Of a stretch of DNA of 64,000 bases, positions 1-64,000 are shown piece after piece. Numbering within the stretch: the first letter of the stretch is position 1; every line of letters starts with the position of its first letter. The notes under the pieces were generated by a model. It was not told the origin of the DNA. It made no database searches and saw nothing but the letters and a program-made list of their open reading frames with translations. A program made the position numbers and the translations under genes. Source of the stretch: Coprobacter sp. (lineage in GTDB: Bacteria; Bacteroidota; Bacteroidia; Bacteroidales; UBA11471); NCBI GenBank assembly GCA_017462265.1, contig JAFTRN010000030.1:89940-153939 (forward strand). Direction: 5' to 3'.

Positions 1-2
1 AA

Positions 3-878
3 TACCCCGTATCCGATCCCGCGCTGGCCATGCTCCGCGGTAACAACTGCACCGACGGTGAGAAAAAGAAGATTTTCCGCTACAACCCCGGCAAATCCCT
101 CGAACTGTTCCCGCCCAAGCACCCATACTACAAAGCACCCAAAGATGCTAAAAAGGCTATAGAAGGAAATTTGACCGAAATGTATAATAATGGCATCGGG
201 GGGCATGTCCCGCCCTCACTTAATACTCAAGAGCAAAAGGCTTGGATTGAAAATGAGCATGCGTTATCCGATGTACTAATAGAGCAAGGAAAGCCGATGA
301 CTCACGAAGAAGCCAATGAACATCACGCAAACCCCAATTATCAAAAGGGTATTCTCAATGGGTATTCTCAAAATTGCCAATCCTGTGTTGTTGCGTATGA
401 ACTACGCCGCCGGGGATATGACGTGGAAGCATTTATGCGTGTTGTTGGAGACGCCAATAATGTACCCGAGAAATTAGCCTATCACACTGAGTTGGCTTGG
501 CGTGCACCGGGTTCTAATGAAATCCCTAAAAAAGCTTTTGCCGGAGGTGTCAAAAGTAGAGATGTTGATAAACGTGGACGTGTGATTACCAAAACTAAAT
601 CATTATCCGAATTAAATGCAGATTTAAATGAGCTAACAAAGGAACCTGGTCGCTATCACTTAAATTGGACTTGGAAAGGCAGAGATATGGGGCATATTGT
701 AACTTGTGAGAAATTTGCTAATGGCGGGATTCGTATCTACGACCCTCAAACTGGGGAAATCTTAAAATGGTCCGAAATCGCTAAGAATATAAAATTAGAC
801 AAAGGGGTCGGTGTTCTTCGTGTAGATAACCTGATTATTAATATGGACGTAATAAATGAGATTGTTAAGCCTAAATAA
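3..878 (+). CDS. Phage MuF/minor head protein (5' part outside window) with C-terminal papain-fold (glutamine deamidase-like, Tox-PL type) toxin domain
   Basis: Frame is open from the window edge (YPVSDPALAM...IFRYNPGK...FPPKHPYY, typical of the end of the Bacteroidales phage MuF domain); then NCQSCVVAYELRRRGYDVEA...GHIV...IYDPQTG, a Cys-His-Asp pattern; codon usage shifts to AT-rich after ~nt 140. Confidence 0.75.
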   Translation, partial: YPVSDPALAMLRGNNCTDGEKKKIFRYNPGKSLELFPPKHPYYKAPKDAKKAIEGNLTEMYNNGIGGHVPPSLNTQEQKAWIENEHALSDVLIEQGKPMTHEEANEHHANPNYQKGILNGYSQNCQSCVVAYELRRRGYDVEAFMRVVGDANNVPEKLAYHTELAWRAPGSNEIPKKAFAGGVKSRDVDKRGRVITKTKSLSELNADLNELTKEPGRYHLNWTWKGRDMGHIVTCEKFANGGIRIYDPQTGEILKWSEIAKNIKLDKGVGVLRVDNLIINMDVINEIVKPK

Positions 879-882
879 ATTG

Positions 883-1122
883 CTATTTAGCTTCTTTGCG
901 AATTTGGCAATATTCATCCCATGGAAGAATACGTGGAGCATTATCTTCTGTAATGATTATATGGAATGGGTAGCCGGTACTCCCCATATTTCCGGCAATC
1001 TCTTGTACATAATAAATCGCAGAGTCATTAACCATACAATCAAACTTTATATAGTTAAATCCTTCAGATTTTGCAAATTCTTTCGCTTTCTTGAATAATA
1101 TGCTTAATTGCTTTGCTTCCAT
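883..1122 (-). CDS. Small hypothetical protein, candidate immunity protein
   Basis: AT-rich 79 aa ORF (MEAKQLS...) convergent on the toxin gene, stops 4 nt apart; TACCTTTG -7 box just upstream of its ATG. Confidence 0.55.
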   Translation of the reverse strand: MEAKQLSILFKKAKEFAKSEGFNYIKFDCMVNDSAIYYVQEIAGNMGSTGYPFHIIITEDNAPRILPWDEYCQIRKEAK

Positions 1123-1128
1123 ATGGTA

Positions 1129-1136
1129 CAAAGGTA
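1129..1136 (-). promoter_or_regulatory. Bacteroidetes -7 promoter box (TACCTTTG)
   Basis: Matches TAnnTTTG, 6 nt before the ATG at 1122, implying a near-leaderless transcript. Confidence 0.5.
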
Positions 1137-1306
1137 TAAAATATATTGAAAATAAAATATGTCACAATGCAAAAAATAAAGAAAAATATTATCGACTACC
1201 TGCCACATATCGTAAATAGGGCGCAAAGCACGATACATTTGTGTCCGCAGGTATGCCGATTGCGAATACGCGAATTGGTAAAAAACTACAAACACTCTAA
1301 TAAACT

Positions 1307-1453
1307 ATGACTATACCACTAATTGATGCCATAATACTTGCCACGGTGTGTTCCCTGCTCACCGCCATAGGCACGGCCATTATAGTAATCAGCGCCTTCA
1401 CCAAAACTCCGGAAAAATGTAGGGACGCTTGGTTCAAGCGTCCGAGGTTATGA
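1307..1453 (+). CDS. Small single-TM hypothetical protein (48 aa)
   Basis: MTIPLIDAIILATVCSLLTAIGTAIIVISAFTKTPEK...; A-rich upstream sequence typical of Bacteroidetes translation starts; 3' end runs into a REP-like palindrome. Confidence 0.4.
   Translation: MTIPLIDAIILATVCSLLTAIGTAIIVISAFTKTPEKCRDAWFKRPRL
1419..1447 (+). repeat. GTAG-type REP-like palindrome, copy 1
   Basis: GTAG-GGACGCTTG-GTT-CAAGCGTCC-GAGG; second copy at 7238-7266. Confidence 0.6.
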
Positions 1454-1648
1454 GAGACTACGAAGCTCCTCCTCTAAGGTGAGACAGGGGCGAACAAGGC
1501 CGAAGAGGAAACACTGAACGTGTTTCCGTGCCGCAGAGAGGGGAGCGCAGTGCTCTGCGCGACGGAGGCCTCGAAGAGGTGCCCGTTAGGGCGGAGGGGT
1601 ATGCAGGAGGTCTGTATAAACAAATCTTAAATATAAAATACTACCACT

Positions 1649-1727
1649 ATGATAAATTCCAAACAAATAAAGCGTAAAATCTTGAACGATATGCGGGTGG
1701 AACTCACCGAGGAGTTCGACCGCAATT
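1649..1727 (+). pseudogene. N-terminal fragment of phage virion morphogenesis protein
   Basis: MINSKQIKRKILNDMRVELTEEFDRN resembles the start of Bacteroides phage virion morphogenesis proteins (..VEL.EEFDRNF..); reads into antisense tape-measure sequence after nt 1727. Confidence 0.6.
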
Positions 1728-2278
1728 ATCATCTCGCTCATCTTGCGGCTTGCCTCCATGGGATCGTCAAGCGATACCCCATACTGGTTCATGGCGGTGG
1801 TAAGCACCTCGGCGGCCGCCACGCCATCGTTGCCCATAAGTTTCGAGGTGGTCTGTATGGCATTACCCATCTCTTGCAGGGCTTTCGGGCATTTGGCAAG
1901 TTCCGGCGATAGTTGCGAGAGCAGTAGCTTATAACCCTCTACCGCCACAGCGGCATCGGTACCGAAGGTTTTTGCACTCTCACGAGCATATCCCTCTATC
2001 TCTTTCAGCGCGTCACCGGTCACACCCGCTATCGCGCTCAAATCATGCATCTGGCTATCGAGAGCGATAAATGGGGTTAGAGTGTCATCGATGGTGTTAC
2101 CCAACCTTTCGAAAAAACCACTTACCATATCAAGCATACTAAATTTAGCCAACCATCTATCCAGTAGGCTCTCATTACTTTTCATGGCAGCGTTGAATTG
2201 TCCTATTTGTCGCCCCATTTCATCTATTGCAGTAGAAAAGTTGCCTTCAATATTAAAACTGTAAAGAATCGTTGCCAT
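1728..2278 (-). pseudogene. Truncated phage tail tape measure protein (TP901-like core)
   Basis: LDSQMHDLSAIAGVTGDALKEIEGYARESAKTFGTDAAVAVEGYKLLLSQLSPEL...AAEVLTTAMNQYG; homology ends after MSEM, at about 184 codons. Confidence 0.8.
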
Positions 2279-2328
2279 ATTCGATTTTTTTTAGTATATT
2301 TGTAGAGAACGTTATAAAAAGAAAAATT

Positions 2329-2484
2329 ATGTGGGATTTAATTTCAGATTTCTTGGTAAGAACCATTATTTGGATTATCGGAATTATTTTAGCGTTTGGC
2401 TTTATATCTATGATGATAGGGTTTATCAAAGAAGAAGTTATAGATCCTCTCAGAAATGCTTTTCGAGACGAAAAGAAATCCTAA
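2329..2484 (+). CDS. Small membrane moron-like protein (51 aa)
   Basis: AT-rich, one TM helix, own TATATTTG -7 box at 2295-2302; inserted antisense between tail chaperone and tape measure. Confidence 0.55.
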   Translation: MWDLISDFLVRTIIWIIGIILAFGFISMMIGFIKEEVIDPLRNAFRDEKKS

Positions 2485-2487
2485 AAA

Positions 2488-2616
2488 TCATTTCTTTTCA
2501 CCAAACATAGCGGCGATCATTTCCGCTTGGTTTCTCAGTCGCCACCGTTCGAGCCATAAAGCCCGGGCGTAGTTTATCGCCCAGTCTTCAGGCTCTCCCG
2601 CCGTGGGGTTTATATC
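2488..2616 (-). pseudogene. 3' fragment of phage tail assembly chaperone
   Basis: Minus-strand reading DINPTAGEPEDWAINYARALWLERWRLRNQAEMIAAMFGEKK*, directly upstream of the tape measure gene; no start region. Confidence 0.55.
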
Positions 2617-2719
2617 GTCCGAAGGACGGGCGCGAGACCGCAGGTCGAATATTTTTTACCGAATGGTATATCATACGAAAAAATTTTCTAACTTTGCATA
2701 CAACCAAAAAAAATCGAAA

Positions 2720-3703
2720 ATGCGACGATTCAAATATATATTACCTATACTCTTGCTCGGTATGCTGCAAATAGCGGTAGCGCAAGAGGCCGGGACCGGC
2801 TATACGGGCATGATTATAGGGCTGATACTTGTTGCAGTCATTGCCGTCGGGGCATATCTGTGGTATCGACGTCGTAAGAGTACTATTGCCACTACGTCCG
2901 CACCCCTGTCGCTCACCCTTTCCCCGCAACCGATAAGTCGCAACCGCATCTTCACGGTGAAAGGTGTCGAGTTCACGATGATACCGGTCGAGGGAGGCAC
3001 GTTCACAATGGGAGCGACGAGCGAGCAGGGAAGCGATGCCTATCGTGACACGAAACCGGCTCATTCGGTAACGCTCGATAGTTACTATATCGGTGAGACG
3101 GAGGTGACGCAAGCCCTATGGCAAGCGGTAATGGGTGATAATCCGAGCTATTTCAAAGGTGATTTGCAACGACCGGTGGAAAACGTAAGTTGGAACGATT
3201 GCCAAGAGTTTATCAAGAAACTGAACGCACTTACAGGCCGGAATTTCCGCTTGCCGACCGAGGCGGAGTGGGAATATGCCGCTCGGGGAGGTAATAAAAG
3301 CAAGGGCTACAAATATGCCGGTAGTAATAATATAAATGATGTGGCGTGGTATTTTGATAATGCATATTCTGTAGACAGTAGCAGTCCGGCCTACGGCACA
3401 CATAGCGTGAGGACCAAGCAAGCGAATGAACTTGGCCTATACGATATGAGTGGTAACGTATGGGAATGGTGTAGCGATTGGTATGGTGGTAGCTATTATA
3501 GCAGTAGTCCTACGACCAATCCTACAGGTCCTGCGACAGGCTCGACCCGTGTGCTCCGCGGTGGCAGTTGGTACGGCTACGCGTGGTACTGCCGTGTGTC
3601 GAATCGTTTCAGCCACGCGCCCGACATCAGGAACAACCTCCTCGGGCTGCGCCTCGCGGTCGGCAGTTGTGGCTCACCATCTCCTGCCTCCAGGTTGCCC
3701 TGA
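2720..3703 (+). CDS. Membrane-anchored FGE-sulfatase (SUMF1/C-type lectin fold) domain protein, likely DGR target
   Basis: FTMG, YYIGETEVTQALW, RLPTEAEWEYAARGG, NELGLYDMSGNVWEWCSDWY, RVLRGGSW motifs; signal peptide plus TM helix; TAACTTTG -7 box at 2689-2696 supports ATG 2720. Confidence 0.9.
   Translation: MRRFKYILPILLLGMLQIAVAQEAGTGYTGMIIGLILVAVIAVGAYLWYRRRKSTIATTSAPLSLTLSPQPISRNRIFTVKGVEFTMIPVEGGTFTMGATSEQGSDAYRDTKPAHSVTLDSYYIGETEVTQALWQAVMGDNPSYFKGDLQRPVENVSWNDCQEFIKKLNALTGRNFRLPTEAEWEYAARGGNKSKGYKYAGSNNINDVAWYFDNAYSVDSSSPAYGTHSVRTKQANELGLYDMSGNVWEWCSDWYGGSYYSSSPTTNPTGPATGSTRVLRGGSWYGYAWYCRVSNRFSHAPDIRNNLLGLRLAVGSCGSPSPASRLP
3539..3658 (+). other. Putative DGR variable repeat (VR)
   Basis: The 14 positions I score as variable are all NNC codons, consistent with derivation from AAC-rich template codons; GC-rich GGGCTGCGCCTCGC IMH-like end. 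Confidence 0.65.
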
Positions 3704-3710
3704 TGGGTAT

Positions 3711-4277
3711 TCACACAGCTTTAGCACTTTTGCGTGGCTTGATGTCGGTCGCAAAAATAATGAGTGTGATACCCCAATAAATAAATGCCACGGCACACAG
3801 ATATACGATGACAGCCGTTGCCGTTATCGGTGAGAAGAAAAAGAATAACGACAGCAACATCAATAATACCCCATTGAGCATATAAAGCCACCAGCTCGAT
3901 TGCCACTTACGAGCACCGATACCCGAAATCACATATTTCACACCACGATATAGCAACACGAAAGCGAAGAAATAGGGTAATAACATTTCGCTCAATACAA
4001 AGTTGCTCACAAGCAGAAAACCCACAAATAGATCGAAAATTCCGCCAGCAAACCACCAACCCCACCCCGGGAGGCGTCGTGCGATGTCGCCCGCTACAAT
4101 CAACTGGGTAGCACCAAGCAATACCAAAATCCACCCCAGTAGCATCGATATTACCGCATATCCGGCCAGGGGCTTGAATATCAACCATAGTCCACACGGT
4201 ATCAATGCGATACCCATCAATAGAATAGCCCACCAATAGCGGCTCTTCCCCCAATAACTCCATTCATTCAGTTCCAT
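3711..4277 (-). CDS. HdeD/DUF308 family membrane protein
   Basis: Six hydrophobic segments, YWWAILLMG...GWGWWFAGGIFD repeat pattern. Confidence 0.8.
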   Translation of the reverse strand: MELNEWSYWGKSRYWWAILLMGIALIPCGLWLIFKPLAGYAVISMLLGWILVLLGATQLIVAGDIARRLPGWGWWFAGGIFDLFVGFLLVSNFVLSEMLLPYFFAFVLLYRGVKYVISGIGARKWQSSWWLYMLNGVLLMLLSLFFFFSPITATAVIVYLCAVAFIYWGITLIIFATDIKPRKSAKAV

Positions 4278-4581
4278 AAAATTCTTTATTTTAGTTATTC
4301 ATAATTTCGATGCCTATATATAATACATAGATAGCCTACACCCATAAAACACGCCACGTCCTCAAAAGTTCGCCTACAATTATCGCTCCGATTTATACGG
4401 ATTTTTTTTGCAGGGAAGTCGTGATTTGCATCTATGGTTTTTTGTCTGTATCTTTGTGGACTTAGAAAGCAAGAAAAAATAAAAAGCCGTTTTTGAATTT
4501 TCTTGAAAAAAAATAAACTCGGCTTCAAAACAATGTTTCTACAAAATAAAATTAACAGCTTCTTAGTAAATACTTCGCATT

Positions 4582-7020
4582 ATGTATAAGTCGTATTTGA
4601 AGTCTTTGATGCCGCATATATGTGCTATCGTGGCATTTTTGGCGATTTCGGTAGGCTATTTTTCTCCCGAAATTTTTGAAGGAAAAACGGTGTTGGGCCA
4701 CGATAGTAGGCAAGGCACTACGCAAGAGGTGGATTCCTATCGCAAGGAAACCGGTAAATCGGCGCGTTGGAGTAATTCCATGTTCTCGGGTATGCCCACC
4801 TATCAGGTGTCGCCGGCATACGATACGGCAACCTTCATGCGCAATTTGAGCAAGGTCTATTCTCTCGGATTGCCGGCTCCGGTGTCGTATGTGTTTATGC
4901 TCATGGTGGGATTCTACATACTGGTGTGTGTGATGGGTGCTCGTAGCAGTATCGCCGCTCTGGGAGCCATAGGATATGCTTTTTCGTCTTATTTCTTCAT
5001 TATTATCATGGCCGGGCATATATGGAAAGTGTTGGCGTTGGCCTTTATTCCGCCTACGATAGCGGGACTTATACTCACGTATCGAGGGAAATATCTCGCC
5101 GGCGGACTGATGACGGCTATATTCCTGGCCTTCCAGATATGGTCAAACCACATACAGATGTCATACTACTCGTGTTTCATCATGGGTGCGTATGTGTTGT
5201 GGGTGCTTGTGGAGGCTGTCCGCAATAAGCGACTGAAAGATTTCTTCAAAGCGACCGGTGTGTGTGTGGCAGCGGTGGTACTGGCGGTATCGGTAAATCT
5301 GTCGAATCTGTATCACACTTGGGAATATAGCAAAGAGAGTATGCGAGGCAAGTCGGAACTCACACTTGGGGGGGCAGATAAACCCCAAAGCGGTCTCGAT
5401 CTCGACTATATGACACAATGGAGTTATGGAATAGGCGAGACGTGGAGCCTGCTTGTACCCGATGTGAAGGGCGGCGGAACGGCGGCTATAGGTAATGAGG
5501 TGGCCAAAGAGGTCCCGGCTCAATACCGACAAATCGTGGCTCAGCAAAATCGTTATTGGGGCGACCAGCCGTTTACATCGGGCCCGGTATATGCCGGCGC
5601 CTTCTTTATGACGCTTTTTGTATTGGCGTTTTTCCTCCTGCCCGGCAGGCTGAAGTGGTATCTCTTGGGAGCTACCGTTATCACGGTATTTCTGTCGTGG
5701 GGGCATAATATGATGTGGTTTACCGAGCTGTTTGCCGACTACTTCCCCATGTATTCCAAGTTCCGCTCGGTATCATCGATACTCGTTGTGGCCGAGTTGG
5801 TAATACCCCTGCTTGCCGCCTTGTGTGTAGCCGAGATTGTGAAAAATCCCGACATATTGCGTCGTAAAAGCAGGGCTATGTATATCTCCCTCGGGCTGAC
5901 GGCCGGTATAGCCTTGCTGTTTGCCATAGCACCGCGCCTGTTTTTCGATTTCCTCAGTGCGCAAGAGGCCGCTTATTTGTTACCGCAAGTTGCCAAGGAC
6001 GCACAACTGGGGGCTGTCGTCGATGCCATAGAAGAGGCCCGGGTGTCGATATTCACGGCCGATGCGTGGCGGTCGTTCTTCATTATCGCCATAGGCGGGG
6101 TATGTCTCGTCTTGTTTGCGCGCAAGGTAATCAAAACTCCGGTGTTTGTTGGAGCGCTGATTGCGTTGTGTCTTATCGATATGTGGAGCGTAGATAAGCG
6201 CTATCTCAATAGTTCACACTTCATCTCTCGTCGCGAGGCCAAAGACTTTGCCACCCTGTATCGCAAGACGGCTGTCGATCAACAAATATTGAAAGACAAG
6301 GATTTGTATTATCGTGTATTCAACCTCACCACCAATACCTTCAACGATGGAGCGACCTCCTATTATCATAAGAGCATAGGCGGCTATCATGCAGCCAAGT
6401 TGGGCCGCTATCAAGAGTTGATAGAGCATCAACTGAGCAAAAACAATATACAGGTGTTGAATATGTTGAACGCCAAGTATTTCATTCTGCCCGATGCCAA
6501 TAACCGTCCGCAGGTGCAACTCAATACCGGGGCACTGGGTAACGGTTGGTTTGTCGATGAGGTGAAATGGGTAGATAATGCCAATGAGGAAATGACGGCG
6601 CTGAACGATTTCGATCCGGCGGTGACAGCCATTATCGATCGTCGTTATGCCTCGCTGTTCGAGGGAAAAGAGACCGTGCGAGATACTACAGCCACCATAC
6701 GTCTCACCAAGTATCTGCCCGATGAATTACATTACGAGGTCTCTTCGCGTGAGGGGGGTGTGGCAGTGTTCTCCGACATCTATTATCCCCACGGTTGGGT
6801 TGCGACAATCGATGGCGTAGAAACTCCTATTGCCCGTGCCAACTATGTGTTGCGAGCCATATACGTTCCGGCCGGAAATCACCAAGTGGTAATGACTTTC
6901 CACCCGGCGTCGGTGCAGATAACCGAGACTATCGGCTGGATAGGTTTCGCGATATTTGCCATCGTGATATTATATGCTCTATATCGAGCCTACATCACAT
7001 CGCGCAAGAAACCGGAATAA
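4582..7020 (+). CDS. YfhO family membrane glycosyltransferase (GT-C)
   Basis: 812 aa polytopic protein, WSNSMFSGMPTY, YWGDQPFTSGPVYAG, SIGGYHAAKL, VFSDIYYPHGW. Confidence 0.85.
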   Translation: MYKSYLKSLMPHICAIVAFLAISVGYFSPEIFEGKTVLGHDSRQGTTQEVDSYRKETGKSARWSNSMFSGMPTYQVSPAYDTATFMRNLSKVYSLGLPAPVSYVFMLMVGFYILVCVMGARSSIAALGAIGYAFSSYFFIIIMAGHIWKVLALAFIPPTIAGLILTYRGKYLAGGLMTAIFLAFQIWSNHIQMSYYSCFIMGAYVLWVLVEAVRNKRLKDFFKATGVCVAAVVLAVSVNLSNLYHTWEYSKESMRGKSELTLGGADKPQSGLDLDYMTQWSYGIGETWSLLVPDVKGGGTAAIGNEVAKEVPAQYRQIVAQQNRYWGDQPFTSGPVYAGAFFMTLFVLAFFLLPGRLKWYLLGATVITVFLSWGHNMMWFTELFADYFPMYSKFRSVSSILVVAELVIPLLAALCVAEIVKNPDILRRKSRAMYISLGLTAGIALLFAIAPRLFFDFLSAQEAAYLLPQVAKDAQLGAVVDAIEEARVSIFTADAWRSFFIIAIGGVCLVLFARKVIKTPVFVGALIALCLIDMWSVDKRYLNSSHFISRREAKDFATLYRKTAVDQQILKDKDLYYRVFNLTTNTFNDGATSYYHKSIGGYHAAKLGRYQELIEHQLSKNNIQVLNMLNAKYFILPDANNRPQVQLNTGALGNGWFVDEVKWVDNANEEMTALNDFDPAVTAIIDRRYASLFEGKETVRDTTATIRLTKYLPDELHYEVSSREGGVAVFSDIYYPHGWVATIDGVETPIARANYVLRAIYVPAGNHQVVMTFHPASVQITETIGWIGFAIFAIVILYALYRAYITSRKKPE

Positions 7021-7048
7021 AAGAAAAAGTTTTTAATACAAAAATAAG

Positions 7049-7083
7049 AGACACCGCCAGACATTGGTTGGTGTCTCGTGTTT
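7049..7083. terminator. Rho-independent terminator after yfhO-like gene
   Basis: GAGACACC...GGTGTCTC stem followed by T-rich tract. Confidence 0.55.
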
Positions 7084-7103
7084 TATTGGAATCTATAAGT
7101 ATT

Positions 7104-7172
7104 TATTGGTGTCTGGTAAAAATATAGCACATAGTTTTGGCGGATTTCATTATGCTATCGGCATAAGACATT
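7104..7172 (+). repeat. MITE-like terminal repeat (type B end), inverted relative to 7731-7798
   Basis: TATTGGTGTCTGGTAAAAATA...GATTTCATTATGCTATCGGCATAAGACATT is an imperfect inverted copy of 7731-7798. Confidence 0.7.
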
Positions 7173-7237
7173 TTTTCCCAAAAGAATCCTCTTCGGCCTT
7201 GCTCGCCTACGATAAGCGGTGACTTGCCCTGCAAATC

Positions 7238-7266
7238 GTAGGGACACTTGGCTCAAGTGTCCGAGG
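7238..7266 (+). repeat. GTAG-type REP-like palindrome, copy 2
   Basis: GTAG-GGACACTTG-GCT-CAAGTGTCC-GAGG; 26/29 identical to 1419-1447. Confidence 0.6.
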
Positions 7267-7412
7267 GGGAAATCATCGTCCGAGAATCCAATAAAGCAAC
7301 ATCTTCGACGTAGATTTTGATAGGGCGCATACCCCTATCCCCATAATTCCACTACGTTACATTATGGGGTTTCTTATAAGCAACATCTTCGATGTATTTT
7401 ACTATTATAATC

Positions 7413-7798
7413 TATTTGTGTCCGATAAAGATTTTAAAAATCTTCGTAAATCTATGATTTAAGATAATTTATGCGATAAAATAAAAAGATAGGCTTATGC
7501 TTGAGTTATAAAAAGATTGCCGTTAGGTAATCGATTTTAACAGCCCCGTATAAGCGAGCCGGTAGGCGAACGCAATGCGGGGAATATAAGGTTTCGTAAT
7601 AATCAATGCCTTTAGGTATTTGACCTATATATAGGCGTGATAATCATTATAGTCCGATACCTACGGCATCGCAAATCAATGGTCGATTTCCACCCCGTAT
7701 AAGCCGATAAATCGGCTTATACGGGGCTGTAATGTCTTATGCCGATGGCATAATGAAATCTTAAAAACAGTAAGTCGTATTTTTATCGGACACCAATA
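7413..7798. mobile_element. Non-autonomous MITE-like element with GTGTCCGATAAA terminal inverted repeats and internal palindromes
   Basis: TATTTGTGTCCGATAAA ... TTTATCGGACACCAATA; internal ACAGCCCCGTATAAGC / GCTTATACGGGGCTGT inverted pair; partial copies at 25898 and 48646. Confidence 0.6.
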
Positions 7799-7857
7799 AT
7801 AAGAATTTTTGATTTAGACTGGGCATAAAAAAAGCACATACATTGTATGTGCTTTTG

Positions 7858-7931
7858 TGGAGTATAGCGGACTCGAACCGCTCACCTCGACACTGCCAGT
7901 GTCGCGCTCTAGCCAGATGAGCTAATACCCC
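7858..7931 (-). tRNA. tRNA-Ala(GGC)
   Basis: GGGGTATTAGCTCATCTGGCTAGAGCG-CGACA-CTGGCAG-TGTCG-...GGTTCGAGTCC...TACTCCA cloverleaf; TATCTTTG -7 box upstream, hairpin terminator 7826-7857 downstream. Confidence 0.95.
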
Positions 7932-8118
7932 TTTCTGCTTTTGCGATGCAAAGATAAAACCTTTTTCTGATTCGTGCAACAAAAAAACGAATTTTTTTTA
8001 ACTTTGCAGTAAAATGCGAAGATCCCCTATGCTTGTCGTGAAATATCCATGCAAGCTTGGTATTATTTCACACGTTTGGCTGTATCTTTGCCGTAAATCG
8101 ATTTTTAACTACCGTCGT

Positions 8119-8424
8119 ATGTATATATTCAATACCACTTATCATGTAGATGACGTCTTGAAAGATGACTTTATCGCTTGGCTACGAGATACCTACATTC
8201 CTGCTGCCACGGCACGTCCCGAGTTACACCGACCGCAGTTGTGCCGGGTGCTTACGGGTGAGGAAACCGAGGGTGAAAGTTACTCCTTGCAATTCCATGT
8301 GGCCGATAATGCCTGCCTCGAAACCTGGTACACCGCGGTGGGGGCCGAGCTCGACATGGCCATACAAGAACGATATGGTGAGCGGGTGATCGGATTCAAT
8401 ACATTACTCGAAGTGCTCGAATAG
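8119..8424 (+). CDS. DUF4286 family protein
   Basis: [10 protein letters not shown]...YSLQF...FNTLLEV; conserved position upstream of ruvC in Bacteroidetes. Confidence 0.8.
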
Positions 8425-8426
8425 CT

Positions 8427-9035
8427 ATGGCAACGCCGATACCTCACTCGCAAGAACGTATCATACTCGGTATAGACCCCGGAACCAATATCATGGGGTA
8501 TGGCTTGTTGCGTATCAAGGACAATAAGCCCGAGTTGATAACCATGGGCGTCTTGCAGTTGGGTAAGATGGGCGATCATTATAAAAAGTTGCGACGCATT
8601 TTCGAGCGGGTTTTAGGGCTTATAGAGCAGTATCACCCCGATGAAATGGCTATTGAGGCGCCATTTTTCGGTAAAAACGTACAATCGATGCTCAAGTTGG
8701 GACGCGCGCAGGGTATAGCCATGGCCGCAGCCTTGTACCGCGATATACCTATTACCGAATATGCGCCGTTGAAAATAAAAATGGCGATTACCGGCAATGG
8801 TAGTGCCGCCAAAGAGCAGGTGGCCGATATGTTGCGTCGTATATTGCATATCCCCGAGGAGAATATGTTGCCTCAGCTCGACGCCACCGATGGCCTGGCA
8901 GCCGCTTTGTGTCATTTCTACCAGACCAATCGCCCGCAGGTGGAAAAGGCCTATACCAGTTGGAAAGACTTTATCAATCAACATCCATCACGCGTGGCAT
9001 CGCAGACATCTACACGCAAAAAGAGACCTGAGTAA
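8427..9035 (+). CDS. ruvC: Holliday junction resolvase RuvC
   Basis: [39 protein letters not shown] motifs. Confidence 0.95.
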
Positions 9036-9086
9036 GGCGCACATATTCTCACTCAGGTCACTCTTCTATCCGAAAAATCAGAAGTC

Positions 9087-10691
9087 TTACGAATATTCTT
9101 CTTGCATATCGCGCTTTTTATCCATGCGCAACGTGTGCTTTATGGCTCGACGTATGGAGCGGAACGTGGGGGGTATGGCATGGATAGGTTTGTAGCTGTT
9201 GGTGTAGAGCAGGAATCCGCCTATACAGAACAGGCATATCCATAACAACCAACCATATATCTCTTTCATACTCACCATCAACGCCTGTTGTTGCACCGCG
9301 CCATATATCTCGGCAAAGGGTAAATGGGCCGAGTGGGTGTTTACCGCGTCGATATTCCCGCCGAGCAGCATGGCATTTTTCTGCATGATGACTTTCAACA
9401 GACGTCCCAATATGGCGCTACCCCATGCGCCGCCGAGGCTTGCCGATATGAACGATTGCGCCGTTACCGATTGGAAGAAAATGGGGAAGGGTATGCGGGT
9501 AAGCGCCGTAAGGAACGCTATGGCAATCATCACATATCCGAAATTCCGCAGAAAGACGGGTAGTATGAGCGAACTCTTGCTCTGGTCGTAGTCTATTGTG
9601 AAATAGGAGAGAGCCAAATAGGCCGCAATACACCCGAACGCGATGACCGTAACCCTGCGGTAGGGCCACTTGCGACGGGCGAAAGTGAGCCACATGAATA
9701 TACTGCCACAAACGATTCCGGCAAAGCCGGCCCAGTTGAGCGAGATGAAATGCTCGGCATCGTAGCCCAATATGCTCTCGGTGTAGATGTGGTCGAGCAG
9801 ATGCCCCGGAGCAATGAGTATATCAACTATAAGAAACATACCGATGGTGGTATATAGGGGCTTCTGTCGCCATACTTCAGGTGTGATATAAGGGTGTCGT
9901 ATGAAGGTCGAACGCCAATAGTTCAGTACACCGACACCTATACCGCAAAGGGTGGCGAACCATATTTCATCGGAATCCCACCAATCGTAATGTTCGCCAT
10001 AGGTACATACGAACGCGACGCACAGCGCTACGACGCCCCACATCACGCCACCCAACCAGTCTATGCCATAGAGGGGCAGCTTGCGCATGGAGCGATAGGT
10101 GCGAAACAATACTTGTGTGGCGATGAGCACGACCACCAAGGCGGCGATGATGAGCCAATGCATATATTCCCATTGGGCAAAAACAGCGGTATATACGGTG
10201 GTCATGCCCGACAGCTGAATACTGCCCTGCACGAGCAAGTAGATATAGCAGAAAAAGACGGATAAGTCGCGCTTGGGGGTAATCCATAGCTGTATGGTGG
10301 AGTTGCACTCGAAGGTGGCCCACATACGCAGAAATCCGGTGATGAAGCACACACCGACCAACACCGGTACGTTGCGGGTGTACATACATATCAAGTTGCC
10401 GGCAATGATGCCGAGAGCGCATACCGTAAATACGGTCTTGGTACAGAAGCGGAATTTCAACCGGAATACGATGGCAAAGGTGAGTGCAAGGCCTATGAGC
10501 GACGCGTATCCCGCCATCATAATATCCTCTTGCAGCAGGGCGGTACCGCCTACCATTTCGTTTACGGCGGCGAGATATACCCCTCCCGAAAACTGAAACA
10601 CGATGACGATGGCGATATAAATCCACGGTCGTAGAGGGGCCGGGACGAAATTGCGCATCGCAGGTATAGAGAATGGTCCTATCTCGTGCAT
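9087..10691 (-). CDS. MFS (DHA2/EmrB-like) efflux permease
   Basis: 534 aa multi-TM protein, IDWLG motif, in operon with HlyD and TolC. Confidence 0.8.
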   Translation of the reverse strand: MHEIGPFSIPAMRNFVPAPLRPWIYIAIVIVFQFSGGVYLAAVNEMVGGTALLQEDIMMAGYASLIGLALTFAIVFRLKFRFCTKTVFTVCALGIIAGNLICMYTRNVPVLVGVCFITGFLRMWATFECNSTIQLWITPKRDLSVFFCYIYLLVQGSIQLSGMTTVYTAVFAQWEYMHWLIIAALVVVLIATQVLFRTYRSMRKLPLYGIDWLGGVMWGVVALCVAFVCTYGEHYDWWDSDEIWFATLCGIGVGVLNYWRSTFIRHPYITPEVWRQKPLYTTIGMFLIVDILIAPGHLLDHIYTESILGYDAEHFISLNWAGFAGIVCGSIFMWLTFARRKWPYRRVTVIAFGCIAAYLALSYFTIDYDQSKSSLILPVFLRNFGYVMIAIAFLTALTRIPFPIFFQSVTAQSFISASLGGAWGSAILGRLLKVIMQKNAMLLGGNIDAVNTHSAHLPFAEIYGAVQQQALMVSMKEIYGWLLWICLFCIGGFLLYTNSYKPIHAIPPTFRSIRRAIKHTLRMDKKRDMQEEYS

Positions 10692-10694
10692 GAT

Positions 10695-11729
10695 TTAGTA
10701 TTTTACGACACATTCCACATTCATACCGGCACGTAGTCGGTCCATGGCTTCGGCGCTATTCTCGTTGGTAAGTTCGATACGTACCGGTATGCGCTGTTCT
10801 ATTTTCACGAAGTTGCCGGCCGAGTTGTCTTGGGGGAGGAGCGAGAAGCTGGCACCGGTAGCCTGGGAAATCGATTTCACGACACCTTTGTAAGTAATAT
10901 CGGGTACGGCATCTACTACGACCTCTACCGGCAGTCCCTCGGCGATATTGGCGGTCTGAGTCTCTTTGTAGTTGGCCACAATCCATTTTTCCTGTTCGTT
11001 TACAACGTTTACGAGTGTCTGCCCGGGTTGCACGAGTTGTCCGGCTTGAATATTTTTACGACCTGTCACGCCATCGCAGGGCGCGAGTATTACGGTGTAC
11101 GAAAGGTTCAGTTTGGCCAGTTCTATAGCGGCCTCGGCCAGTTTCACCACGGCCTCGCTTTGGGCAAGGTGCTGTCCCTGTTCCTTTTTCACGAGGGCGG
11201 TCGATTGTTTCTGTCGCGATAGCAGTTCGTAGCGGGCTTTAGAGGCCTCGTAGGCCGTTTTCATAGCCTCGTACTGCTGGCGGGTAACGGCCTGCTGTTC
11301 CAACAATTTTTTATAGCGATTGTATTCGCGCTCATCGTTTTCGAGACGTATTTTGGCCTCTAATATTCCTGCATCAGACACGGCCAGATTGTTATCGGTC
11401 GTATTCATCGATGACGATACGGCGGCTTTACCCGAGAGGGCGTTTTGATAGTCGGCCTCGGCCTGAGCCAATCTGAAACGAAACTCGGCATCTTCGATTA
11501 TCGCCAATGTGTCGCCTTTGTGCACAAATTGGTATTCGTCGAAATAGATATGCTTTATAAACCCTTGGATTTTACTGTTTACCGGCACGATGTGCTGACG
11601 TATTTGGGCATTGTCGGTAAATTCTACGTTACCGAGGTGTATAAATTTGTTGCACACATATCCCAATGCGCACAGGAGGGCGATACTTACTACGGTGTTG
11701 AATATGATTTTACGAGTCTGTCTTTTCAT
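10695..11729 (-). CDS. HlyD/EmrA family membrane fusion protein
   Basis: FTDNAQI, ATGASFSLLPQDNSAGNFVKIEQRIPVRI. Confidence 0.92.
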   Translation of the reverse strand: MKRQTRKIIFNTVVSIALLCALGYVCNKFIHLGNVEFTDNAQIRQHIVPVNSKIQGFIKHIYFDEYQFVHKGDTLAIIEDAEFRFRLAQAEADYQNALSGKAAVSSSMNTTDNNLAVSDAGILEAKIRLENDEREYNRYKKLLEQQAVTRQQYEAMKTAYEASKARYELLSRQKQSTALVKKEQGQHLAQSEAVVKLAEAAIELAKLNLSYTVILAPCDGVTGRKNIQAGQLVQPGQTLVNVVNEQEKWIVANYKETQTANIAEGLPVEVVVDAVPDITYKGVVKSISQATGASFSLLPQDNSAGNFVKIEQRIPVRIELTNENSAEAMDRLRAGMNVECVVKY

Positions 11730-11767
11730 TTTAGTATGTTTTTAGCGGTTGTAATGTTTCTGGGGTA

Positions 11768-13090
11768 TCAAAGCGTTCCTGAAATATAGAGTAGTTTGTA
11801 ATAGTTGAATATCAGGTCGATGCGTGCGTTTACCAACTCGGTTTCAGCTGAAATTTTGGCATTACCGGCATCGAGCATATCGGTAATGAGTGCCATGTCG
11901 TTGCGGTAGCGGTTGTGTATCACGTTGTAGTTGCGCTCGGCCAACTCCACGCTTTTCTCTTGTGTGGCGAGGGTTTCGAAACATTCGAGATACTTGATGT
12001 ACTCGGCTTGCACGGCCAGCTCGGTCTGTTCGGTGGCGTAGTCGTGCGCCTCTTGCTGGCGACGTATCGACAAGCGACTGCGCGATAGGTCGCGCGGTGT
12101 CTTAAACAGGGCGTCGATGTTGTACTTAACGCCTACACCCACATACCAGTAGTTGAAATTTTTGTTGATGGTGGGTACCTCTATGAGTATAGGCCCGTCG
12201 AGATTGTTGCCGGCAAAAAGAGCTATTTTCGGAATACGTTCCGAGCGAATGATTTTATCTTGGTGTAGCAACATCTTCACCGACAGCTCGCTCTGTTGCA
12301 GTGAGGGTGAGGTCTCTACGGCGGTCTTGGTCCAGTGGGCCTCGCTTTCCACGGGCACGTCGGTGACAAGTAAGGTGGAGTCGGGGGTGATGAGGGTACC
12401 CTCGGGCAGTCCAAGGGTTACAACCAGCCGGTTGTTGAGAATCGTTCGATTGTTCTGCAAGCGGGTACGTTGCAATTCGAGGTTCGATAGTTGCAGCTCA
12501 TAGCGGGTGATGTCATTGTGTAGCACCACGCCTTCGGCTTCTTTGGCCTGTAGTTCATCGAGTACCTGCTTGGTCTGGGCTATATTCGCATCATATACCC
12601 CGATGAGGTTTTGCTGTTTATACAGGTCGAGATAGTAGCTTACCAGCATCAGACGCACTTTGTCGCGGTTTTCTTCCAACGATAGTCGGGCGCTCTCGCT
12701 TTGTAACTTGGCGAGGCTTATGCCGTGCTGTATGGCGCCACCGGCATAGATTATCTGCGACGCCTCTACGGCGAGATTGTTGCCGAAGTGGGGCATCTCT
12801 ATCTTCGTTTTGTCACTGAAATCTCGGTCCCACATACGACCGTTGCCTATGTAGCTGAACGATAGTGAGGCACTGATTTCGGGCAATCGGGCGTTTCGAG
12901 CCGATTTTATGGCCTGGCGGCTCTCTTCTACGCCGGTCTTTCCGGCACGTAACGATTTGCTGTTTTCCTCGGCGAGCGAAAACATTTCGTCGATGGTGAG
13001 TGTGCGGCACATACTTTCTTGGGCGCACACATCTACAGCGCATAGCATGACGCATAACGACCACGCTATGAACAAAAAGAGTCTGTTCAT
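11768..13090 (-). CDS. TolC family outer membrane efflux protein
   Basis: Signal peptide, two OEP repeats (RLPEISAS, RIPKIALF), operon context. Confidence 0.9.
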   Translation of the reverse strand: MNRLFLFIAWSLCVMLCAVDVCAQESMCRTLTIDEMFSLAEENSKSLRAGKTGVEESRQAIKSARNARLPEISASLSFSYIGNGRMWDRDFSDKTKIEMPHFGNNLAVEASQIIYAGGAIQHGISLAKLQSESARLSLEENRDKVRLMLVSYYLDLYKQQNLIGVYDANIAQTKQVLDELQAKEAEGVVLHNDITRYELQLSNLELQRTRLQNNRTILNNRLVVTLGLPEGTLITPDSTLLVTDVPVESEAHWTKTAVETSPSLQQSELSVKMLLHQDKIIRSERIPKIALFAGNNLDGPILIEVPTINKNFNYWYVGVGVKYNIDALFKTPRDLSRSRLSIRRQQEAHDYATEQTELAVQAEYIKYLECFETLATQEKSVELAERNYNVIHNRYRNDMALITDMLDAGNAKISAETELVNARIDLIFNYYKLLYISGTL

Positions 13091-13159
13091 TGTATGATGT
13101 TTAGAGTGAAAAATAAACGGGATAAAATGGAGCCATGTATCGGCTCGTCATTGAAATGC

Positions 13160-13319
13160 AAAAAAATGCGACTACCTGCTAATCGGAGTTTTCACGCCCC
13201 CAATTATGAAAGTCGTCGAGTCTGTAACCTATTGAATAATTGTAAAATGAGAAGTCTTGTAGGCTTATATTTTTCATTAGTGTGCGAGACTATATGCCCC
13301 GTTCCATGCCGCAAAGGTA
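13160..13319 (-). promoter_or_regulatory. Promoter and leader-peptide attenuator of the efflux operon
   Basis: TACCTTTG -7 box at 13312-13319; 32 aa uORF at 13179-13277; CGACT...AGTCG hairpin followed closely by T7. Confidence 0.55.
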
Positions 13320-13477
13320 CGAAAAATGTCGCAAAAATCCGACTTTTCGATAAAGAATTATTTTGCCAATGTCGATTACCAACGGAAATTCCGTACATAC
13401 AGCCGTGGGTTTTTCCGGTAATGGAAACCTACACCCCAAAATCGTAGGAACGTTCGGTCGAGTGTCCGTCGAGGGTG

Positions 13478-15382
13478 TTATTTTTTCAGGGTGTAGGTGC
13501 CGGCGGTGAGGGTGATATATCGCTCGTCGGTGAGGTAACGGAGGGTTTGCAATACCTGTGCCTCGGGGTAGGGCAGGCGGGCTACCAATTCTTGCAGGGT
13601 GCAGGGCGATTGTGTGAGCAGTTCGCGCACCGAGGCGGTAATCTTGTCGAAACGCATAGGCGAGAGGCCCTCGTCTTTTTTCTGCAAGCAGTAGTCGCAC
13701 GCCCCGCAGTCGCACGATGTGTTTTCGCCGAAATAGTCGAGTAGTAGCCGCACCCGACAGGCATTATCGACCGTGGCATATTGCAGGGTGCGCTCTATGC
13801 GATAGGCAAATTTCTCTTTTCGCACTTCATATACCGACCGAGGTATCTCCACATATCGCAACTGCTCGCGCGAGCGCGTGAAACATATCATAGGCATACG
13901 TTTCTGCGGTATGTAGTGCACGATGTGCTGCTTGCTGAGAAATATCAAGGCTTCATATATCTCTTCTTGCGACAGGCCGGTGCGCCGTTCGAGTATCGAC
14001 TCGCGTATATACACATAGTCGGCAAACAGACCGGTGTAGGAGCGTAGCAGGCATTGCAACGCCTCATCGACCTTGCTGTCGCCTACGTGCAGACGATATA
14101 GCTCATCGCGCTGTACCGTGACCATGATGCGCGATTGCGAATCGGGCTCCTCTATGTACTCGATGTATCCCGACTGCTCAAGTATCTTCAAGGCGTGAAA
14201 CGTGGGCAATGTGGGAAATTTGAAGGTTTGGCAGAATAGATTGAGGTCGAAATCGCGCCGGGTATCGAGCCCGAATCCCTCGGCTATTTGCAGGTAGTTG
14301 CACAGCGCCTCGTAGATGCGAATGATAAATTCCCGCTCGGGAAACATATCCGTTACGCGCTTGTGCAGCTTGGCTTTGTCGGTTGTGGAGTAGAGCATCA
14401 CGGCATAGGCCGTCTTACCGTCGCGACCGGCACGGCCGGCCTCTTGGTAGTACTCCTCGGGCGAGCTCGGTAGGTCCATGTGTACCACTAAGCGCACATC
14501 GGCCTTGTCGATACCCATACCGAAAGCGTTTGTTGCCACCATCACCCGTGCGCGCCCCTCTTTCCATTGTTGTTGGCGCTCGTTTTTCTCCTCGGAGTCT
14601 ATTCCCGCATGATAGAACAGTGCCGAGACACCGGCCCGGCGTAAATCCTCGGCTACCTCCTTGGTACGCTTGCGACTGCGCACATAGACGATGGCACTGC
14701 CCGGTACACGCGATAAGATGTAGATGAGCTGTTGCATCTTGTCCTCGTTGTGGCGCACCACATAGCGCAGATTGGTTCGGTGAAAACTCTTGCGGAACAC
14801 ATTCTCCTCACGGAACAGAAGCTTCTCCTGTATGTCGCGCGTCACCTCGGGCGTGGCCGTGGCCGTGACCGCCAGCACCGGCACGTCGGGCAGTTGGGAA
14901 CGTAGGTCGGCTATACGCAGATAGTTGGGGCGGAAATCATACCCCCATTGCGATATGCAGTGAGCCTCATCTACCACCAACAGGGATACTTGCAAGTCGC
15001 GTATTTTGTCGAGAAACAGCTCGGTAGATAATCGCTCGGGCGAAACGTACAGAAATTTGTACTTACCCAAGATGCAATTTTCGAGTGCGACCAACATCTC
15101 GCGACGGCTCATACCCGAATGGAGATAAGCCGCCTTTATATCCAACGCGCGCAGGGTATCGACCTGGTCTTTCATCAAGGCGATAAGCGGGGTGACTACG
15201 ATACACGTGCCGTCGAGATACATACCCGGCACCTGGTAGGTGATAGACTTTCCACCGCCGGTGGGCATCAAGGCGAGCGTGTCACGACCGGCAAGCACGG
15301 AGTGTATAATCTCCTCTTGCAGTGGGCGGAACGTGTCGTAGCCCCAGTAGCGTTGTAATATTTCGTGTATGGTCTGGCTCAT
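13478..15382 (-). CDS. recQ: ATP-dependent DNA helicase RecQ family
   Basis: MPTGGGKS, VDEAHCISQWGYDFRP, QEAGRAGRDG, C-terminal Zn-binding cysteines; start set at MSQTIHEIL. Confidence 0.92.
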   Translation of the reverse strand: MSQTIHEILQRYWGYDTFRPLQEEIIHSVLAGRDTLALMPTGGGKSITYQVPGMYLDGTCIVVTPLIALMKDQVDTLRALDIKAAYLHSGMSRREMLVALENCILGKYKFLYVSPERLSTELFLDKIRDLQVSLLVVDEAHCISQWGYDFRPNYLRIADLRSQLPDVPVLAVTATATPEVTRDIQEKLLFREENVFRKSFHRTNLRYVVRHNEDKMQQLIYILSRVPGSAIVYVRSRKRTKEVAEDLRRAGVSALFYHAGIDSEEKNERQQQWKEGRARVMVATNAFGMGIDKADVRLVVHMDLPSSPEEYYQEAGRAGRDGKTAYAVMLYSTTDKAKLHKRVTDMFPEREFIIRIYEALCNYLQIAEGFGLDTRRDFDLNLFCQTFKFPTLPTFHALKILEQSGYIEYIEEPDSQSRIMVTVQRDELYRLHVGDSKVDEALQCLLRSYTGLFADYVYIRESILERRTGLSQEEIYEALIFLSKQHIVHYIPQKRMPMICFTRSREQLRYVEIPRSVYEVRKEKFAYRIERTLQYATVDNACRVRLLLDYFGENTSCDCGACDYCLQKKDEGLSPMRFDKITASVRELLTQSPCTLQELVARLPYPEAQVLQTLRYLTDERYITLTAGTYTLKK

Positions 15383-15500
15383 TGTATGGCAAAGGTAGCA
15401 TATCTTTTCGGTATCGCAAAATGTATAGTACGTGTCAGTCGGCATGGCAGAAAGAGAAATTTTATTCTGACGTTTTGGCAGATTTTTGGTAAAAATAGGT

Positions 15501-15517
15501 TTGGCACACAATTCGCA
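15501..15517 (+). promoter_or_regulatory. Putative sigma54 -24/-12 promoter of groESL
   Basis: TTGGCACACAATTCGCA: GG and GC separated by exactly 10 nt. Confidence 0.55.
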
Positions 15518-15580
15518 GTAATATCGGTGTCGCCCCATAGTGGTGATATAACAATAAAATAACTTCTAAAAACAAAAGAT

Positions 15581-15850
15581 ATGAACATTAAACCATTAGC
15601 AGACAGAGTTCTGATAAAACCTGCTCCTGCCGAAGAAAGAACCGTAGGTGGAATTATCATTCCCGACTCAGCAAAAGAAAAACCTCTCCGTGGCGAAGTA
15701 GTTGCCATCGGTAACGGCACAAAAGACGAAGAAATGGTGGTGAAACCCGGCGATACCGTATTGTATGGAAAATACGCAGGTACCGAACTCGAACTCGAAG
15801 GCGAGAAGTATCTCATCATGCGTCAATCCGATGTATTGGCCATTATTTAA
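15581..15850 (+). CDS. groES: Co-chaperonin GroES
   Basis: [11 protein letters not shown]...[13 protein letters not shown]. Confidence 0.98.
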
Positions 15851-15871
15851 TGTTTAATCCCAAATCTTTAA

Positions 15872-17521
<1,650 letters not shown>

Positions 17522-17547
17522 TCCCGCAAATAAATAATCTCTCATAT

Positions 17548-17585
17548 ACCCCGGACGTAGCCCATCGCAACGCCCGGGGTTTTTG
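17548..17585 (+). terminator. Terminator after groEL
   Basis: ACCCCGG...CCGGGGT stem with T tract. Confidence 0.65.
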
Positions 17586-17601
17586 TTTATAAGATATTCG
17601 A

Positions 17602-18504
17602 CTAATGTTTTTTACGGTTCTTTTTCCAGAGTTGGTAGCTGTTTACGATATTCTGCCACACGACATACGAGGCAGGACCTATGGAGGCGAGCGGGTGGGT
17701 GTAGGTGAGTGCCATCCATATAGCTAATACGGTGTTTTTCTGCCCCAAGGCTTGTCCGCCGGCTATACGGTTGTTGTAGCGGGTACCCACGATTTTCCCC
17801 ACGGCAAATTGCATGGCGCAGGCCAATAGTGAGAACAGGGCGAGCAACAATTCCTCGGCAATGTGCTCGGTGCCTTGGGCTATGATGAACGAGGCGGTAC
17901 GCCCCATGACAAAGGTGAGCGACACAGCCCATAGGTAGAACGAGATACTCTGGCTGAGACTGATTGCCGCATGTACTCGAGGTAGAAATTTACCTAATAA
18001 AAGAGCGATGACAAACGGCAGAATGAGCAGGGGTATCATTTGCCGACAGATAGTGAGGAACGAGGCCCAAAAATCGATGTCGGTATGTGTGCCGATAAAC
18101 GAAAATATGATGGGAGATAGGGCAGCAACCGCCAGATTGCTGAGCAGACTATATGTGGCCAGCGATGCCAAACTGCCACCCAACATGTGGGTGATGACCG
18201 CTGCTGCCGTGGCGGTGGGCGCCAAGATACAGATGAGCGTACCCTCGGCTACAAGCGGGTCGAGATGCCGCAATAGGGCATACACGGCAAGGCTTCCGGG
18301 TATCTGTATGGCGATGAGCCATATATGTAGCCGTTCGATACGTAGGTCTTTCAACGACAGTCGGCAATAGGGCACGAGCAACATGGCAAAAATCAGTACC
18401 TGTGTAAAGTGCGGAAAAATATCGTTGAGCATGGTTATCGGGCGGTAAAGCACCGTGCCGAGTATCATGGCTATGGGGAGCATATAGGTCTTTAATTTCT
18501 GCAT
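17602..18504 (-). CDS. Bile acid:sodium symporter-like transporter
   Basis: APTATAAAVIT..LGG and GQKNT motifs, multi-TM. Confidence 0.8.
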   Translation of the reverse strand: MQKLKTYMLPIAMILGTVLYRPITMLNDIFPHFTQVLIFAMLLVPYCRLSLKDLRIERLHIWLIAIQIPGSLAVYALLRHLDPLVAEGTLICILAPTATAAAVITHMLGGSLASLATYSLLSNLAVAALSPIIFSFIGTHTDIDFWASFLTICRQMIPLLILPFVIALLLGKFLPRVHAAISLSQSISFYLWAVSLTFVMGRTASFIIAQGTEHIAEELLLALFSLLACAMQFAVGKIVGTRYNNRIAGGQALGQKNTVLAIWMALTYTHPLASIGPASYVVWQNIVNSYQLWKKNRKKH

Positions 18505-18631
18505 AAGCCTCTTTTTTGTTGCAAAGGTAGTGTAAAACCGCGTCACCTATCCCCAATGGTGTAGAAATTTTAGAAACAAAAGAGGCCCGGAATGATTTCC
18601 GAGCCTTCTTTTGCGATACGATTGCGTAGCG

Positions 18632-19306
18632 TCATAAATCTTCGCCACTCGCTTCGTTGTATTTATTGTCGTAATACATTAATATACGATATTTATTATA
18701 TTCTTCAATAATCGTAAACCACACCTCTCTTTTTGATATAAATTTTAATAATAAATCGATACCTATTTCTGCTTGTCTTTCTTCTGAAAGATTCTCAAGG
18801 TCCTCCTTGGTATATCTATATTTTGAATAAAGATACTCCTCAACATTCTTTTTTAGTGTTGCTGTATCGGCAGGAATTTGAGAAAAAGTCGCATTGTATT
18901 TTTTGCTATTTAAAAGCATTTGATCGGAAATATCTTCGTCATCGGGTATTGATTGATCTGTCAAACAGATATATTTGCCATTATTTTGAAATTGTTTGCA
19001 AAGTGTGTTGAACCTTAATTTTATTTGAGCTTCATCACGTCCATATTTATCAAATACGCAAATTCTCCATACTTTATTGTTGTTGGTGACAATACTTAAT
19101 TGAACATCTGTGCCATTAAATTCCCCTTCAAATTCGTCAAGGTATTCGTTGTAAACAAAGCCTTTGCTTTTGAGTTTTTTTATCATCTCGGATTTGGTGC
19201 CGTCCACCGGTATGCCGAGAAATTTGGTAACATCGTTTTGTGCATATATCGATGTACAAAATAGGCACAATAGCATCACGGCTGATAATTTTCTTAGTGT
19301 TCTCAT
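18632..19306 (-). CDS. Secreted hypothetical protein
   Basis: Signal peptide, KFLGIPVDGT N-terminus; AT-rich. Confidence 0.75.
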   Translation of the reverse strand: MRTLRKLSAVMLLCLFCTSIYAQNDVTKFLGIPVDGTKSEMIKKLKSKGFVYNEYLDEFEGEFNGTDVQLSIVTNNNKVWRICVFDKYGRDEAQIKLRFNTLCKQFQNNGKYICLTDQSIPDDEDISDQMLLNSKKYNATFSQIPADTATLKKNVEEYLYSKYRYTKEDLENLSEERQAEIGIDLLLKFISKREVWFTIIEEYNKYRILMYYDNKYNEASGEDL

Positions 19307-19485
19307 ATCCTATAATATTTGTATGATAAATAATATTGCAAAGATAACAATATTAAAATAGGATTATAATATTTATTCAAAAAAAGTTTGTTTTTTTAAG
19401 GAGCTGATTTTCACATTTTGATTGTTATAGGGTAGTACGATACAATAAATATTTGTATATTTGTTTCAGAAAAAAATTATAAACT

Positions 19486-20160
19486 ATGAAACCATACATT
19501 ATATGCCACATGATGGCGTCGGTCGATGGTCGTATCGATTGTGATATGACCGAGCAGATAGAATCGGGCGATGAATATTACGAAGCGTTGGCGCAGTTGC
19601 AGTGTCCGTCGATGCTTATGGGGCGTGTCACCATGCAGATGCACTATGCACTACCCGAGCCGTTCGTGGCCGCAGATGCTACAGCGGTGGGGCACGAATG
19701 TTTCTATGTGGCCGAGCGTGCGTCGGCTTATTGTGTGGCGACCGATACCCTCGGTCGGTTGCAATGGGGCGATAACAACTACGATGGACAGCATTTGTTG
19801 GTAATCACCTCCGAAGATTGTCCCGCTGAATATCATGCGACATTGCGGGAGCGGGGTATCTCGTTTATCGCTACGGGTAAGGGTGGAATAGACCTTCTGC
19901 GCGCCATGGCTATATTGCGAGAACATTTCGGCGTGGAGCGCCTTGCCGTGACCGGTGGCGGCCACATCAATGGGGCGTTTCTCGATGCCGGATTGCTCGA
20001 CGAGGTAAGCCTCATGATTGCTCCCGGTATCGATGGTCGAGCCGGTATGGCGGCGGTATTTGATGGTATAGCCGATATGAATCATACCCCGGTGAAACTG
20101 CAACTGATGAGTGTGGAGCGGATAGGCGAGGAGACCGTGTGGATAAGATATCGCGTGTAA
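19486..20160 (+). CDS. RibD C-terminal/dihydrofolate reductase family protein
   Basis: MKPYIICHMMASVDGRID, GGGHINGAFLDAGLLDEVSL. Confidence 0.88.
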   Translation: MKPYIICHMMASVDGRIDCDMTEQIESGDEYYEALAQLQCPSMLMGRVTMQMHYALPEPFVAADATAVGHECFYVAERASAYCVATDTLGRLQWGDNNYDGQHLLVITSEDCPAEYHATLRERGISFIATGKGGIDLLRAMAILREHFGVERLAVTGGGHINGAFLDAGLLDEVSLMIAPGIDGRAGMAAVFDGIADMNHTPVKLQLMSVERIGEETVWIRYRV

Positions 20161-20168
20161 ACGGGGGT

Positions 20169-21029
20169 ATGAGCGAGCAGAAAGTGATATTGTCGGATCG
20201 GTCGGGCCTGATACTTGAGGGCGGCGGTATGCGGGGTGTGTTCACCTGTGGCGTATTGGATAATTTTATGGATCGCGGCATACGTTTCCCCTATACTATC
20301 GGTGTCAGTGCCGGAGCGTGTAATGGCTTGTCGTATATGTCGGGGCAGCGCGGACGCGCCCGATATAGCAATATAGAACTATTGCAAGAGTATCGCTATA
20401 TCGGTGTGAAACAGCTCCTTTCCAAAGGAAATATAATGGATTTCGACCTATTGTTTCATACATTTCCCGAGGAAATACTCCCATACGATTATGACGCATT
20501 TGCACGATGCTCCGAGCGATATGAGATGGTTACGACCGATTGCGCTACGGGCGAAGCCTGTTATTACGACGAGAAAAGCGATGCCGCACGTATAATAGAT
20601 ATAGTGAAGGCGTCGAGCAGCCTCCCCTTTGTGTGTCCTATTGCCTATGTCGATGGACGACCTATGCTCGATGGCGGAATAGCCGATTCGATACCTATAG
20701 TCCGAGCTCGTTCGCAGGGGTACGACCACAATGTGATAGTGCTCACCCGCAATAAGGGCTATCGCAAGCCTGATAAGAAGCCCTATATACCACCGTTTAT
20801 ATATCGAAAATATCCGCAACTGCGAGAGGCGATCGCTCATCGGAATATGCTCTATAACGAACAAATAGCATTGATAGAGCAGCTCGAGGAGGCCGGATCG
20901 ATTACTGTCATTCGACCTCAACGCCCTATTACCGTGGGGCGTATGGAATGTGATATAAACAAATTGATAGCACTCTACGATGAGGGCTATCAGTGCGCGG
21001 CAGATATTCATTTCGAGAAATCGCTTTGA
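20169..21029 (+). CDS. Patatin-like phospholipase
   Basis: EGGGMRG, GVSAG, DGG motifs. Confidence 0.92.
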   Translation: MSEQKVILSDRSGLILEGGGMRGVFTCGVLDNFMDRGIRFPYTIGVSAGACNGLSYMSGQRGRARYSNIELLQEYRYIGVKQLLSKGNIMDFDLLFHTFPEEILPYDYDAFARCSERYEMVTTDCATGEACYYDEKSDAARIIDIVKASSSLPFVCPIAYVDGRPMLDGGIADSIPIVRARSQGYDHNVIVLTRNKGYRKPDKKPYIPPFIYRKYPQLREAIAHRNMLYNEQIALIEQLEEAGSITVIRPQRPITVGRMECDINKLIALYDEGYQCAADIHFEKSL

Positions 21030-21060
21030 CCTAAGGTGAAAGTAAAAAGGATGTGTGACA

Positions 21061-21375
21061 ATGAAAAAGGTGAAAATTACGGTGATGCGCAAGGCGTGTT
21101 ATCCCGACTTGATGGATAGGTATGAAAAGCCGATGGAGCATGCCTGTGATATGTGCGAAGGACAAACCTTTGTAGCCGATGGTTGGGAGAAACCTATAGG
21201 GCTGTGCGATAGTGCGTGGCAATCGATGTCGCCATTTGTCATGACGTTGGCTCATGGCGGATCGCACATCTATGGCGACTGGATGAAAAACCCTCATTCG
21301 GCAATGATTTCATGCAACGATGGTTTCAGACCGGTATCATTCTACCTGGAAACCATAGAGGCGGATTTTGAATAG
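21061..21375 (+). CDS. TIGR04076 family protein
   Basis: MKKVKITV...CDSAW...ISCNDGFRPVSFYLE. Confidence 0.85.
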   Translation: MKKVKITVMRKACYPDLMDRYEKPMEHACDMCEGQTFVADGWEKPIGLCDSAWQSMSPFVMTLAHGGSHIYGDWMKNPHSAMISCNDGFRPVSFYLETIEADFE

Positions 21376-21448
21376 AACGCATTTGAGGCGCATTCACAAA
21401 GCGTTTATTGTATTTATAATCGATTTTAAGAAAATAAAAATTGTAAGT

Positions 21449-22009
21449 ATGCGTAAAGATTTTGGTGTAAAGACGTGGCTCTATCCGATGCCGGTGTTTA
21501 TTGTAGCTGCGTATGATGAGAATGGTGTGCCCAATGCCATGAATGCGGCTTGGGGTGGTGTCTATACCGACAATATGGTGGGAATATGTCTTGCCGATGA
21601 CCACAAGACTACTCGTAATATACTATCTACGGGTGCGTTTACGGTGAGTATGGCGACGAAAGACACCGTCGTGCCGTGTGATTATGTAGGAATAGTATCG
21701 GGTAATAATGTACCTGATAAGTTTGCCAAATCCGGTTTCCATGCCGTGAAGTCGGCGCACGTCGATGCGCCTATCATCGAGGAACTGCCCATGACGTTGG
21801 AGTGTGAACTCGTGTCGTACGATGCGGAAAGCTGTTATATGGTGGGGCGTATAGTCAATGTATCGGTCGATGAGGCGGTGCTGAACGAGGTCGGGAAAAT
21901 AGATGTGGATAAATTGCAACCTGTCATATACGACCCCTGCAATCACGATTATCGTCTTGTGGGCGAGAAGGTGGCCGATGCCTTTTCTTGCGGAAAATCG
22001 TTGAAATAA
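21449..22009 (+). CDS. Flavin reductase family protein
   Basis: LYPMPVFIVAAYDENGVPNAMNAAWGG, APIIEELPMTLEC. Confidence 0.9.
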   Translation: MRKDFGVKTWLYPMPVFIVAAYDENGVPNAMNAAWGGVYTDNMVGICLADDHKTTRNILSTGAFTVSMATKDTVVPCDYVGIVSGNNVPDKFAKSGFHAVKSAHVDAPIIEELPMTLECELVSYDAESCYMVGRIVNVSVDEAVLNEVGKIDVDKLQPVIYDPCNHDYRLVGEKVADAFSCGKSLK

Positions 22010-22080
22010 ATATACTATAATATACACAGCAAGCGGGAGATAGATACTACTACCTCCCGCTGCGGTATTGATGGTGCTAT

Positions 22081-24276
22081 TTACTTCTCGATCTGTGAGC
22101 GGTATTTCTCTATAATTTCTCGGGCTATGCTTATGCCATCGCCGGTGGGGGTAGCGCTGAATGTGTCGATTTGCTCGTTCCACCAACGTTTTTCGTAGCG
22201 GGTAATCTCCTTTTTGTAGGCTTCGAAACGAGTGTCGTCAAACTCTGCACCGGCGGCAACGGCTTCGTTTACGGCATCGAAAAATCTATTCCAACGTACC
22301 CCGTAATAGGATTTTACAAGGCCGGCCCATGTGCGACTGGCATAGTCGTTGAGTAGCATATCTTCATCGCCCCAAGTGGTGAGCAGGTTGCGGGCATTGC
22401 TCTCGAAATAGGTCTTTTCGGTATCGGTGGTACCCCACGACCGGGCGTCGGCAATCCATTTACCCATGAGGAACGTGGTATTGGTGGCCAACAATCTTTC
22501 GGTATCGGTCAATATATCTCGCAGAATGGTCTCAGCCTCTTTCATAGCTGTGAAATCTTTATCGGCATAGGCCTTGTCGTAACGTGCGCGGACGATGTCG
22601 AAATGATTGCTCAGCATTTGGCGGGTAATGTTTACAATATCAAATTCGTGAGTAGCTCTTTTGCTATCGACACTCAACAATAAATCGAGAGTAGCGAGCA
22701 GATTTCTGTTTTTACACGAGAACCATGTGCTCGAGTAGTATGTGCGAGCCTTGCCCAGAGTGGGGCGCACGTTGAGCCACGAGCATTGTCCCGGTGTGGT
22801 CTGGTCGGTATATACGCTGTCGATAAGCAGTTGCCAAGCCTTCCGGGCATTCTCATCGATTTTTCCCACGCGTTGATCGGCCAAGCAATCTACCCATTGT
22901 GAGATATTTTTGTGGGTATCGAAATCCCATGCCTTTTCGAACACATATTCATAGACAAAGGGATTCAGGTCGAATCCTTCGAGCGTAGAACCTATACCCG
23001 AGAAATTATCACCGCCATTTACGAAGGTGTTTTCGATACGTTCGTTTATCACATCAATTTTGCCACACAGGCGAGAATTACCTCCGAAATTACCCAGATA
23101 GCACCAAATGTAGGGTGAGCCGAAGAATTTTTCGGTGCGTTGCCACACCTCTTGTGCCTCACAATAGTAATCGAGCAACATCTGATGTTCTTGCGGATAG
23201 GAGGTGAGGTAGGCTTTTACACGTTCATCGGTCCAATCTTTGCGGTCGTTGAAAAACAGCCACCCCATTTGCAACCAAGTGGCGTCCTTATCGACACTGC
23301 GCAGATTTTCATATACCTGTCGGCTCACACGAGCAAGATAGTCGGGTTCCCACGAGGGTGGTGTCAATTCGTTGAATAGGTCTATTCCATATATATGATC
23401 GGTGCCGTAGAGCTTTTTTTGTTGTTTCAGAAAGGCCTGCTCTATTTTACGGAATAGCGGGTCCATGGGGTCGAGAAAGCTGCAAGCGTATTCATTGGCA
23501 TAACCGGCCCATGCGCCCAATCGGGTGATTTTGGCCTCGGGATATATGCGTGCGAGTTCTTGGGGTACATGGCCCGCAAATGCCGGCAGTACCGGTCGCA
23601 TATTCAGTTCGCGTTCGCGAGCGACAATCTTTTTTTGTAATTCCTCTTGTCCATCGAGCCACGACATGGGCAGATTACCATGCCAGTAATCGATATTGAG
23701 CATACGATGCCAAGGCAGATGGGCAGGACCTGTAAAATAGTTACGTACCTCCTCGTCGCTAAGTCCCAACTCGGTCCACACTTTATACCAAATACTTTCT
23801 TGTCCGGTAATGGCCAGGGGCAGGTTCACGCCATTGAGTGCCATCCAGTCGATGAAATGTTCCCATTCGCGCCATTTCCACCAAGGCATGGTGTAGCCGA
23901 AAGTGCAATAGTTCAGAAAAAAACGATTTTGTACCCGAGCTTCGATATGAACTTTTTTATCTACGATAGGGAGTACCTCGGGCATTTCTATGGGATTGTA
24001 GTCGAACCAAGACACCTCGGTCTTACAATAATATTTGAGGTAGTGATTGAGGCCTACGGCCATGGAATTGGCATTGTTTCCGGCAATAACCACTTTGTCG
24101 CCTTCGCTCCACAACTCGAAACAATCGCTGTCGCTTTTGATTTTTTTGATTTCGAAATAGTTGCTGTATTCCGGTAACAGGCGGGAAATCAATCCTCGCA
24201 TAGCCGATTTGTCGCCGGCATTAATTATTCCTATACAGAACAATAATGCCAAGATAGTCGATGAAATTCTTTTCAT
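22081..24276 (-). CDS. Alpha-N-acetylglucosaminidase (GH89)
   Basis: NYCTFGYTMPWW, IDWMALNGVN, VLPAFAGHVP, NARNLLTTWG, DYASRTWAGL. Confidence 0.93.
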   Translation of the reverse strand: MKRISSTILALLFCIGIINAGDKSAMRGLISRLLPEYSNYFEIKKIKSDSDCFELWSEGDKVVIAGNNANSMAVGLNHYLKYYCKTEVSWFDYNPIEMPEVLPIVDKKVHIEARVQNRFFLNYCTFGYTMPWWKWREWEHFIDWMALNGVNLPLAITGQESIWYKVWTELGLSDEEVRNYFTGPAHLPWHRMLNIDYWHGNLPMSWLDGQEELQKKIVARERELNMRPVLPAFAGHVPQELARIYPEAKITRLGAWAGYANEYACSFLDPMDPLFRKIEQAFLKQQKKLYGTDHIYGIDLFNELTPPSWEPDYLARVSRQVYENLRSVDKDATWLQMGWLFFNDRKDWTDERVKAYLTSYPQEHQMLLDYYCEAQEVWQRTEKFFGSPYIWCYLGNFGGNSRLCGKIDVINERIENTFVNGGDNFSGIGSTLEGFDLNPFVYEYVFEKAWDFDTHKNISQWVDCLADQRVGKIDENARKAWQLLIDSVYTDQTTPGQCSWLNVRPTLGKARTYYSSTWFSCKNRNLLATLDLLLSVDSKRATHEFDIVNITRQMLSNHFDIVRARYDKAYADKDFTAMKEAETILRDILTDTERLLATNTTFLMGKWIADARSWGTTDTEKTYFESNARNLLTTWGDEDMLLNDYASRTWAGLVKSYYGVRWNRFFDAVNEAVAAGAEFDDTRFEAYKKEITRYEKRWWNEQIDTFSATPTGDGISIAREIIEKYRSQIEK

Positions 24277-24405
24277 GATATTGGTTTTTAAGATGTTGTT
24301 TGGCCTTGATTTAGAACTGTCGCATTACGCGAAATCGCCTTTAAAAGAAGTTTGTACAATGTTTTTGAGAAGCCATGATAAATAACAGCTTCTTAAACAG
24401 CATTT

Positions 24406-25335
24406 TTACAATGCTTGGAGTATTTCCTCGGCAAGAGTCTTGTCTTGTAGCAGTTGTGTGTGTAGGGCGTTCAAGTCGTCCATACGACGCTCGGGCCGCA
24501 AGTACTTTACAAATTCTATTTGCAACTCTTGTCCGTATATGGTGTCGTTGAAATTGAAGATATGCACCTCGATACTTTGCTTACAATCAGACAAATGAAC
24601 AGTGGGACGTGTCCCGATGTTCAGCATACCGCCGAACGATTTTCCCGCATCGGTTGTTACCCGCACGGCGTAAGCCCCTGTAGCCGGAATGAGTTTTTCG
24701 GTACCACAACACACGATGTTGGCCGTAGGGAAACCTATGGTGCGCCCTATTTGCTGACCGGCCACGACACAGCCGCGCAAGGTGTAATGGTAGGAGAGGA
24801 GCCGAGACGCTTCATCGACTTTCCCGTCGGTCAATAAGCGCCTTATGACCGACGAACTTACTTTCTGTCCGGCAGGCATACAAGCGTTCGATTGCGAGAT
24901 GGAAACGCCCAATTCCGCCCCATATCGCATATAATCGACCGGCGTCTCATTGCGGTTGTGCCCGAAACGGTGATCATAGCCTATAACCAAGTGACGCACA
25001 TGGAAATAATCGCGAATATACCGAATGAACTCTTGGGCGGATAATCGGGCGATATCGTGTGAGAAATCGAGCAAGATACAATAATCTATACCGGTCGCGG
25101 CCAATTGCTCTATACGTTCGTCAAGTGATGTGAGTAGCGGCATCGGTTCGCCCGTAAGGATTTTCTTAGGGTGCTCTCTGAATGTGATGACTCCCGAGAC
25201 TAAACCCATATCGGTCGATGTACGTTTCACATCTGACAGCAAAGCGCGATGTCCGGCATGTACCCCATCAAAGAAACCGATGGTGGCCGTAATTCCCGAA
25301 TAGGGTAGGGTGGTCGTAGACTCGATTATTTGCAT
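24406..25335 (-). CDS. ribF: Bifunctional riboflavin kinase/FAD synthetase
   Basis: GFFDGVHAGH, GYDHRFG, VSSSVIR, GRTIGFPTAN, NIGTRPT. Confidence 0.95.
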   Translation of the reverse strand: MQIIESTTTLPYSGITATIGFFDGVHAGHRALLSDVKRTSTDMGLVSGVITFREHPKKILTGEPMPLLTSLDERIEQLAATGIDYCILLDFSHDIARLSAQEFIRYIRDYFHVRHLVIGYDHRFGHNRNETPVDYMRYGAELGVSISQSNACMPAGQKVSSSVIRRLLTDGKVDEASRLLSYHYTLRGCVVAGQQIGRTIGFPTANIVCCGTEKLIPATGAYAVRVTTDAGKSFGGMLNIGTRPTVHLSDCKQSIEVHIFNFNDTIYGQELQIEFVKYLRPERRMDDLNALHTQLLQDKTLAEEILQAL

Positions 25336-25714
25336 TAAAAGTTGTTTAAATTTTATTTTGAAGAAGATAGGCTGATTTGTAAACAAGTTTACATTACGTA
25401 CGTAGGCACTATCTTTCTCTATTTTTTAGAGGTGTTTTCGGAGTACCAATCTTCTCGTCGTGGTAGATAATCGGAACAAAAATACATAAACTTTTACATC
25501 TAACCCGAATCTTCGACACTAATTCTACATAACACACCCCAAATTGCCGTAAATAAGTCACATCTTTGTCTCTCAAATTCAGCAAGAAAACATTTGTTTA
25601 TAAAAAAAGTATCGAAAAAGCATGAAAATAATTTTGTAGGTTCGAGAAAAAGCACTAATTTTGCATTGCTTTTTCCGAGAAACACCGATTGGGTGTTCAA
25701 AAAAACGGGAAATC

Positions 25715-25788
25715 GGTCCTATAGCTCAGTTGGTTAGAGCATCTGACTCATAATCAGGGGGTCCTTGGTTCAAGCCCAAGTGGGACCA
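25715..25788 (+). tRNA. tRNA with CAT anticodon (probably tRNA-Ile2, lysidine-modified; elongator Met not excluded)
   Basis: GGTCCTATAGCTCAGTTGGTTAGAGCA-TCTGA-CTCATAA-TCAGG...GGTTCAAGCCC...GGGACCA cloverleaf. Confidence 0.9.
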
Positions 25789-25794
25789 CACAAC

Positions 25795-25835
25795 AAATCG
25801 CTAAGTAGTTGAACTTACAACACTTAGCGATTTTT
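25795..25835 (+). terminator. Hairpin/terminator after tRNA
   Basis: AAATCGCTAAGT...ACTTAGCGATTT inverted repeat with T tract. Confidence 0.6.
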
Positions 25836-25897
25836 CTTTTGATTTCAGCCCGACTCTAGCCCGACTTATTCTTCGCTTAACAATTTTGATACCCCAT

Positions 25898-25936
25898 ATT
25901 TACGAAGATTTTGGAAATCTTTATCGGACCCCAATA
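25898..25936 (-). repeat. Isolated MITE-like end (type A)
   Basis: Reverse complement of ~7413-7451 (GTCCGATAAAGATTTTAAAAATCTTCGTAAAT core) with few mismatches. Confidence 0.65.
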
Positions 25937-25993
25937 TAAAAAATACCCCGGGTGCGAAGGGCGACCCGGGGTGGTGTAGGGTATCTTATGAAA

Positions 25994-26590
25994 TTATTTA
26001 GATGAGCTCTTGGTGTAGCGATGGTTGAGTAGTGATACTATCTCCATCGTGATGTCGTATGATGGTTTTATGTAGAGTGTACTGCTGTTGTTGAGTATAG
26101 CCTCGTATTTCCCGTCTTTGTTGTATTCTTTGATGAAGTTGGTGATGGAGTCGTTGACCTGTATCAGCGTTTTTTGTTGTTCTTGCAACAGTTCGTTTTC
26201 GAGGCGTTGAGCGTAGGCTTGCAACTCTTGTTGTTTTTTCATGAGGCGTTGTTGCTCTTGTTCGAAACGGTCTTGCGACAAGAACGCGTTGTTTTTCACT
26301 TTGCGTTCGAAGTCGGCTACCTCTTTTTCGAGTTGACGGCCTTTCTCGTTGATGTCGGCCCGAGCATTTTCCTGACGTGTCAGCATACTTTCGGTCAGGT
26401 CTTTGGCCAAGTTGTAGTTTATGAGCAACGAGTCGATGTTTACATAGGCGATAGGCAGATGCCCATCGAAAGTGTAGGCTGCGCCCGATTGGTTATCGCT
26501 TTGAGCGACAGGACTTGAGGCCGTTTGTTGGCAACTTGTCATCAGCAATGCGCCGACAAGTGTCAGTGTGAGGATAAGGTTTTTATACAT
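25994..26590 (-). CDS. OmpH/Skp family chaperone (lipoprotein)
   Basis: Lipobox-like LMTSC, IAYVNIDSLL, coiled coil, YDIT. Confidence 0.88.
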   Translation of the reverse strand: MYKNLILTLTLVGALLMTSCQQTASSPVAQSDNQSGAAYTFDGHLPIAYVNIDSLLINYNLAKDLTESMLTRQENARADINEKGRQLEKEVADFERKVKNNAFLSQDRFEQEQQRLMKKQQELQAYAQRLENELLQEQQKTLIQVNDSITNFIKEYNKDGKYEAILNNSSTLYIKPSYDITMEIVSLLNHRYTKSSSK

Positions 26591-26596
26591 GTGTTT

Positions 26597-26833
26597 TTAG
26601 TTTTGATTGATTTCCATATTATTATCTCGGGAATTATCGGGATAGAGGCCCTGCTTTTCACGCTCGGCCCGGTCGGTCGATAGGGCGCAAGTGATGCCCC
26701 GTTTTTTCATATGGGGATTATGCCCTATATGAGAGTTGGGAAATCGGCCTCCACGCACAAAAAATACCTTTATTCCTAAAAGTAATACCGAAAAGGCAAC
26801 AATTAGTAGGGTAAGCAATATGACTTTTCCCAT
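26597..26833 (-). CDS. Small membrane hypothetical protein
   Basis: TM helix then GRFPNSHIGHNPHMKKRGITC, a pattern I recognise from Bacteroidales small proteins. Confidence 0.7.
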   Translation of the reverse strand: MGKVILLTLLIVAFSVLLLGIKVFFVRGGRFPNSHIGHNPHMKKRGITCALSTDRAEREKQGLYPDNSRDNNMEINQN

Positions 26834-27088
26834 ATAATTCCTATATTTGTGACCTACGAGCATATACTGCACTCGCAGTGAAAAATATTCACACAAGGTT
26901 GGTATTTTTCGCTCGTTTGTCCTATATTTGTATGCAAATATAATTAAGAAAAAGAGACTTGAGGCGTTTTGCGGTCAGTTTTGTGTGTTTATATTAAAAT
27001 TATAAGCCTTTTTAACATTTCAAGACGGTCTGACAACACGATTTTGTCTCGAAAAATTTAAAACAACATCTTTAAACAACACCTAATT

Positions 27089-28540
27089 ATGGAAATAAAA
27101 GACCTGAAACCTCAGCTCATTTGGCGTTACTTCGATGAGATAACGCAAGTACCTCGCCCCTCGAAAAAAGAGGAGAAAATTCGTGCCTATTTACTCGATT
27201 TTGCGGCAAAACATCATCTTGCCGTGAAAACCGACGCTACCGGCAACGTGCTTATCACCAAGCCGGCGACCTCGGGTTGCAACGATACTCCGGCTGTCGT
27301 GTTACAAGCCCACATGGATATGGTATGCGAGAAAAACAGTGATGTGGCTCACGATTTCGACACCGATGCTATAGATACCTACATCGATGGCGAGTGGGTG
27401 AAGGCTCGCGGTACCACGCTCGGTGCCGACAACGGTATAGGTATGGCTGCTGCTCTTGCAGTGCTGGCTTCCGATGATTTGAAACACCCGGCCGTAGAGG
27501 CGCTTTTCACGGTCGATGAGGAGACCGGTCTTACCGGCGCGTTCGGTATGCAAGATGGTTTCATATCCGGAAAATATCTGATAAATCTCGACTCCGAAGA
27601 CGAGAGTGAAATATTTGTGGGTTGTGCAGGAGGTATCGATACGACTTGCACCTTTACCTACACTACGCAACCGATACCCGATGGGCATATCGCATTGAAA
27701 GTGGCTGTCGCTCGATTGCTCGGTGGACACTCGGGGGGCGATATACACGAGGGTAGGGGCAATGCCAATAAGATTTTGGCTCGCTTCCTTTGCCGATGCC
27801 TCAAAAAGTATGATTTGCGCCTTTGTGCCATCGATGGCGGAAATCTGCGTAATGCCATTCCGCGTGAGGCTTGGGCGGTCATAACTGTACCCGTGGCCGA
27901 TAAGGAAAACGTACGCGTAGATTTGAATCTCTATCAGTCTGTCGTAGAGGCCGAATTGGCAGGTGTCGATCCCGATGTCACGCTGTCGCTCTCGTCGTGT
28001 GATATGCCTGCATGCTGCATCGACACGACTACGGCCACCGCGTTGTTGCGGGCGTTGTATGCCTGTCCTCACGGAGTGATGGGTATGAGCCGTGATATTC
28101 CGGGACTGGTCGAAACCTCGACCAATCTGGCTTCGGTGAAGATGAAAGATGACAATACTATCGTGGTGGCAACCAGCCAACGCAGTTCTACCGAGTCGTT
28201 AAAGCACGATATTGCCGCCCAAGTGGAGCATCTCTTTGCCATGGCCGGTGCCGTGCCCTCGCATGGAGATGGCTATCCCGGCTGGAAACCCAATCTCAAA
28301 TCAGAAATCCTCGACATTGCCGTGAAAGCTCATGAAGAATTGTTTGGTACCAAACCGGCGGTAAAAGCCATTCATGCCGGTCTCGAATGTGGTCTCTTTT
28401 TGGAGAAAAATCCCGGTCTCGATATGATTTCTTTCGGTCCTACGATGCGAGGGGTACACTCGCCCGACGAGAAGTTGCATATCCCCGCCGTAGCCAAATT
28501 CTGGGATCATCTGGTGCTTATACTGCAAAAACTCGCCTGA
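27089..28540 (+). CDS. pepD: Aminoacyl-histidine dipeptidase (M20C)
   Basis: LQAHMDMV, TLGADNGIG, DEETG, GGHSG, IHAGLECG, HSPDE. Confidence 0.95.
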   Translation: MEIKDLKPQLIWRYFDEITQVPRPSKKEEKIRAYLLDFAAKHHLAVKTDATGNVLITKPATSGCNDTPAVVLQAHMDMVCEKNSDVAHDFDTDAIDTYIDGEWVKARGTTLGADNGIGMAAALAVLASDDLKHPAVEALFTVDEETGLTGAFGMQDGFISGKYLINLDSEDESEIFVGCAGGIDTTCTFTYTTQPIPDGHIALKVAVARLLGGHSGGDIHEGRGNANKILARFLCRCLKKYDLRLCAIDGGNLRNAIPREAWAVITVPVADKENVRVDLNLYQSVVEAELAGVDPDVTLSLSSCDMPACCIDTTTATALLRALYACPHGVMGMSRDIPGLVETSTNLASVKMKDDNTIVVATSQRSSTESLKHDIAAQVEHLFAMAGAVPSHGDGYPGWKPNLKSEILDIAVKAHEELFGTKPAVKAIHAGLECGLFLEKNPGLDMISFGPTMRGVHSPDEKLHIPAVAKFWDHLVLILQKLA

Positions 28541-28690
28541 GAATAGCCGGTCTAAATATCTGAAAGCCTCCTCGACGGGAGGCTTTCGTCATTTTGTGCA
28601 AACAAAAAAGCTCTTTTCGGGGTTATATCATCAGATTTTATCGATGAGAAGGATAGACGTTTTTTGAAGTTGTTATGATTTATTGATGAT

Positions 28691-30103
28691 ATGAATCGTA
28701 GGTTTTTAATATTACTTATTGCTTGTGTGTTGGCATCGGTGATACCATTGTCGGCACAGACCACGCTCGGAGAGATGTATCTGGATAAAGAACTGCCCGA
28801 GGCTTGGATTTCCGATACTACGTTTGTACAACAACTGCCGGTCACGGGGCGTTGGTGGGCCAGTCTCGACGATACGTTGCTCGACTCGCTTATATCCGTG
28901 GCCTTTGTCAATAGTCCCGATTTGAGGACTGTTTTTTATAGGGTGCAATCGTCGCATGCCGCGTTGCGTATGCAGCAGAGCGAATATTACCCGTCGCTCA
29001 ATCTCTCGTTGGGCTGGAATAAAAGTCAGAGTAGCGGTCGTGTGGGCAGTGCCACCAATACGTCGCGTGAAAGCTATTTTTCGGGGGCATTATCCACGAC
29101 TTGGGAAATAGACCTTTTCGGTGCCACCTACAATCGGGTGCGTTCACAAAAAGCCTTGTATCGCGCTTCGGTCGAGGAGTACAACGCTGCCTTGGTATCG
29201 TTGGCGGCCCAAGTGGCATCGGCCTATGCCCGGCTGCGTATGTTGCAACAGGAATTGCTCGTTGCTCGGGAAAATATCGCTTCCCAGCAGTCTATTCTCG
29301 ATATTACCGAGGCGCGCTACACTACCGGGCTCACATCTCAACTCGATGTAGCACAAGCGCGTTCGGTCTATTTCAGTACTATGGCGTCGGTGCCTTCATT
29401 AGAGGCCGATATTGTGGTGCAGGTCAATGTGCTGGCACTGCTTGTAGGTACACACCCGCATGAATTGTTGCCGACCTTGCAAGATATACGTCCCATACCC
29501 GATTATCGAATGATAATCCCCATAGGTGTACCGGCCAATCTCTTGCGACAACGGCCCGACATACGGGCGGCAGAACAGTCGTTGGTATCGGCTGCAGCCT
29601 TACTGGGTGCCGCTCGTGCCGATTATCTTCCTCAGTTATCGCTCTCAGGCTCTATAGGGTTTGCCTCGGAGAAGATGGATAATTTTTTCGATCATCGCAG
29701 CCTCACCTACGAAATAGCTCCCACTATTACCTGGACGCTGTTTCAGGGACGACATTACACCCAGGCCTCGAAACAGGCCAAGGCCGAATTGGAGGCGAGC
29801 GTGGAGCAATATAACCTGGCTGTACTCACCGCCATAGAGGAGGTCGATAACGCCATGGTTACATACAAAGGGGCTGTGCGCCAACTGCAAATACTGCAAG
29901 ACCTTGTGGCACAGGGCGAATTGACGCTTACCCTTTCGCTCGACCTCTATAAGCGGGGATTGACCACTTTCCAGAATGTACTCGATGCTCAACGGTCTTT
30001 ACTTACCTATCAGAATGGTCTGGCTACGTCGCAGGGGGCGGCATTGACGGCGGTAATCGATCTCTATCGGGCCTTGGGTGGCGGTTGGGATAATTCTAAT
30101 TAA
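28691..30103 (+). CDS. RND outer membrane factor (NodT/OprM-like)
   Basis: WEIDLFG, LLRQRPDIRAAE, LYRALGGGW. Confidence 0.92.
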   Translation: MNRRFLILLIACVLASVIPLSAQTTLGEMYLDKELPEAWISDTTFVQQLPVTGRWWASLDDTLLDSLISVAFVNSPDLRTVFYRVQSSHAALRMQQSEYYPSLNLSLGWNKSQSSGRVGSATNTSRESYFSGALSTTWEIDLFGATYNRVRSQKALYRASVEEYNAALVSLAAQVASAYARLRMLQQELLVARENIASQQSILDITEARYTTGLTSQLDVAQARSVYFSTMASVPSLEADIVVQVNVLALLVGTHPHELLPTLQDIRPIPDYRMIIPIGVPANLLRQRPDIRAAEQSLVSAAALLGAARADYLPQLSLSGSIGFASEKMDNFFDHRSLTYEIAPTITWTLFQGRHYTQASKQAKAELEASVEQYNLAVLTAIEEVDNAMVTYKGAVRQLQILQDLVAQGELTLTLSLDLYKRGLTTFQNVLDAQRSLLTYQNGLATSQGAALTAVIDLYRALGGGWDNSN

Positions 30104-30113
30104 TAAGTATATT

Positions 30114-31226
30114 ATGATACGACCTGTTTTTTTAGCAGTAGCTATTGTGTCGGTAGCGGGGGCGTTATCGGCATGCGACGATAAACATAGGGAAACCGAA
30201 AAAGTATTTCCCGATATAACGGTGGCCTATCCTGAGCAACGTACCGTTACGTTATATAAAGAATATCCGGGCTATATTTCGTCGTGGAGTTCGGTCGATG
30301 TCGTGGCGCGTGTGTCGGGTTATTTGCAGAAGAGCTTGTTCGAGGCGGGCGATTTGGTCACTGAGGGGCAGTTGCTTTATGTCGTAGAGCCCACTTTGTA
30401 CAAAAACGCCGTGCAACAGGCCGAGGCCGACCTGCTCAATGCCAAGGCTGCATACGAATATGCCCGTAATAATTACTCCCGTATGGAGGAGGCTTATGGC
30501 AGTAACGCCGTGAGTGAAATAGACCTGATACAGGCACATTCGGAAATGCAGAAAGCCGAAGCCGCCGTGTCGAAAGCTCGTGCCGAGTTGAATACGGCGC
30601 AGACCAATCTCGGCTATTGCTATATTCGGGCGCCATATACCGGCCATGCCGGGCTGGGTGAGTATGGGGTGGGGGCCTATATCCCCGGTGGCGCCTCGCC
30701 TGCCAAGATGGTTACGGTATATAAAGATTCGGCCATGTATGCCTATTTCACCATCGAAGATGCACAATATCTGAAAATCGTGGAAAACTTACGGCGTAAA
30801 GAGCCGCAAGACAGCGACCGACTGGTGGAGATTATCGCGCGCGAACTTTCCGAACCCTATATCGGTATGGTGAAATATTTGTCACCGAGTATCGACCTCT
30901 CTACGGGTACTCTTACGTTGCGGGCTACGGTCGATAATCCCCATGGTGAACTGAAAAACGGCCTCTATGTGGTGGTACGTATCAAGGCCGGATATGACGA
31001 GAACGCCCTCTTGGTATCGAATGTGGCGATAGGCACCGACCAGCTCGGAAAGTATATCTATGTGGTGGGTGATGATAATCGGGTGGAGTATCGCCATATC
31101 GAGACCGGCGACGTGGTGGACGACTCGCTGTGTATCGTAAAGAGCGGTATCGCCCCTACCGAACGCTATGTAACGCGAGCAATACTCAAGGTACGTGACG
31201 GTATGACCGTAAATCCGGAGATGTAG
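30114..31226 (+). CDS. RND periplasmic adaptor subunit
   Basis: Lipobox LSAC, VVARVSGYL, IRAPYTG, IDLSTGT. Confidence 0.9.
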   Translation: MIRPVFLAVAIVSVAGALSACDDKHRETEKVFPDITVAYPEQRTVTLYKEYPGYISSWSSVDVVARVSGYLQKSLFEAGDLVTEGQLLYVVEPTLYKNAVQQAEADLLNAKAAYEYARNNYSRMEEAYGSNAVSEIDLIQAHSEMQKAEAAVSKARAELNTAQTNLGYCYIRAPYTGHAGLGEYGVGAYIPGGASPAKMVTVYKDSAMYAYFTIEDAQYLKIVENLRRKEPQDSDRLVEIIARELSEPYIGMVKYLSPSIDLSTGTLTLRATVDNPHGELKNGLYVVVRIKAGYDENALLVSNVAIGTDQLGKYIYVVGDDNRVEYRHIETGDVVDDSLCIVKSGIAPTERYVTRAILKVRDGMTVNPEM

Positions 31227-31262
31227 ATATTGTTATGAAAACGTCTTAAACTCATATCGATT

Positions 31263-34200
31263 ATGTTGTCTAAGTTTTTTATCAACCGCCCCATATTTGC
31301 GACGGTGATAGCTGTATTGATGGTCTTGGCGGGAGTCGTTTCGCTCGAAGTGTTGCCCGTGGCGCAGTTTCCCAATATCACACCGCCTACGGTGCAGGTA
31401 TCGGCGGTATATCCGGGTGCGAGTGCCGAGACGATAGCCCGCACGGTGGGTTCGGTCATCGAAGAGCAGGTAAATGGCGTAGATGGTATGATATATATGA
31501 GTTCTACCTCGTCATCGTCGGGGGCATATACGCTTACCATCACATTCGAGGTGGGAACCGACATCGATATGGCTACCGTGCTGGTACAGAATAGGGTGAA
31601 CGTAGCACAAAGTAATCTTCCCGAAGCGGTGATACAGCAGGGAATTACCACGCGTAAACAATCTACGGATATAGTGCTGTTGCTGGCCTTGGAGTCTGAT
31701 ACCACGTTGTACGATGGATTGTATCTCTCCAACTATGCGCAACTCAATTTCACCGATGAGCTGTCGCGCCTGCCCGGGGTGGGAGCTGTGACGGTGTTTG
31801 GTGCCGGCGACTATAGTATGCGTGTGTGGCTCGATCCCGAATTGATGCGTGTACGTGGAATTTCACCCTCTGATGTATATTCGGCGATACAAGCCCAGAA
31901 TATTGAGGTGTCGGCCGGTGTAGTAGGTGGCGAACCGCTGAATAAGCCCGAGGATTTTCAGTACACGCTTACGGCTCGCGGTCGATTGATTACTCCCGAT
32001 GAGTTTGGTAATCTGGTAATCAAGACTCTGCCCGGAGGTGTGTATCTGCGCTTGCGCGACATAGCCCGCATCGATTTGGGCAGTGCCGATTATAATGTTA
32101 CCTCCACACAGAATGGCCGACAGGCCGCCTCTATTGCCATATATCAATTGCCCGGATCTAATGCGCTCGATGTGTCGAGGCAGGTACGGGCCGCCATGGA
32201 CAGCATGGCCGATGATCTACCGCGCGGTGTACGATACAGCGTGGTACTCGATACGACAGCGTTTGTTTCGGCCTCGATAGATGAGGTCCTTATTACGTTT
32301 CTCGAAACAACTCTGCTGGTCGTGCTGGTGATTTTGCTCTTTTTGCAGAATATGCGGGCGGTGGTAATTCCCGCGCTCACCATACCGGTTTCGCTCATCT
32401 GCACATTTGCGGTGATGCACCTGTTTGGTTTCTCTATTAATACATTGACGCTGTTTGGCTTGGTGCTGGCCATCGCGATAGTGGTCGATGATGCGATAGT
32501 GGTGGTGGAAAATGCCTCCCGATTGCTCGATACGGGTAAATATACGCCCAAAGAGGCGGTGACGATGGCCATGGACGAGATTACCGGTCCTGTGATAGGG
32601 GTAGTATTGGTACTGTTGGCCGTGTTTATACCTACGGCATTTATCGGGGGCATTACGGGCGAATTGTATAAACAATTTGCCTTGACTATTGCCACTGCTA
32701 CCTTTTTCAGCGGGCTCAATTCGCTGACCTTCACGCCGGCGTTGTGCGCTCTTTTCTTACGCCCTACGGGCACCCCTCGCTTCTTTTTGTATCGTTGGTT
32801 CAATAAGGGATACGACAGAGTATTGGGTGGATATGTAGCGGTAATCACTCGGTTTTTACGTCGCCCGGCCGTGACCATGATGCTGTTCCTGCTGCTTACG
32901 ATAGGTTCGATATGGGTATTCCTGCGCTGGCCATCGTCGTTCTTGCCTGCCGAGGATCAGGGCTATTTCATCGTGTCGGTACAATTACCCCCGGCGGCTT
33001 CTCTGCAACGTACCGAAGCGGTTACGGCACGTATTGGTAAGCTGTTGGAGAAATATCCCGCCGTGAAATACTACACGACCATCAATGGATTTTCCATCAT
33101 GGAGGGAGGAAATGCCTCGAACGGGGCTACACTTTTTGTCGTTCTCGAAAATTGGAAGCAAAGGAAGTCGAAAGCCGAGAGTGTGTTTGCTATCGTCGAT
33201 GATTTCAATGCCCGGGCGCAAGCCATAGAAGAGGCGGTAATATATGCTGTGAATCCGCCGGCCATATCGGGATTGGGGGTGAGTGGCGGATTGGCGTTTG
33301 AATTGCAAGACCGCCATAATCGGGGGACAACAGAGCTCGAAAATGCCGTAGAGGCTCTTATGGCCGGGGTGAACAGCACACCCGAATTGGCGATGCTGAC
33401 GACCTCGTTCCAGGGTAATTCACCTCAATATTTCTTGGATATAGACCGCGATAAGGCCAAAATGCAGGGACTGAAAATCGACGATATTTTCACCACCTTG
33501 TCGCTCTATCTGGGTAGTGCCTATGTCAATGATTTTGTCGATTTCGGCCGAATATTCCAGGTGAAAATCGGCGCGCAAGCCGACAGCCGGGCCCGGGTAC
33601 AAGATGTGTTGAAATTGAGCGTGCGCAACGCCTCGGGCGATATGGTGCCCTTCTCCTCGTTTATCACGTTGCGGGAGCAGTTGGGGCAGGCCTCGGTATT
33701 GCGCTATAATATGTATCCTTCGGCGGCCATCACGGCAATACCGGCGGCAGGATACAGCTCCCAACAGGGTATAGAGGCCATGGAACGTCTTACGGCAAGT
33801 GTGTTGGGCGATAATTTCGGGTACGAATGGACGGGCGAGACCTATCAAGAGACACAGGCCGGGACCTCTATTACCACTCTGTTCCTGCTGGCCATAGTGG
33901 TGGTGATTTTGGTATTGGCGGCACAGTACGAGAGTTGGACCAGTCCCATTGCCGTGATTCTCGGTTTGCCCTTCGCCCTGTTGGGAGCTGTATTGGGGTG
34001 TATGCTACTGGGGTTGTCCATCAGTGTGTATAGTCAGATAGGTATCGTGTTGCTTATAGCCTTGTCGGCAAAAAATGCCATTCTCATCGTTGAATTTGCG
34101 CGTGACTATCGGGCACAGGGTCGCACTATTACCGAGGCCTCTATCGAGGGCGGACGGGTACGTCTGCGTCCCATATTGATGACCTCTTTGGCGTTTGTAT

Positions 34201-34370
34201 TCGGGGTAATGCCCCTCATATTCGCCACGGGAGCGGGGGCCGAGAGTCGTATAGCGCTGGGCACGGCGGTGGTGTTTGGTATGGCGGTGAATACCCTCCT
34301 TGGTACGTTGTTCATACCCAACTTTTATCATCTGATGCAGTCGATACAAGAGCGTATCACGGGGCGATAA
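31263..34370 (+). CDS. HAE1 family RND efflux permease (AcrB-like)
   Basis: [43 protein letters not shown]. Confidence 0.96.
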
Positions 34371-34433
34371 AAGTAAGGTCGCACCTTCTCACGAAGCCAC
34401 GACCTTGGGGAATGTATTTGAGGGAGAAAAATA

Positions 34434-35816
34434 TTAGAAATCAAATCGCAATCCTACTGAGAAGATGTGCGCTTTCAGTTTGTAGTTACGCTCGAAAGCT
34501 CCGCCGGTCGAGTATGCGTCGGGATAAGAACCGGTACGAGAGCAACAAGCGGGGTTTACAAAGGCGTAAGAGAGGTCTATCGCCATGAAGTCGGCCGGTT
34601 TCAACGAGAGACCGCAGGTGTAACCCATACGGTTCATCGAGGGGGTCTCGGGGTTGAGCAGTTTGCTCTTTACCGGAGTTTGATCGAAATATACACCGGC
34701 ACGGGCGTGCAACCAGTCGAGAGCCTGATATTCGGCACCTACACGGGCGCAGATGGTGTTGGAGTAGCTTTTCTCAGATTTTTGTTCTACGCCTTGTACG
34801 GGAAATTTAATATTGAGCTCGTCGTAAGCCTTCCAGCCTATCCATTGTACGTCGGCATTTACAGTCCATTTGGTGGTGGGACGATACGATACACCCCAAG
34901 TGATGGTCTGAGGGAGGGGAAGCTCGGCGGTAAGTTGTTCCTCGTCGAGCAATGCGGCAGTACCTACAGCGGTGGCAATCGATTGGTTGGTTTGTGCCAC
35001 GGCTTGGAGTATTTGTTGTACATGGTCGCTGTAATAGTCAAACTCGGCCTCGCCCTCTTCTACCTTCATATTCATTTGCGAACGGTAGTTCATACCGATA
35101 GACCATTGTTCGTTGATATCCCACAAGATACCTACGTTCACACCGAGAGCCACTTTGGAATCACCGCTGAATTCGCCCGACAATAAAGCACCCGAGTTGT
35201 TGATAACTTGTGCATATTGTCCATAAACGGGATTGAGAGCGGCGGCTTGTTGCAATGCTCCGGCTATCATGCTGTTCATCGTGGTGGGTATTACGGCCTT
35301 TGACAGCTCGAAGTTACCCCACGAAATCATCAATCCGGCACCGATGGAGAGGTTGTCGAGAATCTTGAATGATACGGTGGGTTGCACGGTGAAGGCTTTG
35401 AGATTGATGCTTTGTATCATGTGTGCACCCGACCAGTTGTCACCCCAGTTCATGGCCGAGCCGTCGGGTGTGTAGAAAGCCACACCGGCCGACATGAAAT
35501 TACAGGGTTTGAAGTTGAGATATACGTGGAGGGGTGTGGATAATGCGTTGTCGGAGTTCTCGATGGTCGAGGTAGCCAGGTTCTTGGCTTTAACGCTCGA
35601 TTTTATGCCGGCGAAACCGCCCGATATAGAGGTGAGTTGTTCTTGGAATACTGCCGCTGCAGGGTTGAAATAGAGTGACTCGGAATTGAGTTTCATGGCA
35701 ACACCGGTATTAGCCATACCGGTTTGGCGGGCTGAGAAGTTGTTGATTTGATAACCTTCTGCAACAGCCGTCATGGTGAATGTCGCAGCAAGAATTGAGA
35801 GTAATAGTTTTTTCAT
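34434..35816 (-). CDS. FadL/OmpP1 family outer membrane transporter
   Basis: AEGYQIN..SARQTGMA, YFNPA, C-terminal F. Confidence 0.85.
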   Translation of the reverse strand: MKKLLLSILAATFTMTAVAEGYQINNFSARQTGMANTGVAMKLNSESLYFNPAAAVFQEQLTSISGGFAGIKSSVKAKNLATSTIENSDNALSTPLHVYLNFKPCNFMSAGVAFYTPDGSAMNWGDNWSGAHMIQSINLKAFTVQPTVSFKILDNLSIGAGLMISWGNFELSKAVIPTTMNSMIAGALQQAAALNPVYGQYAQVINNSGALLSGEFSGDSKVALGVNVGILWDINEQWSIGMNYRSQMNMKVEEGEAEFDYYSDHVQQILQAVAQTNQSIATAVGTAALLDEEQLTAELPLPQTITWGVSYRPTTKWTVNADVQWIGWKAYDELNIKFPVQGVEQKSEKSYSNTICARVGAEYQALDWLHARAGVYFDQTPVKSKLLNPETPSMNRMGYTCGLSLKPADFMAIDLSYAFVNPACCSRTGSYPDAYSTGGAFERNYKLKAHIFSVGLRFDF

Positions 35817-36125
35817 ACGATAGTGTTTGTTTTTTGAAATCGGGTGCAAAGGTAAGGCTATTCTTTTTAAAAACCATAGATTTTTTTAAGAAATTGCACA
35901 TTTGTCTCAAAAGTGTGCGGCACAAATTGTTTGGTTTTGTGCAAAATTATAAGGGCAACTATTCAGTAAATCAGATAAATAGAGGATTGTTTTAAAACCA
36001 AAATTTGCACAAGAAAAAACTTTTTGTGCAAATTCTATTCAGTACAGAGAGCAATAGTATTGAGGTAAAAACAAACAAGGCAAGCCCGTTGCCGAGCTTG
36101 CCTTGCAATGTACATGAGTGGTGGC

Positions 36126-37601
36126 TTATTTCTCTTTTTTCCACAATTTGCTCATATCTTCGAGGGTTTTGCCTTTGGTCTCGGGTACGAGTTTCCATAC
36201 AAAGATGGCGGCAATAACGCAGATGATGCCATAGAGCGCGTAGGCAAACATGTGGCCGAACTTTTCGCCCATATCGCCGAGGCTCATATTGTACATCGGA
36301 ACGAATGTCGATGATACGATGAAGTTGAATATCCATTGGAATGCAACGGCGATAGCCACGGCAGCACCGCGAATGGTGTTGGGGAATATCTCGGCGATGA
36401 GTACCCAGCAGATGGGACCCCACGAGAACATGAACGATGCCGAGTACACCATAATGCTGATAACCGATACGATGGCGGGCAGGTCGCAGAGGTTGCACAG
36501 GGCTACACCCAGCGCGCCTACGGCCATACCGAGAGAACCCGATATGAGGAGCGGTTTGCGACCGAGTTTCTCTACGGTGAATACGGCAACAAGGGTGAAC
36601 AGTATATTTACGATACCCATCATCACGGTCTGTACCATGGGATTACCCATACCCATCGATTCGAATATACGAGGTGCGAAATAGAGTACGGCGTTGATAC
36701 CTACGGCTTGTTGGAATACCGAGAGCATAATACCTACGAAGATGACCAGTACGCCATAGGTGAAGAGCTTCTCTTTCTTCTCTTCGGCGGTCGCCTTGAT
36801 TTCGGCCAGAATTTCTTTAGCTTTGCTATATCCGTTGATACGTTCGAGTACTGAGAGGGCTTTGTTGTCGTTGCCTGTCATGGCCAGGTAGCGCGGAGTC
36901 TCGGGTACGAAGCATACAAGTAGGGTGAAAAGTCCGGCGGGGAAAGCTTCGCTACCGAACATCAGACGCCACCCGGTCTCGGTGGCCCAGAGTGATTCAC
37001 CCGGATTCATAATCTGGTTGATACCATCAATAGCTTTGATTACGGGGTTGATATTATCGCCCAAGATGAGGAAGTTTACAAAGTAAACCACTAATTGTCC
37101 GAAGATAATGGCGAATTGGTTCCACGATACCAGTGTGCCGCGAATGTTCGACGGAGCCACTTCGGCAATGTACATGGGGCAGATAGCCGAAGCAAGACCT
37201 ACACCTACACCGCCTAAGATGCGGTAGAAGTTGAAAGCTATGAGCAACGCGTAGTCGGCTTTACCATATTCGAAGAACAAAAATTCGGGATAATAAGAGC
37301 CGAGAGCCGACAAGAAAAAGAATACACCGGCCATGATGAGAGAGTTTTTACGGCCGAGACGGGTGGCACATATACCCGAGATAGCACTACCTATGATACA
37401 GCCTATGAGGGCGCTCGATGAGGTGAATCCGTGCATGAAGTCGGTATATACAAAGTCGGTGGCACCCATAAAGAATGCTTGGAGACCTTTTTCGGCTCCT
37501 GAGATGACGGCAGTATCGTAACCAAACAACAAACCACCGAGCACGGCTACGAGCACGATGGAAAACAGATAGGTCTTACTGCCTTTTTCTTGATGATTCA
37601 T
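36126..37601 (-). CDS. xylE: D-xylose:proton symporter
   Basis: GGLLFGYDTAVISGA, PETPR, QQAVGIN, PETKGKTLE; in xyl operon. Confidence 0.92.
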   Translation of the reverse strand: MNHQEKGSKTYLFSIVLVAVLGGLLFGYDTAVISGAEKGLQAFFMGATDFVYTDFMHGFTSSSALIGCIIGSAISGICATRLGRKNSLIMAGVFFFLSALGSYYPEFLFFEYGKADYALLIAFNFYRILGGVGVGLASAICPMYIAEVAPSNIRGTLVSWNQFAIIFGQLVVYFVNFLILGDNINPVIKAIDGINQIMNPGESLWATETGWRLMFGSEAFPAGLFTLLVCFVPETPRYLAMTGNDNKALSVLERINGYSKAKEILAEIKATAEEKKEKLFTYGVLVIFVGIMLSVFQQAVGINAVLYFAPRIFESMGMGNPMVQTVMMGIVNILFTLVAVFTVEKLGRKPLLISGSLGMAVGALGVALCNLCDLPAIVSVISIMVYSASFMFSWGPICWVLIAEIFPNTIRGAAVAIAVAFQWIFNFIVSSTFVPMYNMSLGDMGEKFGHMFAYALYGIICVIAAIFVWKLVPETKGKTLEDMSKLWKKEK

Positions 37602-37743
37602 GGTATGAATACGTTTTTTATGAAGCTGATAACAATAGAGTGTTTAACACAGCTTCGGGTGGTACTTGGATTGGATTTAAGACGAAAAGGTTATAAGCGT
37701 CGTTTTGTGGCGACGCCTATAACCTTAGAATGAAAATTCTCGA

Positions 37744-39060
37744 TTAGCAGTACATGTTCAAGATTGCTTCGTAGAGCTCTTGTTTACCGCTTACTTGTTT
37801 GGGTTCACCTACTTGTTTACCGTATGCGTAAACATCTTCGAGGGTGAGTTTGCCCTCTTCAAATTCTTTACCTTTACCGCTGTCGAACGATGCGTAACGG
37901 TCAGCAAGCATCTGTTTGTAGGGCGACTCTTCGAGCAGTTGAGCAGCGCTTTCCAATGCACGAGCCATAGCGTCCATACCGGCGATGTGAGCGATGAATA
38001 TGTCTTCGAGGTCGGTAGAGTTACGACGTGTTTTGGCATCGAAATTGGTACCGCCGTTTCCGAAACCACCATTGCGAATGATTTGCATCATGGCTTGGGT
38101 AAGTTCGTAGTTGTCGATGGGGAATTGGTCGGTATCCCAGCCGTTTTGGTAGTCACCGCGGTTGGCGTCGATAGAACCGAGCATATCGTTATCTACGGCT
38201 ACAGCCAATTCGTGTTCGAAAGTGTGACCGGCGAGGGTGGCGTGGTTTACCTCGATATTTACTTTGAAGTCTTTGTCGAGGTTGTGTGCTTTCAAGAATC
38301 CGATTACGGTCTCAGTATCTACATCGTATTGATGTTTAGAGGGTTCCATGGGTTTCGGCTCGATGAGGAACGTACCGGTGAAACCTTTGGCACGAGCATA
38401 GTCACGAGCCAAGGTCAGCATTTGAGCCAAGTGCTCTTTTTCACGTTTTTGGTCGGTATTGAGCAGAGACATATAGCCTTCGCGACCTCCCCAGAATACA
38501 TAGTTGGTACCGCCGAGCTCGATAGTGGCATCGATGGCGTTTTTGATTTGAACGGCAGCACGGGCTACAACGTCGAATTCGGGGTTGGTGGCGGCACCGT
38601 TCATGTAACGAGCGTGGCCGAATACGTTGGCAGTACCCCACAACAGTTTGATACCGGTCTCGGCTTGTTTTTGTTTCAAGTAAGCCACTACCTCTTTCAA
38701 GTTGGCTTCATATTCTTCTACGGTATCGGCTTCGGTGCACAGGTCGATGTCGTGGAAGCAATAGTACTCGATACCCATTTTTTGCATGAATTCAAAGCCT
38801 GCATCTACTTTATCTTTTGCGGCTTGTACTTTGTCGGGATTTACATTCCAAGGGAATTTTTTCGTTCCACCACCGAATTGGTCACCGCCTTCGGCGCACA
38901 GAGTATGCCACCAAGCCATAGCGAATTTCAACCATTCGCTCATTTTTTTACCCATGATTACTTTGTCGGCATCGTAGTAACGGAATGCCATGGGGTTGCG
39001 GCTTTCTTTGCCTTCGAATTTGATTTTTCCTATTCCGGGAAAAAATTCTTTTGTTGCCAT
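37744..39060 (-). CDS. xylA: Xylose isomerase
   Basis: [30 protein letters not shown]. Confidence 0.98.
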
Positions 39061-39111
39061 AATTTTTATGTTTTTAGAAGTTAATATTACTTATTATAAT
39101 GGATAAATTTC

Positions 39112-40599
39112 TTATTTTATGAGGTTTTCTACAATGCCTTTCCAGCGTGCGTAGGCCTCTTGGTAGGCGGATACGTCTTGAGCGTGGGGTTCGATGACCT
39201 GTATTTTCTTCAGCGACGAGAATGCCTCCTCGGTCGATTTGTAGATACCGGCACCGATACCGGCACCCTTGGCTGCACCTACCGAGCCGTCGGTGTCGTA
39301 GAGTTCGATGGTGGCCTCGGTTACACCGGCCAATGTGTCACGGAATATGGGACTGAGGAACATATTGGCATGACCGGCTTTTATGGTGCGTATGTCGATA
39401 CCGATGCTTTCCATGATTTCCATTCCGTACTTGAACGAGAACACGATACCTTCTTGGGCGGCACGCATCAGGTGGTAGCGGTCGTGGCGGTTGTAGTTGA
39501 GTCCATGTATCGATGCGCCGATTTCCTTGTTTTGCAATATGCGCTCGGCACCATTACCGAAAGGCACGATGCTCACACCATCGCAACCAATACCCACCTG
39601 CGAGGCGAGCAGATTCATATCCGAGTAGGAAATATCTTCGGGGGCTACGTTGCGTTTTATCCATGAGTTGAGAATACCCGTGCCGTTGATACAGAGCAAT
39701 ACGCCGAGACGTGTCTGGTCTTTTTTATGATTTACGTGCGCGAAGGTGTTGACGCGCGATTTTGGATCATAATTTACCGAGCCGTTGATACCATATACCA
39801 CCCCCGATGTTCCGGCGGTAGAGGCTATCTCGCCGGGATTGAATACGTTGAGTGATAATGCGTTGTTGGGCTGGTCACCGGCACGATAAGTCACGGGTGT
39901 ACCGGCTTTCAGACCGAGTGCTTGGGCGGCTTGTGCGTGTACGGCGCCTTGTATGCCGAATGTCGGTACGATTTTGGCGATGAGACTCTCGTCGAATCCA
40001 TAGTGTGCGAGAAGTTCTTTCGACACACATTCGTTTTTGAAGTCCCAGAATATACCTTCGGAGAGGCCCGATACCGTGGTGCGAATGTCGCCGGTGAGTC
40101 GCATGGCGATGTAGTCGCCCGGCAACATGATTTTATCTATTTTTTCGAAGATTTCGGGTTCATTCTCCTTGATCCATGCCAATTTCGAGGCGGTGAAGTT
40201 ACCGGGTGAATTGAGCAGATGTTCGAGGCAGAAACTTTCGCCTAAGGCATTGAACGCTTTTTCGCCGTAAGGTACTGCGCGGCTGTCGCACCATATAATG
40301 GCGGGGCGCAACACGTTTTGGTCTTTATCTACTACAATCAGTCCGTGCATTTGGTAGGAGATACCGATAGCCTTTATCTCCGAACCGTCGATACCCGATT
40401 GGTTCAATACCGATTGAGTGGCGGCTTGCAGATTTTCCCACCAACGTTCGGGGTTTTGCTCGGCCCAGCCCGATTTTACGGCGATGATTTCCATTTCTTG
40501 TTTGGGGGAGAAATCCGAGGCAACACACGCGCCGGTCTGTGCATCGACGAGCGAGGCTTTTACCGACGAACTACCTATGTCGTATCCTAATAAATACAT
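39112..40599 (-). CDS. xylB: Xylulokinase
   Basis: GYDIGSSS, ISYQMHG, IIWCDSR, GDQ; FGGY kinase adjacent to xylA. Confidence 0.93.
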   Translation of the reverse strand: MYLLGYDIGSSSVKASLVDAQTGACVASDFSPKQEMEIIAVKSGWAEQNPERWWENLQAATQSVLNQSGIDGSEIKAIGISYQMHGLIVVDKDQNVLRPAIIWCDSRAVPYGEKAFNALGESFCLEHLLNSPGNFTASKLAWIKENEPEIFEKIDKIMLPGDYIAMRLTGDIRTTVSGLSEGIFWDFKNECVSKELLAHYGFDESLIAKIVPTFGIQGAVHAQAAQALGLKAGTPVTYRAGDQPNNALSLNVFNPGEIASTAGTSGVVYGINGSVNYDPKSRVNTFAHVNHKKDQTRLGVLLCINGTGILNSWIKRNVAPEDISYSDMNLLASQVGIGCDGVSIVPFGNGAERILQNKEIGASIHGLNYNRHDRYHLMRAAQEGIVFSFKYGMEIMESIGIDIRTIKAGHANMFLSPIFRDTLAGVTEATIELYDTDGSVGAAKGAGIGAGIYKSTEEAFSSLKKIQVIEPHAQDVSAYQEAYARWKGIVENLIK

Positions 40600-40987
40600 A
40601 GTATTCTTGTTTAGATTTGAAGGTGTTTTAAATTTTATTTTTATGAAACAGAAAACAGTGTCATGGTTTCAGCCGTAAAGATACAATTTCTTACCTTAAT
40701 TTCTATGTAAAATTTATTCTTTTTGGAATTTTTGATTTAAAAAAGTGTTACAATATTGATTTTTAACTTGGTAATACCTCTTTTCGGAAATGATATTATA
40801 GTCGCTTTCGGTGCTGAAACAACCGAAAGTGTACTTTTCGGGCATTGTTTTTGCCTCGAATTTATTTATTTTATGAACATCTGTAGCAAAAATATCTACT
40901 TTCCCTATGAAAATATACACATCGCTGTATTGCTCATATCTGCTTTTTTTGCTATCTTCGCCATATCATTTCAAAATCGTATAACAT

Positions 40988-41365
40988 ATGAAAACCGTAA
41001 TTGCAACTAAGTCTGCCCCTGCGGCTATCGGCCCCTATAGCCAAGCCATACAAGTGGGAAATATGCTTTTTACTTCTGGACAAATTCCTATCGATCCCGC
41101 TACCGGACAATTTGTAGAGGGAGGTATCACCGAGCAGACGACACAAGTGTTTGCCAACCTCAAAGCTGTACTTGCCGAGGCCGGATATACCTTCGACGAT
41201 GTGGTGAAGACCACCGTATTCTTGGCCGATATGTCACTTTTCGTGCCGATGAATGAGGTGTATGCCGCTCAGTTTACCGGCGCTTTTCCCGCTCGCTCGG
41301 CCGTAGCTGTAAAAGAACTCCCCAAAGGCGCCCTCGTCGAAATCGAAGTCGTTGCCGTAAAATAA
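40988..41365 (+). CDS. ridA: RidA/YjgF enamine deaminase
   Basis: [31 protein letters not shown]. Confidence 0.93.
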
Positions 41366-41542
41366 GCCGGCAGTTCTTTACGAGAAACCTCCGGTTGTAA
41401 AATAAACGTGTGTTCAGATCGATTTGGACACACGTTTTATTTTTGCGTACACACGCCCCGGGTATCCCTACAATGATAGTTTTATCAAAAAAACAGTGCG
41501 CATCTTTCGGTGCGCACTGTTTGTAGGGTGGGTATTTGTGAA

Positions 41543-43564
41543 TTACCAAATAACTACACGCTCGGCAGGCTCCATATACATGGGCATATCGGGGGTAATA
41601 CCGAACGCGTCGTAGAAGGTCTCGATGTTTTTCAAGGCTGCATTTACGCGCCAGCGTCCCAGGGAGTGCGAGTCGATGCGGGTACGACGCAGTATCTCCT
41701 CATCGCGTATATTGCTGGCCCACAAAGCTGCGTAGGCCAAGTAGAAACGTTGCTCGGGGGTAAATCCGTCGATAGGTTGCAACGCGGTATCTTGTGTGGC
41801 ATTTTTGAAAGCCGTGTAGGCGACGCGCAATCCGCCTTGGTCGGCAATGTTCTCTCCCAGAGTGAATCGGCCGTTGGCGTGTACGGTATCGAGCACGATG
41901 ATATTGTTGAATTGCTCTACGAGTACATCGGCGAGGGCATTGAATTTCTTGGCATCTTCGTCGGTCCACCAGTTGTTCAGATTACCGGTCTTGTCGAACT
42001 GACGGCCCATATCATCGAATCCGTGTGTCATTTCGTGACCTATCACCACACCTATGGCACCATAGTTCACGGCATCGTCGGCATCGGCATAGAAGAAGGG
42101 CGGTTGCAGTATGCCGGCCGGGAAACATATTTCGTTGGTCGTAGGGTTGTAATAGGCGTTTACGGTCTGCGGACTCATATACCAACGCGATTTATCGACA
42201 GGTTTATCTACATTCGACAGCATATATTCCATCTCGAAACGCGAAGCTGCCTTCAGGTTTTCCCAATAGCTTTTTTCGGTGGTAATATTGAGCGAAGAGT
42301 AGTCGCGCCATTTATCGGGATAACCGATTTTCACGGTAAAGGCGGCTAATTTCTCTTGTGCTTTGAGCTTGGTTTCCTCGCTCATCCATTCGAGGTTGCC
42401 GATATGTTGATGCAGGGCTTTTTGCAGATTACCGACCAATTTCAACATACGGTCCTTAGATTCTTGGGGGAAGTATTTGGCAACATACAATTCGCCGATG
42501 GCTTCACTCAGTACAGCGTCGGTGGTACCGAGCGAACGTTTCCAGCGGGCGCGTTGCTCTTGCTTGCCCGAGAGAGTGCGACCGAAGAAATCGAATCGGG
42601 CGGCTACAAAATCGTCGCTCAGGTACGAGGCGGCGTTGTTGAGTAGGGTGAATGTGAGATAGTCTTTGATTTCGTTCTCCGAGAGTTGTGCGTAGAGTTT
42701 GTCAAACCCGGCGAAGAAGGGTGTCTGACTTACGTCGATATGTTGCAGATTGTTTACGCCCAATCCCTCGAAGTAGGTGTGCCAATCGAAGTTTTTATGC
42801 TCTTTGGCAAAGGTGGTGTAGGGCATACGGTTGTAGTTGAGATAGGGATTGCGCAACTCCTCTTTGGCAAAAGATATTTGGGCCAGTTGTGTCTCGATTT
42901 TGGTTACGGATTGACGAGCGGCCTCGGCGGCCTCGTCGCTATATCCGGCGAGGCGGAACAGGGTGACGATATAGCGGTGATATGCGTCACGTATGGCTAT
43001 GTTGGCACTATCGTCGATGAGGTAATAATCCCTGTCACCCAGTGCTATACCGCCCTGAGAAATACTCAACAGATTCATGTCGCTGTTTTTCATGTCGGCG
43101 CCGACGTATGTGCCGAAAAACGGATATACGCCGTCCATGTGCATCTGAGCCACCAATGCGGTAAGGGCTTTTTTACCCGTAGTACCGGCTATCTGCTCCA
43201 TGTCGGCTTTGAGAGGGGTTACTCCCTCGGCATTGAGGCGTACACTGTCGAGACCTAAGTTGTACAGATCGCCGATTTTCTTGGCTACACTGCCGGCCGG
43301 TTGTTCTTTTTCACTTAACTCGGATACCAACTCATTCACTTGCTTTTCGCACACCTCTATGAGGTAGTCGAACGAGCCATAGCGGCTGTATTCGGGTTTC
43401 AATGGATTGTTTTTCATCCAACCGCCACAAGCGTATTGGTAGAAATCCTCGCCCGGTGTAACGCTCTGGTCGAAATTGGCGAGGTCGATAGGTTTTTTAG
43501 GTTGTTCGGTACATGCCGATAATACCATACCGGCAGCGAATGACAACATCATCAGTTTTTTCAT
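41543..43564 (-). CDS. pepO: M13 family metallopeptidase (PepO), lipoprotein
   Basis: DFYQYACGGW, VNAYY, HEMTH, GENIAD. Confidence 0.92.
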   Translation of the reverse strand: MKKLMMLSFAAGMVLSACTEQPKKPIDLANFDQSVTPGEDFYQYACGGWMKNNPLKPEYSRYGSFDYLIEVCEKQVNELVSELSEKEQPAGSVAKKIGDLYNLGLDSVRLNAEGVTPLKADMEQIAGTTGKKALTALVAQMHMDGVYPFFGTYVGADMKNSDMNLLSISQGGIALGDRDYYLIDDSANIAIRDAYHRYIVTLFRLAGYSDEAAEAARQSVTKIETQLAQISFAKEELRNPYLNYNRMPYTTFAKEHKNFDWHTYFEGLGVNNLQHIDVSQTPFFAGFDKLYAQLSENEIKDYLTFTLLNNAASYLSDDFVAARFDFFGRTLSGKQEQRARWKRSLGTTDAVLSEAIGELYVAKYFPQESKDRMLKLVGNLQKALHQHIGNLEWMSEETKLKAQEKLAAFTVKIGYPDKWRDYSSLNITTEKSYWENLKAASRFEMEYMLSNVDKPVDKSRWYMSPQTVNAYYNPTTNEICFPAGILQPPFFYADADDAVNYGAIGVVIGHEMTHGFDDMGRQFDKTGNLNNWWTDEDAKKFNALADVLVEQFNNIIVLDTVHANGRFTLGENIADQGGLRVAYTAFKNATQDTALQPIDGFTPEQRFYLAYAALWASNIRDEEILRRTRIDSHSLGRWRVNAALKNIETFYDAFGITPDMPMYMEPAERVVIW

Positions 43565-43601
43565 TTTATGTGATTTTAAAATTCTTTCTGAAAAGTCGTT
43601 T

Positions 43602-45554
43602 CTATAAATTTATTTCGGCTTTTATTTCTTCGAGAGTCATGGTCTGCTCGGTCCACAACTCCATGAGGGTGTCGAGGTCTTTTTTCAGATTTCCGTGACG
43701 CATACACAGGTCTATGTCGGCCATACCCTCGGGGGTGGAGAGGGTTGCCTCTATCGCGCTCACCTCGGCTTCCAGTTTGGCAATGCGTTGCTCGGTATCG
43801 TCGATGGCTCGCTCTTGGCGTTTTATGCGACGTTGCAGTTCTTTTCGGGCTTCGAATGTGAGTTTGTTGTCGCTTTGGACCGGTTTCGACTCCTCTTTTT
43901 TACCCGGGGTAGCCGGCTTGGCTTTCGCCTCCAATTCTTTGAGCGAATCTATTTTCTTGCGCGACAAGAAGTCGTATATGCCACCGAGATGCTCTTTGAT
44001 GCGTTGATTGCCAAACTCGTAAACCTTCGATACCAATCCGTCGAGAAACTCGCGGTCGTGCGATACCACTATCAAGGTGCCGTCGAACTCCTTCAGTGCC
44101 TGTTTCAGCACATCTTTGGTGCGCATATCGAGGTGGTTGGTAGGCTCGTCGAGTATCAGCAGATTTACCGGTTCGAGTAGCAGACGTATCATGGCCAGGC
44201 GCGTCTTTTCTCCTCCCGACAATACTTTTACTTTTTTGTCGGAGGCCTCGCCACCAAACATGAAAGCGCCCAATATATCGCGTATCTTGGTACGAATGTC
44301 GCCTACCGCCACGCGGTCGATGGTATCGAACACGGTGAGCGACTCGTCGAGCAGTTGAGCCTGATTCTGCGCAAAATAGCCTATCTGCACATTGTGCCCG
44401 AGTTTCAATTCTCCATCGTAGGGTATCTCGCCCATGATACATTTTACGAGTGTCGATTTACCCTCGCCGTTTTTACCCACGAAAGCCACTTTTTCGCCCC
44501 GTTTTATGGTAAACTCGGCGTTGGCAAAAACGGTATGCTCCCCATATCGCTTGCCCAAATTTTGGGCTATAACAGGGTAATCGCCCGATCTTGGAGCCGG
44601 TGGAAAGCGCAGCCGCAATCGCGACATATCCACCTCATCTACCTCTATGCGCTCTATCTTTTCGAGCTGTTTGATACGCGACTGCACCTGCACGGCTTTG
44701 GTCGCCTTGTATCGGAACCGTTCTATAAAAGCCTCGGTGTCTTGTATCTGTTTTTGTTGGTTCTCAAAAGCACGTTGTTGCTGTTCGAGGCGTTCGGCGC
44801 GCAACTGCACATATTTAGAGTAGTTCACTCGGTAATCGTAGATATGTCCCAACGATATTTCGATGGTGCGGGTAGTGACATTGTCAATAAAAGCCCGGTC
44901 GTGCGATACGAGTACTACGGCGTTGGCCCGTGTCGAGAGGAATGTTTCGAGCCATTGAATAGATTCTATATCGAGGTGGTTTGTAGGCTCATCGAGCAGC
45001 AATACGTCGGGGCGTTGCAGTAGCAGTTTGGCCAGTTCTATACGCATACGCCACCCGCCACTAAACTCCGCTGTGGGACGATCGAAATCGCTTCTCGTGA
45101 ATCCGAGACCGATAAGTGTCTTTTCTATCTCTGCTTGATAATTGTCCGAACCCGATAGGGTGAGCTGTTCCGTGGCTTGCGTCACACGCTCTATCAACTC
45201 CTGATACGACTCGCTCTCGTAGTCGGTGCGTTCGGCAAGCTCGGTATTCATACGTTCGAGACGGGCCTGCAATTCGTGTATGTGTGCGAATGCCGTAGCC
45301 GCCTCTTCCATTACCGTGCGGCTGTCCGACAGCTGCATCTGTTGGGGCAGATAGCCTATAGTGATATCTTTGGGGCTGTTTACGATACCCGAGGTAGGGG
45401 CTTGCAAGCCGGCTATGATTTTGAGCATAGTCGATTTGCCCGCACCGTTTTTACCTACCAGCGCGATACGGTCTTTCTTGTTGATGACGTATGTAATCTT
45501 GTCGAGCAGCGTGAATCCGCCGAACTCCACGGTTAATCCTTCTATAGATATCAT
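43602..45554 (-). CDS. ABC-F family ATP-binding protein
   Basis: Two ABC domains (GKNGAGKS/FSGGW, GKNGEGKS/LSGGE), DEPTNHLD, no TM segments. Confidence 0.93.
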   Translation of the reverse strand: MISIEGLTVEFGGFTLLDKITYVINKKDRIALVGKNGAGKSTMLKIIAGLQAPTSGIVNSPKDITIGYLPQQMQLSDSRTVMEEAATAFAHIHELQARLERMNTELAERTDYESESYQELIERVTQATEQLTLSGSDNYQAEIEKTLIGLGFTRSDFDRPTAEFSGGWRMRIELAKLLLQRPDVLLLDEPTNHLDIESIQWLETFLSTRANAVVLVSHDRAFIDNVTTRTIEISLGHIYDYRVNYSKYVQLRAERLEQQQRAFENQQKQIQDTEAFIERFRYKATKAVQVQSRIKQLEKIERIEVDEVDMSRLRLRFPPAPRSGDYPVIAQNLGKRYGEHTVFANAEFTIKRGEKVAFVGKNGEGKSTLVKCIMGEIPYDGELKLGHNVQIGYFAQNQAQLLDESLTVFDTIDRVAVGDIRTKIRDILGAFMFGGEASDKKVKVLSGGEKTRLAMIRLLLEPVNLLILDEPTNHLDMRTKDVLKQALKEFDGTLIVVSHDREFLDGLVSKVYEFGNQRIKEHLGGIYDFLSRKKIDSLKELEAKAKPATPGKKEESKPVQSDNKLTFEARKELQRRIKRQERAIDDTEQRIAKLEAEVSAIEATLSTPEGMADIDLCMRHGNLKKDLDTLMELWTEQTMTLEEIKAEINL

Positions 45555-45765
45555 GACTTTTCGGTTTAGAAGTAGTTTTGAGACCTTTTATGCAATTCAA
45601 TACCACCTCTATAAATAATTATCGGTTGTGATGCCGATATTTGCAGTCGCAAAGGTACAAAAACAGATTCTATTTCCGAAATTATTTATTTGGTGTCCAG
45701 AAATATTTCCAAAAGTATTGAGGTAAGAATTTTGTGAAATAAAATGGAAATTTCTATTCAAAATA

Positions 45766-45797
45766 TTTGCTTACGCAAAGACAATTATCTACTTTTG
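45766..45797 (+). promoter_or_regulatory. Bacteroidetes housekeeping promoter of the MBOAT cassette
   Basis: TTTG-N20-TACTTTTG. Confidence 0.6.
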
Positions 45798-46229
45798 CAC
45801 ATATCACTTCCCGGTCATAATCTGTTGGTGGTGATAATATTTACATAAAGGCGTTTACTTGCGCTTTGGTTTTGACACCCTGAAATCCTAGGAAAATTTC
45901 AAAAAACAAGTCAAAAACTAAGCAATGGTGAATGTCCCATGAGTGTGTTATATACACACCACCCGTACCCTCGTGTCATCGGTGTATCAGAGACCATGAC
46001 AATATAGGGTGCGGATATGGTTTATATACATATTCGGCGTGGGGCTTTCGCATTGCTCGTTTCGACTTGTATGGGCATATTCCTAGGAGCCTCGGGGTGT
46101 GAAGCGAGTGATAAGTTCGGAGCTTCACGCTTTTTTGTGTATATATCATTGGTATTATTAACACACGTCATAGGAGCTGGGACGTCACTTATGGTCTCTC
46201 ATATAAATGGAGACGGAACGACTTTAAGT

Positions 46230-47675
46230 ATGCTGTTCAATTCATTAGAATTTTTACTCTATCTTCCGATTGTTTTTTCTTTGTATTGGTTTGTATTCAA
46301 TCAAATACATTGGCAAAATGTTTTAATAGTTATAGCAAGCTATATATTTTATGGATATTGGGACTGGCGTTTTTTACTACTTATTGCAACTACTACAATA
46401 TTCAGTTTCACAGCAGGAGTATTAATAGAACGCTTTGAAACTCGTCGAACACTTCGAAAAGTTATCAGTGGATTAAATATCATTATCAACCTATTGATTC
46501 TATGTATATTTAAATATTATGATTTTTTTGTCGAAAGTTTTGTGGAATTGTTCTCAAATTTCAATATTAAAATAAATTGGACTACATTGAATCTGGTTCT
46601 TCCTGTTGGAATTAGTTTCTACACATTTCAAGCATTAAGTTATAGTATAGACGTATATAAAAAGAAATTACCAGCATGCCGAGATGTTATTGCTTTTTCG
46701 GCCTATATAAGTTTTTTTCCACAACTTGTGGCTGGACCGATAGAACGGGCTACGAATTTACTTCCACAATTTTATAAGAGTCGCCATTTTGATTATAATC
46801 AAGCCATATTAGGCGCTCGTCAGATTCTTTGGGGATTTTTTAAGAAAATTGTAATAGCAGATGGAGCGGCCACAATAATCGATAATATTTGGTGCAATAT
46901 TGAAAGTTATAATAGTACGACACTAATAATAGGAGCGATATTATTTGCATTTCAAATATATGGAGATTTTTCAGGATATTCCGATATCGCTATAGGTCTC
47001 GCCCGACTATTTGGATTCACACTGGTGAAAAATTTCGATTTACCTTATATATCCCGAGATGTCGCAGAATTTTGGCGACGATGGCATATTTCATTAAACA
47101 AATGGTTTATTGATTACATATATATACCTTTGGGGGGGGGAAGTCGAAAAACATTGTTTGTAACAATAAGAAATGTATTTGTAATCTTCTTACTGAGTGG
47201 ATTATGGCATGGTGCTAATTGGACCTATATTGTATGGGGATTGTATCATGCAATATTATTCATTCCGTTACTGCTTTTCCGACGAAATCGCAACAATATA
47301 GGTGTGGTAGCCCCAAATCGGTTGATTCCATCATTAAAAGATTCTTTACAAATTCTGGTAACGTTCCTTTTGGTTACTATCGGTTGGGTTATATTTCGGG
47401 CAGAGAGTTTACAAGATGGGTGGCTTTATCTATCAAGAATGGCGGATATTTCTCAAATAGGAATTCCCAACTTAGATGGTCGATTACTTATGCAATTAGC
47501 TGAGGTAAGCATAGCCATTTTTATATTGATTATAGTGGAATGGTATTATCGTGCAGAAAACATTGTATTGGTTAATATTCCCCCAATAACACAATGGATA
47601 TGCTGGATATTAATAGCTGTTTGGTCGATTTTGTTTTATTCGCCCAATCAAACTTTTATCTATTTCCAGTTTTAG
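46230..47675 (+). CDS. MBOAT family O-acyltransferase (AlgI/PatA/DltB-like)
   Basis: MLFNS start, LPVGISFYTFQ, FFPQLVAGPIER, DFSGYSDIA, FWRRWHISL, SGLWHGANWT; AT-rich. Confidence 0.93.
   Translation: MLFNSLEFLLYLPIVFSLYWFVFNQIHWQNVLIVIASYIFYGYWDWRFLLLIATTTIFSFTAGVLIERFETRRTLRKVISGLNIIINLLILCIFKYYDFFVESFVELFSNFNIKINWTTLNLVLPVGISFYTFQALSYSIDVYKKKLPACRDVIAFSAYISFFPQLVAGPIERATNLLPQFYKSRHFDYNQAILGARQILWGFFKKIVIADGAATIIDNIWCNIESYNSTTLIIGAILFAFQIYGDFSGYSDIAIGLARLFGFTLVKNFDLPYISRDVAEFWRRWHISLNKWFIDYIYIPLGGGSRKTLFVTIRNVFVIFLLSGLWHGANWTYIVWGLYHAILFIPLLLFRRNRNNIGVVAPNRLIPSLKDSLQILVTFLLVTIGWVIFRAESLQDGWLYLSRMADISQIGIPNLDGRLLMQLAEVSIAIFILIIVEWYYRAENIVLVNIPPITQWICWILIAVWSILFYSPNQTFIYFQF
47132..47140 (+). 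repeat. In-frame G9 homopolymer tract
   Basis: CCT TTG GGG GGG GGA AGT encodes PLGGGS. Confidence 0.7.
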
Positions 47676-47712
47676 ATAGTATTTTTCACTTTCTTAAAAT
47701 ATAATTCTGATT

Positions 47713-48684
47713 ATGAAAAAATTTATTCACACATTTCTTTTATTTACAATATTAACTCTTGGTGTATTCGTAATCATTAGTATTGTATTGCCATATAGTA
47801 AAGATGGTTATATTCGAGAACAATTTGTAAAAATGGATTTATTATCAGATACAAGACGAGGTCCATCTATAGTCTTATTAGGTGGTAGTAATTGTGCATT
47901 TGGTTATAAATCTGATTTGTTGGAAAATTCTCTAAAAGTACCTGTAATCAATGCTGGATTACACGCCGGTTTTGGCTTGAAACTAATTGTCGATGATTGT
48001 TTTCGTTATTTACATTCTGGAGATATTCTAGTATTATCTCCGGAGTATTCTCATTTTTTTGAAGAACATACATATGGAGAAAAGCCCTTAGCGGAATTGT
48101 GTTACCTTTCACAAGATTATTTCCGACTATTATGCTATCGGCAACGTATGGTAGTAATAGAGAATCTACCGGCTGTCTTCAGAAGTAATATAGAAAACGC
48201 GGTCGCTACTCAGTTTAATTATCAATTCCAATCTATATATCGTAGTTCGGGATTTAATCGATATGGAGATTTTATCGCTCACCGAGATAAAAATAATGTA
48301 AGTTACCATGGACGTATATCCGTTCATAAACATGAGTCCAAACCTAATATCAAATATTTCAAAGAACTTGTTTCGCAACTCGATACACTTCGACATAGAG
48401 GTGTAGAGGTTGTTTTGTATCCGCCAGCAATAGCTCACTCTGAGTTCATTACTCAATCAAAAAATATTGATTGGGTTAAAATGTCATTACGAAAAGCGGG
48501 TTATTCATTCATTTGTACTCCAGAGGAGACCTCGTATTCCGACAACCTATTTTACGATACGGCCTATCATTTATCTGATTATGGAGCGGAAAAACATACT
48601 AAAAAACTAATTGCACTATTATTGAATCATAAATCAATCGAATCTCCGCATTGTGCCTATAAATCGTCTTATACGGGGCTGTAA
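47713..48684 (+). CDS. SGNH/DltD-AlgJ-like periplasmic partner of the MBOAT
   Basis: N-terminal TM, LLGGSN, INAG, FYDTAYHLS (DxxH-like); directly after the MBOAT. Confidence 0.7.
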   Translation: MKKFIHTFLLFTILTLGVFVIISIVLPYSKDGYIREQFVKMDLLSDTRRGPSIVLLGGSNCAFGYKSDLLENSLKVPVINAGLHAGFGLKLIVDDCFRYLHSGDILVLSPEYSHFFEEHTYGEKPLAELCYLSQDYFRLLCYRQRMVVIENLPAVFRSNIENAVATQFNYQFQSIYRSSGFNRYGDFIAHRDKNNVSYHGRISVHKHESKPNIKYFKELVSQLDTLRHRGVEVVLYPPAIAHSEFITQSKNIDWVKMSLRKAGYSFICTPEETSYSDNLFYDTAYHLSDYGAEKHTKKLIALLLNHKSIESPHCAYKSSYTGL

Positions 48685-48750
48685 TATCTTATGTCGATGG
48701 CATAATGAAATTCCCAAAACTGTATGCTGTATTTTTATCGGACAGTAATA
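48646..48750 (+). repeat. Partial copy of the MITE-like element (type B end)
   Basis: CTTATACGGGGCTGTAATATCTTATGTCGATGGCATAATGAAAT...TTTTATCGGACAGTAATA matches ~7695-7798. Confidence 0.75.
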
Positions 48751-49045
48751 AAATGACATCTTCGATGTATATTATCGAGGCGTCAAATGTTAAAAACCTC
48801 GGAGAGGTTTCTTAGGGGGAAGCCCTACGCATGGGTACCATGAGCACAAGTAAAAGAGAGCAGACGTATTAGAAACGCCAGCTCTCTGGGGTAAGGTTGT
48901 TAAGCACTGACTAAATGGTACGAAACTCGAAAATCGTTTAGTCGAATATTTTGTTCCAAAGCTTACCATGAGGCTGTTGAGGCCGGAATAAACTTATATA
49001 GGGATAACGGATTTCCTTATTAGCGAATTATAATTACCCACAAAA

Positions 49046-49077
49046 AAAGTCTGCGCTCCAATGGGGCGCAGACTTTC
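49046..49077 (-). terminator. Terminator after DPP-III gene
   Basis: AAAGTCTGCGC...GCGCAGACTTT with a T tract on the minus strand. Confidence 0.7.
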
Positions 49078-49110
49078 GTCAGGATTTCGAAATCCTATAA
49101 AAAGTCAATT

Positions 49111-51144
49111 TTAGTCGTTGTAGGTTGGCAGGTGCGAGTAATCGGTGGAGTAGCGAAGCATTTGCTCGGCATAGCCTTCGTCGTATGCTACAGTCACGTC
49201 GGTAATTTCGCCATTGGCATCGGTCACTGCGGTATATACGGGATTGACAAAACCTTTGTAGGGTTTGATGTTCAGTTTTCCATAGCGTTCCAATACCTCG
49301 GCGTGCAAATCACGATCCACTTTCACACCATAATTTTCTACGAGGGCCTTGCCGGCTTCGTAGTCGCCGGTCGATTTTATACGTTGTACCTCGGCCAGTA
49401 ATTCTCCGATGAGGGTGCGCATTTTGTCATAATCGTTTACTACGACATAGCGTTTTCCGTCACGAGTCTTTATTTCGAGCACTTTGTCGTCGGCTCCTTT
49501 TTCGAGAATCCAGCGGGCTATGAGCTGGCGATTGCGCATGTGCGACTCCTCAATGTCCTTACCCGGAACGATGCGCATGAGTTGTGTCATAAGACCATTC
49601 ATCATATAGCGGTAGTATTCGGCTTTGTAGGCCTCCTTATTGGGCAACAATCCGAGTTCCACCATTTTGTCGTCGGCCAGATAGTAGAGCGCAAAGAGGT
49701 CGGCGCGAGTTTCTTCGAGAGCCGAACTGTAGGAGCGCAACGCGTCGGGGCTGGTACCAGGCAATAGTTTGCCCGAGCCATGGCCGAGGCACTCGTGAAG
49801 GTCGGTATGCAGATTATCTACAAGGAATCCATATTCGTTGATGAGCTTACGTTCTTTGTCGCTCCATATAAATTCCTCGCCGAATCCGTTGCCTTGGGCG
49901 GCTTTGTCGTAGGCCGACGTGATATTTTCGATTGTAACCGATTTAGAACCATGAATGTGGCGTATCCAATCGGCGTTGGGCAGGTTTATACCGATGGGAG
50001 TAGAGGGATAGCAATCGCCGGCCAGTATGGCGGCGGTAATCACTTTGGCCGAAACACCTTTTACCTCTTCTTTTTTGAAAGCGGTGTCGATGGGCGAGTT
50101 GTTCTCGAACCATTGGGCGTTTGCACTGATTATTTCGGTGCGGTGCGAGGCCTCGATGTCTTTGAAGTTTACAATCGATTCCCAGCTGCCTTTCAACCCT
50201 ATAGGGTCGCCATATACCTCGGTAAATCCATTTACGAAATCGACTTGAGAATGGTCGGTAACCCACTCTACGGCATATTGGTCGAATGTCTTCAAATCAC
50301 CGCTGCGGTAATAGTCCGACAGGGTTGAGATTACCTCGCGTTGATGGTCGTTCTCGGCCACTTCTGCCGCTTTGTCGAGCCAATAGATAATTTTTTCGAT
50401 GGCTTCGCTGTAGCGACCACCGAGGCGATATACCTGCTCTATGAGCCGGCCGTCGCGTTTCACCAATCGACTGTTTAATCCATAGGATATAGGCATCGTA
50501 TCACCGGGCACTTTCATAGCGTCGTAGAAGGCTTCGGCTTCGGCTTGTGTCACACCATCGTAGTAGTTACAAGCCGAGGTGGCTATGAGGTCGGTTCCGG
50601 CTTCCTGATTTACACGCTTGCACAGCGTATCGGGGTTGAAAATTACCGGGCAGATGTCTCCGAGGAGCTCATCTACGTTACCCTCCTCTTTCAATGGCAG
50701 GGCGGCAGCCGGTAGTGACCGTACAGCGCTTTCGAAGTAGGCTTGACTGAATTCCGGAGTGAATTTGTCGGTGGAGTAGTGGTGGTGTATGCCGTTGGCA
50801 AACCACACCTGTTTCAGGTATTTTTCCAACGCCTTAAACTCTGCATTGTCGCGATCGCCTTCATACTCGGTGTATATGGCTTCGAGGGTACGACGTATAG
50901 CGAGGTTCCATTTACCATTTTGGTCGAAAAGTATATCACGACCTTGCAAGGCGGCTTCGGTAAGGTAATAGACCAATTTTTTTTGTTGTAACGACAGATT
51001 TTCAAATCCGGGTACCCGGTACCGCAGTATCTCCAGGTCGGCAAATTGCTCTACCGTATAGTCGAAATTGTCGGTCGTTTTCGGGGTATCGGCACAGGCC
51101 GATAATAGTGTTGCTGTCATCATAATTCCGATAAGTTTTTTCAT
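49111..51144 (-). CDS. Dipeptidyl peptidase III (M49), lipoprotein
   Basis: HECLGH and EETRAD motifs, lipobox LSAC. Confidence 0.93.
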   Translation of the reverse strand: MKKLIGIMMTATLLSACADTPKTTDNFDYTVEQFADLEILRYRVPGFENLSLQQKKLVYYLTEAALQGRDILFDQNGKWNLAIRRTLEAIYTEYEGDRDNAEFKALEKYLKQVWFANGIHHHYSTDKFTPEFSQAYFESAVRSLPAAALPLKEEGNVDELLGDICPVIFNPDTLCKRVNQEAGTDLIATSACNYYDGVTQAEAEAFYDAMKVPGDTMPISYGLNSRLVKRDGRLIEQVYRLGGRYSEAIEKIIYWLDKAAEVAENDHQREVISTLSDYYRSGDLKTFDQYAVEWVTDHSQVDFVNGFTEVYGDPIGLKGSWESIVNFKDIEASHRTEIISANAQWFENNSPIDTAFKKEEVKGVSAKVITAAILAGDCYPSTPIGINLPNADWIRHIHGSKSVTIENITSAYDKAAQGNGFGEEFIWSDKERKLINEYGFLVDNLHTDLHECLGHGSGKLLPGTSPDALRSYSSALEETRADLFALYYLADDKMVELGLLPNKEAYKAEYYRYMMNGLMTQLMRIVPGKDIEESHMRNRQLIARWILEKGADDKVLEIKTRDGKRYVVVNDYDKMRTLIGELLAEVQRIKSTGDYEAGKALVENYGVKVDRDLHAEVLERYGKLNIKPYKGFVNPVYTAVTDANGEITDVTVAYDEGYAEQMLRYSTDYSHLPTYND

Positions 51145-51209
51145 ATTATCGTCTTTTTGTTTTTGATAAGATATTTGCTGTTATTTGGGTTCTGTTGCGA
51201 TAGGCCTCG

Positions 51210-52394
51210 TTATTCAACATATAAAACAAGTCCTTTCAGATATTCACCTTCGGGGTGATATATATTTACCGGGTGGTCGGCCGGCTGGGTGAGCTGGTGC
51301 AATATGCGCACCTTACGACGAGCCTGAGCGGCCGCGCTGAATACGGCCAGTCTGAAATCGTTCTTGCTTACCGCCTGCGAGCAAGAGAAAGTAAATAAGA
51401 TTCCGCCCGGCTGTATCTTCTCGAATGCCAACGCGTTGAGTTTTCTATACCCTTGCAGGGCGTTGTGCAATACGTTTCTATGCTTGGCAAATGCCGGCGG
51501 GTCGAGTACTATCAAGTCGTAGCGGTCGCCCATTTGTTCGAGGTACTTGAAGGCGTCTTCGGCATAGGCCTCGTGGCGTGTATCGCCGGGGAAATTCAAT
51601 TCCACGTTTTTGTTGGTGAGGTCAATGGCTTTCGATGAGCTATCGACCGAATGTACCAATTTCGCACCGCCTCTCATGGCTGCAAACGAGAATCCCCCCG
51701 TGTAGCAGAACATATTCAGCACCGAGCGATTGCGGGCATATCGTTCGAGCAGGGCGCGATTTTCGCGTTGATCTACAAAGAAGCCTGTTTTCTGCCCTTT
51801 GAGCCAATCGACATGAAATTTCAGACCTCGTTCTATTGCAATGTTTCCGGCATCGCCTCCATACAGATATTCGTTGGTAGCGTCGAGTTGCGCCTTGTAG
51901 GGTAGGGTGGTTTCCGACTTGTAGAAGATACTTTTCAGCCTGTCGCCCATGACCTCTTGCAGGGCTTGAGCCAATATATGGCGGGCATAGTGCATACCCG
52001 GCGAGTGTGCTTGCATTACAGCCGTGTGGTCATATATGTCGATGATGAGTCCCGGTAAGTAATCGCCCTCGCCATGTATCAGTCTGTAGGTGTTGTTATA
52101 CTCCTCATCGATGAGGCCTATACTTTGACGTACATTGTACGCGGCTTGTAATCGTACTTTGTAAAATTCAAGATCGATAGGGGTATCTTCGAATGAGAGT
52201 ATTCTCACGGTGATACTGCCTATTTGGTAGTGTCCTACGGCTATGAAATTACCTTTACTATCGGTTACTTTCACTATATCACCCTCCTCGGGTTGCACGC
52301 TCATACTATGTATGGCACCAGAGAATACCCAAGGGTGGAATCGTTTCAGCGACTCCTCTTTGCCGGGTTTCAGTTTTATTATCGCGTAGTTCAT
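51210..52394 (-). CDS. rlmI: 23S rRNA m5C1962 methyltransferase RlmI-like
   Basis: HPWVFSG PUA domain, GQKTGFFVDQRENR, LDPPAFAK. Confidence 0.85.
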   Translation of the reverse strand: MNYAIIKLKPGKEESLKRFHPWVFSGAIHSMSVQPEEGDIVKVTDSKGNFIAVGHYQIGSITVRILSFEDTPIDLEFYKVRLQAAYNVRQSIGLIDEEYNNTYRLIHGEGDYLPGLIIDIYDHTAVMQAHSPGMHYARHILAQALQEVMGDRLKSIFYKSETTLPYKAQLDATNEYLYGGDAGNIAIERGLKFHVDWLKGQKTGFFVDQRENRALLERYARNRSVLNMFCYTGGFSFAAMRGGAKLVHSVDSSSKAIDLTNKNVELNFPGDTRHEAYAEDAFKYLEQMGDRYDLIVLDPPAFAKHRNVLHNALQGYRKLNALAFEKIQPGGILFTFSCSQAVSKNDFRLAVFSAAAQARRKVRILHQLTQPADHPVNIYHPEGEYLKGLVLYVE

Positions 52395-52418
52395 ATCCGA
52401 AAATTTCAGAACAACTTC

Positions 52419-53738
52419 TTAGAAAAAGAATCGTATTATATCGTTGAGGTTGGCATATATCAGCAAGCCGAAGAGCAGTACCATGCCGGTGATTTGGGCA
52501 TACTCCATGAATTTTTCGTTCGGTTTGCGACGGGCTATCACCTCATAGAGCAGGAACAGTACATGCCCGCCATCAAGAGCCGGAATGGGCAGTATATTCA
52601 TAAATGCCAATATGATGGAGAGGAATGCGGTCATTTGCCAGAAAGCCTCCCAATTCCATACCGAGGGGAATATGCTGCCTATCGTGCCAAATCCGCCGAG
52701 GCTGTTGGCACCCTCTTTGGTGAATACATATTTGAAGTCGCTTACATAGCCCACAAGGGTGTCAAATCCCTTTTTGATACCCTTGGGTATCGACTCGAAA
52801 AATCCATAATATATGGTTTCGGTGGGGTAGAATGTAGTGGCGGGTATCAGCGAAATACCTATTTTGCCCTCTTCGTTTACGGCTACCGACAGGTTTTGTT
52901 TTTCGCCATTGCGCACGAAGGTAATGTCGGTATTCCCGTTTTTATAATTCGACAACTGTGCGGTGAAGTCGGTATAATCCGAGGTAGGTACGCCGTTTAC
53001 GGCAATAATGCTGTCGCCGCTTTGCATTCCGGCGTCATAGGCTCCATATCCGGCTATGGCGTTATCTACCACTACCGGCATACGACACGAGGCAAAACGT
53101 TGGTTCCCACCGAGTAATTGCAACATGAGGTCTTCGGGGAGGGTGAGTGTCACCACTTCACCATTACGCAATACCTCAACCTCTTTGGCTTCGGCTAATG
53201 TGCGAATGGTTTCGCCCGAGAATTCATAGATTTCTTTGCCATCGGCCCTCAGCGGGAGGTCACCATCTACAAATCCGGCATTGTGGGCAATCTCGCTATA
53301 TACCAAGTTCCCTCCGATATTCTTCATCGGCAGTCGGGTTTCACCCCATACCCAGGCTATCATCGAGTAGATAATCAAGGCCAATATGAAATTGTTGATT
53401 ACCCCCGCGGTCATGATGAGCAGTCGCTGCCACGCCGGTTTGGAGCGGAACTCCCACGGCTGTTCGGGTTGAGCCATCTGTTCTTTGTCCATCGATTCGT
53501 CTATCATACCGGCTATTTTTACATAGCCGCCGAAGGGCAACCAACCGATACCATATTCGGTATCGCTGTTTTTGGGTTTGTATTTGAACAGCGAGAACCA
53601 AGGGTCGAAAAAGAGATAAAATTTCTCCACCTTCACCTTGAAAAGGCGAGCAAAGAAAAAGTGCCCCAATTCGTGTATGAATACCAGAATTGAGAGGCTG
53701 AGCATGAGTTGGGCGGCTTTTATCAAAAAAGTTTCCAT
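52419..53738 (-). CDS. rseP: RIP metalloprotease RseP
   Basis: HELGH, PDZ, NILPIPALDGGH. Confidence 0.93.
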   Translation of the reverse strand: METFLIKAAQLMLSLSILVFIHELGHFFFARLFKVKVEKFYLFFDPWFSLFKYKPKNSDTEYGIGWLPFGGYVKIAGMIDESMDKEQMAQPEQPWEFRSKPAWQRLLIMTAGVINNFILALIIYSMIAWVWGETRLPMKNIGGNLVYSEIAHNAGFVDGDLPLRADGKEIYEFSGETIRTLAEAKEVEVLRNGEVVTLTLPEDLMLQLLGGNQRFASCRMPVVVDNAIAGYGAYDAGMQSGDSIIAVNGVPTSDYTDFTAQLSNYKNGNTDITFVRNGEKQNLSVAVNEEGKIGISLIPATTFYPTETIYYGFFESIPKGIKKGFDTLVGYVSDFKYVFTKEGANSLGGFGTIGSIFPSVWNWEAFWQMTAFLSIILAFMNILPIPALDGGHVLFLLYEVIARRKPNEKFMEYAQITGMVLLFGLLIYANLNDIIRFFF

Positions 53739-53800
53739 AAATAATACTGAAGTCAAATATTGTTTTTAGAAGTTGTTTTTAATCTTAGGATAAGATATTT

Positions 53801-54958
53801 CTATACGAGTAAATCTTTTGTAATGCGACGAGCCTCGGTGTCGGTGGCTACATAGTCGTCGTAAGTGGGGGTGGCGATGAATGTCGCCTGCTCCATGGTG
53901 CGTGCTATGACACGGGGCATATCGGTAAACGCTATGCGGTCGTGGAGGAATGCATCTACCACTATCTCGTTGGCGGCGTTCAATATACAGGGCATATTAC
54001 CACCTTGGCGCATGGCCTCGAACGCGAAACCGAGTAACGGAAATTTCTCCGTGTCGGGTTGCTCGAATGTGAGCGTGGCATAGTGTGGAAGTTCCGGTTT
54101 CGGATCGTTACTCGGCAATCGATGCGGAAAGGCAAAGGCATATTGTATGGGCAGTTTCATATTGGGCAGTCCCAACTGTGCCTTTATGGCGCCGTCGCTG
54201 AATTGTACCATAGAATGTACTATCGATTGCGGGTGTACCACCACCTCTATCTGTTCGGGGGTGACGCCAAACAGCCATTTGGCCTCGATTACCTCAAATC
54301 CCTTGTTCATCATCGAGGCCGAGTCGATGGTGATTTTAGCACCCATTTTCCAATTAGGGTGTTTCAGGGCCTCGTTTTTGGTCACGTTTTTCAACTCCTC
54401 CTTACTCATTGTGCGGAACGGTCCGCCCGACGCTGTGAGTATAACCTTTTCCACGGGACTGTTGTTCTCGCCGGCCAAGCATTGGAATATGGCCGAGTGC
54501 TCCGAATCGACCGGGATAATGGGCACCTTATTCTCAACGGCGAGACGGGTTATCAGCTCACCGGCCACGACGAGGGTTTCTTTGTTGGCAAGAGCGATAG
54601 CCTTGCCGGCTTTGATGGCTCGAATGGTGGGGTATAATCCCGCATATCCCATCATGGCGGTCAGCACCATGTCGATAGGGGCCGCCTCTACGATTTGGGC
54701 TATGGCGTCGCTACCGGCATATACCTTTATAGGCAGGTCGCTCAGCGCCTCTTGCAGTTCGGCATAGAGCGATGTGTCGGCAATGACTACAGCCTCGGGG
54801 GTATATTTGCGAGCCTGCTCTATCAGCAGTTTCACGTTGTGCCCGGCAGTGAGGACATACACCTCGAAGAGGTCGGGGTGTTCCGATATCACCTCCAAGG
54901 CTTGAGTGCCTATCGACCCGGTGGAACCTAATATGGCTAATTGTTTTTTTCTTCCCAT
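53801..54958 (-). CDS. dxr: 1-deoxy-D-xylulose-5-phosphate reductoisomerase
   Basis: LGSTGSIG, LANKE, PVDSEH, HPNWKMGAKITIDSA. Confidence 0.97.
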   Translation of the reverse strand: MGRKKQLAILGSTGSIGTQALEVISEHPDLFEVYVLTAGHNVKLLIEQARKYTPEAVVIADTSLYAELQEALSDLPIKVYAGSDAIAQIVEAAPIDMVLTAMMGYAGLYPTIRAIKAGKAIALANKETLVVAGELITRLAVENKVPIIPVDSEHSAIFQCLAGENNSPVEKVILTASGGPFRTMSKEELKNVTKNEALKHPNWKMGAKITIDSASMMNKGFEVIEAKWLFGVTPEQIEVVVHPQSIVHSMVQFSDGAIKAQLGLPNMKLPIQYAFAFPHRLPSNDPKPELPHYATLTFEQPDTEKFPLLGFAFEAMRQGGNMPCILNAANEIVVDAFLHDRIAFTDMPRVIARTMEQATFIATPTYDDYVATDTEARRITKDLLV

Positions 54959-54971
54959 AGGTTGTCTGTTG

Positions 54972-55832
54972 TCAGAATCGAATATATTCAGAAGGGTCTA
55001 AGGGTACACCGTCGTGCCATAATTGGAATTCGACGTATGGACGCAATTGTCCGTCGATACGATCACCCGAGAGAGCGATGTTTTCGCCTTCCGATACTTT
55101 TTCGCCTACGGTTTTCAGTAACCGCGCGTTGTATTTATATATCGATATATAGTTGTTTTTGTGCTGAACCTCTATTACATACCCCTGATCCAAACTATAA
55201 TATGTAGCCACGACCGTGCCGTCGAGTACGGCGGCCACACCCGATTTACGAGTAGGAGTGATATGTATGCCGTATAGTCCCTTCTTGGGGTTGAATCGGT
55301 GGGTGATACTGCCCTTCACCGGCGGATATAGTATTATATCCTCGGAGATGTTGTGGTTGAACACGTCGAGCGTGTATTTGCCCTCTTCGTTATAATCCTT
55401 CAAAAATGAGTTGGTGGCTGTCGATGGGGGCAATAACGAGTCGATGGGGTAGCTTATCAGCGGTTGCTCTTTGTCTATCTCCAAGGAATCAAAAGGTATG
55501 TCGCCTGATAGTATTGTGGAGATATTGTTGAGGTAGGTCCCGTTGATGGCGACGATATGCGAAAGCGAATCTACCGAGAGCGCGTTTTTTACGATCTGTC
55601 CTCGCATATCGGCACTGATATAGCCGGGGAGGGCGCGACGCAACGGTGTGCCGGTGATGAGGTATATGGTGAGCACACCTATCAGTATCACGGCAACCGA
55701 GGTGGCCAATATGGCCGTCAGTCGCGATACACGAAACTCCCACACCATCGCCAACGTATTTTCGTTGAAGAGGGTTACTTTGTAGGAGAAGCGCAGTTTC
55801 TTCCAGAATGATTTTATCTTGTTACCGCTCAT
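54972..55832 (-). CDS. M23/LytM domain protein (catalytic residues degenerate)
   Basis: TM anchor, AVLDGTVV, VIEVQH, VGEKVSEGENIA, LDPSEY; position upstream of dxr. Confidence 0.85.
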   Translation of the reverse strand: MSGNKIKSFWKKLRFSYKVTLFNENTLAMVWEFRVSRLTAILATSVAVILIGVLTIYLITGTPLRRALPGYISADMRGQIVKNALSVDSLSHIVAINGTYLNNISTILSGDIPFDSLEIDKEQPLISYPIDSLLPPSTATNSFLKDYNEEGKYTLDVFNHNISEDIILYPPVKGSITHRFNPKKGLYGIHITPTRKSGVAAVLDGTVVATYYSLDQGYVIEVQHKNNYISIYKYNARLLKTVGEKVSEGENIALSGDRIDGQLRPYVEFQLWHDGVPLDPSEYIRF

Positions 55833-56094
55833 CGGTGATAGAGTATAATTCGTATATGTCGGCGTGATTACCTACACGCCTCCAAATTTGCAAAGTTAAT
55901 AAATATTCGTCATACTTTCCCTATACCGTGTCGTTTTTAGGAAACTTTTCATTTTTCAGCGCGTCGTTTTTCGCTGCATCATTTCGCGAGTCGGTGAACA
56001 GAAACGCTGTCTGGGTTGTTGTAAATGAAGTCATAGAACGCTTTCTCTACTCCCGGGGAGTGGGTGTTTCTTTCAGTTATCCGGGGTAAACAAA

Positions 56095-57285
56095 ATGTAT
56101 AAATCTATGAAAACAAAAAGATGTTTTTTGTACACGGCCCTTTCGGTGGTAGCCTGTGGATTTCTGTTCAGCCCCACAGCCTCGGCGCAGACACTTGTCG
56201 TGGAGGAAGAGATTATCGAGGTAGAAACCTTGCCCGGTACAAAGTATTACAGCAAGCACGTGGGCGATAATTGGTTCTTGTCGGTGGGTGCGGGGGTGAA
56301 TACCTATTTGCACTCGTCGCACAAAGGTACGCTCGAATACAATCTGGCACTTGATATTGCCGGGGGTAAATGGCTGTCGCCATATCTGGCTTTGCGTCTG
56401 AATCTTATGGGTGGTGAGGTACAGAAAAAATGGCCTGCGCCGGGCGAAATACAATCGGCGCGTTATGTGGCGATGTATGGCGACTTGATGTGGGATATAA
56501 CCAACTCGCTCGGAGGTTACGATCCCGGACGTATCGTTTCGTTACGTCCCTTTGCCGGTGTGGGTTCTATCGTTACATTCCAAAATTCCATGGCAGGGCA
56601 TCGCACCTACCTTTTCCCCGTGTCGGCCGGTCTCAATCTCAGTTTCCGCCTATGTAAATATGCAGATATATTTCTCGAAGGTCGAGCCAACATCATGGGT
56701 AACAATTTCTCGGGTGTGCGACAGGGCCGTCAGGTCGAATCTATAGTGTCGCTTATGGCCGGTGTAACCATTAATTTCGGTCGGGATCGATTCTACGCCT
56801 ACAATCCCTATGCCGAGCAGGCAGTGCGTAATGAGTTGAACGATGAGGTAAACGCCCTGCGAGAGAAGTTGGCTGAGGTCGAAAGCCGTCCCTTGCCTCC
56901 GCCCGAGGAGGTAATTGTGTATCTGCCGACACCGGTCGATACCACACCCTCGTGCGACGCCCGCCTCATGTCGGTGGTGCGATTCTCGCTCAATAGTGCG
57001 GTGATTACCCCGGCCGAGATGGTCAATATCTACAACGTGGCTCAATATATGCAGGAACATTCGAGTTGCACGCTGGTTGTCACCGGGTATGCCGATGAGG
57101 ATACCGGTACGCCCGAGTATAACCGACTGTTGAGCGAGCGACGAGCTCGGGCGGTGATGGATATACTTACAAAGGATTACAACCTACCCGCTTCTCGCAT
57201 AGAATTGGTTGCAGGGGGAAGTACCACCCAGCCCTATCCTTCCAACAATGCATGGAATCGTATCGTGCTATTCTCGACCAAATAA
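56095..57285 (+). CDS. OmpA family outer membrane protein
   Basis: N-terminal barrel (DNWFLSVGAG), Pro-rich linker, GYADEDTGTPEYN..LSERRA; start may be 56107. Confidence 0.9.
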   Translation: MYKSMKTKRCFLYTALSVVACGFLFSPTASAQTLVVEEEIIEVETLPGTKYYSKHVGDNWFLSVGAGVNTYLHSSHKGTLEYNLALDIAGGKWLSPYLALRLNLMGGEVQKKWPAPGEIQSARYVAMYGDLMWDITNSLGGYDPGRIVSLRPFAGVGSIVTFQNSMAGHRTYLFPVSAGLNLSFRLCKYADIFLEGRANIMGNNFSGVRQGRQVESIVSLMAGVTINFGRDRFYAYNPYAEQAVRNELNDEVNALREKLAEVESRPLPPPEEVIVYLPTPVDTTPSCDARLMSVVRFSLNSAVITPAEMVNIYNVAQYMQEHSSCTLVVTGYADEDTGTPEYNRLLSERRARAVMDILTKDYNLPASRIELVAGGSTTQPYPSNNAWNRIVLFSTK

Positions 57286-57352
57286 TACTAAACAGACAAA
57301 ATTATAGTTTATTGGCAGAATGGTAAAAAATAATCATTAAACATATTTTATT

Positions 57353-57883
57353 ATGGGTAAAAAAGGTGTCGAAATTATCGATTTGGACGTACAAAAATTA
57401 ATCGCTCTACTAAATGAGGCATTGGCCGAGGAGTGGTTGGCCTATTATCAGTATTGGATAGGTGCGCGCGTCATGAGTGGTCCCATGCGTACCGATGTGG
57501 AAAAAGAGCTATATGCTCATGCCGCCGAGGAATTGCATCATGCCGAGTTGCTGGCCGCCCGCATTATAGAGCTTGATGGCACACCGGTATTGTCGCCCGA
57601 TGAGTGGACGTCGCTGGCAAGGTGTAAATACGAGTCGCCTACCGACCCCTATGTAGAGACTATCTTGTTGCAGAATCTGGCATCGGAACGATGTGCCATA
57701 CAGCGATATGAGGCGTTGGCGCAACTTACCGATGGGAAGGACTTCACGACATTTTCTATTGTCACCGAGATTCTTGCCGAAGAGGCCGAACATGAGCACG
57801 ATATAGAGTCGTGGCTCGAAGATATACGGCTTTTCCGAGAAAGTCTGGTCTCTACGATGGTCGAGAAAGAGATTTTGGAATAA
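57353..57883 (+). CDS. Ferritin-like DpsL/bacterioferritin-related protein
   Basis: EEWLAYYQYW, EELHH, SERCAI, EEAEHE diiron motifs. Confidence 0.88.
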   Translation: MGKKGVEIIDLDVQKLIALLNEALAEEWLAYYQYWIGARVMSGPMRTDVEKELYAHAAEELHHAELLAARIIELDGTPVLSPDEWTSLARCKYESPTDPYVETILLQNLASERCAIQRYEALAQLTDGKDFTTFSIVTEILAEEAEHEHDIESWLEDIRLFRESLVSTMVEKEILE

Positions 57884-58003
57884 TCTCTTTTATTAGCGAC
57901 ACGGGAGGAGAATTTGCTTCGGGCGATTCTCCTTTTTTTGTTACAATATATTGCAAATATGAAAAATAGTGCTACATTTGCAAAGACCATAAACCCAAAA
58001 CTC

Positions 58004-58246
58004 ATGAAAGCCGAGGCCCTCAGAGGAAAAAATATCTTTTCTCGTATTTTCTACTTCTATATCGATGGATTCCGTGCGATGACGCTCGGAAAAACCCTGT
58101 GGGCGATTATTTTGATAAAATTGTTTATCTTTTTCTTCGTATTGAAACTCTTTTTCTTCCCCGACTTTTTAGGCTCTCGTTGCGATACCGACGCGGAATG
58201 TGCCGACTATGTGGCAACAGAGCTCACAACGATACTCCCGAAATAA
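58004..58246 (+). CDS. DUF4492 family protein
   Basis: FYIDGFRAMTLGKTLWAIILIKLFIFF; upstream of cydA as in Bacteroidales. Confidence 0.85.
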   Translation: MKAEALRGKNIFSRIFYFYIDGFRAMTLGKTLWAIILIKLFIFFFVLKLFFFPDFLGSRCDTDAECADYVATELTTILPK

Positions 58247-58257
58247 TATTTTGCTAT

Positions 58258-59814
58258 ATGGACGAACTATATTCTTTGGTTGATTGGTCGCGGGCGCAAT
58301 TTGCGCTTACCGCGATGTATCATTGGCTCTTTGTGCCGCTGACGTTGGGCTTGGGCCTTATTATCTCCTGTATGGAGACCGTTTATTATCGCACAGGCGA
58401 TGAGCGATGGAAACGCATGACGAAGTTCTGGATGAACCTTTTCGGGGTAAATTTTGCCCTCGGAGTTGCTACCGGAATCATTCTCGAATTTCAGTTTGGC
58501 ACCAACTGGTCTAATTACAGTTGGTTTGTAGGCGATATATTTGGAGCGCCGTTGGCTATAGAAGGTATAATGGCCTTCTTTATGGAATCAACATTCATCG
58601 CTATTATGTTTTTTGGTTGGAACAAGGTGAGTCGTGGCGCGCACTTGGCCTCTACCTGGCTTACGACTATCGGGGCGTCGATTTCGGCCCTGTGGATACT
58701 TGTAGCGAATGCATGGATGCAGAACCCCGTAGGTATGCAGTTCAATCCCGACACGGTACGCAACGAAATGGTCGATTTTTGGTCGGTGCTTCTTTCTCCG
58801 GTGGCCATCAACAAATTTTTCCATTCGGTAACGGCAGGTTGGGTGCTTGGCGCGATATTCGTTGTGGCCATATCGGCTTGGTTTTTGTTGCGTAAACGCG
58901 AGGAATATATGGCCACTCGCAGTATGAAAGTGGCGGCGTGGGTAGGTATTCTCGGTATATTGTTTGTGATGCAGACCGGCGACGGATCGGCCTATCAGGT
59001 AGCAAAATATCAACCGATGAAGTTGGCGGCCATGGAGGGCCTTTATGAGGGCGATACCGAGCAGGCGATTATCGCTTTCGGAGTGATGAATCCCGAAAAG
59101 AAATCATACGACGATGGGGTAGAACCCTTCTTGTTCAAAGTAGAGATACCCAAAGTGCTGTCGATGTTGGCTACGCGCGATGCCGAGGGTTTTGTTCCCG
59201 GTATAGAGGATATAATCCGTGGCGGCTATCCTATTGTGAGCGATGACGGTACGATGCGTGTGGCTCCCTCGGCCGAGGAGCGAATGGCGCGTGGTAAGGC
59301 GGCGATAGAGGCGCTGGCCGACTATAAAGAGGCCCGCAAGATGGGCAACGTGGCGGCAGCTGATGAGGCCGCTATGAGACTCAATGCCAACTATGCCGAT
59401 TTCGGGTATGGCTACATCACCGATGTCAATCAACTGATACCCCATGTGCCATTGGTGTTTTATTCGTTCCATATCATGGTGATATTGGGCGGTTACTTCC
59501 TATTACTTTTTATCGTGATACTTATATTGCTTTATCGCAAGACCGTGGCTCGTTACAAATGGTTGTTGTGGATTTTTGTCGCCTCGTTACCATTGGGTTA
59601 TGTGTGCTTGCAATCGGGTTGGATTGTGGCCGAGGTCGGTCGCCAACCTTGGGTGATACAAGATATAATGCCTACGTTTGCTGCCATATCCCGGGTGGAA
59701 ACCTCGGCGGTGCAAACTACCTTTTGGCTCTTTACCGCCATATTCACCGTGTTGCTTATCGCCGAGATAAGTATTATGATAAAACAAATAAAAAAAGGCC
59801 CTGAACAAAAATAA
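58258..59814 (+). CDS. cydA: Cytochrome bd oxidase subunit I
   Basis: SRAQFALTAMYHWLFVP, EFQFGTNW, QPMKLAAMEG, EVGRQPW. Confidence 0.97.
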   Translation: MDELYSLVDWSRAQFALTAMYHWLFVPLTLGLGLIISCMETVYYRTGDERWKRMTKFWMNLFGVNFALGVATGIILEFQFGTNWSNYSWFVGDIFGAPLAIEGIMAFFMESTFIAIMFFGWNKVSRGAHLASTWLTTIGASISALWILVANAWMQNPVGMQFNPDTVRNEMVDFWSVLLSPVAINKFFHSVTAGWVLGAIFVVAISAWFLLRKREEYMATRSMKVAAWVGILGILFVMQTGDGSAYQVAKYQPMKLAAMEGLYEGDTEQAIIAFGVMNPEKKSYDDGVEPFLFKVEIPKVLSMLATRDAEGFVPGIEDIIRGGYPIVSDDGTMRVAPSAEERMARGKAAIEALADYKEARKMGNVAAADEAAMRLNANYADFGYGYITDVNQLIPHVPLVFYSFHIMVILGGYFLLLFIVILILLYRKTVARYKWLLWIFVASLPLGYVCLQSGWIVAEVGRQPWVIQDIMPTFAAISRVETSAVQTTFWLFTAIFTVLLIAEISIMIKQIKKGPEQK

Positions 59815-59820
59815 TAGATT

Positions 59821-60972
59821 ATGGAACTCACAATATCATTTTATCAGCACTATTGGTGGTTGTTGATTTCGGTTTTAGGCGCGTTGTTGGTATTCCTGCT
59901 TTTTGTGCAGGGAGGGCAGACGATGCTATCCTCGCTTGCCAAGAAACCCGTGGAGAAAACAATGCTTGTCAATTCATTGGGACGTAAATGGGAATATACC
60001 TTTACGACGCTTGTCGTTTTTGGAGGTGCTTTCTTTGCCTCGTTCCCGCTGTTCTATTCAACCAGTTTCGGTGGGGCATATTGGCTGTGGATGGCGATAT
60101 TGTTCAGCTTTGTCATACAGGCCGTATCGTATGAGTATCGCTCGAAAAAGGGAAATTTCCTCGGAATGAAGACCTACGACACTTTTCTGCTCATAAATGG
60201 GGTAGTGGGGGTGACGCTCTTAGGCGTGGCTGTCGGAACATTCTTCTCCGGGGCTGATTTCCGTGTCGATAAAGAAAATCTGTTCGACGTGGCAATGCCC
60301 GTGATATCTACCTGGGAAAATCCGTGGCATGGGTTGGAGGCTGTTGCCGACTGGCGCAATCTGTTGCTCGGTGTTACGCTCTTTTTCCTGGCCCGAGTAC
60401 AGGCGTTGCTCTATTTCATCAACAATATCGACGATGAGAATATATACCATCGGTCGCGTCGTCACTTGCTCTATAATGCTGTACCGTTTGTCGTTTTCTT
60501 TCTTACATTTGTGGCAGTAACCTTGTGTGCCGATGGTTATCAGGTCGATTCCGAAACAGCCGAAGTGTCGGTTCGTCCATTCAAGTATTTCTACAATTTC
60601 GTGGAGATGCCATGGGCGTTGATTATGTTCTTGCTTGGAGTAGTTGCGGTGCTGTATGCCATTGTGCGTACCGCGTTTTTCGCCCGATGGCGGTGCGGTA
60701 TATGGTATAGTGGTATGGGTACGATATTGGTGGTTTTGGCGCTGTTCTTTATCGCCGGTTATAACCATACGCCCTATTATCCGTCGAATGTCGATATGCA
60801 GAGTTCGCTGACGATAGTCAATAGTTCGTCGAGTCTCTTTACCCTGCAAGTGATGAGTATAGTCTCGTTGCTTATACCATTTGTCCTATTGTATATCGTG
60901 TGGGCGTGGCGAGCTATGGACCGCAAGTCTATCACCGAGGAGGAAATGAACGATAACGAACATTTGTATTAA
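59821..60972 (+). CDS. cydB: Cytochrome bd oxidase subunit II
   Basis: GRKWEYTFTTLVVFGGAFFASFP, SLTIVNSSSS; follows cydA. Confidence 0.95.
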   Translation: MELTISFYQHYWWLLISVLGALLVFLLFVQGGQTMLSSLAKKPVEKTMLVNSLGRKWEYTFTTLVVFGGAFFASFPLFYSTSFGGAYWLWMAILFSFVIQAVSYEYRSKKGNFLGMKTYDTFLLINGVVGVTLLGVAVGTFFSGADFRVDKENLFDVAMPVISTWENPWHGLEAVADWRNLLLGVTLFFLARVQALLYFINNIDDENIYHRSRRHLLYNAVPFVVFFLTFVAVTLCADGYQVDSETAEVSVRPFKYFYNFVEMPWALIMFLLGVVAVLYAIVRTAFFARWRCGIWYSGMGTILVVLALFFIAGYNHTPYYPSNVDMQSSLTIVNSSSSLFTLQVMSIVSLLIPFVLLYIVWAWRAMDRKSITEEEMNDNEHLY

Positions 60973-61199
60973 ACGATTGGTAATTAGTTTTTAAATAAGA
61001 ATTTCGAGGTTTCTGTTAAAAAATGTCAGAGACCTCGGATTTTTTGTTATTATACGTTAAGTCTTTTTGCTAATCGCCTATTTTATGAACGAAAAGTCTT
61101 TTCTGTGATTATTGAATTGACCTTTCGTATATCTTTGCAATATACTTTTAAGGCTCGTATAGTGTCAACTATTTTCAGCTCAAATCAAAACGCAAAATT

Positions 61200-62135
61200 A
61201 TGGAAAATGTATATGATATATCTTTCTCGGATATTGTAGAGATTCGGGAACAAATGCCTCATAAAATTCGTACAGACAATCACAATACTGTACTGCTCGA
61301 GATAGATGGGTTCGATTATGATAAGATACAAGAGCAAAAACAGAAATGTGCCGGGCTGAAAATCGATGCGTTACGCAATAATGATATGGGCTATTTTTGT
61401 TGCGTGCTGCAAGGGCATATCGATATGGAAATCAATGGTCGTACCTACAAATTGGAGGCCGGTGAGTTTTCTTGTCTTTTCAAGGGCGATTATTTCAAAT
61501 TGAACGATGCTTCGAGAGACGTAAAACTATTTATGCTCCTCAGTGGCTCGGGCGAACACATGTTCAAACTCAGTAACACGATGATGTTGTTGTCGTTCCG
61601 CGATAAGCTCGAACAGAGTCGTTGCTACGGTATGCAACCGGCTACGGCCAAGGCCATCACTATGCTTTATGGCTTGATGTGCGAGACACTCGAAGACAAC
61701 AATCTGCTTTACAAAGAGATAATTATGCAGGAGTATCTGCATATCCTATTCTATTATCTCTCTTCAGATCTTATGCGAGGAGAGAAGTTGTCGCCTACCT
61801 CGGTGCCTTCTCGTCGCGAGGAGTTGCTCATGCAATTTACCCGCCTTGTGAGCGAGAACTTCAAGGTGCAACGCAAGGTGAAATATTATGCCGATAAAAT
61901 GTGTCTTACCCCCAAATATCTCTCGACCATCGTGTATGAGACCGGAGGGAAATATGCCCGCGATATCATTGCCGAATTTGTGATTATAGAGGCGAAACGT
62001 CTGCTTGTGAATACGACTATGACTGTGCAAGAGATAGGCGATGCCTTGCACTTCTCATGCCAAAGTTTCTTCGGGAAATATTTCCGCGAACACACCGGTA
62101 TGACACCACAAGAATATCGCCAATCACAACGATAA
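61200..62135 (+). CDS. AraC family transcriptional regulator
   Basis: YYADKMCLTPKYLS, QSFFGKYFREHTGMTPQEYR. Confidence 0.93.
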   Translation: MENVYDISFSDIVEIREQMPHKIRTDNHNTVLLEIDGFDYDKIQEQKQKCAGLKIDALRNNDMGYFCCVLQGHIDMEINGRTYKLEAGEFSCLFKGDYFKLNDASRDVKLFMLLSGSGEHMFKLSNTMMLLSFRDKLEQSRCYGMQPATAKAITMLYGLMCETLEDNNLLYKEIIMQEYLHILFYYLSSDLMRGEKLSPTSVPSRREELLMQFTRLVSENFKVQRKVKYYADKMCLTPKYLSTIVYETGGKYARDIIAEFVIIEAKRLLVNTTMTVQEIGDALHFSCQSFFGKYFREHTGMTPQEYRQSQR

Positions 62136-62151
62136 GTAGCCGTATTGTATA

Positions 62152-62192
62152 AAAGCGTAGCCCTCCGGCCTTGGCCGGAGGGCTACGCTTTT
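62152..62192. terminator. Bidirectional terminator between araC and ssrA
   Basis: AAAAGCGTAGCCCTCCGGCC-TT-GGCCGGAGGGCTACGCTTTT perfect inverted repeat. Confidence 0.85.
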
Positions 62193-62197
62193 ATGTG

Positions 62198-62592
62198 TGG
62201 AGGTGGAGAGATTCGAACTCTCGTCCAAACGAGGAAACAATAGGCTTTCTACATGCTTATCTCCGCCTTCATTGTCGGGCGCACACAAGACCGGAGCCAC
62301 CAATGTGCGCCTTAGCCCCTACAGTTTCACGGTTGTCCCGGGGCGAGACTTCCGCTATTTCCGATATTCTTGCACCACCTGTTCGGAACGCTTCGGAACC
62401 ACAGCAACCGGGTGATGTCTCGTTCCGACAACTGTTGCCGGAATAAAGCTAATCTACTGTACTTCGATTAAGCAGCGAGAGCGTAGTTATTTTCGCCAGT
62501 TAAATTTTTGATGTCTGAGATTATAGAGCAAGCCATCAACGCTCTGCATGCTTACATACTCCTTCTACCCGCTGTCAAAACCGGTCACCCCC
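62198..62592 (-). ncRNA. ssrA: tmRNA
   Basis: 5' GGGGGTGACCGGTTTTGAC, tag GENNYALAA* (62468-62497), 3' GAGAGTTCGAATCTCTCCACCTCCA. Confidence 0.97.
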
Positions 62593-62802
62593 CATAGGTG
62601 AGAATATGTTGTGCGACCTCGACCGCTGTCGTCGGTCACAATACAGGATAAGTTGTTTTATTTTTCAGAAAATTCAAAACAACTTTTCGGTGTGCAAAGA
62701 TAACAAATCCTCGAAAAAGAATGTTCTTCCACGAGAATTTTTTTCAGAAGCCGTAATAATTCTTCCAAGAAAATTTCAAACAGCATTCTTAAATGCCTCA
62801 GG

Positions 62803-63942
62803 TTATCGCATTTCGTTGCCCTTTTTGATGAGGATAATGACCTGTACGGCAACATCGAAAAATACAATCTTTCCGTTGGCGTTCTGGGCAATATCGCGCT
62901 CGGCAAGGCGGAACAGTTCCATCAAGTCTTGAATGTTGTGTTCGTTGATAAATGGGGCGAATCGGGATAGAAACTGCTCTTCATCGGGGCGGGTATAGTT
63001 CAGTTCGGGCTGTTGCAGATTGTGAATGAAACTTTCGCGCAACATCTGTTGGCAATAGGCAATAAAGCGTTTTTCGGCTTCTCGGCCCAAATTGGCCACC
63101 TTTTCGCTCCATTCTTTCAGGTTTTTCACCTGTCGGGCGTATGCTTGTCGCATAAGGGCGATAAACAATTCCAAAAACAACTCCTGTTCGCTGTTGAGTT
63201 GTATCAGCTCCATGGCTTTGAGATAGTCGCCACCTGATGCGCCGGCTATGGCATTGGCCGTTTGCGTATCGAGGCCTTGATGGTCACGTAGGTCGGCGGC
63301 AATAGCTTCGCTGTCGGTGGCTCGCAGTTGCAGACGTTGGGTACGTGAACGTATCGTCTCGAGCATCATTTCGGGCTTATCGCTTACCAGTAAAAATACC
63401 GTCTTGTCAAAAGGTTCCTCGAGCAACTTCAGTATGGCATTGGCGCAGGCGGTATTCATGAGGTGGGCTTGCCATATAATCATGATTTTATGCTCGGACT
63501 CGAAACTTTTAAGGTTGAGCTTGCGTATAATCTCATGTGCCTCGTGTACATATATTTGTGGCTGACTATTCCCGGTGGCAAGAAATTGTTGCCAACTTTC
63601 GGCCGATGGGTATCGAGTCTCATTCAGATACTCGCGCCATTCGGTTATGTAATCGTCGCAGATAGGTTTTGAGCGCTGTTTTTTGTTGGTAATGGGAAAT
63701 ACAAAATGTATATCGGGGTGCATCAGATTGGAGAATTGTTTACACGATGGACACATTCCGCAAGCATCGTCGCCTTTTTCCCCGGTACATTGTATGTATC
63801 GGGCATACGCCAATGCCAACGGGAGTGCGCCTTGTCCGTCGCGCCCTTCAATCAGTTGCGCATGAGGAATACGCGCTTCTTTTACCGATGTTATAAGACG
63901 ATGTTTTATATTCTCTTGTCCGATAATATCCTTAAAAAACAT
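62803..63942 (-). CDS. holB: DNA polymerase III delta' subunit
   Basis: MFFKDIIGQ, CGMCPSC..HPD, ANAILKLLEEP, TIRSR. Confidence 0.92.
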   Translation of the reverse strand: MFFKDIIGQENIKHRLITSVKEARIPHAQLIEGRDGQGALPLALAYARYIQCTGEKGDDACGMCPSCKQFSNLMHPDIHFVFPITNKKQRSKPICDDYITEWREYLNETRYPSAESWQQFLATGNSQPQIYVHEAHEIIRKLNLKSFESEHKIMIIWQAHLMNTACANAILKLLEEPFDKTVFLLVSDKPEMMLETIRSRTQRLQLRATDSEAIAADLRDHQGLDTQTANAIAGASGGDYLKAMELIQLNSEQELFLELFIALMRQAYARQVKNLKEWSEKVANLGREAEKRFIAYCQQMLRESFIHNLQQPELNYTRPDEEQFLSRFAPFINEHNIQDLMELFRLAERDIAQNANGKIVFFDVAVQVIILIKKGNEMR

Positions 63943-64000
63943 AACGCTTGTATGTGGTTATAAGTCGTTTGGGGATTTTCGTATTCTAATATACTGTCGC

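Follow-up and report, generated by a model that had tools for sequence, protein, structure and literature searches.

DGRs whose targets lie apart from the element have been documented before: the survey of Wu et al. 2018 reports 73 putative non-adjacent targets for 45 of 372 DGRs, and the sections of it that bear on the present locus also document cassettes with an HRDC accessory gene, variable 5' boundaries, and identical IMH/IMH* pairs (PMC5758913). As far as those sections describe, the closest known system is the HRDC-class "Architecture C" DGR of Treponema denticola with its remote TvpA-like targets (PMC5758913). A second point of reference is the DGR of Bordetella phage BPP-1 (mtd/avd/TR/brt), which is phage-borne, has a single adjacent tail-fibre target, carries Avd, has an IMH that differs from IMH*, and includes a GC-rich inverted repeat for efficient homing.

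Here we analyzed a 64,000-nt stretch of DNA (the window) from a Coprobacter sp. assembly (GCA_017462265.1), in which an initial annotation had flagged an "orphan" variable repeat (VR) at 3539..3658 of a CLec-fold gene. The VR itself is borne out (its quoted sequence is in frame, distinct in composition, and adenine-specific in its differences from a template), though it is no orphan: the template (TR1) and an RT gene are present on contig C30 of the same genome. Our preferred reading, to which we assign a probability of roughly 0.85, is that window positions 3560-3665 are a VR for which TR1 served as the template in mutagenic retrohoming, TR1 belonging to an HRDC-class DGR of chromosomal type on C30. 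All of the defining DGR features that we tested were found, namely the adenine pattern between TR and VR, an RT gene beside the TR, an accessory gene, an IMH, and a lectin-fold target. The HRDC-type "Architecture C" arrangement with remote targets also appears to hold, with an HRDC gene on C30 and VRs on contigs C1 (which carries the window) and C4 that fit TR1. The locus is a clear but ordinary instance of a known DGR system and leaves knowledge of the mechanism unchanged. Coordinates of all features are collected in Table 1.

Table 1. Features of the target locus in the window, of the C30 cassette, and of the second RT gene on contig C13.
Feature	Position	Strand	Details
Phage remnant left of target	window 1..2278		MuF-like minor head protein + glutamine-deamidase toxin domain; tape-measure fragment; no RT (Pfam, PHROGs)
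DGR target gene, 327 aa	window 2720..3703	+	ORF starts with ATG at 2720; signal-like segment, TM helix, FGE-sulfatase/CLec-fold domain, C-terminal VR
N-terminal hydrophobic, signal-peptide-like segment	window 2729..2785	+	residues 4-22, ends AVAQ; Kyte-Doolittle window
Strong transmembrane-type (TM) helix, then RRRK	window 2804..2866	+	residues 29-49; hydropathy 2.4
FGE-sulfatase (C-type-lectin fold) domain	window 2975..3658	+	residues 86-313; Pfam FGE-sulfatase E 8.9e-53
5' edge of TR-like repeat	window 3539..3559	+	4 non-A mismatches to TR1
Mutagenised VR core	window 3560..3639	+	14 substitutions, each at a TR1 adenine, spread over 11 codons; non-A positions unchanged
IMH-like GC-rich VR 3' end	window 3640..3665	+	21/26 bases G or C
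Locus-specific tail, ~12 codons + stop	window 3666..3703	+	no counterpart in TR1 or other targets (alignments)
Cis target, 725 aa	C30 5986..3809	minus	signal peptide, PEGA repeats, FGE-sulfatase domain, C-terminal cis VR
HRDC accessory protein, 154 aa	C30 3673..3209	minus	E 1.1e-16; overlaps RT start
RT, 329 aa	C30 3212..2223	minus	RVT_1
TR1	C30 about 2217..2091	minus	non-coding, asparagine-codon-rich (AAC runs); begins within ~6 nt of RT stop codon
Second DGR-type RT, 285 aa	G000 C13:34272-35180 (locus L010 about 7273-8238)	minus	43% identical to C30 RT

Several properties are shared with the T. denticola system: an FGE-type C-type-lectin-fold target with a C-terminal VR, as in TvpA (2y3c); an HRDC accessory protein instead of Avd; the use of one template for several non-adjacent targets (PMC5758913); and the absence of anything that marks the C30 element as phage. 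The two differ in phylum, the C30 element being of gut Bacteroidota type by its nearest RT relatives, and in layout, since on C30 the TR directly follows the RT stop in the order target-HRDC-RT-TR. The source genome also differs in having a second related RT and TR with their own IMH and targets, and in the window target, unlike TvpA, a TM helix separates the signal-like segment from the lectin domain. With the BPP-1 DGR, the C30 element shares adenine-specific TR-to-VR differences as well as a GC-rich IMH at the VR 3' end and a 5' boundary set by homology (PMC5758913). In contrast to BPP-1, it has an HRDC protein, an IMH equal to IMH* over 26 nt, no significant repeat, and targets on other contigs. 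As with the non-adjacent targets of Wu et al. 2018, the window VR matches a distant TR with A-to-N differences only, minor exceptions allowed (PMC5758913); here, the distance between target and element is not measurable in a fragmented assembly.

The exact 327-aa target sequence is on record in a public protein collection, and its best solved relative is T. denticola variable protein 1 (TvpA; 2y3c, E 1.2e-45). The C-terminal variable stretches of the window protein and 2y3c align to each other, and the window protein appears to be a variable protein of C-type-lectin fold with the VR at its C-terminus. At the nucleotide level, the window gene and its cis counterpart on C30 are 83% identical over 756 nt. 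As first described, the reading frame continues for 14 codons beyond 3658, and a convergent DUF308 gene ends at 3711, past the stop of the target gene at 3703.

Upstream of the lectin domain, the gene seems to have arisen by deletion from a paralogue resembling that on contig C43. Alignment of window 2720-2900 with G000 C43:32691-33291 shows the signal segment joined directly to an internal TM-RRRK segment, and this in turn directly to the FGE domain, without the ectodomain and PEGA parts of this nearest paralogue. The signal-like segment has 82% nucleotide identity with the start of the C43 paralogue, the TM segment is homologous to an internal stretch of it (residues 141-178), and both proteins have a TM helix and RRRK between signal peptide and lectin domain. 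The N-terminal segment would presumably be cleaved. By the positive-inside rule, a TM helix followed by RRRK would put the variable lectin domain of the window protein in the cytoplasm, unlike that of the secreted, PEGA-bearing paralogues.

The sequence of 3539-3658 is as quoted in the initial annotation and is read in the frame of the ORF whose stop is at 3703. Its composition is distinct: 22 of its 40 codons end in C, compared with 64 of 273 in the remaining gene, and its A content is 13% compared with 27%. GC content is 0.62-0.65 over 3500-3700 and 0.43-0.52 upstream. A repeat search of the window gave no second copy of the VR, and the window holds neither RT nor TR, as had been stated. We then used window 3480-3720 as a BLAST query against its own genome (62 contigs, 79% complete). 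Besides the window's own copy, nine matches were obtained at E <= 3.4e-9, consisting of the TR and eight further VR-like copies; seven further rows with E above 3 were counted as noise. The genome search that the initial annotation had proposed, for a copy differing at adenines beside an RT and for paralogous VR genes, was thus successful on both counts, and the TR1 match on C30 (2091-2215, minus strand) supports its suggestion that the VR is served in trans by a DGR elsewhere in the genome.

Across 3539-3665, the VR differs from TR1 at 17 of 34 template adenines and at 4 of 93 non-A positions (Fisher p = 1.4e-8), and all four non-A mismatches are inside 3539-3559 (at 3539, 3541, 3550, and 3559). 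From 3563 to 3665, 14 of 30 adenines are changed while all 73 non-A positions are intact (p = 2.1e-9), and throughout 3560-3665 the 14 differences are all at template adenines, giving 11 rewritten codons in the VR core. The last A-site change is just upstream of the 26-nt IMH, which is identical in TR1, the C30 cis VR, and the window VR, and the first difference from TR1 thereafter is at 3666. The template predicted from the letters of the window differs from TR1, by eye, at four of ~119 positions, all in the first 21 nt, with every AAC correct. A signature seen in sequence alone (NNC codons and a GC-rich end) therefore let the template be predicted almost base for base.

The 5' stretch (3539..3559) was probably not overwritten by TR1 cDNA and would represent retained scaffold; it encodes the RVLRGG that is conserved in the family. 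DGR 5' boundaries are described as variable and homology-dependent, in agreement with the unwritten 5' edge seen here (PMC5758913). Among the NNC codons that had been flagged as mutagenised, acc (3545) and ctc (3554) fall in this stretch with its four non-A mismatches and were probably not written by TR1, ctc being the Leu of RVLRGG.

Because the flanking gene is just 83% identical to the C30 paralogue, a perfect non-A match to TR1 would be unlikely without conversion: the chance is 0.83^73 = 1e-6 at flank-like divergence and 0.92^73 = 2e-3 with the most conserved flank. It is scarcely credible that no retroelement was involved, that is, that DNA-level gene conversion or shared ancestry of FGE paralogues accounts for the similarity and composition bias for the NNC codons. 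The source genome does have many FGE-sulfatase paralogues, and the VR-like ends on C43, C38 (C38b), and C9 fit neither template (11-19 non-A mismatches). However, conversion or drift cannot confine 14 differences to the adenines of a non-coding, asparagine-codon-rich copy located just after an RT gene (Fisher p = 2e-9), and conversion from another VR would not be expected to do so either.

Contig C30 (7,229 nt) carries the target, HRDC, RT, and TR1 on one strand, and the RT and HRDC reading frames are uninterrupted. The best solved relative of the C30 RT is 8ub7_A (E 2.1e-40, aligned residues 2-286), which is named "Reverse transcriptase" and which we take to be the Bordetella DGR RT, making the enzyme homologous to that of BPP-1 if this identity is right. 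The alignment with 8ub7_A displays IGNLTSQ and YMDD, which are DGR RT hallmarks. In NCBIfam, no DGR-specific model scored above cut-off for the C30 RT, and no family-level name was obtained for the RT or the target. An RT census of the genome gave two matches in total, on C30 and C13. Past TR1, C30 encodes a Gp49/HTH toxin-antitoxin-like pair and a cupin gene, with an IS200-like (Y1) transposase fragment at the other contig end. The linkage between C1 and C30 is uncertain, given a fragmented assembly (62 contigs, 79% complete) and uncertain binning of C30.

We observe the TR-VR relation, its adenine specificity, the uninterrupted RT and accessory frames, and the fold homology; the cDNA route and continued rewritability are inferred. 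By established DGR biology, the RT would transcribe TR1 RNA into cDNA, inserting nucleotides at random opposite template adenines, and the cDNA would replace the homologous stretch of any target that shares the GC-rich IMH. The 3' limit of replacement would be fixed at the IMH and the 5' limit by homology, here around 3560-3571. In the window gene, the 11 codons so changed would lie on the face of a TvpA-like lectin fold that binds the ligand. Some of the DGRs described have identical IMH/IMH* pairs (PMC5758913); here, too, IMH and IMH* are identical over 26 nt and so do not mark out the recipient.

A second RT is found with a template, TR2, at the end of contig C13. This RT is without the N-terminal ~65 residues common to the C30 RT and the solved DGR RT, and these are not encoded in any frame of the upstream DNA. 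TR1 and TR2 have very similar cores and different IMHs, and the window VR has the IMH of TR1. We assigned each VR to a template by its count of non-A mismatches. The window VR has 4/95 non-A mismatches to TR1 (three at the 5' edge and one past the 3' end) and 5/81 to TR2 (three in the IMH), and is assigned to TR1. Also assigned to TR1 are the cis VR on C30 (C30a; 2/93 non-A mismatches, both past the repeat 3' end, and 22 A mismatches, versus 8/81 to TR2) and the C4 VR (1/85 and 16 A mismatches, versus 11/81 to TR2). The C38a VR (11/82 to TR1, 4/92 to TR2) and the C21 VR (10/76 to TR1, 3/83 to TR2) are assigned to TR2, and despite the N-terminally short C13 RT, these TR2-type VRs have no non-A mismatch inside the repeat. 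The VR-like ends on C9, C43, and C38 (C38b) are assigned to neither template, with 11-19 non-A mismatches to TR1 and 13-18 to TR2. The C30 element has at least three apparent targets: one in cis on C30, and those on C1 and C4 in trans.

The 824-aa protein on C9 (G000 C9:216-2690, minus strand) has three tandem FGE-sulfatase domains. The last of these ends in a VR-like stretch (11-13 non-A mismatches), which may once have been a target and decayed, or may be served by a DGR that was not assembled.

The similarity of the two templates raises the question of whether TR1 wrote the window VR at all. The writing could instead have been done from TR2, from an ancestral TR, or by a third DGR in the 21% of the genome that the assembly lacks, the match to TR1 then reflecting common descent of the templates. 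This is very unlikely. Consistent with it, the first 21-33 nt of the window VR fit TR2 better, with just two mismatches, both at TR2 adenines; the TR1 and TR2 cores are very similar; and the genome is 79% complete. However, the five non-A mismatches to TR2, three of them in the IMH, compare with none to TR1 over 3560-3665, and the window VR equals TR1 exactly over the 26-nt IMH and the 9 nt past the point at which the C4 VR diverges. The window VR was thus very probably written by TR1.

A more elaborate scenario is one in which two co-resident DGRs split a paralogous lectin family by IMH (TR1 serving C30, C1, and C4; TR2 serving C38 and C21), and the window VR is chimeric, its first 21-33 nt being of TR2 type or ancestral and the remainder of TR1 type, recording a target that was re-assigned via the other element's IMH. 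A single RT might even serve both TR1 and TR2, because the C13 RT is without the conserved N-terminal ~65 residues, and the variable lectin domain of the window protein (TM helix and RRRK) would be cytoplasmic, unlike those of the secreted PEGA-bearing paralogues. As a whole we regard this scenario as doubtful.

Next, we considered whether writing from TR1 continues. In four of four gut-metagenome runs from one study (Logan contigs, which drop rare variants), a 3,626-nt contig covers 3548-4100 with no differences; any of these runs may be the source sample of the assembly. Other letters that appear in the Logan contig comparison come from paralogues and TRs, not from the target locus. Two exact-pattern scans of metagenome contigs, the first for the unique tail and the second for a unique stretch inside the gene, gave no matches. 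The 90% cluster of the target protein has two members, each on six contigs; the variant P0002 carries two substitutions, K->Q and N->Q, neither of them in the VR, which is unchanged. Similarly, among variants of the C30 target, P0004 has two changed residues, neither in the VR, and P0005 has a Gly->Val in an IMH codon, and a full-length variant of the C4 target (P0007) has one changed residue, outside the VR, so that variation in the C30 and C4 targets is restricted to positions other than A-sites. Strain variation concentrated at adenine positions, which the initial annotation had proposed to look for, is not what we see; the variation lies elsewhere. A syntenic orthologue of the target was not found in 40 related genomes, where the neighboring DUF308 gene alone is conserved; the best match among these genomes (74% identity) is a DGR target in G001. 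Altogether, there is no sign of ongoing diversification in contigs or consensus proteins, which cannot show rare variants.

This stasis argues against fast, ongoing diversification, and it raises the possibility that the window VR is a relic, once written by TR1 and no longer rewritable, for example because the gene arose by deletion and carries a foreign 3' tail or because the DGR is silent, its sequence now frozen. We consider this a real possibility, if somewhat short of even odds. The identical VR in the contigs of all four runs and in P0002 with its two substitutions elsewhere would fit. So would the make-up of the gene: the ectodomain and PEGA portions of the nearest paralogue are missing, no inverted repeat follows the IMH, and a decayed phage remnant adjoins it. 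On the other hand, the pristine non-A positions (0/73 changed) and intact IMH argue against an old relic, which should have drifted, and the RT and HRDC frames are uninterrupted. In these data, neither the cis VR nor the C4 VR varies any more than the window VR does, so stasis is not specific to the window locus and may be element-wide or result from sampling.

The initial annotation had suggested dormancy in part because it saw no strong downstream hairpin. Indeed, no significant inverted repeat or hairpin follows the IMH (folding of 3636-3735, z = -0.41), and no significant terminator or hairpin was found 3' of the window VR. The C30 cis VR gives a similar value (z = -0.29). According to the survey, a high-confidence downstream repeat is present in 127 of 372 DGRs (34%) and is not a defining feature (PMC5758913). 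Because the cis VR also is without a hairpin and 34% of surveyed DGRs have one, its absence is uninformative on dormancy. The suggestion of dormancy thus gains support from a VR that is static in the runs and in the strain variant, while the hairpin is a weak argument for it, and present activity is unproven. Returning to the reading that TR1 wrote this VR, the chances that it is still competent for rewriting appear about evenly divided.

The initial annotation had placed the DGR tentatively in the adjacent prophage to the left, as a phage-borne element. The DNA between menD and the target is a ~4-kb remnant with two tape-measure fragments (152 and 230 aa), a MuF/glutamine-deamidase gene, and small ORFs, and housekeeping genes lie immediately upstream of it. 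The remnant is without an RT, which rules it out as the DGR carrier. On the plus strand, at window 1-878 (C1:89438-90817, locus L011 14499-15818), it encodes a fusion of a MuF-like minor head protein with a "papain fold toxin 1, glutamine deamidase" domain.

A phage origin of the C30 cassette likewise found no support. Among 50,697 phage records, none matches the C30 DNA. The C30 RT has 151 matches among phage records, all below 60% identity, with those listed at 35-39%, and one IMG/VR contig matches at 34%. By comparison, identities of 44-61% are found with seven cellular genome contigs, of which the best is titled as an uncultured Muribaculaceae MAG, so the RT is nearer to those of cellular Bacteroidota MAGs (45-61% identity). 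RT homologues are present in 3 of 11 genomes of the genus, source genome included, and the target-RT-TR order recurs in G001. On available evidence, nothing marks the C30 DGR as phage-borne.

With a template and an uninterrupted RT in the same genome, the apparent orphan is resolved, and the target gene takes its place in a hypervariable receptor system with several targets, in a Bacteroidota-type bacterium of the animal gut. The locus adds one HRDC-class element that has targets outside its cassette, and the two related elements with distinct IMHs in one small genome could be used to ask what sets target specificity.

Two other repeats were noted. Several VRs are followed by a 21-nt palindrome, GGACGCTTGG-N-CCAAGCGTCC, which also lies close to TR1 and, in the window, at 1423-1443 and 7242-7262. 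With 54 copies in 2.3 Mb, often near contig ends, it was ruled out as a DGR cis element and is a REP-like repeat. A 102-nt direct repeat with 84% identity is found at window 7703-7804 and 48655-48756, its copies 41 kb apart.
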